A DNA stretch of 64,000 nucleotides, from NCBI GenBank assembly GCA_964016885.1, contig CAXHJY010000838.1:54599-118598 (forward strand). Direction: 5' to 3'. Below, piece by piece: positions 1 to 64,000 of this stretch (within the stretch, counting starts at the first letter, position 1; each line of letters starts with the position of its first letter). Position numbers and translations under genes: made by a program. The notes below the pieces were generated by a model, which ran no database searches, was not told the DNA's origin, and was given only the letters and a program-made list of their open reading frames with translations. Source of the DNA: Eledone cirrhosa (Eukaryota).

Positions 1-806
1 GCTGGTTTGAACAGAAAGAGGTGAGAGAATTCTGGCTGGATAGGGCTGGTTTGAACAGAAAGAGGTGAGAGAATTCTGGCTGGATAGGGCTGGTTTGAAC
101 AGAAAGAGGTGAGAGAATTCTGGCTGGATAGGGCTGGTTTGAACAGAAAGAGGTGAGAGAATTCTGGCTGGATAGGCTGGTTTGAACAGAAAGAGGTGAG
201 AGAATTCTGGCTGGATAGGGCTGGTTTGAACAGAAAGAGATGAGAGAATTCTGGCTGGTTAGGGCTGGTTAGGGCTGGTTTGAACAGAAAGAGGTGAGAG
301 AATTTTGGCTGGATAGGGCTGGTTTGAACAGAAAGAGGTGAGAGAATTCAAGCTGGATAGGGCTGGTTTGAACAGAAAGAGGTGAGAGAATTCTGGCTGG
401 ATAGGGCTGGTTTGAACAGAAAGAGGTGAGAGAATTCTGGCTGGATAGGGCTGGTTTGAACAGAAAGAGGTGAGAGAATTCAAGCTGGATAGGGCTGGTT
501 TGAACAGAAAGAGGTGAGAGAATTCTGGCTGGATAGGCTGGTTTGAACAGAAAGAGGTGAGAGAATTCTGGCTGGATAGGGCTGGTTTGAACAGAAAGAG
601 ATGAGAGAATTCTGGCTGCTTAGGGCTGGTTTGAACAGAAAGAGATGAGAGAATTCTGGCTGCTTAGGGCTGGTTTGAACAGAAAGAGGTGAGAGAATTT
701 TGGCTGGATAGGGCTGGTTTGAACAGAAAGAGGTGAGAGAATTCAAGCTGGAAAGGGCTGGTTTGAACAGAAAGAGGTGAGAGAATTCTGGCTGGATAGG
801 GCTGGT
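1..806 (+). repeat. 44-bp tandem satellite (~18 units, begins upstream of the window) derived from the subterminal part of a piggyBac-like MITE
   Basis: Unit GCTGGTTTGAACAGAAAGAGGTGAGAGAATTCTGGCTGGATAGG repeats with period 44 and runs into the MITE end TAAATGCTAAAGGG|TTAA (ends 821-825). A single copy of the unit occurs in intact MITEs at 5909-6113 and 19994-20205. Confidence 0.95.
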
Positions 807-890
807 TTAAATGCTAAAGGGTTAAGGAATATCTATGAAAAAACAGTACTGAAATATTTATATAAAATTGATGTATGTGTTGTCTTATAT

Positions 891-1064
891 AATAATTGTT
901 TCTACTTTTGGCACAAGGCCAGCAATTACCCAGTACATTACTGGTACTTTATTTTATCGACCCCGTAAGGATGAAAGGCAAAGTTAACCTCGGCGGGATT
1001 TGAACTCAGACCGTAAAGGGATGTAACTATGCTGGAAAGCATGGCGTCCGACTCTCTACTGATA
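891..1064 (-). mobile_element. tRNA-derived SINE (family S1)
   Basis: Reverse complement matches the full copy at 25477-25668 (B-box GAGTTCAAATCC, central CTTTCATCCTTACGGGGTCGATAAAATAAAGTACCAG, tail GTAGAAACAATTATT). Confidence 0.9.
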
Positions 1065-2378
1065 CAATAATGTTTTCATGTGTGTATGTTCACCACCTCC
1101 ATGGATTAGTAGCCACCTACATAGATATCTGTATGTTTCAGTTACATGATAGTACTTTACAGTATCTGTTTGTTTATGTAGTCAAGTAAGGTATTATTCC
1201 ATTGCATTATGCACGTGCAAATTATAATCTCTTGATAAATTGGCTGTGTGCCAAATTATCAGCAGCAGGCCTATGAGAACCCAAAAGAAATCCTAAGGAG
1301 GGCCAGTATAAGCAAACAGGTGGGTCGCAACATCTGTTTGAAATACCAAAGATATTGCTTTACTGTTGACATTGTTCTACACTGCTTCCACTGTGCCTCC
1401 ACAACAACTATAATTATAACAACAACTAAGTCGGTTGACTCCTTCCTTCTCTTAACCCGCCAACACACATTTCACCAGACTGTCTGTCAGGGGCTCCCTT
1501 ATGTAGCAATTTATATATGCATTCAGTAGCAGAAGCAGCACCTCGCTGCCAACAGAAATCTGATACATTAGGGTTAGGTAGATAAATATCCCAATTGAAG
1601 CAGACACTACAAGAAGCAGAAATGAATAAAGTTACAGCTTGTAAACTATAAATATGGACAACAATCACCTGTCTGCATACACAGAGCAAGTGGAAGTAGA
1701 TTGAAATAAAGAGAACTTCACTAAAGTTAATATATATATATATTTGAATCTAAAGAAAAATAAAGTAAATAAAATGGTAAGAAAAAAAAAGAGAGAAGAA
1801 TTTAAGAATGGTTTAAGTTATAGGGAGGGGGTAGGGAAAATGCTGAAATGTAACAGGAAATATGGAGAAGAAATATACAACAAAGTCAGCTGATGAGAGA
1901 TAGGGGTGGGGAGTATAGTGAATTAGTAAACAGGTAGAGAGAATTAATAGTGTGTAGGAGGTACTTAAGTAAAACTCATATCAATAGGATGAAAATAGCC
2001 TCAGGCTGTTTGATTAGTTAAGGACTAAGGGACTTGTATGAAACAGTGTAGCATAAATATACCACTAATTACCCATAGTTATGTTGAAATGGATCCAGAG
2101 TAGATCATTACACCCCTAGTAATGTAACCATCAGTTCAGAGTAGAACATCAGGACAAAAGCAGAACTGATAAACCTTTCCTGTCCACACTTCATGTTATT
2201 ATGAATATTGGAATTCCTAACATTTCAGCCCACTAACCCTAGCTTAGAAAGTCATCAGTGGCCTGTTAACCTACACACTCTCACAGAAATAGGTTTATAC
2301 AATATTTATCTTATAGCCATAAACTTTTACTGCATTTTAGATCTCATTTTAGATCTCACGTTAGATCCATAAATAGTC

Positions 2379-2581
2379 TTTAACGCCTTTTGTATTTACA
2401 TTACTCTATATATTACTATTATATTTTCATTTTATCTCACATAATATCTAACCTATGAGATTTTGATATGTATTTTGAGAACAAACACTTAAAATAAGTA
2501 TGAGCAGCTGGTTACGTCTGGTTTCAACAGAGGTGAGGGAATTCTTGTCGGATACTACCAGTTTAAATGCTAAAGAGGTAA
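2379..2581 (+). mobile_element. degenerate piggyBac-like MITE
   Basis: Internal sequence is similar to 5909-6113, with decayed TIRs (TTTAACGCCTTTTGTATTTAC ... TAAATGCTAAAGAGG). Confidence 0.75.
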
Positions 2582-3593
2582 GTTAGATTTCTTTTCAGCC
2601 AAACTGTTTTGGGGTTGGATTTTTTTTTTTGTCTTAATTATCATCTAAGAATCCTTTCTGTCTGTTAGTCTGTGTACAATCAAGTATAATGAGAATCGAG
2701 ACATGGTAGACTAATAAAGATCTATAGCAAATATAGGAACTTAGATTGGATAAAAAAACAGTAACGGGTGACTTTTAAACCAGTTATATCTATGTTCTCT
2801 CCTAAAACACCTTTCTTGAAAATAAAACGCAATATGTTTCTCTTTCTAATTCTTCCCTCCTCTCTCTCTCTATATATATATCTATCTATATATATCTTCC
2901 CATTTCTCTCTTTCTATTTCTTCAGCTCCTCTCTCTCTCCCCTTTCTCACTATCTATGTATCTCTTCCCATCTTCTCTCTCTCTTCCTCAGCAGCTAGGT
3001 TTGAAGAAGCTATACAAGAGGTTGCTCACACCAGCATACTAACACAGATCTGCACCAGAATGCTGAACAGGATATTATGAAAATAGAATAAGGATTTCCA
3101 ACTTTGGTGCACATCAACAAATTAGGTGGGAGACAAGCTATCTTAATCACCTCTACTTATTGAATGTTGTTCATCATATTGAGTATTATAGTAGAAGAGA
3201 TATATGAATGTCACATAATTGCTTTATTGTATAATATATATTTCTGTTACATTGTTATACATGTGACGTCATCAGGTGCTCATACAATCATATTTGCAGT
3301 TAAGCAATCATGGGGATATGTCGCTGGTCATGTATTTCCATCCTGCTGTGATGCCAGCAGACACACTCACACACACATATATATACACACACACACACAC
3401 AAAAATACATCTATCTTAAACAAGGGTCAGATTTAACTTTAGGGATGATCACGTTAGAGTCCCTTAAGATAAAGGAAACTGTATGCGTATTTTCGCAGAG
3501 GCAAAATTAACTATTACCTCCTAACTGCTGCTTTCACAGACTAAAAGGTCAACAAAAATCCATATATATTTATAATGGAAGAAAGAATATTAC

Positions 3594-3676
3594 CTGCAAA
3601 AAAAGTACAAGTCCAACTCCACAGATTCCTCTTCAGGGAGATTCTTCCTGGTGATGAAGCAATAGTAAAAAAAGTA
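3594..3676 (-). other. candidate small spliced exon (83 nt) of an unidentified host transcript
   Basis: On the minus strand: TATTTTTAGTATTTATTCAG acceptor, 83 nt of non-repetitive sequence with two open frames, then CAG|GTAAT donor. No recognisable protein motif. Confidence 0.25.
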
Positions 3677-3801
3677 CTGAATAAATACTAAAAATATCTG
3701 TTATATTTTGATGGAATATATCTATCATAAAATATGTCCTAATACTACAGGAACAATTGGAAACAGAAAAGCAATAAATTAGGGTCTGTATTGGGGGCAT
3801 T

Positions 3802-4118
3802 TATCCCGCCGAGGTTAACTTTGCCTTTCATCCTTACGGGGTCGATAAAATAAAGTACCAGTAATACACTGGGGAAATAGCTGGCCTGGTGCCAAAAGTA
3901 GAAACAATTATTAGATGTAGATAGGGTCATGGATTGGCAGTATTGGTAGAGGGTCTGACACCATGCTTTGCAGCAAAGAGTTACGGCCCTTTATGGTCCG
4001 AGTTCAAATTCCGCCGAGGTTCACTTTGTCTTTCATCCTTACAGGGTCGATAAAATAAAGTACCAGTAATACACTGGATAATTGCTGGCTGTGTGCCAAA
4101 AGTAGAAACAATTATTAT
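3802..4118 (+). mobile_element. two tandem S1 SINE copies (5'-truncated, then near full-length)
   Basis: Both carry CTTTCATCCTTAC(G/A)GGGTCGATAAAATA and the GTAGAAACAATTATT tail. The second has the A-box/B-box head GGATTGGCAGTATTGGTAGAG...GAGTTCAAAT. Confidence 0.9.
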
Positions 4119-4189
4119 ATGTACCACATGGTGAACCTGTAACACTATTAAAGCACTAATTTGTATTCTGTATTTTATTTTTACAGTCT

Positions 4190-4575
4190 GTAATAATTGT
4201 TTCTACGTTAAGAACAAGGCCAGCAATTTGAAAGGGAGGGGAAAGTCGATTAAACCGACCCCAGTGCATTACGGGTGCTTTATTTTATCGATGAAGGGCA
4301 AAGCTAACTTCGGCGGGATTTGAAGTAATTAGACCCATCTATAACATGCTAGAGTGAAAAATGGACGTTAAACGATGATGATGATAATGATGAATTTTGA
4401 CACAAGGCCAACAATTTGTGGGAAGAACCAGAATTTGACTGGTACTTTATTCTATCTCAGAAGGATGAAAGGCAAAGTTGACCATGGTGGGATTTCAATT
4501 CAGAATATAAAGAACCAGCACAAATACCATAACCACATTTTTTTATGCCTTACGTGATCTGCCAATTCACCACCT
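4190..4575 (-). mobile_element. cluster of diverged S1-related SINE fragments
   Basis: Repeated GATGAAAGGCAAAG(T/C)T-type and ACAAGGCCA(G/A)CAATTT motifs, plus an RTE-type tail GGACGTTAAACGATGATG at about 4362-4390. Confidence 0.7.
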
Positions 4576-5546
4576 TTTTATATTCTATAATGATATTAAT
4601 TTTTTATTAATGGATTTTACTGAAGGGAGATAGAACAGTAATACATAACATTAAATGTTACCTACTTTTAGTGAAACTAAGCCATGAGTCATGGTCTTAA
4701 CAGACTATGTTTTATGTTGCTTGAGAACCACACCGATAATTGACACCTGATTAGTAACCTTGAGCTAAGATTCAATATAAGACTAATTCTTACTTTTCTC
4801 TTTCAATGCCATACCTTACAGAAGCCTAACTGCTATTTATTTAATTTTAAATGAATTTTTTTCCTTTCCTCTCTCAATCACAAACAACACACAAAGTATG
4901 CACAGAGTTTTTAAAGGAAATAAGAAAAACATCATAGATTTATACTAGAAAGGTTTTAATCTTATATAAAAGGATGAAGAAAAAGGGCTCTTAGCTCCTA
5001 ATAGAGATATAGAGGCTCTGTGATGACACAGGATATGTCTTAGGTATATTAAATCTAGTGGAGCCCATCCTGTTTCAGGTTTGAAAACAGTAGATTTCTT
5101 CCAATGGAGAGAGAGAGAGAGAGCAAGAGAAAGTGATAAAGATAGAGGAAGAATCAACTCCAGTGCTGGAGTAGTTCTTCATTTATTATCCTCAAAAGTT
5201 GACCTTAGAAGAAATAATTTATAAAGATAAATATAATAACTTTCTTTTATAAAAATGAAAACAAACTTCCATAAGAGAGAGAATATGAAGTTGTGTGGTT
5301 TATGCCTTATCCAAGAGCGTTTAGCTACTAATCTATTAAGAAACAATACAGTAGTATTTTACAAGCCACAGGGAAATATTTGTTCAGGAATGATAACACA
5401 GTAATAAAAAGAAAACCTTCTTAATAGAGGAATTTATGCAGTGGAAAGAATTCAACGAGGCATAAATTGAAACACAAAGATGTCCATTCATAACATTTTT
5501 AGTTAACTAATGTTACTTCATGTTGTTTTCACAGCATTTCATGTGT

Positions 5547-5648
5547 TGAAATGCTTGAACATGTGTGTATATTGAAATGCTTGTACATGTGTATATATTG
5601 AAATGCTTGTACATGTGTATATATTGAAATGCTTGTACATGTGTATAT
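5547..5648 (+). repeat. 26-bp minisatellite, about 4 copies
   Basis: TGAAATGCTTGTACATGTGTATATAT repeated in tandem. Confidence 0.85.
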
Positions 5649-5908
5649 GGCAGACTATTATAACATATGGCACACTTGCCAATAGTTAATTTAGGCACAA
5701 GGTCAGCAATTTTTTGAGAGGGCAGGGAGGAAAGTCGATCAAATCCCCTCCAGTACTTTATTGGTACTTAATTTCATCGATCCTAGGAATGATGAAAGAT
5801 TTAAGTTGGCCTTGATAGAATTTGATGAAAGGAAAATTTGACCTAGGCAGGATTTGAACTCAGTATATAAAGGTTTCTAACAAATACATTTTGTCCAATG
5901 CTGTTTAA

Positions 5909-6113
5909 CCCTTTAGCATTTACATTACTATATATATACTATTGTATTTTCTCGGTAAAGGCTTTATCTCACATAATATCAAATCTATGAGATTTTGATA
6001 TTTATTTTGAGAAAAATACCTTAACATCAGTATGAGTAGCAAGTTATGGCTGGTTTGAACAGAAAGAGGTGAGTAAATTCTGATCAAATACAACTGGTTT
6101 AAATGCTAAAGGG
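5909..6113 (+). mobile_element. piggyBac-like non-autonomous MITE (~205 bp)
   Basis: TTAA on both sides; TIRs CCCTTTAGCATTTA ... TAAATGCTAAAGGG. Confidence 0.93.
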
Positions 6114-7329
6114 TTAATGATGCTGCTAATCAGATTCATCCCATTTTTAATTAGAGCTTTGAAATTTAAAAAAAAAACTGTGTCAGCAAAATTCTTTCAG
6201 CTTCCTGGGATCTTAGAGATAAAGCAACAATCAAACACTGGAATCAGTTTAATTGACTAATAATAGTGTCACCTGGGCTTCTTTAAATAAGAGACTATTG
6301 CTGAGAATCTCAAATGGATCTCTTTAAAGAGTGGATGGACAATGTGCACCCCTCCTTCCCTTACCACCTTAATATTCCAGTGAGGAGCAGCAAACCTCAG
6401 ATATTATTAGCTCTAAAATATTTAATGATGGATTAATTCCACAAATCCTATAAATAACATTGAATAAATGAAAGGAAGAGAAGGTGGTGGTCGTGGTGGT
6501 GGTGGTCGTGGTGGTGGTGGTCGTGGTGGTGGTGGAGAAGACGACTCTTGACATCCAACAAAGATTAAGGTTTCTAAAAAAATGTTAGTACATGGGCAAA
6601 TCGTTGTGAAAATTGCAGTATTAAAATAAAGAATTCAATTTCTAATGTGATGAAATCATAGCGCTGTACTGCTCATTACACTTTCTATAAATGTCTTGCT
6701 AATGTGGTTTCATGTGGTACAGAACATTAGGAGTCATATCAGACACAAAGCTTTACAATTGAAACTGTTTATTAAAATAAACAGATTTCAGATGATCTAA
6801 TGTAATAGAAAATTCAAGAATGAAATGAAATGAATACATGTTAAAATAATGTAATTGAGCTGAGATTGCATGAAAAATAGGACATCGAAAGAGAATAGAA
6901 CGAACCTACTTGACTTTTTAAAAGTGTATGCCAATACAATATTAGTGCAAGAAAGCAATTTCTCTAAGCACATCCTCTAAGTAAGTGACACATGCATTGA
7001 ATGAGATTGTCTTGCACCGATCTAGTAAACAGAGTTAATATAGCACACATTGGCCATGGCTCTAAATATTGCAGGATTTCAAGATAATAACCATTGTCTT
7101 GTCAGAGTTGAGAAAATGTTTTAATTTCTGTTCATAACTGAGACTTCACAGATACACACCTTGTATTAAAATAAAGTAGGGTTGATGCTAAAGTGACAAT
7201 GCTACCTTAATATATGTCAATTACTTTATCTTCACAGTTAGCTCTCAGTGATTAGCCTGTTGGAACTTTATTGTAGCACAAGTATGTAACAATGCTCACA
7301 AATATATTGTATATAATATGACTGGAGGC

Positions 7330-7972
7330 AGTAATGTTACAAACTGTGTTGTGTTACAAGGTGAGGAAGAATGGAGATGGCTGTGTTACAATGTAAGGGT
7401 GACTGCAATGAGCTGTGTTACATGTTGAGGACAGCTGAAGAGGGCTGTGTTACAGGGTGATGACAACTGGACAGAGCTGTGTTACAAGATGAGGACAATT
7501 GGCGTGAATTGTGTTTCAAAATGACAACAACTGGAGAGGAGGGGCCAAGGTTACAAACTGAAAACTGCTGAAGAGGGCTGTGTTACAGGATGAGGAGAGC
7601 TGGAGATGGTTGTGTTACAGGATGAGGAGAGCTGGAGATGGTTGTGTTACAGGGTGAGGAGAGCTGGAGATGACTGTGTTACAGGATGAGAACAGCTGGA
7701 GAGGGCTGTGTTACAGAATGAGAACTTCTGGAGAAGGCTGTGTTACAGGTTAGGACTGCAAAAGAGGGCTGTGTTACAGGGTTAGGACTGCAAAAGAGGG
7801 CTGTGTTACAGGGTTAGGACTGCAAAAGAGGGTTGTGTTACAAGCTGAGGACTGATGGAAAGGGCTGTTACAAGATGAGGACAACTGGAGAGTATTGTGT
7901 TACAGGGTGAGGACTTCTGGAAAGAGTTATGTTACAAGATGAGGACCCTTGGAGAGAGCTGTCTTACAAGCT
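7330..7972 (+). repeat. ~32-bp diverged minisatellite (~20 units) with conserved TGTGTTACA core
   Basis: Examples: GGGCTGTGTTACAGGGTTAGGACTGCAAAAGA x3 and TGTGTTACAGGATGAGGAGAGCTGGAGATGGT x3. Confidence 0.9.
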
Positions 7973-8852
7973 ACAATTTAAAATCCTCCAAACCTTTTCT
8001 GCCATGACTGTACCCCAACAAAATCACAAATATGAGAAAAAAAAATTAACAACTATAAGAAATAACCATGTATGATTCCAAATGAAGTAGTTGAGGTCCT
8101 GGTAATTCCATTGTTTTCTTTCCATTTTTTTAATAAAATTATATTTGGAAATCTTTGTCAAAATCCCATACATACCAATGAGTTTTCTTTCTTTAACATA
8201 TATTGCATACATCTGAATATAAGCTATTGTTGGTGGCAGCAAATCCACAAGTACCTTGTCATCTTTGCTCTGCTCTAATGATAGTAGATTTATAGCCCAG
8301 AACTCATCAAGGTCTTGTGATATACATCTGCTATATTCTGTACATTCAATACTACACTACTACACATTTTGTCATACCCAGTTAGATCTTGTTTCTTGCA
8401 ATGTGAGATTTAGATCATGTCGGATCTAGTTTCTGGTTGTTTGTTTTACTTATGTTTTGTTAAGATTAGTATTGTGGATGATTGAAGAAAGTAAATATTT
8501 GTAGACTCCATAAATTGTCATAACACCAACTAATCTAAGGGCCTGGTGATATTCCAGCCTTTGTTCTAATAGCATACACAAATGTTTAAACAAAACTTTA
8601 TAAAACAATTTTAAAAGTATTTTTCATGCAAGCAAGGAAAAGCATATGTATGATGATGATGATGATGATTTCAGTCCTAGAAAACTTTTGACAGTGTTGA
8701 AAAAGACAGTCATCACACCAATTTACAACACTTGCCATGTGCATACCTAAAATATTGGGACAAATAGTTTGTGTGAAAATTATTAGCTATCTGGAAATTA
8801 ATGTCTTTTTTGCAGAACTCAACATAGGTTTTACAGTTGATATTAAAAACTT

Positions 8853-9165
8853 GATAGCGTGTGTAGCTCGGAGATCAGAAATCACTCCAGGTAGAGCCGC
8901 TACTTCTATGAATTGAGAGATCACAGCTCCAATACTATGGGCATGGGGTTAGAATGTCTCAGGAAAGAATCACTGGACATATTTTACAAGCAAAACCAAC
9001 CGGCAGGAGACCCAGGGGCAGACCCGAAGCAAGATGGTTGGAAAACATTCATGAACTTGTTCGGTCTCACTTGTAAATGGTTGCTCCTACAGAACTTGCT
9101 GGAAGGAGTGTTTCAAGACTCTGCCCCCACAACCCTCTCAGAAATAACTGGGCAAAGAAGAAGAT
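8853..9165 (+). mobile_element. degenerate RTE-clade (Rex3/Expander-like) LINE 3' end
   Basis: Translates as QVEPLLL*IERSQLQYYGHGVRMSQERITGHILQAKPTGRRPRGRPEARW, a typical RTE C-terminus, with stops. Confidence 0.85.
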
Positions 9166-9469
9166 ATTAAACACATTATCTTCTGCATTATGGCAAGATA
9201 TTGTAGACATAATTATATTTTGTTGTGATTGCTTAGCAAATATATTCACAAAAAAAAAAAGACTAAATATTTTTAATGAGATAGTAGTTTAGCTTTTTAT
9301 CTAATAATCTAATAACAATTCTAGGCATACTGACTATCTTAGAATGTATAAGACAAAGATATGCCTTAACCTACATCTGGATGTTTAAGAACTAATTTTC
9401 AGTATACATCATCATCATCAAATAAAAGAACAGAAAGATATTGTCAAATTATGACAGCTTGATAAGTCT

Positions 9470-9745
9470 AAAGTCTGTCTTAAGCCAGAAGGCTCATTTG
9501 ACCAGTGCTTAACTTGGTCATGGTGTGAAGTGACTGGTAGTACAAGACTTCTCCCTGGACAGGACGCCAGTCACCACAGGGTTATTAAACCCCCAGCTAT
9601 TGCTGGTACTCATGTTCAGCTGAGTATACTGGAGCAACATGAAATGAAGTGTTTTGCTCACGAACACAACATGCAACCCAAGAATCGAACCCACGACATT
9701 ATGACCATAAGTCCAACACCCTTACCACTAGGTCACATACCTCCA
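9470..9745 (-). mobile_element. tRNA/CORE-type SINE
   Basis: Minus-strand head GGAGGTATGTGACCTAGTGGTAAGG...GGGTTCGATTC, then a GAGCAAAACACTTCATTTCA CORE-like segment and CCAGTATACTCAGCTG, as in the head of 22401-22745. Confidence 0.8.
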
Positions 9746-11055
9746 TAATAGTTTGACAAACACTGGATAATATTCGAAAATTATTATAAATAGCAATATT
9801 ATACAAGTTTTGTAAGACAGCTTTATCCAGATCTAATTTTAGGGTTCAATTCAACAATCTATGTGTTATGAAAATGTAGTACATTTAATATTTATTGTTA
9901 GCTAGCTTTTCAATACTTTTATATTTAAATTATCATTTCAAAATCTTTATTTCAGACAATACTGGAGATATATAAAGTATATACAGTATTTGATACCTAT
10001 TCAGAGAAAGTAGATAATAAAATAGATTATTGTTATTATTATTATTATTATTTCAGGATGATTGCACAATGCCATAGATCAGATTTAAGCGTTAGTACTA
10101 TAAAATTGACAGAACCAACAGCAATTAACATAACTCTCTTCATTAGGATAAAAATACAGAATAAAATATATTACTAAAAACTCCTTTTGAAATGACAAAA
10201 CGCTATACAAAAAGTACCATTAGCTTGGGCTATAGTTTGCTGTCTGAACAATTACTATCTTATTGGTTTGTTTTTGGGGTTTGTTTTTTCTTTTCTTTTG
10301 GCTTTTATTTTTTTCAGTGGGGTTTAAAAAAAAAAAAACTGGTTTGAAGTAATGGAGATGAATAAAAGGAGGAAAAAAAGAAGAAAAAAAAACCTATTTA
10401 AAAACATCTATATCATATCAAATTTGTTGCAAAAGCAGGTCTGTTAATGATGCTATATAGGATACCATAAGTATTTTGTTGGCATAGTATAATGATGGTG
10501 GTGGTGGTGATGATGGTGATAATAGTGATGATGATGATGATGATGGAGATGATGATAATGATGAGTCTCTTCATGATCATCCTATAGATGTGCATACATT
10601 ATCATCATTGTTATTATTCATAAGATATATACACATATACATACATACATGAACTCATTGATGAAATGAAGTAAATGAAAAAAAAAAAAATAATAATAAT
10701 ATTGATTTCTTTCATTGGCATAATGTCATAAATCTATACAAGGTAGTGTGTGTGTGGGGGGGGGGGGGGGTATAAAATCGATTGAATAAACTCCTGGAAG
10801 ATTGAAAGCAAAGTTGACTGTGGTAATATTTGAACTCCTAACATATAGAGTACTAACTAAGTACTGCAAGGTATTTAGTCCGATACTTATTCACTCTACC
10901 ATTCAGTGTAGTATGTGGTTTCTGATTGGGGTACAAGGCCAACAATTTGGAGGAGAGGGGGGCGGAGAAAGTCAATGAGATCGACCCAGTGCATTACTGG
11001 TACTTTATTTTATGTAAGAATGAAAGACAAAGCTAACCTCGGCAGAATTTAAATT

Positions 11056-11155
11056 CAGAGTGTCCCCCCAAAAATGTATACATACTTCAATAGCATTCTA
11101 ATAAATATTGCCTGTACAGGTAATCAAAGTCTATACAGTTTTTGGAGAAACCCTG
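11056..11155. mobile_element. ~100-bp Tc1/mariner-type MITE
   Basis: Same family as 52517-52616 (CAG(A/G)GTGTC...AAAAATGTATAC / ACCCTG|TA). Confidence 0.8.
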
Positions 11156-11257
11156 TATATGGTACTTATTTTTCTTAATCCCAGAAGGATGAGAGAACAA
11201 GTTGACACCAGCTGGATTTAAAATAGAAACAGGATATGTAAACTAAATATTCTAATA

Positions 11258-11600
11258 CAGAGGTTCTCAAACATTTTGCCCCCCCCCCCCCCCCCCCCCT
11301 ACGGTCACGTAATACCCTAAGCACCCTACCCTATTCCAGAGAGACCTACCTACATGCAAATCATAAATAATATATAATGAATAAAATCGTTTATATATAA
11401 TAAATAATATAATATATACTATGTATAAATAAATATTATATATTTTTTTTTACTATATTTATATATAATATGTATCATTTGATATTTAATATACTATTAT
11501 ATCATCACTATCACCACCACCCTAGCGCCGACTGGACCTTCTCAACGCCCCCCCCCCCCCCCCCTCAGAGTGCAGTTAACGCCCAGTTTGAGAACTTTTG
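11258..11600. mobile_element. hAT (Charlie-like) MITE with 8-bp TSD
   Basis: TIRs CAGAGGTTCTCAAAC ... GTTTGAGAACTTTTG; exact 8-bp TSD TTCTAATA at 11250-11257 and 11601-11608. Confidence 0.9.
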
Positions 11601-12009
11601 TTCTAATACCTTCACTCAATTGTTGAGTACCATTTCTGCAAATATGCTACGCAAATAGCTTAGCTGCAACAGAGTTTATGGATTTCAGTTCAGTAGTCCA
11701 TTATCAGCTTTGACAACATAGGACTCTCCACTCCAATTAAGTATTGCTCATACTGCCTCCAGCAGAGAGCTCTATCATCCAAGGATACCTATTTAAAGCT
11801 ACGTATATTTGACTAATGAAAGTCAAGTGTCTTGACTAATGATAAAGTACAGAGGCAGCAAAACATATACAAACCACTGACACTATCAAAACAACCAGCT
11901 GTAACTCACATCATAACTTAGAGTTTAAATAACAACATATAAAAGAACCAAATAAACTAGGTACATCTGAAGTGTTATAAAAAAAAAATCAAAATCTTTT
12001 AAGCAGTAA

Positions 12010-12197
12010 CCATCATCATCATCATCGTTTAACATCTATCTTCCACGCTAGCATGGGTTAGACTGGAGTTGTCCTACTTGAGGCAAGATTGGTCGAGCGA
12101 CCGTGTTTTGCTCGTATAGGACTATCTGGCTGGTTTTCTATGGCTGGATGCCCAACACGACTTCATTAGTTTGGACTGAATGTTGTGGTACCAACAT
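12010..12197 (-). mobile_element. RTE 3'-UTR fragment with (GAT)n tail
   Basis: CATCATCATCGTTTAAC...CTTCCACGCTAGCATGGGTTAGAC...GGCTGGATGCCC matches the RTE 3' ends at 23562 and 41233. Confidence 0.8.
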
Positions 12198-14394
12198 TTT
12201 TTTCTTTTATTTTTTACTAAGGTTTAAAATTTCTAATGAAGTTAAACTTGTGGTTAAATATGAGCACATCTGAAATATATATCTGTGTTTTGTTTAATCA
12301 TAAAATAAGCCACAGTTTGATGGTGTCAATACTTTTAATTTTTAAATATAAGTAAATTTTTAAATATAAGCAAACCTTTTTATCTTTGCTAAATCTCTTG
12401 CACGAGCATAAATCCACAGATCTGTATAGGAAAGCAAATACTCTTCCTATATCACAAGGGCTGTGAATTGGCAGTAATTGGTGAAACATCAGATAACATG
12501 CTTTATGGCATAGAGTTACGTCCCTTTACAACCTGAGTTCATATCCGGGGTTAGCTTTGCTATGTTAAACTCACCATTCTATATATGTAATACAGTTTTC
12601 AATGCTATTAGCTTCTACGATAATATAGTTTGGGGAAATATTAAAACAATTTTAGTAACCACTCAAGAATTATAACAAAATACAAAAGTAGATGGTTACA
12701 AATGTGACAAATCCAAGACACCCTATAGATTAGATTCTGATAGAAAACAGAGACTCACACCTGTTTCATTATATCTCAATGTACAACTGCAATTTATGCT
12801 ATTTATATTACTAGGATTACTTCAAGACGCTGATGCATATGTGTATATCTATATTCATACATTTATATGTATGAGTATATAAATATAAACGCGCAAACAC
12901 TGACACACTTACAAAAATACACTCACGGACATACATTCACACAAATACACATACATTCACACAAACACACACACACATACATTTACACACACACACACAC
13001 ATTGTGTGACGGGTGGATGGAAGTCGCTCAAATTTATATATAAATACTTTAAGACAGAATACTAACGTCATGTAGATTCCTTATTAGACATTTTACCACA
13101 ACACCACTATCATGCCATTTAAACATTAAAAGTATAATATACTTAAATAAAAATGTATTAAGAGGTATCAAAGAGATAAATGGTTATAAATAAGAAAATG
13201 TTTTTTTTTTTACTTTAGAAATAAATCTTTTGCTTGCCTCAGGGTATTTGGAAAGAATAAAAAGTGTTAAAGTAAACATCTACATCAATATTATGAGTTC
13301 AAATTCTGTCAAATCCTAAGGTTGATAGAATATATATAACAGTGAAGTACTGGGGTTGAGTAAATCAATTTTGCCCTCCCATTAAAATTGTTGGTCTTCA
13401 GCCTAAATTTAGAAACAATATTCATTTGTTCATAATATAGAATCTAAAAGTTAAAAGACCTAGCTATAATTCTGACAACTATCATACAACACACTGTCAC
13501 AGTAAGAGATTTTGTATCTGGAAAGAACCCTAAAACTCAATTTAGTTTATTATACCAGTTGAAGAGACCTCCAGGGGATTTTTATTTCTTACAAATTATT
13601 AACTAATATTATCAATTAAATGTTATAATAGTTAAATGGGACTGTATACAATTCATCTGTTCTCGGAGTTCCCAGTGAATCAACTGTTGAGCTATATAAA
13701 ACAGAATTCCATCAGATCATTAAGCTTAATTCATCAAGCTGTCAGACTGACCTAGTTTATGTATATATACTAAATGAATTTCTACATGTCGGCAATGATT
13801 GAGTCTTAATCTTTAATTAATCTAAATGAAAGTGTTAGCTCTACTACTATGTGAAATATCGAATAAGAATTAAGACAATAAGACAATGAGTAGATAAATC
13901 AAAATATACTTAGTTCAAAAGACCTGCCTCCACCTACTTAATAAAATAATACAGTAACTTTTTGATCAAATCAGATAGCAATATCTGTGCAAGGTGATCC
14001 TGTAACATCTTTACAAAACAGTTGTATAGTATTGTAAAAAAAAACTAGTCTAGCTATATTTTTGCTCACCTTGTAAGCATGAGGTCAATATAATAGCTAG
14101 TTAAAATGCTAAAATGCCTCACTTGACTTCTGAGGAGTTCCAATGCAAGGGTCATTGCCTTTTACAACCTAGAAAACCACAATCTATGTTGGGCCCATCC
14201 CATTTCATACACAGTTGAATAGTTAATATCAAAGACAGACTATTTGCTCCATTAATTTATGAAAATAGTTACATTTGAATGAAATACTGGAAAAAAATAT
14301 TATGCAGGAGATTGAAGTGTTGTATAGAGACATGTAGATATATAAGTAATGACCTTTTCAGGGGTCGTATTTAGGTCTCTATAAGTCAGTGTGG

Positions 14395-14745
14395 ATGTAA
14401 CATGGCCGAATGGTTATGAGGCTTGCTTTGCAATCATTAGATTCTGGGTTCAATTCAACTGTGTGTCATCTTCGACAAGTGTTATTAACCATAGCCTCGA
14501 GTGACCTATGCTTTATGAGTAAAATTTGGTTGACAGAAATTGTTTGGAAGCCTGTTAGAAGGAATTTATTTGAAATTCAAATAGCCAACCTTGTTTACAT
14601 ACAGTTTCATACTGAATCTCCCTGATAATTAAATTAAGGGTATGTGTCTGTGGAATTGTCAGTCACTTATACGTTAACTTCATGAACAGGCTGTTCCATT
14701 GATTAAACAGTTGGAACATTTATTGAAACAAATTGAGGTTCATCG
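14395..14745 (+). mobile_element. diverged tRNA-derived SINE
   Basis: Head CATGGCCGAATGGTTATGAG...GGGTTCAATTC. Body is related to 44690-45250 and (reverse) 20990-21240. Confidence 0.65.
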
Positions 14746-15791
14746 ATAAAACACTATAAACAGAGAGAAATGATCAAGTAGATCATAGATAGGGAGTAGT
14801 TCTTCATTTTAGTTACTATTCATTGTCTCTAAACAGGACACTAACCTATATTGCTCAGATTGCTTATCTGTCTTCTGGGAATGTCAGCTGTGATAAGCTT
14901 GTTTCCTATACAGGATGAAATATGTTTTTCATCAACTTAAAACTTCTGACTTCAGAGCTGAAAAACTGACTTTATGAATCTTGGTAGATTGTAGAGTTCA
15001 CATTTATCAGTGCAGATTATCAGAATATTTCACACTTTCTTTTTTTTAATCCCTTTTAAGTCCTAGAAATAGTGACATCAAAACAAAAGTATCATCCAGT
15101 TCTTAGGCAAGTAGCTTTGATCTTGTTGAAACCACATGTAAAGAAAGACTAAAACCAATATATTACATAATAAAAAAAATAGTAAACAACTACATACAAA
15201 CAAATACTATCAGCAATACTAATTAGAAGAGTTAATTTTTAATGTAACTAGATATAAGTATTGTGCATGTAAAATGCCAGGTGAAGGGATAAGAATTAGT
15301 AGATACAATACTGCAACAAGATAAATATTTCAGCTGGAACTGATATGAAACTTTTCTTAGGGCCTATTTCATTTGAGATATGATATCAATGTGCAATATA
15401 AAATAATAATAAATCTTTATTAAATAGACACAGCAGTCGAACAGATAAAATAAACTTGTAGATTGAATTACCCTTACAGCTATTACATTTTATACTTGTG
15501 CAAAATATCTCAAATAACCCTCCTCAGTCTTCATAACTAGGAAATTAGTTCCAATTTCATGTCAGAGTAGTAAATAGAAAACCAAAATAATCAGTCTTAA
15601 AGCTCCTTCTGTCAGAAAACATATACAGCTGTGTAAAAGTTAAAAAGGCAGCACATTATAAAATGTTCATGCAACTCTCTGTAAACATTAACTAAATAAT
15701 TAAAATTTAAATTAAGCTTTTATGACAATGGATAAGCAATACATTAACATTCTGTTGAGTGAATTACTAAAAAGATGAAGTATTTCAAATA

Positions 15792-15837
<46 letters not shown>

Positions 15838-15840
<3 letters not shown>

Positions 15841-16130
15841 AAAAAATTGTCGGATTAATTGAAAACATGACATATATTTGAACAACATTGAGGTGAATCC
15901 CTATTTCTTTATATAAGAGACTATGGAATGAACTGCCTGTCGAGTTTCTATGGTATTTCAATAGCTGTGTTTTGTAAGCATCTTCAGGTGCCATATTCCA
16001 TAGAGTTAGGATTGGTAAGAATAATAGGCTGAAAGCTAAAATATTGATCCAGTCTTCAGGTGCGTTTACTAGTCTAGTTACCTTGTGCTGAGAACATGTA
16101 CAGCTTGAAGAATCAATACTAAGCACTTGA
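15838..16130 (-). mobile_element. Penelope-like 3' terminus with two degenerate hammerhead cores, abutting (TA)n
   Basis: Minus strand has GCACCTGAAGA twice (CTGAAGA at 16053-16059 and 15981-15987). The second is followed by GAAAC (15944-15948) and enclosed by a perfect 9-bp inverted repeat CTATGGAAT/ATTCCATAG. The 3' end abuts (TA)n at about 15790-15835. Confidence 0.5.
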
Positions 16131-16548
16131 TTAATTGTGATTCGAACTTCTTTTTTTTTTTTTTCTTTCTTTCTTATATTTATTTATTGGTCCTGATAAT
16201 AGGCTCAACTCTTCACATATTCAAGCTTCAATAAATACACATTTTCTAAAACTAAATAACTAAATTTAAAATTTAGTTGTTATAAAAGAAGCCATCTTTC
16301 ATCATCATTATCATTATCATTTTACATTCATTTTTCATGCTGGCATGGGTTGGATGGGTTGTCACAGTCAAGACTAGACTGGGTGAAAAATGTATTTTGC
16401 GTGTACTTCAAATCTATGCATGGTTGGATGGCTTTCCTAATGCCAATCACTTTACAGAGTCTACTACTTTAGCATAACATTTAATAAATTTCAGATAGAA
16501 ATAATGATTTCTGATTTAGGCACAGGGTCAACAAATAATAATAATAAT

Positions 16549-17250
16549 AGGAAAGAATCACTGGACAGATTTTACAGGCAAAACCAACCGGCAAGAGACC
16601 CAGGTGTTGGCTTTAAGAGACATCTTCACCCACTTATTCTTAGGAAGGTCATGGGAGAAGAGTCCTCAGTCACACCTAGTGGGTCCAGTCAAAAGCAACT
16701 GTCTCCAATTGATTCAGCTGAATTCTCAAGCGAGACCTACTGAGTTCATGGATGTAATCCAACCATCTTACTCAGGGTCTTCCCCCGGGTCTCCTGCCAG
16801 TTGGTTTTGCCCATAAAATTTGTCCAGCAATTCCTTCCTGAGACATCTTAACCACATGTCAGTAGTATCAAAGCTGTGATCTCTCAATTTGAAAAACCAA
16901 CAGCTCTATCTGGAGCAACTCTCTGATCTCCAAGCTATGCACTATGGAGTAACATTAATCCAAAGATACCTTGGAGGAACCCCATTTCGGCTGCTTTTCT
17001 ATCCAATTCTTTCAGTTATTACCAAAGATTTATGACCATAAGTAAGGGTTGGTACAAATAGTGAATTGAAGATAGTGAGTTTGGCTTTTACATCTACCTC
17101 TCTTCTTCTGATGACTAAATGCTGAAGCTGACTGCACCAGATCCTGCAATTCTTGCATCTAATTCAGCTTCTTACCTACCATCACTCATGAACTTGGCCA
17201 CAAGATACTTGAAATTCTTCAGGGGAATTTCACTTACATGTAGAGTTCAC
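16549..17250 (-). mobile_element. degenerate Rex3/Expander-like RTE (minus), preceded by a short plus-strand fragment of the same family
   Basis: The reverse complement of about 16620-17250 is similar to 8853-9165 and extends further 5'. 16549-16605 is a plus-strand piece (ERITGQILQAKPTGKRPR). Confidence 0.8.
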
Positions 17251-18615
17251 TGTATTGAAGAGACCTCACCATAAACAATTTAAGTTACCATTTCTATTAC
17301 ATAAAACCCACCACCACCACCAAATCCTATCATTGACCATTTTCAGTATTGTCTTAGAATTACAATATACAAAATACAGCTCAGATTTTATTTCTCAGAC
17401 ATACAAAATAAAATAGAGAATAGTGTTGTAAGGAAGAAAAAAATTTAGATTGGGGAAAAAATATCTAGTGTGAATGAACAGAAACTTTTCCCTTTTGATA
17501 CAAAAACACCAGAAAGCACACATGGTTCTATGATACAAAGCAGTTTATTTTAAAATGTTTATATATATCTATAAACATTCCATTAAGATTTTATGTAAGA
17601 GCCTTTGTTACATTTAAAACACCAGTTTAATAATGAGAATGCTAGTTATATTATTAAATTCTTCAACATTCTTGATTATTTTGAAAATGATTTGAAAATT
17701 ATAAGCAGCGTTGTTTATTAGAAGTATGGTAATGAAAGGGTTAATTCTAACAATAATGAACATTATATTCTAAATGCTGTTATCTTCTGCAATTTCAAAA
17801 GCAAACTTTGAAATACTGGGTACAAAATAATTTGCTGTAATCAAAAATATGAAAAGATTTTATTTAGATAGTGAAACAAATATAAGAGTTTACATCAGCA
17901 GTAGAAACTACCCAATTTAGAGCATTAGGTATAATCAAGGTCTTGTTTATTATAACCTCCTACACCACCCAAACCATTAGTAATAGCAGCATTGAAAACT
18001 GATAAGGCTTTTTATGCATCTGCAAACTGAGCAAACTGCATATTTTGTGCCAGTGGTAATAGACGTCACTTCTAAAATTAATCTGAAGACAACAGCTTCT
18101 TAGCAGACATCTTAAAATGGTTGTTTATCCGTTTTTCTATGAATTGTATTGTATTGAACAAGTTGAAGGAAAAACAAAGCAATATAGTTTTTAGATTCTC
18201 TATTTTGATGTTCAATAGAAGCAATGAGTTGGGGGAAACAATACCTAGCTTAATTAATTAGTTCATCTTAATATTCATGAAAAATCTAAAAATAGCTACT
18301 TGCATAATTGTCCAAACTAAACCATCCTGTTCATTTATTCATTTCTCTATCAGAGAGACAGTATGTGCTTTCAGCACAGTGATTACAGATGTGGCAGTGG
18401 TAATGTGGGGAAAATAATCACTCACACTATTAAAAATCTTCTAAGAGCCAATTGTTATTTCTAGGGAATTGTGTAAGAAGTACTAGACTAAATGGTTGTT
18501 GTCCATCATTTACTAAAAACATAGCAAGTTTGTTTGTTAGGTTTAAACCTAATGAGTTCTTAAAAATTTATTACAGTAACAACTTCTTGTTGTGCAGCCT
18601 CGGGTCAGCACTGAT

Positions 18616-18780
18616 CAGAGCCTATGAGAGGGAGGGGTTCCGCCGGTCTTTGTTCCAGCGCCCAAGAGCTCAGAAGAGCCCACAGCAACCATGCAACATT
18701 CATTTTGAGAAAAATCTTTGCCTGCTTCAGGCCCCAAAGGGGTCTTGTACCACCTTGCAAAATTTCTCTTGGCGGCCCTG
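18616..18780. mobile_element. hAT-type MITE with 8-bp TSD
   Basis: Ends CAGAGCC ... GGCCCTG; exact TSD GCACTGAT at 18608-18615 and 18781-18788. Confidence 0.85.
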
Positions 18781-18791
18781 GCACTGATCAA

Positions 18792-18964
18792 CAGCTCATT
18801 AAACAAATTAAGCAAATGCTTAGGGCCTCAGGTAAAATGGGTGCACAAAATAATCAAAAGGCAAATGTTTTCATTTTGTTCTGAGATCTTGTGTAATTTT
18901 TTTAAACATGGGGACTCCAAGCTTTATACAACTTAGGGCCTCGTCAAGTTTTAATCCAGCACTG
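18792..18964. mobile_element. second hAT-type MITE with imperfect 8-bp TSD
   Basis: Right end TTAATCCAGCACTG, internal TAGGGCCTC repeats, flanks CTGATCAA / CTGATTGA. Confidence 0.65.
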
Positions 18965-19149
18965 CTGATTGAGCAGTTCTATAGCTGAAAGATAAGGTGT
19001 GACCCACAGATCCATCTTCTTTAATTATACCACATCTCCATCTAGCTGAGGACCTTACTGAACACTTTGAAATGCAGAGTTAAATCATATCAAGTGTAGT
19101 GTGACTTTTTGGATGTATTACACATCCACAGTCCAGTCTATTTTGATAT

Positions 19150-19880
19150 GCCTACAGTTTCTGGTGGCAGGCAAAACAAATTCAAACCCAGTGCAACAGT
19201 CATTGCTTCTCTGAACCTATTGTTGGCAGTCTATGTCGCTACAAAATGTTTGGGGGATCAGCGGAGCTGTTGATGTAGCAGCTATTTCTGTGTGTATGAG
19301 TTTCTAATGTTTGTCCAGACTGAGTCTAAGATAGCATTTTTAGAGATACTGTGGTGTCGTATATGTGTCTAAGTATTTGGAGATGATTTGGCATATAGTG
19401 ATGGGGATTGTAGCTGAACTTACTAAGGCAACAAGTCCAGAAGGTCTTTCATTTTCAATATTTTTGTTCTGTTAAGTAGATGGTCTGTGTACGACTTGTG
19501 AGTGCAATGCTTTTTATTCTTTGTAGTTCATTGTGGCTTGAAGAAATTCAGTGCCTAGACAAGGCTAGTATAGTCCATGATGGATTTAATGCATTGTTTG
19601 GACATTCAATGACAGATTTAATGTATTGTTTGTATGTCATTGTTGTTGTTGCTTCTTTTGTTCTATTGGCCAAATATGGTGCCAGTGATTGCTTTAAGCA
19701 TCCTTGCTTTCTTTACTATGTCTTCTATGCGTGTAGTGAATGTTGTGGAGAAGTTGTATGTACTCCTAACATTTTTGCTGTGTGTGTATATGTGTACATG
19801 GTTACATTTATGTTGTCGAGTGTGATGGCTGGTTGTATTTGCTGTTCACTGGTAATAAAAAAAAGTATTTTGTAGGTGAA
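19150..19880 (-). mobile_element. old Jockey/I-group LINE RT C-terminal remnant
   Basis: Minus-strand translation across frameshifts gives AKMLGV...VKKARMLKAITGTIFGQ*..KEATTTMTYKQYIKS..IKSIMDYTSLV*..LQRI, resembling the post-RT region of I/Jockey-type LINEs. Confidence 0.65.
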
Positions 19881-19993
19881 ACTTTAAGTAGGTTACTGTG
19901 AAGCCAGAGAGCATCTTTGCAGTCATTCAACCTGCAAGAAATTGCAGTCAAATTTTCCTCAAATACTATCTTACTGTCTTAGAAATTGGTTAA

Positions 19994-20205
19994 CTCTTTA
20001 GCATTTACATTACTCTATATTTACTATTTTATTTTCCCAGTAAAATCTTTATTTCAGATAATTTTCTCACATAATATCGAAACTATGAGATTTCGATATT
20101 ATTTATTTTGAGAACAATACCTTATCATAATTATGAGCAGCTGGTTATGGCTGGTTTGAACAGAAAGAGATGAGAGAATTTCTGGCCGGTTTAAATGCTA
20201 AAGGG
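19994..20205 (+). mobile_element. piggyBac-like MITE
   Basis: TTAA flanks; CTCTTTAGCATTTA ... TAAATGCTAAAGGG. Confidence 0.92.
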
Positions 20206-21744
20206 TTAAATATACAGCTCAAACTAATTCTGAATGTAATATGCCATATAATTATGGCTAGAATGCCAGTTCAATGATAAATTAAGACACTAAAATATTT
20301 CTCTCAGCATGTATGAATACCATCAGAGAACGACTAAAAGTGAACTGCAAAACTCCTTCAAGGTTGATTTATAAAGACTACAAAATATTTACACAAACAC
20401 TAACACAAATAACATGAATACAAATAGTCTAGTAACATACATGTCTGTAGAGAAAAAAGAAACAATGACATCAGCAACAATATGCAGGAAGTAGCACTGT
20501 TGTCTCCCTTCCTAATGTCACAGGCTCGCACAGAAAACATTCAGAAATAAATACTCCATACACAAAATCTTTGTAAAGATGACACAAAAAATAAAATCTG
20601 AAAATTCTGTAGTGCACTAATAAACAATTAACACTGGTTGGAAGAAAGAAAGAAAAGATGACAAAACATGTTCTAACAGGGTCCACATTATCAAAGATGT
20701 ACCGCAAGGTTAATTCTTTCATAAAAGCAATTTCATATTAATGAGAAATTAAGAAACAATATCTTTATTTTGTTTCATTTTCATTACATGTAAATCTTTC
20801 TTCTAACTACAAATTTGCATTAAAATTGCAGACATGTCTATTGAAAATAAAATATCTGGAGAGTGAAATGGAAGAAAAAAAAAAAAGCAAGAAAGACTCT
20901 TGTTGTCTTGATTGATTAAATAATCATATAATTTCTATACCTTAATGGGTCTGTTAGTTCTGATTGGACCTATTTTATATTCATCTGAGGGCTTAGATAA
21001 TGGACCTCTGATGATTTTGATGATGAATGTCCTAGTTGTTTAATCAATACTATAGTCTACTCAAGAAATTAATGTGCAAGTGGATGAACATTCATTCCAC
21101 AGACACATATACTCTTAATGTAATTCTCAGGGAGATTCAGTGTGACATAGTTATGTGATGTGGCTCACTCTTTGATTTACATTTACAGTCCATGTGACAG
21201 GCTTCCAAACAGTTTCTGTCTACCCAATGACACTTGGCCAAGATGGGCCTGCCAACCTCTAAAAAGCCAAACAGGGAGTACAGTGAAAAAAAGTGTCCTG
21301 AAACGGCTAGAAATGAGGTAAAATGGGGAGGTTTTACATAATGAAAGCTATACCTATTTTCACAAGAAACCAAATTGGGTGGGAGATCTCCCCATCACAC
21401 AAGGAGAGTTAACAGGTCCGAATATCATCCCTCATTACAGACAACATTGTATAGGGAATAGGAGAGAGGTGAGTGACAGCTACACCATTTACTAAGAAGA
21501 AGATGAGTGGTGTCAACAAAAGAAAACTTAACAGAAACATAATGGGCAAGAGACCTAAATGTAGGAGTTATACATTCCAACTTACATCCCACACTGTTGG
21601 TGTTAGGAAGGGCAACCAGCCAAATTTAGTCCTGTCAGAACAAAGTACAGTATGGTCAATCCTGGTAAGTTTTTAGGTAAATATAATTAGTTTAAAATAA
21701 ATAGTTCTGTATCCTAGAAACAGGGGACAGTTTCATATGGTTTG

Positions 21745-21781
<37 letters not shown>

Positions 21782-22400
21782 GAAATTATTGTGTACAGTG
21801 CTCAGGGGCACTACAACTGATCAAAGGTGCATGTATAGTACATAGAATAATGTACAAATGTCAGGAAAGTGAACAGTGTATATAACGGGTTAATATTTCA
21901 AACTTTAGAAGAAGAACTGAATTATGTCACAAAGCAACAGACATTGCTAGCCAAAAATAGTAATACATCTTCCATCTTACATTTGAGAATCACCTAGACA
22001 AAACACGCTTCCATTAACAATTCAGAGAAATAATGAAGTCTTCAGAAATGTCTAGTTTGTTTAAAATATAGAAGAATATAGATATAAATACACGTTTTTA
22101 CTCTATGACACGTAAACCAATGTAATATGAGGGTTGACAAGGAAAATATTTTATCAAAAAACTTGACAAATCACAGTATCAAAGATAATTTGGATAGGGC
22201 ACATGTAATATTAGCAAATAGAACTGCTGCTATTTAATATAATGGAGAGCCACAGAGATAGATTAACATATAAAAACATAGTACATTGAATAATTTACAA
22301 ATTATTCTACATGTATATACACATGTATATATACATATATATGCATATACATATATATACATATATATGCATATATATATATATGTATGTATATGTATAT

Positions 22401-22748
22401 GGAGGCACATGGCTTAGTGGTTAGAGCATTGGCCTTGCAATCGAAAGGTTGTGAGTTCAATTCTCAGACCAGGTGATGTGTTGTTTCCTTGAGCAAGAGA
22501 CTTTATTTCACATTGCTCCAGTTTACTCAGCTGTAGAAATGAGATGATAGGGAATGGGGTCTCTATCATTCCACTGCAAAGTGGTCGTGGAGGTGCCACG
22601 GCAAAAAAGCACCCAGCACTCACTGTAAATGAGGTTGGTGTTAGGAAGGGCATCCAGCTGTAGAAATCAAGCCAGAATCAGTTCCCGTCCCACCCTTGCA
22701 AGCAGGGAAAAGCGGATGTAAAATGAAATGAAATGAAATGAAATGAAT
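22401..22748 (+). mobile_element. composite SINE (S2): tRNA head + CORE-like domain + RTE-derived 3' tail, inserted in (TA)n
   Basis: A-box TGGCTTAGTGG, B-box GAGTTCAATTC, CCTTGAGCAAGAGACTTTATTTCAC. The 3' ~110 nt are near-identical to the 3' UTR of the RTE at 23562-24476. (AAATG)n tail. Confidence 0.9.
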
Positions 22749-23170
22749 GCATATATATATATATATATATATATATACATGCATATATATATATATATAC
22801 ATGCGTATATATATATATATATACATGCATATATATATATACATATACATGCATATATATATACATATACATGCATATATATATATACATATACATGCAT
22901 ATATATATATACATATACATGCATATATATATATACATATACATGCATATATATATATACATATACATGCATATATATATATACATATACATGCATATAT
23001 ATATATACATATACATGCATATATATATATACATATACATGCATATATATATATACATATACATGCATATATATATATATATACATATACATGCATATAT
23101 ATATATACATATACATGCATATATATATATATATACATATACATGCATATATATATATACATATACATGC

Positions 23171-23201
<31 letters not shown>

Positions 23202-23561
23202 CATGCATATATATATATATATACATATACATGCATATATATATATACATATACATGCATATATATATATATATACATATACATGCATATATATATATAT
23301 ATATACATATACATGCATATATATATATATATACATATACATGCATATATATATATACATGCATATATATATATATACATATATACATATACATGCATAT
23401 ATATATATACATGCATATATATATATATACATGCATATATATATACATATACATGCATATATATATATGTATATGTATATATATACATATACATGCATAT
23501 ATATATATATATATGTATGTATATGTATATATATATATATATGCATTATATATATATATAT
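22749..23561. repeat. imperfect TA array with ~24-bp higher-order unit (TA)nCATATACATGCA
   Basis: Regular ACATATACATGCATATATATATAT units, clearest at about 22860-23060. Confidence 0.95.
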
Positions 23562-24476
23562 ATCATCATCATCATCATCACCGTTTTACGTCCGTTCTTC
23601 CACGCTAGCATGGGTTAGACGGGTTGTCCTGTTGTGGGCAGTGTCTGGTCGGCTGACCATGCCTTGCTCATACAGGAACTGATCTGGCTTGATTTCTACA
23701 GCTGGATGCCCTTCCTAACACCAACCTCATTTACAGTGAGTGCTGGGTGCTTTTTCGTGGCGCCTACACGTCCACTTTACAGTGTGGGCTGGGTGCTTTT
23801 TTGCCGTGGCACCTCCACGACCACCTTGCGGTGGGGGGGGGGGGGGCATATTGTTTATATGCTTCAGCATGTACCCATGGGAGGTCGGGTACCCTGTATT
23901 ACTGCGTGACGCCAGAAGTCACGGTCGTGTGTCATTGACTTTGAGAGGTGTAGTTGGGTAAGGTCGGCTTTTATCACCTCATCCCAAGTCATCTTGGGTC
24001 TCCCCACTCCGCGGTTTCCATCAACTTCTAGTGCTCTGCACCTTTTTATGCAGCTGTCATCCTTCATACGCATCACATGTCCATACCAGCGTAACCGCCT
24101 CTCCTGCACGCAGCATTTGATTCCTCTTATGCTCAGTCTCTCTCTCAATTCATTTATGCTTTGTCGTTCACGTATATTACTGTTACACATCCATCGGAGC
24201 ATGCAGGCTTCGTTTCTCTCTAATCTACGTAAGTCTTCCACCTTCAGCGCCCAGGTCTCACTACCATGCAACATCGCTGTTCGGATACACGCATCATACA
24301 GTCTGCCTTTCATTCTGAGGGAGAAGCCTTTTGCAGCTAGCAGTGGTAGTAGTTCCCTAAACTTCTTCCATCCCGTTCTTACCCTAGTTATTGTACTTTC
24401 TGAGCACCCACCTCCGTTGCTAATTCGGTCACCTAGGTAGCAGAAGCTGTCTACTGTTTCTACAGGGCCCTCCCAT
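23562..24476 (-). mobile_element. 5'-truncated RTE LINE (family A): RT C-terminus, 3' UTR and (GAT)n tail
   Basis: Uninterrupted frame [14 protein letters not shown]...[12 protein letters not shown]...MLHGSETW...[11 protein letters not shown]...GRPKMTW...DRDFWR, stop at 23864. TA arrays on both sides. Confidence 0.95.
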
Positions 24477-25476
24477 GTATGTATATGTATATATATATAT
24501 ATACATATATAATGCATATATACATATACATATATAATGCATATATATATATATATATGTATGTATATGTATATATATATATATATGCATGTATATGTAT
24601 ATATATATATATGCATGTATATATATATATATATACATATATAATGCATATATACATATACATACATATATATATACATTGCGTACCGTTTTGTACCACA
24701 GATGCGATCTCACCCTGCCTCGTTAATGTCCTATCGACACCAAAGTTCAACGTTTGGGCAAATAGAATTGAATCCAACCACCAACAACATAGCTGGATGA
24801 CCGATAATCACACCAAACCGGAGTACTGTGATCCCTGTGATTTCCAGATATACAACCACTGACACTGTTACGAAGACCAGAAAACCATACTCCATAATAT
24901 TGAACCAAGTGATTGATTTGTGCGACCAAAATAACACCACACACATATTGAATTAGGAATATTGGATCCTCCGTCAATGTCCGGGTGAGCAAAAATAGAT
25001 TCCTATCTGCATTGGAATTTACGAACTTGTGCATCTGCTGTGGTGTCAAAAACAAACGCGAATGACCGCACAGATAAACAATGAACCACGCCACGTGGCT
25101 TGAACCCGTAAGTGAATTGAAGGTTCTGCAACTCTGATACACAGATTATTTATTATTAAGATGTATAACCTTGACATAACTATTATCATCTTATATTCTC
25201 TCAACTAATCACACTTGATCATATTTCTCTATCCCGTTTTCTCCTCCCATAATTATTATATTTTTATTATTATTTGAAAAAAAAAATCAGTTTTTTTACA
25301 TTATTTTCCCTTCCAAATATTCGCTTATATTTCTTTATATATTCTCTATATATTTTTTTATCTTTATTATTTCCACTTTTATCCTCCTTTATATTTTACC
25401 TTATTCTTACTTTTATACCTTATTATAGTGTAATCTTCCTTATGCCTTATTATACACTATTAATTATAGATTATTA

Positions 25477-25668
25477 GGTGGATTGGCAGTATCGGTAGAG
25501 GGTCGGACGCCATGCTTTCCAGCAGAGTTACGTCCCTTTACGATCTGAGTTCAAATCCTGCCGAGATTAACTTTGCCTTTCATCCTTACGGGGTCGATAA
25601 AATAAAGTACCAGTAATGTACTGGGTATTTGCTGGCCTTGTGCCAAATGTAGAAACAATTATTATTAT
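25477..25668 (+). mobile_element. full-length tRNA-derived SINE (S1)
   Basis: A-box TGGCAGTATCGG, B-box GAGTTCAAATCC, central domain, (ATT)n tail. Confidence 0.92.
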
Positions 25669-25736
25669 TACTATTTTTCCATTTCTAATTACCTCATGTA
25701 CTTTCTCCTCCGCTATATATATATATATATATATAT

Positions 25737-26078
25737 TGTATGCCCTTTGTGTTTGTGTAGCCTATGCGCACCCTCTGCACCATACTATCGACGCCACCCC
25801 ATATATGGTTCAGCTAACCACCCGACTCCCGGGAATGAATATGCCCGCAGCTAGTAAAATAGGACCCACACCCCACCCTCCCGCACCAAAATTAGACTTA
25901 TCGTCCCCTACTTTGCTCTTTACTCTCTTTACTCTTTGTTCTTGAATGTTTAGTTGGTAGAGTCCATAACACCAATCAAACCCCTTTTATAGCTCTGACG
26001 AATCCTACGGTTACGTGAGGAAGAAACATTGTAAGCCAATAAAAATCTTTTGATGTTGTAGACGCTCTTGTTCATTTT
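25737..26078 (+). mobile_element. 5'-truncated Penelope-like element 3' end between TA tracts
   Basis: Encodes YMVQLTTRLPGMN (similar to the PLE C-terminal L-x-T-x-x-P-x-G-L/M-N motif), followed by a hammerhead motif and AATAAA. (TA)n on both sides. Confidence 0.7.
25985..26044 (+). ncRNA. minimal type-I hammerhead ribozyme (Penelope-type)
   Basis: CTGACGA (25995-26001); stem II TCCT-ACG/CGT-G-AGGA; GAAAC-ATT-GT-A (26023-26033); stem I GCT/AGC extended by TTTTAT/ATAAAA. Confidence 0.7.
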
Positions 26079-26254
26079 CATATATATATATATATATGTA
26101 TGTGTATATATATATGTATATACATACATAAATATACATATACATACATATATATACAAACATAAATATACATATACATACATATATATACAAACATAAA
26201 TATACATATATATACATACATATATATACATATACATATACATACATATATATA

Positions 26255-26626
26255 TGGTGGCTGCCAACTCGTTTTCGAGTACGGCCACTACTTTATATCC
26301 ATGTAGGAGAACCCCTACTGATGCGCTGAACGAGTGTGACTTTTTAGTCCAGCCAGCGACTTGAAAGCTCTGGTACAAACACTACACTTGTGACAATTAT
26401 TGACACATAGTGCTGGGCCCATGGTACCATGTGACGACAAATGCAGAGAGATCTCCAGATATAAAGCAATGCCTGTGCCGTGAAGCTTTTATAGTGAGCA
26501 AAGGCACTGCACAAAGCCAGTCCCACTCTCTTAACCAAGATGATATTTACCAAAAAGAAGAACAAGTCAACATCATTGGATACCATCATCCAAAATCACT
26601 GGGAGAGATGACCCCTTAGCCTTTGA
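26255..26626 (+). mobile_element. possible degenerate Penelope GIY-YIG fragment in a TA array
   Basis: Across frameshifts: HVGE..LLMR/LNE..KALVQ..W..KQCLCREAFIV..SLNQDD, loosely resembling YVGET..R..EH..SAL..H..REA..I..LN.D of PLE endonucleases. Confidence 0.35.
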
Positions 26627-27111
26627 CATATATATATATATGTATACATACATACGTACATATATATATATACATATATATATATACATACATACGTACA
26701 TATATATATATATACATATATATATATACATACATACGTACATATATATATATATACATACATACATATGTACATATATATATATATACATATATATACA
26801 TACATATATATATATATACATACATATACATACATATATATATATATACATACATATATATATATATACATACATACATATATATATATATACATACATA
26901 CGTACATATATATATATATACATATATATACATATATATATACATATATATATAGATATATATATATATATACATATATATATACATATATACATATATA
27001 TATACATATACATATATATATGCATATATATATACATATATATATACATATATATATACATATATATATACATATATATACACATATATATACATATATA
27101 TATATATACAC

Positions 27112-27458
<347 letters not shown>

Positions 27459-27553
27459 CACATATATATAAATATATATATACATATATACATATATATA
27501 CATATATATATATATACATATATATACATATATATATATATACATATATATAC

Positions 27554-27669
<116 letters not shown>

Positions 27670-27670
27670 C

Positions 27671-27884
<214 letters not shown>

Positions 27885-27896
27885 GCATATATATAC

Positions 27897-27932
<36 letters not shown>

Positions 27933-27944
27933 GCATATATATAC

Positions 27945-27975
<31 letters not shown>

Positions 27976-27986
27976 CATATATATAC

Positions 27987-28057
<71 letters not shown>

Positions 28058-28070
28058 TGCATATATATAC

Positions 28071-28135
<65 letters not shown>

Positions 28136-28152
28136 CATTTATATATATATAC

Positions 28153-28239
<87 letters not shown>

Positions 28240-28256
28240 CATTTATATATATATAC

Positions 28257-28291
<35 letters not shown>

Positions 28292-28303
28292 CATATATAT
28301 ATA

Positions 28304-28436
28304 CGTTATTCCGGGTTGAATCGGAGGTAACCACAGTAAGTAAGGTACTCAATACATAGCAGAGTATAACAGTTTTAATATAGATGAGATTCTACAGGAC
28401 TAGAACTGTTTCATTCATTAGAAATCATCAGGAATC

Positions 28437-28437
<1 letters not shown>
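28304..28437 (-). mobile_element. 134-bp hammerhead-bearing island (Penelope/retrozyme-like 3' end) inside the TA array
   Basis: The only non-TA sequence between 26627 and 32051. It consists of an HHR plus ~80 nt of 3' tail. Confidence 0.75.
28387..28437 (-). ncRNA. complete type-I hammerhead ribozyme
   Basis: Minus strand: AGATTC-CTGATGA-T-TTC-TAAT-GAA-T-GAA-ACAG-TTCTAGTC-CTGT-A-GAATCT. Intact core, 6-bp stem I, 3-bp stem II, 4-bp stem III, GUA cleavage triplet (H17 at 28393). Confidence 0.85.
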
Positions 28438-28467
<30 letters not shown>

Positions 28468-28493
28468 CATATATTATATATATACATATATAC

Positions 28494-28716
<223 letters not shown>

Positions 28717-28747
28717 CATATATATACATACATATATATATATATAC

Positions 28748-28832
<85 letters not shown>

Positions 28833-28833
28833 C

Positions 28834-28908
<75 letters not shown>

Positions 28909-28921
28909 AATATATATATAT

Positions 28922-28972
<51 letters not shown>

Positions 28973-28985
28973 AATATATATATAT

Positions 28986-29051
<66 letters not shown>

Positions 29052-29067
29052 TTATATATACATATAC

Positions 29068-29158
<91 letters not shown>

Positions 29159-29235
29159 CATATATATATAGATATATATATACATATATATATATACATA
29201 TATATATATACATATATATATATACATATATATAC

Positions 29236-29322
<87 letters not shown>

Positions 29323-29413
29323 CATATATATATAGATATATATATACATATATATATAGATATATATATACATATATATATAGATATATATATACATATA
29401 TATATATACATAC

Positions 29414-29450
<37 letters not shown>

Positions 29451-29461
29451 CATATATATAC

Positions 29462-29495
<34 letters not shown>

Positions 29496-29605
29496 ATATA
29501 TACATATATATACATACATATATATACATATATATACATACATATATATACATATATATACATACATATACATACATATATATATACATACATATACATA
29601 TATAA

Positions 29606-29638
<33 letters not shown>

Positions 29639-29749
29639 CATATATATACATATTATATACATATATATACAATATATATATATACATATATATACATATA
29701 TATACATATATATACATATATATACATATATATACATATATATATATAC

Positions 29750-29782
<33 letters not shown>

Positions 29783-29831
29783 CATATATATATACATATA
29801 TATATACATATATATATATACATATATATAC

Positions 29832-29865
<34 letters not shown>

Positions 29866-29893
29866 ATATATATATATATACATATATATATAC

Positions 29894-29965
<72 letters not shown>

Positions 29966-29967
29966 AC

Positions 29968-30112
<145 letters not shown>

Positions 30113-30119
30113 TATATAC

Positions 30120-30152
<33 letters not shown>

Positions 30153-30153
30153 C

Positions 30154-30204
<51 letters not shown>

Positions 30205-30339
30205 CATATACATATACATATATATATACATATATATACACACATATATATATATATACATATATATACATATATATACATATATATATATATACACATA
30301 TATATATATACATATATATACACACATATATATATATAT

Positions 30340-30378
<39 letters not shown>

Positions 30379-30600
30379 TATATATATATACACATATATA
30401 TATATATATACACATATATATATATATATACACATATATATATATATATATACACATATATATATATATATATACACATATATATACATATACATATATA
30501 CACATATATACACATATATATACATATACACATATATATATACACATATATATACATATACACTTATATATATATATACACATATATATATATATACACA

Positions 30601-30713
<113 letters not shown>

Positions 30714-30769
30714 ATATATACACACATACATATATACATATATATATACATATATATATATACATATAC

Positions 30770-30803
<34 letters not shown>

Positions 30804-30809
30804 CTATAC

Positions 30810-30849
<40 letters not shown>

Positions 30850-30897
30850 CTATACATATATATATATATATACATATATACATATATATATCTATAC

Positions 30898-30938
<41 letters not shown>

Positions 30939-30951
30939 CATATATATATAC

Positions 30952-30984
<33 letters not shown>

Positions 30985-31235
30985 CATATATATATACATA
31001 TATATATATACATATATATATACATATATATATATATATACATATATATATACATATATATATACATATATACATATATATACATATATACATATATATA
31101 TACATATATATATACATATACATATACATATATATATACATATACATATACATATATATATACATATACATATATATATACATATATATATACATATACA
31201 TATATATATACATATATATATACATATATATATAC

Positions 31236-31280
<45 letters not shown>

Positions 31281-31395
31281 TATATACATATATATATACA
31301 TATATATATACATATATATATACATATATATATACATATATATATACATATATATATACATATATATATATATATAGATATATATATATATATAC

Positions 31396-31446
<51 letters not shown>

Positions 31447-31560
31447 CATATATATATACATATATATATACATATATATATATACATATATATATACATA
31501 TATATATAGATATATATATATATATACATATATATACATATATATATATATATATACATG

Positions 31561-31591
<31 letters not shown>

Positions 31592-31801
31592 ATACATATA
31601 CATATATATATACATATATATATACATATATATATACATATATATATACATATATATGCATATATATATACATATATATATACATATATATATACATATA
31701 TATATACATATATATATACATATATATACATATATATATACATATATATATATATATACATATATATATACATATATATATACATATATATATATACATA
31801 C

Positions 31802-31873
<72 letters not shown>

Positions 31874-31875
31874 AC

Positions 31876-31907
<32 letters not shown>

Positions 31908-31919
31908 ATATACATATAC

Positions 31920-31953
<34 letters not shown>

Positions 31954-31967
31954 ATATATACATATAC

Positions 31968-32008
<41 letters not shown>

Positions 32009-32051
32009 CATATATATACATATATATATACATATATATATACATATATAT

Positions 32052-32642
32052 ACACCTTGAATACTGTTGTCCACTGTGGTCTCCCCACACGAAACAAAGT
32101 ATCATGAAACTTGAAGCTCCTCAAAGGGCAATCACGAAAAAGATAGATGGCATGTCAGACCTTGACTACTGGGGTCGATTGGAAAACCTGAAACTTTACT
32201 CACTCCAACGTCGCCGTGAGCGTTATATTATCTGCATGATGTGGAAAATGTTCCATCATCACTGCCCAAATGATGTTGGCATCGCCTTCAAGATACACCC
32301 AAGGCTTGGGCCCCGTGCTATCCGTCCCATTCAAAAATCTAAATCGCAACTCATAACAACAATACGGCACAATTATTTCACCTCAATCGGCCCTGCTCTC
32401 TTCAACATCACACCAGGACACGTCAAAACAGAAACTGACCACACAAAATTCAAGAAGTCTTTGGACAAATTCCTCCAAGTAATCCCGGACAAACCACCCA
32501 CACCCGGATATGTCTCCGCAAACAGTAATTCTCTTCTCGAATGGGCCATGGTGCCCAAATCCTGAATTGAAAGACTTCGCCAGGTGGTGCTATTAAGTTA
32601 GACATGGCCTGGGCCAATACTGGCCAAAACATTTCAAAGTTA
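32052..32642 (+). mobile_element. 5'-truncated CR1-like LINE 3' end (copy 1)
   Basis: [12 protein letters not shown]...[12 protein letters not shown]...[12 protein letters not shown], near-identical to 59788-60384. Tail CAAAGTTA. Confidence 0.95.
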
Positions 32643-32849
32643 TACATATATATATACATATATATACATATATATATACATATATATATACATATATATA
32701 TACATATATATATACATATATATATACATATATATATACATATATATATACATATATATATACATATATATACATATATATACATATATATATACATATA
32801 TATATACATATATATATACATATATATATATATACATATATATATATAC

Positions 32850-32880
<31 letters not shown>

Positions 32881-32948
32881 CATATATATATATACACATA
32901 TATATATATACATATATATATATATACATATATATACATATACATATA

Positions 32949-32984
<36 letters not shown>

Positions 32985-33249
32985 CATATATATATACATA
33001 TATATATACATATATATATATATACATATATATATATACATATATATATATACATATATATATATATACATATATATATATACATATATATATATATACA
33101 TATATATATATACATATATATATATATACATATATATATATACATATATATATATATACATATATATATATACATATATATATATACATATATATATATA
33201 TACATATATATATATACACATATATATATATACATATATATATATACAC

Positions 33250-33354
<105 letters not shown>

Positions 33355-33365
33355 CATATATATAC

Positions 33366-33416
<51 letters not shown>

Positions 33417-33427
33417 CATATATATAC

Positions 33428-33492
<65 letters not shown>

Positions 33493-33599
33493 CATATATA
33501 TACATATATATATATATACATATATATATATACACATATATATATATACACATATATATATATATATATATACATATATATATACATATATATATATAC

Positions 33600-33648
<49 letters not shown>

Positions 33649-33649
33649 C

Positions 33650-33830
<181 letters not shown>

Positions 33831-33851
33831 CATATATATATACATATATAC

Positions 33852-33882
<31 letters not shown>

Positions 33883-33945
33883 CATATATATATACATATA
33901 TACATATATATACATATATATATACATATATACATATATATATAC

Positions 33946-34028
<83 letters not shown>

Positions 34029-34047
34029 CATATATACATATATATAC

Positions 34048-34100
<53 letters not shown>

Positions 34101-34103
34101 CAC

Positions 34104-34166
<63 letters not shown>

Positions 34167-34203
34167 CATACATATATATATATACATACATATATATATA
34201 TAC

Positions 34204-34250
<47 letters not shown>

Positions 34251-34251
34251 C

Positions 34252-34298
<47 letters not shown>

Positions 34299-34299
34299 C

Positions 34300-34352
<53 letters not shown>

Positions 34353-34466
34353 CATATATATATACATATATATATACATATATATATATACATATATATA
34401 TACATATATATATAGATATATATATATATATACATATATATACATATATATATATATATATACATG

Positions 34467-34497
<31 letters not shown>

Positions 34498-34703
34498 ATA
34501 CATATACATATATATATACATATATATATACATATATATATACATATATATATACATATATATGCATATATATATACATATATATATACATATATATATA
34601 CATATATATATACATATATATATACATATATATACATATATATATACATATATATATATACATATATATATACATATATATATACATATATATATATACA
34701 TAC

Positions 34704-34775
<72 letters not shown>

Positions 34776-34777
34776 AC

Positions 34778-34809
<32 letters not shown>

Positions 34810-34821
34810 ATATACATATAC

Positions 34822-34855
<34 letters not shown>

Positions 34856-34869
34856 ATATATACATATAC

Positions 34870-34910
<41 letters not shown>

Positions 34911-34953
34911 CATATATATACATATATATATACATATATATATACATATATAT

Positions 34954-35544
34954 ACACCTTGAATACTGTTGTCCACTGTGGTCTCCCCACACGAAACAAA
35001 GTATCATGAAACTTGAAGCTCCTCAAAGGGCAATCACGAAAAAGATAGATGGCATGTCAGACCTTGACTACTGGGGTCGATTGGAAAACCTGAAACTTTA
35101 CTCACTCCAACGTCGCCGTGAGCGTTATATTATCTGCATGATGTGGAAAATGTTCCATCATCACTGCCCAAATGATGTTGGCATCGCCTTCAAGATACAC
35201 CCAAGGCTTGGGCCCCGTGCTATCCGTCCCATTCAAAAATCTAAATCGCAACTCATAACAACAATACGGCACAATTATTTCACCTCAATCGGCCCTGCTC
35301 TCTTCAACATCACACCAGGACACGTCAAAACAGAAACTGACCACACAAAATTCAAGAAGTCTTTGGACAAATTCCTCCAAGTAATCCCGGACAAACCACC
35401 CACACCCGGATATGTCTCCGCAAACAGTAATTCTCTTCTCGAATGGGCCATGGTGCCCAAATCCTGAATTGAAAGACTTCGCCAGGTGGTGCTATTAAGT
35501 TAGACATGGCCTGGGCCAATACTGGCCAAAACATTTCAAAGTTA
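34954..35544 (+). mobile_element. 5'-truncated CR1-like LINE 3' end (copy 2, duplicate of copy 1)
   Basis: Same truncation point and apparently the same sequence as 32052-32642; offset 2902 bp. Confidence 0.95.
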
Positions 35545-35763
35545 TACATATATATATACATATATATACATATATATATACATATATATATACATATATA
35601 TATACATATATATATACATATATATATACATATATATATACATATATATACATATATATACATATATATATACATATATATATACATATATATATACATA
35701 TATATATACATATATATATACATATATATATACATATATATATATATACATATATATATATAC

Positions 35764-35794
<31 letters not shown>

Positions 35795-35862
35795 CATATA
35801 TATATATACACATATATATATATACATATATATATATATACATATATATACATATACATATA

Positions 35863-35898
<36 letters not shown>

Positions 35899-36163
35899 CA
35901 TATATATATACATATATATATACATATATATATATATACATATATATATATACATATATATATATACATATATATATATATACATATATATATATACATA
36001 TATATATATATACATATATATATATACATATATATATATATACATATATATATATACATATATATATATATACATATATATATATACATATATATATATA
36101 CATATATATATATATACATATATATATATACACATATATATATATACATATATATATATACAC

Positions 36164-36254
<91 letters not shown>

Positions 36255-36265
36255 CATATATATAC

Positions 36266-36316
<51 letters not shown>

Positions 36317-36327
36317 CATATATATAC

Positions 36328-36376
<49 letters not shown>

Positions 36377-36483
36377 CATATATATACATATATATATATA
36401 TACATATATATATATACACATATATATATATACACATATATATATATATATATATACATATATATATACATATATATATATAC

Positions 36484-36532
<49 letters not shown>

Positions 36533-36533
36533 C

Positions 36534-36714
<181 letters not shown>

Positions 36715-36735
36715 CATATATATATACATATATAC

Positions 36736-36766
<31 letters not shown>

Positions 36767-36829
36767 CATATATATATACATATATACATATATATACATA
36801 TATATATACATATATACATATATATATAC

Positions 36830-36914
<85 letters not shown>

Positions 36915-36933
36915 CATATATACATATATATAC

Positions 36934-37046
<113 letters not shown>

Positions 37047-37083
37047 CATACATATATATATATACATACATATATATATATAC

Positions 37084-37130
<47 letters not shown>

Positions 37131-37139
37131 CATATATAC

Positions 37140-37188
<49 letters not shown>

Positions 37189-37209
37189 CATATATATATA
37201 CATATATAC

Positions 37210-37282
<73 letters not shown>

Positions 37283-37283
37283 C

Positions 37284-37330
<47 letters not shown>

Positions 37331-37331
37331 C

Positions 37332-37384
<53 letters not shown>

Positions 37385-37413
37385 CATATATATATACATA
37401 TATATATATATAC

Positions 37414-37510
<97 letters not shown>

Positions 37511-37569
37511 CATATGCATATATATATATACATATATATATATGCATATATATATATATACATATATAC

Positions 37570-37652
<83 letters not shown>

Positions 37653-37747
37653 CATATACACATATATATATATACATATATACATATATATATATATACA
37701 TATATATACATATATATATATATATACATATATATACATATATATAC

Positions 37748-37778
<31 letters not shown>

Positions 37779-38117
37779 CATATATATATATACACATATA
37801 TATATATACATATACATATATACATATATACATATACATATATATATATATACATACATATATATATATACATATATACATATACATATATATATATATA
37901 CATACATATATATATACATATATATATACATATATATACATATACATATATATATATACATATATATATATACATATATATATATACATATATATATATA
38001 CATATATATACATATACATACATATATATACATATATATATATATACATATACATATATATACATATATATATATATACATATACATATATATACATATA
38101 CATATATATATATATAA

Positions 38118-38152
<35 letters not shown>

Positions 38153-38260
38153 CATATATATATACATATATATATATATACATATATATATACATATATA
38201 TATACATATATATATACATATATATATATACATATATATATACATATATATATATACATA

Positions 38261-38300
<40 letters not shown>

Positions 38301-38302
38301 CA

Positions 38303-38682
38303 TAGTAAAACCTACTACAGTCAGTAGGCATCTAACAAAATACACCCCCGTCCCACGACCCCCACCCCATCCACACCACCCCCTTCTATGTAAAGTTATG
38401 TTGGTGCCACACCATCCAGGCCGAAACAAATGAGATCGTGTAGGTGTCACGACAAAAAAAAACACACAGTCCATGATGTAATGTGGCCGTGTAGGCAACA
38501 CGGTAAACACCTCCCAGACCCACACTGTAAATGTGGTTGGTGTTAGGAAGGGCATCCAACTGTAGAAAACCTGCCAGACAGTCCTATGTGAGCAAGACAA
38601 TCACTCTTGCCTCAAGTGGGAAAACCCCCGTCTAAACCCATGCAAGCATGGAACACGGACGTTAAACGTTGATGATGATGAT
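38303..38682 (+). mobile_element. RTE family B 3' UTR (5'-truncated) with (GAT)n tail
   Basis: Near-identical to 61682-62069; TA arrays on both sides. Confidence 0.9.
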
Positions 38683-39349
38683 ATATATATATATACATAC
38701 ATATACATATATATATACATACATATATATATATACATACATATATATATATATATACATACATATATATATATATATACATACATATATATATATACAT
38801 ATATATATATACATATATACATATATACATATACATATATATATACATATATATATATACATATATATATACATATATATATATACATATATATATACAT
38901 ATATATATATACATATATACATATATATATACATATATATATACATATATATATATACATATATACATATATATATACATATATATATACATATATATAT
39001 ATACATATATATATACATATATATATATACATATATATATACATATATATATATACATATACATATATACATATATATATACATATATACATATACATAT
39101 ATACATATATATACATATATATATATACATATATATATACATATATATATACATATATATATACATATATACATATATATATACATATATATATACATAT
39201 ATATATACATATATATACATATACATATATATATACATATATATATACATATATATATACATATATATATACATATATATATACATATATATATATACAT
39301 ATATATATATACATACATATATACATATATATACATATATATATACATA

Positions 39350-39385
<36 letters not shown>

Positions 39386-39429
39386 CATATATATACATAA
39401 ATACATATATATACATAAATATATACATA

Positions 39430-39465
<36 letters not shown>

Positions 39466-39657
39466 CATATATATACATAAATATATACATATATATATAT
39501 ACATACATATACATATATACATATATATATATACATATATATATATACATACATATACATATATACATATATATATATACATATATATACATACATATAT
39601 ATATATACATACATATACATATATACATATATATATATACATACATATATATACATA

Positions 39658-39691
<34 letters not shown>

Positions 39692-39998
39692 CATATATAC
39701 ATATACATACATATATATACATACATATACATATATACATATATATACATACATATACATATATACATATACATATACATATATACATATATATATATAC
39801 ATACACATATATACATATATATATATACATACATATACATATATACATATATATATATACATACATATATATATACATATATATATATACATACATATAT
39901 ATATACATATATATATATACATACATATATATATACATACATATATATATACATATATATATATATACACATATATATACATATATATATATATACAC

Positions 39999-40071
<73 letters not shown>

Positions 40072-40526
40072 CATATATATACATATATATATATACATAC
40101 ATATACATATATATATATACATACATATACATATATATATATACATACATATATATATATACATACATATATATATATACATACATATACATATATATAT
40201 ATACATATATATATATACATATATACATATATACATATACACATATACATATATATATATACACATATATATATATACATATATACATATACACATATAT
40301 ATATACATATATACATATACACATATATATATATACACATATATATATATACATATATACATATACACATATATATATATACATATATACATATACACAT
40401 ATATACATATACACATATATACATATACACATATATACATATACACATATATATATATACATATATATATATACATATATATATATACATATATATATAT
40501 ACATATATATACTTTCATACACTTAA

Positions 40527-40854
40527 CCCTTTAGCATTTAAACCAGCCATATCCGGCTAAAATTCTCTCACCTCTTTTTATTCAAACCGGCTGTAACCGG
40601 CCCCTCATACTGATGCTAAGGTATTGTTCTCAAAATAAATAATATCAAAATCTCTTAGCTTCGATATTATGTGAGGTAAAGCCTTTATCATAAAAATACA
40701 ATCGTATATATAAAGTAATTGTTTCTACTTTTGGCACAAGGCCAGCAATTACCCACTACATTACTTGTACTTTATTTTATCGACCCCGTAAGGATGAAAG
40801 GCAAAGTTAACCTCGGCGGGATTTGAACTCAAAAGTAATGTAAATGCTAAAGGG
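40527..40854 (-). mobile_element. piggyBac-like MITE containing a nested S1 SINE fragment (~40720-40831)
   Basis: TTAA flanks and TIRs. The SINE piece is bounded by the direct repeat AAAGTAAT (40712-40719, 40832-40839). Confidence 0.9.
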
Positions 40855-41055
40855 TTAACATGTATGTGCGACCATTGGTTTTTGGGTCCAGTTATGACCA
40901 CCACTGTATAGTGGTGGAGACATTTCCAATATGAAGGGCCAGTTCGGAAGTGCTTCCTCCTATATACAGTGTTGACCATAACTGGACCTTGAAACCAATG
41001 GTTGCACATACATGTTAAGTGTAAGAAAAATTATGTACACTATATGTTTATGTTT

Positions 41056-41686
41056 ATCATCATCATTGAACGTCCATCTTCCACGCTAGCATGGGTTAGA
41101 CAGGAATTGTCCCACTTGAGGCAAGATTGATCGGGTGGCTGTGTCTCACTCATACAGAACTATCTGGCAGGTTTTCTATGGCTGGATGCCCTTCCTAACA
41201 CCAACCACATTTACACATACATATATATATATATCATCATCATCATCATCGTTTAACGTCCATCTTCCACGCTAGCATGGGTCTGGATGGAAATTGTCCC
41301 ACTTGAGGCAAGATTGGTTGTCATGTTCAAGACTGTCTGGCGGGTTTTCTACGGCTGGATGCCTTTCCTAACACTAACCACATTTACAGTGTGGACTGGG
41401 AGGTTTTTACCGTGTTACCTACATGGCCACATTAGAGCGTGGACTGTTTTTTTTTTGTCGTGACACCTACACAACCTCATTTATTTAGGACTGGATGTTG
41501 TGGTACCAACATAACTTGACATCGAAATGAGTGGTGTAGATGGTGGTGGGGGGTAGTGGGACCGGAGTGTATTTTGGTTAAGAGGTGCCTACTGACTGTA
41601 GGTTTCGCTTTGTACTTAGGCAAGGCCGGTCTTCTGTATTACTGCGTAGCACCAAAGATCTCGGTCCAGTGACATTGTCTTGGAGT
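41056..41686 (-). mobile_element. two RTE family B 3' fragments (41056-41215 and 41233-41686)
   Basis: Reverse complement matches 61608-62069 (SKTMSLDRDLW... plus UTR and GAT tail). The longer copy has TA on both sides. Confidence 0.88.
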
Positions 41687-41922
41687 ATATATATATATAT
41701 ATATATAGTGTGTGTGTATTTTTTTAATTCTTTTACTAGTTTCAGTCATTTGACTGCAGCCATGCAACAACAATATGGCTGACTGAATAAGTTGGTACTA
41801 AACCCAACAAAACCTAAATATCTGTGTATGCCACTGTTGTAGCTTATTATATATATACATATATATTCGTAACTGTACTCCTTGTTGTTGTTATTTACTT
41901 TTCCAATATATATATATATATA

Positions 41923-42085
41923 GTTCAAGGAAACAACAAGCAGAGGTACAAATGTCTTCTTAGTTTTACGCTTTATATGGAAAAGAGGAAAGAAAGTTCG
42001 ACGTGTCAGGCTTTAGCCCTTCTTCAGGAGTACAAAAATAGAGACAGGATCACAAAAGATAGATACAGAAAATAAAAGGTAGACC
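41923..42085 (-). mobile_element. Penelope-like 3' end with mutated hammerhead, abutting (TA)n
   Basis: Minus strand CTGAAGA-A-GGGC-TAAA-GCCT-GACAC-GTC (about 42000-42027) is the typical PLE motif CTGAAGAAGGGN..NCCCGAAACGTC with GAAAC changed to GACAC. Confidence 0.65.
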
Positions 42086-42751
42086 ATGTAAAAAAAATAT
42101 ATATATAAATATCATCATCATCATTTTACATTCATGTGGATGTGTTGATACAGAAATCAGAACTTATTGAGAAGTACTATCCTCTTAGACAACTGAGGGG
42201 CCATGTCTCACTAGCATACGTTCCAGTTTTGGCATACTTTCAACAGCTTGATGCCCCATTAACGTCAATCACTTTACAAATAAATGTGTTATTAATATTT
42301 ATATGCTTGTAGTTTTGTAATTTTAAAATATAATGCACTTCCATTTTTTTGGGGCTGCACCAGATTTGAACCATTTTACTAAGATATTCAATTCTAGCAT
42401 AACCGGTTAAGCAAGGACAGCGCCTCCTTTTCCTCCTCTCCCTCTTATACACATTCCTTTACATTCAGAATAAAGCTATTTCTATACTGCACCTTAGAGT
42501 TCATTGAATCTAATGAATATATATATATAATAGGAACATTTTCATTTAACACAACACAAGCTAATGAGAGTTCGTTGATGTGAATGTGCAGCCTGCTAAA
42601 AGTAGCAGTAAAATGTCCTTCAAATGACACTACAATCTTAAAAATAATGGAAGGAGACATTGGATAATTTAGTCCTACATATCCTATATCAGAAAAAAGA
42701 CACAATCATCATAGCAGGAATACTTTTGATAATAAATGATTTATCAGAATT

Positions 42752-42990
42752 AACTTGGGGCTAAAAAACAACACAGTACAGTAATAGCTAAACTTCTTTT
42801 GATCTTAAGTTTACTTGAACAGGGTTGACCTGGGTCTAGCCAACAAACATGGCCATAGCTTGAATAACTTTGATCATAAGTCTCTTCAATGAGAACTGAC
42901 CTAGGGCTAAACAATAACATGGTTATAGCTTGAATAGCTTTGATCATAAGTCTACTTGATCAGGACTAGCTTTGGGGCTAAAAAACAACA
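42752..42990. repeat. ~70-bp tandem repeat, about 3 copies, probably an amplified SINE tail
   Basis: CTTTGATCATAAGTCT...GACCTAGGGCTAAACAA..CATGG..ATAGCTTGAATA recurs. A related reverse-complement sequence lies at about 46120-46165. Confidence 0.7.
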
Positions 42991-43279
42991 GCCTTCTTTG
43001 GGGTAAATGCAACAACTAAATCCCATTAGTTTTGAAATGCAATAAACTGGCAATTCAAAGAACAGAACACATCTATTACAAAAACATACTCCATAATTGC
43101 AAAATCCACCCACATTACTAAGAGCAATACTCTAGAACTGCGCAATAATATCACTGCAGATATTATTTTTATTTATATACAAACATACACAGATATTGTT
43201 TTATTTATGCTTATTCTTCATGCTTTTGTGAGCTGAAGACTGTATACACATGTGTGTCTGTAATTATATATATATATAT

Positions 43280-43455
43280 ATGTGGGAGCCCCTACATGGA
43301 CACACTGGAAGAGGAAGACCAAGGTTAACGTATGTTGATACCCTAAGGACAGACACTGGTCTGTTGGAGACACAAGACATGGCAGCGATAATGAAGGACA
43401 GAGACCGCTGGAGAGAACTCATCCATGGATCTCGGGAATTTTACCCGCCCTATAA
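43280..43455 (+). mobile_element. short 3' end of RTE-type LINE (family C) in (TA)n
   Basis: [42 protein letters not shown]; TA on both sides. Confidence 0.85.
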
Positions 43456-43472
43456 ATATATATATATATAAT

Positions 43473-43782
43473 GGAGGCACATGGCTTAGTGGTTAGAGCA
43501 TTGGCCTTGCAATCGAAAGGTTGTGAGTTCAATTCTCAGACTGGGTGATGTGTTGTTTCCTTGAGCAAGACAATTTCATATTGCTCCAGTTTACTCAGCT
43601 GTAGAAATGCGGTGATAGGGACTGGGGTCCATATCATACCACTGCAAAGTGGTCGTGGAGGTGCCACGGCAAAAAAGCACCCAGCACTCACTGTAAATGA
43701 GGTTGGTGTTAGGAAAGGCATCCAGCTGTAGAAATCAAGCAGGGAAAAAGCAGACGTAAAATGAAATGATGATGATGATGAT
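43473..43782 (+). mobile_element. composite SINE S2, second copy
   Basis: Near-identical to 22401-22748; flanked by ATATATATAAT on both sides (probable TSD). Confidence 0.9.
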
Positions 43783-44726
43783 ATATATATAATCATCTTT
43801 TTGTTGCCTTTATTGCCTAAATGATTGGAATGTAGCAAGAATCTGAGTAGCAACATTATGAGCCATGAAATATTCTCAAGTAAAACTCTACTACATGTAT
43901 TGAGTATTCTTTTTTCATATAGAACCTTGAGGTGAGGGAAACGTTTATTAAATAACAATTGTTTCTAACAAAGGTACAAAGCCTAAACTTTTAAGGGAGT
44001 GGTTAGTCAATAACATTGATCCCAGTATTTTGGGTTGATAGTTTATTTTATTGACCCTAAAAGAATGACTGCCAAAGTTGCACTGATTGTTTCTTTTACC
44101 CCCTACACTCACGATTCTGCCAACAAACCAACCGTAACAACATCCTCCTCTCCCCCCTCCTCCTCTTCCTCATCATCATCATTATTATTATCATCGATAA
44201 TTGTGCAATAGCAAATAGGTTAACAAAGTGCAAACTCATAGAAACTAATATTCGCTTCAGGTAATCTGATTGTTAGTTGGTCTGATAATGAGATGAATTC
44301 ATCAAATTTTTCAACAGCCTAAAGTAAAGAAAATATAAAACAAAAATCTCATTACTATATTAACATGTGTCCCTAACTCTCACAACAACCCATATTTCTT
44401 TTTCTTTTTAACGATCATCTATTATTATCATCAGTATCAATATCATTATCATCAATTTAACATCTGCTATTCAATGTTGGAATGGGTTTGTTGAAATATG
44501 CAATACATCTTTCCATGAATCTCAAATAAATATCTTGTATAAGAAGCCTACATTCCTAAAGTCTGTTCTAAGTTTCTATACATGTGTATGTGTATATAAC
44601 CACAACCATCATCATCATTTTATATGTTTTTTTTTTTCTTTTTTGTATGTGAATTAGGGTTAACAGGAATACAGACTTCATACAAATGGATGTAGGCATG
44701 GCTGAATGTTTAAGAAGTTAGCTTAA

Positions 44727-44936
44727 CCCTTTAGCATTTAAACCAGCCGTATATATGGCCAGAATTCTCTCACCTCTTTCTGTTCAAACCGGCCATAACC
44801 AGCCACTCATACAGGTGTTAAGGTATTGTTCTCAAAATAAACAATATCAAAATCTCATAGATTTGATATTATGTGAGGTAAAGCCTTTAACATGAAAATA
44901 TAATAGTAAATATAGAGTAATGTAAATGTTAAAGGG
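44727..44936 (-). mobile_element. piggyBac-like MITE inserted in the head of an older SINE (~44690-45250)
   Basis: TTAA flanks and TIRs. It interrupts GGCATGGCTGAATGTTTAAGAAG...CCAGGTTTGATCCC. Confidence 0.9.
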
Positions 44937-47900
44937 TTAACAATGAGGTTTCCAGGTTTGATCCCACTTTTCATCAAGTTTTCTTCTTTTTTACTATAGA
45001 CTCAGGTTGATCCGAACCTGTAAATGAAATGAGGTTGACAGAAACTGTGTGGAAGCCCATTAGATGGATTGTACTTGTAATTCAAAGTTCCAGTATTGTT
45101 GTATTGTGATGGGCTGAGTGCTGATTTTGCCTGAGAAAATATGATAAGTGTAAAGAGATGTGGAATAGTCAACAACTTAACACGTTAATTGAACAAGTAG
45201 GATGTTGAGCTGATCAAACAACTAAATGGTCACTATTGAAATCCCCTGCAGATCCATCAATTATGTAAACATAAACAGAGGATGTGTGCAATACAACAGG
45301 ACATGAGATGACAGGCTATTGCCAGCATTATGCCTCTCTTGTAGACAATTGAAAAATAAGCATCATTTTTATGTTAAGAAATACCCAGCCAAATTTACAG
45401 TTCTCACCAAAGCAAGGTGCAACACATGGCCAACCCTGGCCAGGTATGCCTCCCAGTGTGGACGACCCGTCTAACCTATGCAAGTGTGGAAAAATGGAAG
45501 TTAAACGATGATGATGATTGCAGTTTATTTTGAAAAAAAAAAGTATCTCAAGAAAAATACAATATCTTCCAGAAAAGTACATCAGTCTAGATCCATAATT
45601 ATTATATCCAAAATATTTTGACATCCAACGAATAACTTAGTAATTGTGTCAAAATATATACAGGGTGTCTCCCAAAAATGTATACACACTTCAACAGCAT
45701 TCTAATAAAGATTGTCTGTCTATATGGTTTCTAATGTTAGTACAATGTTAGTACAAGGCCTATGTTTGAATTTTGTTTTGGGAGGTGTGGAGGGAGGGAG
45801 GGAGGGAGGGAGGGAGGGAGGGAGGGAGGGAGGGAGGGAGGGAGAAAGAAAATCGATCACACAGACCCAATACTTAACTGGTATTTTATTTTGTCAACCT
45901 TTGAAGAATAAAAGACAAAGTTTATCTTGGCAGGATTTGAACTCAAGATCTAATGAGTCGGAGAAAATGCCGTTCAGTACTAATGATACAAACATACAAG
46001 AAAAATAAACAGTGAATAACTACTGAAGTTGGAATAGTAAAAACATTGTTGAGTGTAACAGATAATTCCTACATATACACAACATATACACAAGCAGACT
46101 GGATATAATATACTCTGTACAAGTTGTTTAGCTCCAGGCCAGCTTTAATAGAGAGATGACCTTTAACTAAAGCTGTTTCAACCATGAATCAAATGGGTAG
46201 CCATGTTGGCTCATGTCTGCAAGGGCATTTAACTCTTAATACCAACCCTACCAAAACCAGCTCATGTTCTATGAAAAAAAGCCCCCCATTAAATTAAAAT
46301 CTTTCAACATAATTTAATATAAGAACTATATGTCAAGTTACTATCTTCGTAATGAAATAATTAATAATTTTAGTAAATCCTTTAAAATTTTTCATTAATT
46401 AAAATGGAGCTTATTTCTTTCAAATTATGATTACAAAGGAGTTGAAAAGCTTCGCAAAAGCATAATGAATGAAAAATGATAACTGAAATTTATATTTTTT
46501 TTAATTATGAGATAAACAAGGTATTGGTTTCGTTTGATTAGAAAACAAAGTCAGTTTTGCAATGGAAGAGATATATCGGAATAGATCTAGTTTATAATAT
46601 CATTGACACTTAATTCCCATTTCATCAAGCTAGAAGTGATGCAAAGTAAAGTCAATTTGAACTCAGAATATCAAAGCATGAAATTGAATTTAGTTATGCA
46701 TACACCAGTTTTTATCAATTCCTTAACCTAGATAAATAGAAGATTGATTGCATATTTAATAAATGGTGAACACAAACTCACACATAGACATAGGCATATA
46801 CACACACACATGCATAACACAAATATACACACACTTTCATAAACATATACTTGTTTATAAGTGTGAGTGTCTGTGTGTTCTCAATCTAAATATTAGTTAT
46901 GTTAAAGTTTTTGATCTAACAAAATTCCAACACATTTTATCTAAATTTGAAATTAAATATTAAAAAAATATGATTAAAGGAGAATATACATTGCTATATG
47001 CAAGTCAAAACATATTTAGCGATAGGCTTCAATAATATACACATCCATAGACATGGACATGGTTATGTGGTTAAGAAGTTTGATTCACAACCAAAAGGTG
47101 TCTTCCACTTCAGTTTTGGTTTGATCAACACCATGTCAGTGAAATTTTGCAAGCGAAAAGTCAGTTCTACGTAGGTGTATGTATACATATATATATAAAT
47201 ACATACAAAAATACACACTCACATTATATATATATATATAATTTTCCAAACCCATGCAAGCATGGAAGATGGACGTTAAACGATGATGATGATATATATA
47301 TATATATATAAAGAGAGAGAGAGTTTGATGAGTGTTTTATTATGACGCCTTAGGGTGAGTAATCCCTCTGGCTTTTTCAGATACACATATATATATATAT
47401 ATACACAGAGTTTCATGAGTGTTTTATGAAGCCTTAGGTCTTTTAGTAATCCCTTTGGCTGTTTCAGTTACACACACACATACATATATATACACAGACA
47501 CACTGCATTACCTATTGAGTTCTCTTTCATCCATTTGTAACACAAACGTAATTTATATATACACACACACACACATTATATATAACACACACGCACACAC
47601 ACACACACATTGAGTTAAAATGAAAAACATTGAGGAAAAGATTTTCGAATGCAAAATAAACCATTATATAAAAATAATAATAATAATGATTCCCATTCGA
47701 AATCCCTTTTATACTAAACCTTATCACTTATTACACCATCCTCACACCATTCACATTACTTTGCAAATTTTACAACACACCACCAAAATTAGCATTGAAG
47801 AAAATTCTCTACAATACAATTCAAAAGCAGTTTTGGAATGCAAGTGGTTGAAAAGATAGAAGTGAGAAGAGGGGGGGGGGGGGGGTGAGTTGAAAGGTAA

Positions 47901-48377
47901 GAAATAGAAGTGGCTTCAAATATTAATGGTTAGAAATGGAATGATGAATAGATAAAGGCAAAAATGAGAATTTCATAGACACTCAACAGAAATTTAAAAG
48001 CTGATATGGTGCTTAAGAGAGTTTAGAAGAAAAAAAAGAAAAAAAATTTAAGTAGAATTTTAACATAAATCCTAGCCAAAAAAAATTGGGAAAATGTTGC
48101 AAAAATAATAGGAAAAATATAAGGAAAGTATTTTTCTTTTTAACCCAAGGAAAGCATGACTGCAAATTCTATGAAACACAATATATTGAAATACATCTTT
48201 GGACTTGATAACATATTTTAAAGATATGGAGATTAGTTATTTTACTTAGACAAACAACACACTCATTCGAAAATAACATGGAGGTGGGGAATAGCTTGTA
48301 GAGACTTCAGTACAAATAGGTAAGGAAAAAAACTCAACTCTTTAACAATCTGTAATGATTTAGTAGAACATGTTTAA

Positions 48378-48549
48378 CCCTTTAGCATTTAAACCGGCTG
48401 TATCCGGCCAGAATTCTCTCATTTCTTTCTGTTCAAACCGGCCATAACTGGCCACTTATACTGACATTAAAGTATTGTTCTCAAAATAATTAATAACAAA
48501 ATCTCATAGATTTGATATGTGAGATAAAACCTTTACCACGAAAATACAA

Positions 48550-48587
<38 letters not shown>

Positions 48588-48604
48588 ATGTAAATGCTAA
48601 AGGG
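48378..48604 (-). mobile_element. piggyBac-like MITE with internal (AG)n expansion
   Basis: TTAA|CCCTTTAGCATTTA ... TAAATGCTAAAGGG|TTAA. Confidence 0.92.
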
Positions 48605-49189
48605 TTAAACGAAAATAATGGGTTTGTTAAATCAAATGTTTGTAGTATCTTTACTAGTGAATAGATTGTTGTGAAAATATGCAGTGTAAAGACTTTAATC
48701 TTTAATGCAGTCAATTATGTAAAAAATAATGTTGTATGCGCATGGTTGTTAATCAACTCTTAATATTCTGTAATGATATAACAGAAAAATGACTAAATAT
48801 GGGTTTGTTAATCCAAATGCTCATAGTATCTATAATTTTTAATGTGATGTAGTCCGAATGCTGTTTTATATTTTAAAATAATTAAAAAATTGCTAATGTA
48901 GTTTCATGTGGTAAAGAATATTCCTTAGTAAAAAAAAAAAAATTTTTTAAATGTAATAAAAAACACAACATTGCTTCATAAATGAAGTCTTGATAGTATA
49001 AACATTGAAGAAATGTCTGGTAAATCTAGAAAGAACTAAATAGAAGAATAATCATATTTAACATGCACAAACACAAAGCCAGAAATTTGTGTGTGATGTG
49101 GTGGTGGTGATGAGCGAGTCTATTATACTGGCCTCAAAAGAATGAAAGGCAAAGTTGAAGTCAACAGGATTTGAATTCAGAACATAAAA

Positions 49190-49506
49190 AGCCGTCCTAT
49201 TATACACATACCTGTTGTATCACTGGTGATCCAAGCCTTTATCTTGTTAAACTGATCAACAAGATCCCAGACCTCATTTGCTTACCGAGTGAGGTGGAAC
49301 TCGTCCAATCTCAAATGAAGAAAATAATGTTACCATTAATCTTTTCCATTGCTAAAACTTTCTACCAGTCACAACTTCTGGCAGAAAGAGTAATGTGAAA
49401 TAAAGTGTCTTGATCAGAGACATAAAGCATCGTCTGATCCGGGAATCAAACTTGAAACCTCATGATTGTGATTCAAATTCCCTAACTTCCAAGCCACGTG
49501 CCTTCA
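49190..49506 (-). mobile_element. diverged tRNA/CORE SINE
   Basis: Minus-strand head GAAGGCACGTGGCTTGGAAGTTAGG...GTTTGATTCCCGG and CORE-like TCAAGACACTTTATTTCAC. Confidence 0.7.
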
Positions 49507-49769
49507 AAACCCATAACTGTCTCCTGACATAAACACAAAGTGACTCCACTAACTCAAGCAAATATTTTCCATAAACCTAAAGCCAACCTAATACAAACCA
49601 CACTAGACAGAAAGTAAAAACCCAAAACACAACCACATTTTTCAGAAGTGCACTCCAATACACTCCCATGCATAACAATAACCAATACAAGTAAGGGATA
49701 CACTAGAGAAAACGTTAATACTAATAACTCAGTGTCCATTTTAGGCAAACTAAGCCATCAAGTGTAGAC

Positions 49770-50006
49770 ATTGAGAGTGGAGGACAAGATATGATGGACG
49801 AATCAAGGATGAGCTGATGAGTGACCCACTGTTGTGGATGCCTAGATATATGATAAGACCCAAGTGGGACAGCCGAGAATGACCTACAATGGTCAAATGT
49901 CTCGGGATGTCCAGCAGGGGATTGATGATCTCAAGAATGCTATGGAAGATCATGATGTCTTGAAGAGAAAAGTGGAATTGGTCCAGGCAATCCACCCAAC
50001 CAAATA
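49770..50006 (+). mobile_element. old RTE-type LINE 3' remnant
   Basis: KDELMSDPLLWMP../QVGQPRMTYNGQMSRD..DLKNAMEDHDVLKRKV, similar to family C and RTE C-termini. Confidence 0.7.
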
Positions 50007-52463
50007 AAAATATAAAGCCATCAATAATTATTAATTACCACTGTGAAGTTAATGGGGAAATGAACCATCAAGCTATTGGCTGATAAGGCCGACTTTCTAA
50101 AAACTTGGCCAACTACTACTTAAAATGAAGCAGCAGTGGAAAGACTGAAGAAAGTAGTTTATATATGACTATTCTACATACCAATTAACAGAATGACTAT
50201 TAATTAAGTAGCTCCTAAAATGTTTCAGTTCATTACGACACACAAAAAACCATCTCCTAGACGGAAAACCTATGGAAAGACATTTTGAGCTTTCATTACA
50301 TCACTTCAAAACAGAAATATCACAGCATGCCCTAGATTTGCTCACCAATATATATATAACAAGTTCTTAAAAGTTAAGAATTATATTTTTTTAAATCAAC
50401 AAATGGTTTATACTAATACATATTTTGGTTTTCTTTCAACAATCTTTTTCCTTTTTTATTGACAAGAGAAATAAAAAATTAAATGACTTCTTTTAAGTCC
50501 CCTGGAAATGAAAAGTTAACATTAATATAGAGGAATGTGGATGGATCACGTAATAGCATTATTATAGACGGATAATGCTAATGATATCTAACAGACTTCA
50601 GATGTCCATCTGTCTAACACGCCAGTTGCTTGTATCAGTGGTTATTACTTTCAGCAGTGGCCCAACGCTCAATATGGGGGAGTTAGTGAGTGTGTGTGTG
50701 TCTAAACGAAAATAATGTGTGCATGTAAATGAGTGCGTGTATGTGTTTCAGACAGTTACAGACAGACAAGGAAAAAGAAAGGAAAACAGTAGTAGTAGTA
50801 GTAGTATTAGTAGTAATAATAATAGTAGTAGTAGTTGTTGTTGTTCAATGGTAGACAAGTTTACAATCAGTACCATGTGAATGAAATGCATAGACAAAAG
50901 AACAACAGTAGAGAGAGAGAGAGAGAGAGAGAGAGAAGCAATAGACGTGAAACAAAAACATTAAATTTGTGTGTATAGAACTAGTGAAGTAAGTTAAGAC
51001 GATTGTGCTTTTCTCTCTCTCGTCTCGCCAACACATGCAGTCTCAGATCAATGTCATAGACTCCTACTGCATAAGTCGAAGACCATCATGACAGGTAGAT
51101 AGAACCAACTACTAACAAACACTTGAATAACTAAGTACAAATAAGCTAGCCAACAGAGCTAATGAAAACAATTCTTCATTGTCCAGTATACTTGCCTGGG
51201 TGTGGTATACAGTGGTTAAACGGAGACTAATGTTGTGTGTGTGTGTGTGTGTGTGTTGGAATGTTGGAGTAATTTTAGGGAAATTCTAACAACTGTCGGG
51301 TATCATATATTAATTATTGTTAAACAACGTGTAGCTGTCTGGTAAAACAGAAAAAAGAAAAGAAAAAAGTAAGAAGAAACAGTACCAGTATAGCTAGACC
51401 TAAAGACACGGTCATTTAGCTCTATATATATACATGGAAGCAGTGGTATTAGTAATGCAAGAAGTACTAAGTCTGCTTAGTATAAGAACATGCTGTATTG
51501 ATAGAGGGTATATAGTAGTGGGGATATTGAAAATGGGTAGCAGAAAGCGATGACAGAATGGAAAGAAGGCACAACACAGACACACAGATAATAAATAATA
51601 TAAGACAGGGCGACGGTAGGGGAGGTGTTCACCAGAAAGAAAATAAGACAAGCAGCAGACATCGAATTCCACAAAGAAATAAAAATAAAAAAAAAATAGA
51701 AACCTGTCAGTGTGCACATCTGATTTCATGATGTGAAGATTAGGATCGAACAGAAGTAGATAAGGCTGGGAATAAACTGAAAATTCCCAAGAAGGCTTGA
51801 AATAGTAAAAATACTGTTCAGTGTATAAGTGGAAAGCCGGTAGTCAAAGCAACAGTTATTGATTATTTTAAAATATTCTCGGCAAATGTTCTAAGAAAAT
51901 GACCATTCCCCTTCCCCACCTTTTTAAAATTTCATCTTGCTTTCCCAGTTGCTTTCATACGAACACATTAGCATGTGAGGATTTAAATATTAGTATTTCA
52001 GGAATTATATGCATATATGTATGTATGTTTGTTTGTATGTATGTTTGTTATGTCTTTAAATGTGTAACTGGTGTTTCGTGTTAACATTTAGTTATGTATA
52101 GTTTTGAAATTCTTAAGTTAAGACTAATAAAAGACAGACATAATTAAAGAAAGTGGTAGAGAACTATGACGACACCTGACATAAAGACAATGGACATATG
52201 GAAATAATAGCCATATTACTTAAGGCCAACCAACATTAAATAAACAGCGAACCTTAGAGCTATACCAAGTATAGTCTAAAGATATGAAGCACCAACATCG
52301 AGACATCACATCAAAGGTGTTGGAGAGATATTAAACACAACGCCGATAACTTGTTTCACACATTGGACTAAAATATCCCCTTATTTATGAGTCTATGTGA
52401 AGATAATACACAACAGTAAATGAACAGTCCAGGGAAAAATGAACTCAATACAATTAAATAGAG

Positions 52464-52507
<44 letters not shown>

Positions 52508-52516
52508 GCACACACA

Positions 52517-52616
52517 CAGGGTGTCTCCAAAAAATGTATACGCACTTCAACATCATTCTAATAGATATTGCATGTACAAGTAATCAAAGTGTATATACAT
52601 TTTTGGGGACACCCTG
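52517..52616. mobile_element. 100-bp Tc1/mariner-type MITE (partial third copy at 45661-45718)
   Basis: TIRs CAGGGTGTCTCCAAAAAATGTATA ... TATACATTTTTGGGGACACCCTG, followed by TA. Confidence 0.85.
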
Positions 52617-54825
52617 TATATCTGTGTGTGTACACACACGTTTATTGTAATTAAATATAAAAGAAAAGCAATAAATGGTGAGGTGTAGTACGAAATAGGA
52701 AGAGTATTTTTAGGTCTGCTATAAAACAATGAGTAACAGCAATATCATAATAGGTCAGTAGAGGTTGGTTATAGAAAATTATATATATATATACCAAAAT
52801 ATGACAAACATGAAAAGAATTTCAATGTGGAGAGAAGCTTTTATTTGATGGAATTAGAACCGTTAGAAAGGATAATTGGTTTGAAGTAAAACGTGCTGGC
52901 TGGGTTTACAAGATACAGAGAAAGAAATGAGAGTATCCCATAAAAATAATAGCAGAAAGAACAATAGACAAAAATTCACAATAGTTAAGAAATAGGGAAA
53001 CAGTTAAAAATAATAATAAAGAATAGGATTATACTTTCTATAAAGAAACTACGAAGATTGTATACTTTATATATATACAGCATTATGAAAATGATTAAGG
53101 ATCTACTACGAGAACTTCTGGAAAGTTTTCAAAATAGAATTTTAAAATACTTTGTTGATAACTTTCTTTTGTTATGGGCCTTATGCAAAAAGGGTAAAGC
53201 ATATTTTACAAGTTGTGTCTAGTGCAAAGGCTTTTTTTTTATAATCAGAAACAGCTTTCTTTTACTTAATTGTATGACGAGTATATGCTTTAATTAATAG
53301 ATGAAAATGGTTGTACGGACACCAGGTGTAATAGATGTACATCTATTACTAAAATTGTAGACAGATTTCGGTATTTCCAGTGTTAGAAACAAATCATTTC
53401 GGTAAAAGAAGAGAGTTTCAAGATAGTCATCACTGCCAAATAGAGAAAAGTTAATACAGGGAAATGTAGAGACATGTCAGTCGAAGGTATAGGTGTAAAC
53501 ATATACACGTTTAAAATATCTATAACTTAATTATGTAGTGTGAAATTGACATGTAAAATTATGACCTTATATGAGTTAGTATTAGATTAATTTAAGTGAC
53601 TATCGCTAAATGGACAGAAAAGTATAGAAAGGTATGATTAGATTGCACTAAGAAATAAAAGGGACAACCTGAATTAGATTATTGAAGGAAACCAACTGTT
53701 CTTTGACAATAATAAATTAATAACTATTATTTTCAATTTAAGAAAAATCCAGGTTTAGGGAAGAAAGTAAAAATTATATATCTTTATCATCCATCTCAAT
53801 TTAAGGGCTTGCCGAGGGGGTTCATATAAATCCTGTTTTGAGTGATTAGCTAAGGCAAAAATTTAATTCCTAAACATTAGAATGACTCTAAGATGTTATT
53901 AACCTTCTTTCTGAATGTGTCTGGATAGTCAGGTCAACGGCCTTTTGTTTATTCAATACGAGCTTTCAACATTAATAAAAATAGTAACAGTATCTGTCTC
54001 GAGTAGTAAATAAATCAGAGTTACAATAGATAAAGCAACTATTGTTTTCATGCAATATTACGTATATAATAGACATGAGAGAAGAACTTTCCCACCTGTT
54101 TTTAATTGTCAACAATTTAATAAACAATGATGTATATGCAAAAACTCAAGCCCATAACCGACGTACATGTTCATCTCAGTTCTCAATTTTGATGGATGCT
54201 TCTTATTACATATTTTTTATATATTTTAATCCAAACACACACAAAATATGAATTTGAAAAATCAACAAACAGCCTATTATATCGATTCAGTTATATGTTG
54301 AGAGAAAAACTTAAAAAGAAACACGATTTAACAGGTTTATTAGGTAAATGGGTAAATGTTTTCAAAGTCTACTAATTCATATATATACTAAAATTCACGT
54401 ACACATACATTATGTTAGCAAAACTTATAAAACTATAGGAATGTGTATAGATAGACTTTACGAAACCTTATAATAAAAAAAAAACGAAATTATAAATAGA
54501 AATACCAGTCACAAACTTAATTTTTTTAAATCTACAAAAACCCTAATTTTGACAATATTACCATTGAAACAACTATCTTTCCACTTGAACATAGTTGCAT
54601 AATAAAGCTGCATATATAAGTTCCTATATATATTTAAAGGTGGAGGGAGAGCAGAGAGAGTTTTTGTTGATGCTTTTTCTTTTTTAATATTTGGTAAGTG
54701 ATAAAAAGTTTAACAAGCAACAGGTCATACATTTACATACATGTGAGCGCGTGTGTGTATGTATGAATGCATGGCCTTGAAATGACAAACGGATTATGTA
54801 TCTAAACGCACTATAGTAATTAAAA

Positions 54826-54872
<47 letters not shown>

Positions 54873-55032
54873 AGCAGGCAACCGATGAAACCTCGGCGAC
54901 ATATAGAATATATATACATACACACACACACATATATATGTATATGTATATATATGTATGTATGTATATGTATATGTATATATGTATATGTATATATGTA
55001 TGTATATATATGTATATATGTATATATATATG

Positions 55033-55063
<31 letters not shown>

Positions 55064-56004
55064 GTATATATATATGTATATATATATATATATATGCATA
55101 TATATATGCATATATATGCCTAAATATATGCATATATATGTATATATATGTATATATATATGCATATGTATATATGTATATATATATATATGCATATATA
55201 TATGCATATTTATATGCCTAAATATATGCATAAATATATGCATAAATATATGCATATATATGTATATATATATGCATATATATATATATGCATATATATA
55301 TATATGCATATATATATATATATATGCATATATATATATATGCATATATATATATGCATATGTATATATATATGCATATATATATATGCATATGTATATA
55401 TATATGCATATCTTTATATATATGCATATATATATATATGCATATATATATATGCATATGCATATATATATGCATATGCATATATATATATATATATGTA
55501 TACGTATATATATATGCATATATATATATATATGTATATATGTATATATATATGCATATATATATATGCATATATATATGCATATATATATATGCATATA
55601 TATATGCATATATATATGTATATGCATATATATATATGTATACGTATATATATATGCATATATATATATATATGTATATATGTATATATATATGTATATA
55701 TATATGCATATATATATATATGCATATATATATATGTATATACATATATATATGTATATATATATGCATATATATATATGTATATGCATATATATATATG
55801 TATATGCATATATATATGCATGTATATGTATATATATATGCATATATATATATATGCATATATATATGCATATGTATATATATATGCATATATATATATA
55901 TATGCATATATATATATGCATATATATATATATATATGCATATATATATATATCTATATATATATATATATATGCATATATATATATATATGCATATATA
56001 TATA

Positions 56005-56054
<50 letters not shown>

Positions 56055-56422
56055 TATATATATATATCTATATATATATATATATCTATATATATATATA
56101 TATATATGCATATATATATATATCTATATATATATATATATATATGCATATATATATATATGCATATATATATATATGCATATATATATATCTATATATA
56201 TATATATATATATGCATATATATATATATCTATATATATATGCATATATATATATATGCATATATATATATATGCATATATATATATATCTATATATATA
56301 TATATCTATATGCATATATATATATATCTATATATATATCTATATATATATATATATATGCATATATATATATCTATATATATATCTATATATATATATA
56401 TATATGCATATATATATATATC

Positions 56423-56455
<33 letters not shown>

Positions 56456-56570
56456 CTATATGCATATATATATACATATATATATATATCTATATGCATA
56501 TATATATATATCTATATATATCTATATATATATCTATATATATATATATATATGCATATATATATATATC

Positions 56571-56603
<33 letters not shown>

Positions 56604-56624
56604 CTATATGCATATATATATATA

Positions 56625-56666
<42 letters not shown>

Positions 56667-56678
56667 TATATATATATA

Positions 56679-56720
<42 letters not shown>

Positions 56721-56732
56721 TATATATATATA

Positions 56733-56777
<45 letters not shown>

Positions 56778-56796
56778 ATATGCATATATATATATA

Positions 56797-56880
<84 letters not shown>

Positions 56881-56902
56881 TATATATATGCATATATATA
56901 TG

Positions 56903-56936
<34 letters not shown>

Positions 56937-56982
56937 TGCATATATATATGTATATATATATATATGTATGCATATATATATG

Positions 56983-57016
<34 letters not shown>

Positions 57017-57030
57017 TGCATATATATATG

Positions 57031-57064
<34 letters not shown>

Positions 57065-57078
57065 TGCATATATATATG

Positions 57079-57112
<34 letters not shown>

Positions 57113-57126
57113 TGCATATATATATG

Positions 57127-57606
<480 letters not shown>

Positions 57607-57618
57607 ATGTATATATAT

Positions 57619-57675
<57 letters not shown>

Positions 57676-57724
57676 GTATATATATATGTATATATATATG
57701 TATATATATATGTATATATATATG

Positions 57725-57957
<233 letters not shown>

Positions 57958-58132
57958 GTATATATATATATATATGTATATATATATGTATATGTATATA
58001 TATATGTATATATATATGTATATGTATATATATATGTATATATATATGTATATATATATGTATATATATATATATATGTATATATATATGTATATATATA
58101 TATATATGTATATATATATGTATATATATATG

Positions 58133-58293
<161 letters not shown>

Positions 58294-58354
58294 GTATATA
58301 TATATGTATATATATATATGTATATATATATGTATATATATATATATGTACATA

Positions 58355-58405
<51 letters not shown>

Positions 58406-58406
58406 G

Positions 58407-58469
<63 letters not shown>

Positions 58470-58635
58470 GTATATATATATATGTATATATATATATGTA
58501 TATATATATATATGTATATATATATATGTATATATATATATATGTATATATATATATGTATATATATATATGTATATATATATATATGTATATATATATA
58601 TGTATATATATATATGTATATATATGTATATATGC

Positions 58636-58681
<46 letters not shown>

Positions 58682-58700
58682 GTATATATATGTATATATG

Positions 58701-58747
<47 letters not shown>

Positions 58748-58873
58748 GTATATATATGTATATATATATATATGTATATATAGAAATATATATGTATATA
58801 TAGAAATATATATGTATATATAGAAAATATATATGTATATATATGTATATATAGAAATATATATGTATATATA

Positions 58874-60301
58874 GAAAACCTTCTATCCCAGTCTGTTGTC
58901 CCAGTTTTCAAAAAGGGAAACAAATCCCTTGCCGTGAATTACCGTCCAATCTCACTCACCTCTCATATCATTAAGGTATTTGAGCGAGTGGTGAGATCGC
59001 GAATGACCCACTTCCTTGAGAGTAACAATATGCTGAACTCCAACCAGCATGGATTCCGTAATGGAAGGGATTGCCTGACGCAACTACTGCATCACTTTGA
59101 TGACATTTTGAGAGCCTTGGGAGAGGGTTCCAACACTGATGTTATCTACCTTGATTTCAGCAAGGCCTTTGACAGGGTTGATCATAACATTCTACTGAGA
59201 AAGCTGTCCAATATTGGTGTCACTGGAAAGCTGCTGCAGTGGATCAAGAGCTTCCTGTCAAACAGAACCCAACATGTTGTAGTTGAGGGAGTCAAATCAA
59301 GCCCAGCCAAAGTCAGTAGTGGAGTCCCACAAGGCACTGTGTTGGGCCCACTTCTCTTCATCATCTATATTAATGACATCACTGACATCATCAAACACAG
59401 CAACATTAAAATTTTCGCTGATGATTCCAAGCTCCAAAAGGTCATCAATGGCGTGGATGACCGGATAAGCCTTCAGTCAGACCTACTGGCTGTTACCCAA
59501 TGGGCAGAAAAGAACAACATGTTACTGAACGAAGACAAATTCGAACTGATCCACTTTGGAAAAGAGGATGCTCTGAAACTCCCGTACTTCCTTCCCTCCG
59601 GGGAAACTCTCGTGGCATCTAACAACATCAGAGACTTGGGAGTAACCGTGGACAGCAACATAAGCTGGACCACGCATATAAGCAGCAAAGTTGACATGGC
59701 CCGCAGAATGTGTTCCTGGATCCTCAGAACCTTCCAGTCGAGAGATTCCCGCACCATTATCCTTCTCTTCTCTACTTTCGCCCGACCACACCTTGAATAC
59801 TGTTGTCCACTGTGGTCTCCCCACACGAAACAAAGTATCATGAAACTTGAAGCTCCTCAAAGGGCAATCACGAAAAAGATGGATGGCATGTCAGACCTTG
59901 ACTACTGGGGTCGATTGGAAAACCTGAAACTTTACTCACTCCAACGTCGCCGTGAGCGTTATATTATCTGCATGATGTGGAAAATGTTCCATCATCACTG
60001 CCCAAATGATGTTGGCATCGCCTTCAAGATACACCCAAGGCTTGGGCCCCGTGCTATCCGTCCCATTCAAAAATCTAAATCGCAACTCATAACAACAATA
60101 CGGCACAATTATTTCACCTCAATCGGCCCTGCTCTCTTCAACATCACACCAGGACACGTCAAAACAGAAACTGACCACACAAAATTCAAGAAGTCTTTGG
60201 ACAAATTCCTCCAAGTAATCCCGGACAAACCACCCACACCCGGATATGTCTCCGCAAACAGTAATTCTCTTCTCGAATGGGCCATGGTGCCCAAATCCTG
60301 A
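58874..60301 (+). CDS. LINE ORF2 fragment: complete reverse transcriptase domain and C-terminus (endonuclease lost by truncation)
   Basis: [61 protein letters not shown], with no stops or frameshifts. Confidence 0.93.
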
Positions 60302-60384
60302 ATTGAAAGACTTCGCCAGGTGGTGCTATTAAGTTAGACATGGCCTGGGCCAATACTGGCCAAAACATTTCAAAGTTAAAGTTA
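58874..60384 (+). mobile_element. 5'-truncated young CR1-like LINE (copy 3) with (AAAGTT)n tail
   Basis: Uninterrupted RT frame, short 3' UTR, tail CAAAGTTAAAGTTA running into (TA)n. Confidence 0.96.
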
Positions 60385-60390
60385 TATATG

Positions 60391-60421
<31 letters not shown>

Positions 60422-60564
60422 GTATATATATGTATATATATATATGTATATATATATATATGTATATATATGTATGTATATATATGTATATATATATATG
60501 TATATATATATATATGTATATATATGTATGTATATATATGTATATATATGTATATATATGTATG

Positions 60565-60595
<31 letters not shown>

Positions 60596-60608
60596 GTATG
60601 TATATATG

Positions 60609-60639
<31 letters not shown>

Positions 60640-60818
60640 GTATATATATATATATGTATATATATATATGTATGTATATATATATATGTATGTATATATG
60701 TATATATATATATATGTATATATATATATGTATGTATATATGTATATATATATATATATGTATATATGTATATATATATATATATGTATATATGTATATA
60801 TATATATATGTATATATG

Positions 60819-60907
<89 letters not shown>

Positions 60908-60940
60908 GTATATATTTATATATATGTATATATATATATG

Positions 60941-61037
<97 letters not shown>

Positions 61038-61151
61038 GTATATATATGTATATGTATATATATGTATATGTATATATATGTATATGTATATATATGTATA
61101 TGTATGTATATGTATATGTATATATATGTATATGTATATATATGTATATGT

Positions 61152-61315
<164 letters not shown>

Positions 61316-61322
61316 GTATATA

Positions 61323-62069
61323 TTAAGCAGACTAGAGAGGAACGAAGCTTGCATGCTCCGCTGGATGTGTAACAGTAATATACGTGAACGGCAAAGCATA
61401 AACGAACTAAGGAAAAAATTAGAGATAAGAGGGATCAGATGTTGTTTACTCGAGAGAAGGCTACGTTGGTATGGACACGTGATGCGCATGAAAGTCGATA
61501 GCTGTATAACAAAGTGCAGGGCAATAAAGATAGACGGTAGTCACGGAATAGGCAGACCTAGAAAAACCTGGACGAGCTGATAAACTCCGACATCACACAC
61601 TTACACCTCTCCAAGACAATGTCACTGGACCGAGACCTTTGGCGGTACTCAGTAACAGAGAAGACCCGCCTTACCTAAATATATAGTAAAACCTACTCCA
61701 GCCAGTAGGCATCTCTAACAAAATACACCCCGTCCCACCACCACCACCCGATCCACACCACCCCGTTCTATGTAAAGTTATGTTGGTGCCGCGCCATCGA
61801 GGCCGAAACAAATGAGATCGTGTAGGTGTCACGACAAAAAAACACACAGTCCACGCTGTAATGTGGCCGTGTAGGCAACACGGTAAAAACCTCCCAGACC
61901 CACACTGTAAATGTGGTTGGTGTTAGGAAGGGCATCCAACTGTAGAAAACCTGCCAGACAGTCCTATGCGAGCAAGACAATCACTCTTGCCTCAAGTGGA
62001 CTACCCCGTCCAAACCCATGCAAGCGTGGAACACGGACGTTAAACGTTGATGATGATGATGATGATGAT
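61323..62069 (+). mobile_element. 5'-truncated RTE LINE (family B) with 3' UTR and (GAT)n tail
   Basis: [14 protein letters not shown]...[11 protein letters not shown]...GRPRKTW, then a 1-nt frameshift to [25 protein letters not shown]. Paralogous to family A. Confidence 0.93.
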
Positions 62070-62178
62070 ATATATATATATGTATATATATATATATGTG
62101 TATATATATATATGTATATATATGTATATATATATGTATATATATGTATATATATATATATGTATGTATATATATATG

Positions 62179-62209
<31 letters not shown>

Positions 62210-62588
62210 GTATATATATATATGTATATATATATATGTATATATATATATATGTATATATATGTATATGTATATATATGTATATGTATATATATGTATA
62301 TATATGTATATGTATATATATGTATATGTATATATATGTATATATATGTATATGTATATATATGTATATATATGTATATGTATATATATGTATATGTATA
62401 TGTATGTATATGTATATGTATATATATGTATATATATGTATATGTATATACTTGTATATGTATATATATATATATGTATATATATGTATATGTATATATA
62501 TGTATATGTATATATATATATATGTATATATATGTATATGTATATATATGTATATGTATATATATGTATATGTATATATATGTATATG

Positions 62589-62755
<167 letters not shown>

Positions 62756-62772
62756 GTATATATATATATGTG

Positions 62773-62821
<49 letters not shown>

Positions 62822-62846
62822 GTATATATATATATGTGTATATATA

Positions 62847-62925
<79 letters not shown>

Positions 62926-62954
62926 GTATATATATATATATGTATATATATATG

Positions 62955-63037
<83 letters not shown>

Positions 63038-63052
63038 ATATATATATATGTA

Positions 63053-63251
<199 letters not shown>

Positions 63252-63272
63252 ATATATATATATGTATATATG

Positions 63273-63665
<393 letters not shown>

Positions 63666-63672
63666 GTATATA

Positions 63673-64000
<328 letters not shown>

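Follow-up and report, generated by a model that had tools for sequence, protein, structure and literature searches.

The window, a stretch of 64,000 nucleotides from the genome of Eledone cirrhosa, carries a 13.9-kb (TA)n/(TACA) array (26628-40512), which was delimited by Tandem Repeats Finder and a map of the islands it contains and is the target of the insertion. One of these islands, on the minus strand at 28304-28437, is numbered below from +1 (28437) to +134 (28304).

The hammerhead motif and the tail of the island

A complete type I hammerhead pattern occupies 28437-28387. The 5' strand of stem I (+1 to +6; 28432-28437) is followed by the core sequence CUGAUGA (28425-28431), by stem II with its 4-nt loop (28413-28424), by the core sequence GAAA together with stem III (28394-28412) and by the predicted cleavage site, 3' of the A at 28393, with the 3' strand of stem I (28387-28393). 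Stem I comprises 6 bp, stem II 3 bp with a U.U mismatch at the base, and stem III 4 bp including the A15.1-U16.1 pair; the 8-nt loop of stem III contains the palindrome CUAG (28403-28400), and the cleavage triplet is GUA. This architecture reads on the minus strand as the earlier note had described it, and so do the 83-nt tail 3' of the motif and the TA repeats on both sides of the island. The same note had called the island essentially one intact hammerhead; the motif is there, but it covers only 51 of 134 nt and this wording is therefore too strong.

Within the tail, TA-like bases at +56 to +73 (28365-28382) constitute a putative start site for reverse transcription (site A), placed by the ends of inverted pieces and of several copies that bear an open reading frame (ORF). 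A small hairpin of the form ACUC..GAGU (+73 to +91; 28347-28365), recognised by its motif, lies just behind site A, and a 3' terminal hairpin (28305-28331) with a predicted fold precedes a second putative start site, B, at +134. In 27 matches from older-subfamily loci, the pair +113/+128 of the terminal hairpin is C-G in 14, T-A in 7 and discordant in 6. The search for a second RCTC..GAGY hairpin behind +134 returned none within +1 to +260 of one ORF-bearing copy (L061), the sole one being located at +73. On the opposite strand, positions 28334-28346 (+) hold two overlapping occurrences of GTAAGT, a perfect splice-donor-like sequence, and the stretch containing them seems to be conserved among older subfamilies.

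The presence of the type I hammerhead motif was confirmed. A descriptor scan of both strands identified it as the only one of its kind in the window, and the type I core CUGANGA, GAAA and NUH with stems I to III is present. A chance origin was considered and rejected: none of 200,000 mononucleotide shuffles of the island yielded stems of at least 6, 3 and 4 bp, while a relaxed version of the motif appeared in 15 of 200,000. The G10.1-C11.1 pair at the base of stem II is absent, the U.U being found here and in approximately 99% of the instances analysed; a precedent for U.U in this position of helix II is the active axolotl motif HHR_Amex2 (PMC7229834). The covariance-model check proposed in the earlier note came out negative, as the Rfam hammerhead models gave no match to the island at the gathering score or at E <= 10.

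The computed folding energies favour a dimer. The active monomer fold reaches -5.3 kcal/mol compared to -5.6 kcal/mol for the minimum-energy structure, with an ensemble probability of 0.03, and single-strand folding of 54 nt was no more stable than that of shuffled sequences (z = +0.65), as computed with a program that does not model the catalytic core. Self-cleavage of transcripts reading through the window copy is predicted to be weak for the monomer. The stem III region is calculated at -12.8 kcal/mol as a self-duplex versus -1.4 kcal/mol as a hairpin, from which a dimer held by intermolecular pairing is predicted, in agreement with the suggestion that the stem III palindrome suits dimers.

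Conservation was assessed in 189 hammerhead instances from fetched loci, 60 of these loci having been picked via a pattern covering +1 to +17. The core is 98-100% conserved, partly via this selection of loci. Stems II and III are invariant and are consequently uninformative on covariation, and loop II varies more than any other part of the motif (38-83% conservation at +19 to +21 versus at least 96% in the stem). In stem I, where +4 to +7 and +46 to +48 were fixed by the search pattern, the pair +3/+49 is A-U in 135 instances, C-G in 43 and of other composition in 11, whereas the pair +1/+51 was found as G-C in only one of 51 copies with native upstream sequence. Copies with a conserved core and a covarying stem I, as anticipated in the earlier note, thus exist; the covariation at +3/+49, which distinguishes subfamilies, probably reflects one or two events, and the pattern represents selection on the hammerhead fold, albeit with few independent events.

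The parent element and the anatomy of its insertions

A search of the genome (G000; 3.0 Gb, 1,796 contigs) with the 28-mer at the 3' end of the island gave 8,270 exact matches, and the reversed control gave none. Two older stem I variants account for 1,740 and 1,704 matches of a 17-mer, some of these matches being artefacts of junctions or representing the two arms of a single insertion. A copy of this pseudo-LTR that belongs to an older subfamily and has 87% identity is located about 9 kb before the window (L227:532-660; G000:C865).

The island is 99.3% identical to the pseudo-LTR directly upstream of an ORF in two loci (L061 and L062), and 93 exact island-ORF junctions were counted in the genome, which bears out the Penelope-like origin proposed earlier: the island is the pseudo-LTR of an element coding for reverse transcriptase plus an endonuclease of the GIY-YIG type. 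Immediately behind the island, L061 has an open frame of 758 codons with its first ATG at codon 46, then a TA/CA-rich 3' UTR of about 3.6 kb and, again, +1 to +67. Because of this long 3' UTR, the units are large; L061 measures 6,033 bp and L230 about 4.8 kb. The ORF is intact in L061, L230 and L232, interrupted by one stop in L229 and frameshifted in L062. Its product combines a reverse transcriptase with a C-terminal endonuclease of the GIY-YIG type, the motifs YRDDG and IVYKC..YIG being present, although the Pfam GIY-YIG match is weak (E = 0.019, below the cut-off). Further motifs are RWR at 83, DKT at 161, CNCLNKEAC (CxCx5C) at 611, CDLC at 711 and CMH at 739, and a canonical CCHH is absent from the protein as judged by eye. 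A distance of 130 nt separates the hammerhead from the first ATG downstream; for a 5' UTR intron ending at the AG of +143/144, no clear donor was found.

The Hydra clade of Penelope-like elements (PLEs) is defined by a C-terminal endonuclease and the motifs RW(K/R), DKT, CxCx5C, CxxC and CxH, and its members are generally shorter than 3 kb, a tendency more than a strict criterion (Craig et al., 2021; PMC8557442). Placed by its protein motifs and insertion anatomy, the parent element would belong to this clade, and the island is almost certainly a stub of a Hydra pseudo-LTR.

The anatomy of the insertions was analysed in the first 90 of the 8,270 3'-end matches, all of them on contig C1 and unbiased as to the 5' end. 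TA repeats are found within 20 nt of the 3' end in 85 of these 90 copies, in line with the TA targeting claimed in the earlier note; three copies continue into the ORF, and 57 are accompanied by an adjacent inverted piece. The outer end of the inverted pieces is located at +60, +67 or +73 in 47 of 57 cases, all of which are TA-like positions, while the direct pieces end at +134 by selection of the sample. The 3' ends of ORF-bearing copies were found at +67 (L061 and L230) and +60 (L232), and several such copies carry an inverted piece that ends at +134.

The two arms of an insertion tend to agree in length, being both long in seven pairs, both short in 49 and mixed in one (7/0/1/49; Fisher p = 3e-8). 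In 19 of the 57 pairs, it is the inverted arm that extends further in the 5' direction, and in four the direct one; moreover, the arms do not overlap at all in four pairs, which folding back of one cDNA cannot yield. Fold-back of a single cDNA was therefore rejected as a general source of the inversions, both on these four pairs and on the 19 inverted pieces that extend further 5'. Instead, the concordance of the arms and their lack of overlap fit two cDNAs primed at +60 to +73 and at +134 on the same RNA, although the correlation of arm lengths could partly come from the joining step.

5' boundaries, putative promoter and the proposed origin of the stubs

The earlier note had named random 5' boundaries as the outcome that would reduce the island to an ordinary truncated element. 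The boundaries are not random: 34 of the 68 direct pieces starting between -100 and +106 begin at -2 to +10 (p = 4e-24 versus a uniform distribution), five at +41 to +52 (p = 0.36) and one at -100 to -15, the remaining 22 of the 90 copies extending further upstream than this interval. The inner ends of inverted pieces fall on +1 to +4 in 28 of 57 cases, with a mode at +2, and on -10 to -1 in three. Genome-wide, exact junctions of TA with +1 number 61, the window copy included, against 8,270 3' ends; the cut site has 10 such junctions and a control TAG at +36 has eight. The literature searched, a body of work that took in little of the subscription papers and of Repbase, contained no description of a start site coinciding with the hammerhead and marked by a 5' pile-up.

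In the numbering of the island, a type I hammerhead cuts after +45. Such a cut would remove the core. The ribozyme is therefore unable to generate a boundary at +1, and copies retaining the core derive from uncleaved RNA. A 5' boundary made by the ribozyme was rejected on this geometry and on the lack of enrichment at +45/46 (5 of 68 starts; 10 versus 8 junctions). The same figures (5/68 with p = 0.36 and 10 against 8 junctions, i.e., background) weigh against a rolling-circle origin, in which copies derive from circularised unit RNAs cleaved by the hammerhead and the island is a random truncation. This model has been proposed for PLEs (PMC4209133) and agrees with the seamless tandem pseudo-LTR/ORF copies seen in 14 of 42 junctions, but it offers no reason for the one-sided pile-up at +1 to +4, and we consider it highly improbable.

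Long copies provide a different explanation for the boundary. Their sequence TATAAATA begins 30 nt before +1, and among 71 long copies selected with an unrelated C-rich motif, 63 have TATAWA between -35 and -22, a count in which overlapping loci are retained. Older subfamilies keep a TATA box at -29 to -33 despite a different spacer. The sequence CC-AGATT at +1 fits the initiator consensus YYANWYY. The sharp common start of the stubs is thus likely to mark the start of the element RNA, judging from sequence, and not the predicted ribozyme cut; position +1, at the 5' strand of stem I, would be both the transcription start and the 5' hot spot of the copies, with the TATA-like box 29-33 nt upstream. 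Two observations weigh against this reading: other hammerhead families of this genome show no uniform TATA at -30 from stem I, and the Penelope element of D. virilis has an internal promoter without TATA (PMC2377424). In other published PLEs, a rotifer Penelope pseudo-LTR contains a putative TATA box and initiator (PMC3846280), and the start site lies inside the pseudo-LTR in Chlamys and Penelope (PMC8557442; PMC2377424). The solo copy in the window has lost its native promoter and is probably inert.

The array itself could supply TATATA in place of a TATA box, since (TA)n lies at -30 of solo copies. The earlier note had interpreted the island as a minimal ribozyme retroelement, i.e., a self-standing non-autonomous, retrozyme-like unit transcribed from the TA array and mobilised in trans, and the 61 exact TA/+1 junctions, the well-defined ends and some older-subfamily insertions with both arms ending near +60 to +67 (L181/L182 and L189) agree with it. 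However, this interpretation was not supported: the 134 bp are the pseudo-LTR of an autonomous element, and short copies have no dominant haplotype of their own. Scored at seven variable positions, the window copy has the haplotype most often found in ORF-linked copies (10 of 28). The haplotypes that prevail among short copies, that of the window included, recur in long copies or in those linked to an ORF, and a dominant haplotype confined to short copies was not found among 36 of them. As far as this sample shows, the window copy thus descends directly from autonomous masters and does not represent a lineage of its own. In addition, 57 of the 90 copies are inverted pairs and not solo units, and in 30 unbiased loci the tail was not repeated exactly on the same strand over a distance of 1.5 kb, whereas the genome does contain a true tandem hammerhead family with units of 422 bp. 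Finally, a PLE tested in vitro requires RNA downstream of the start site (PMC11167929), which solo copies lack for +134. Taken together, a self-standing minimal element seems improbable.

The reading we favour, with moderate confidence, is that the island is the pseudo-LTR end of an autonomous Hydra PLE inserted into the TA array, formed as run-off cDNA of an uncleaved 5' leader. RNA polymerase II would initiate at +1/+2, with the TATA box of a tandem pseudo-LTR situated about 30 nt upstream, so that the hammerhead forms nucleotides 1-51 of the RNA. The endonuclease would nick (TA)n, and reverse transcriptase would prime within the leader: on one strand at +134, on the other usually at +60 to +73; both cDNAs would run off the 5' end of the RNA and then be joined head to head via microhomology. 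The window copy would represent a rarer outcome, in which the +134 cDNA alone was kept and joined to TA. Two classes of template are envisaged, a common one that starts at +1/+2 (the leader) and a rarer long one (from the 3' pseudo-LTR). Ribozyme cleavage would fall after +45, most favourably in a dimer formed via the CUAG palindrome, and would not be needed for stub formation. Run-off at the start site, taken as a mechanism on its own, is held only a shade less firmly on the strength of these sequence patterns.

A simple full-length mRNA starting at +1 would lead one to expect a pile-up of ORF-linked copies at +1, yet none is seen. In 42 ORF-linked junctions from 40 loci, taken from the 93 matches, three start at -4 to +10 and 14 run beyond -387. 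Likewise, an extra cap-derived base after the inverted ends was sought in 21 cases, which were mixed and without a clear signature. A further hammerhead PLE of this genome (family E; 11,515 matches) gives a divided picture: 20 of 30 rows are long, and of the 10 short ends, with palindromic insertions counted twice, five lie near the promoter-like motif AAAATGGCG about 60 nt upstream of the core and five at or after stem I. This split indicates that a hammerhead itself may also create a hot spot. Family E (L194, L063, L233-L262) has a CCHH-type endonuclease and a pseudo-LTR with the motifs GCGCATGCGC, CCGGATGT and AAAATGGCG, which we take to be NRF1-like, ETS-like and YY1-like, respectively; they suggest a TATA-less, housekeeping-type promoter.

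Owing to the missing ORF-linked pile-up, the split in family E and the lack of an evident cap base, a structural hot spot in the same element stays a live rival, albeit an unlikely one. In this case, reverse transcriptase copying long RNAs from the 3' pseudo-LTR would stall or switch template once the hammerhead has been copied, for instance owing to self-complementarity of the cDNA made from both strands of stem I. The coincidence of the hot spot with stem I fits such a stall, as do the four short ends of family E at -7 to +1 around its own stem I, the frequent extension of ORF-linked copies far upstream and one insertion (L037) that was joined through stem I complementarity. A stem I match was, however, used in only one of 57 junctions, and independent stalls would not produce arms that are both long or both short (p = 3e-8). 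Furthermore, the C-rich RNA upstream of +1 has no predicted stable structure, and the TATA box at about -30 persists across subfamilies.

Returning to run-off at the start site, a more far-reaching version can be put forward tentatively. The hammerhead would form the first 51 nt of a capped Pol II transcript, and the stubs would be complete, strong-stop-like paired cDNAs. Cleavage that depends on dimer formation would take off the cap and serve as an off switch sensitive to concentration, with uncleaved RNA alone being copied, and the genome would record the start site at base resolution.

Relation to known elements and neighbouring repeats

Hammerheads in PLE pseudo-LTRs, TA targeting and inverted stubs have already been described, while the origin of the inverted and tandem ends of PLEs and the role of the hammerhead are stated as open questions (PMC8557442). 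The value of the present census could lie in the properties of the family, which is young, retains intact ORFs, has two fixed points of initiation and shows, behind a TATA box, a 5' pile-up sharp to the base. The proposed mechanism makes exact predictions, namely that capped transcripts begin at +1/+2, that the cDNAs measure about 134 and 60-73 nt and that cleavage is dispensable, for which an in vitro system such as that of PMC11167929 would be suitable.

With the Hydra clade, which includes Hydra-1_Obim, the element shares RW(K/R), DKT, the CxCx5C linker, CxxC and CxH and the absence of CCHH, as well as a pseudo-LTR hammerhead, (TA)n targets, an inverted 5'-truncated piece and a one-sided tail (PMC8557442). 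Its units of about 4.8-6.0 kb exceed the less than 3 kb of the clade, and its tail of about 67 nt the 30-40 nt reported there (PMC8557442). Hydra-1_Obim itself differs by another hammerhead and by a homologous but clearly different protein, compared by eye, and the sequence of the island motif was not found in the parts of the supplement covered (PMC8557442). No octopus or cephalopod hammerhead PLEs beyond that paper were encountered in the literature searched, in which subscription papers and Repbase are sparsely represented.

Minimal hammerheads of metazoan PLEs occur as dispersed single motifs from truncated elements and as head-to-head pairs (Cervera and De la Pena, 2014; PMC4209133). Both features are shared by the present family, together with type I topology, a palindromic loop III and predicted activity as dimers; in contrast to those motifs, stem II here has 3 bp with U.U in place of G10.1-C11.1, stem I a full 6 bp and stem III 4 bp (PMC4209133).

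In vitro, the Poseidon element PAc from Anolis uses two internal start sites of reverse transcription that bound the tail, and both strands are extended; uncleaved RNA is the main substrate, hammerhead mutants left insertion unaffected and cleavage needed protein (Frangieh et al., 2024; PMC11167929). Two internal starts, extension of both strands, AT-rich targets and an uncleaved template thus have counterparts here. However, the PAc hammerhead overlaps the start of the ORF, whereas the one described here precedes the first ATG at the apparent start of the RNA; PAc primes without homology, whereas both 3' end points here have TA-like bases; and a 5' run-off hot spot is not described for PAc in the parts of the report covered (PMC11167929).

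Metazoan non-LTR retrozymes, tandem repeats of 150-450 bp that give rise to circular RNA, likewise have a type I hammerhead, a short non-coding unit and an origin from PLE pseudo-LTRs, but the window family is dispersed, inverted-paired and tied directly to its own ORF (PMC7229834; bioRxiv 10.64898/2026.07.22.740005). Head-to-tail tandem units of the hammerhead were absent from 30 unbiased loci of this family; two direct copies separated by flanking sequence were seen in two of 30 best-match loci (L013 and L027). A retrozyme-like family (C) does occur in the genome, with 11,090 matches and tandem units of 422-424 bp (L276-L285; G000:C1:9968763-9972244), each containing a minimal hammerhead and an internal TA run, in direct arrays with an inverted part; being a tandem repeat, it is of no use as a promoter test. 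Other hammerhead families (L009, L020, L041, L087 and L163), in which stem I has 8 bp and stem II is very long, are also situated beside TA repeats.

The window carries further repeats. Two identical 589-bp 3' ends of a LINE-like reverse transcriptase element are located 2.9 kb apart in the same TA array, at 32054-32642 and 34956-35544 (+), and have identical 200-bp upstream flanks, and a longer copy at 59790-60378 (+) is 99.8% identical. These copies go back to a recent duplication at this locus, to insertion into TA targets more than once or to a repeat in the assembly. Moreover, tRNA-headed SINE-like repeats were identified in the window at 22394-22756 and 43480-43543, with an Rfam tRNA match at 43480, and their 3' part resembles the islands at 38293-38684 and 61313-62071.
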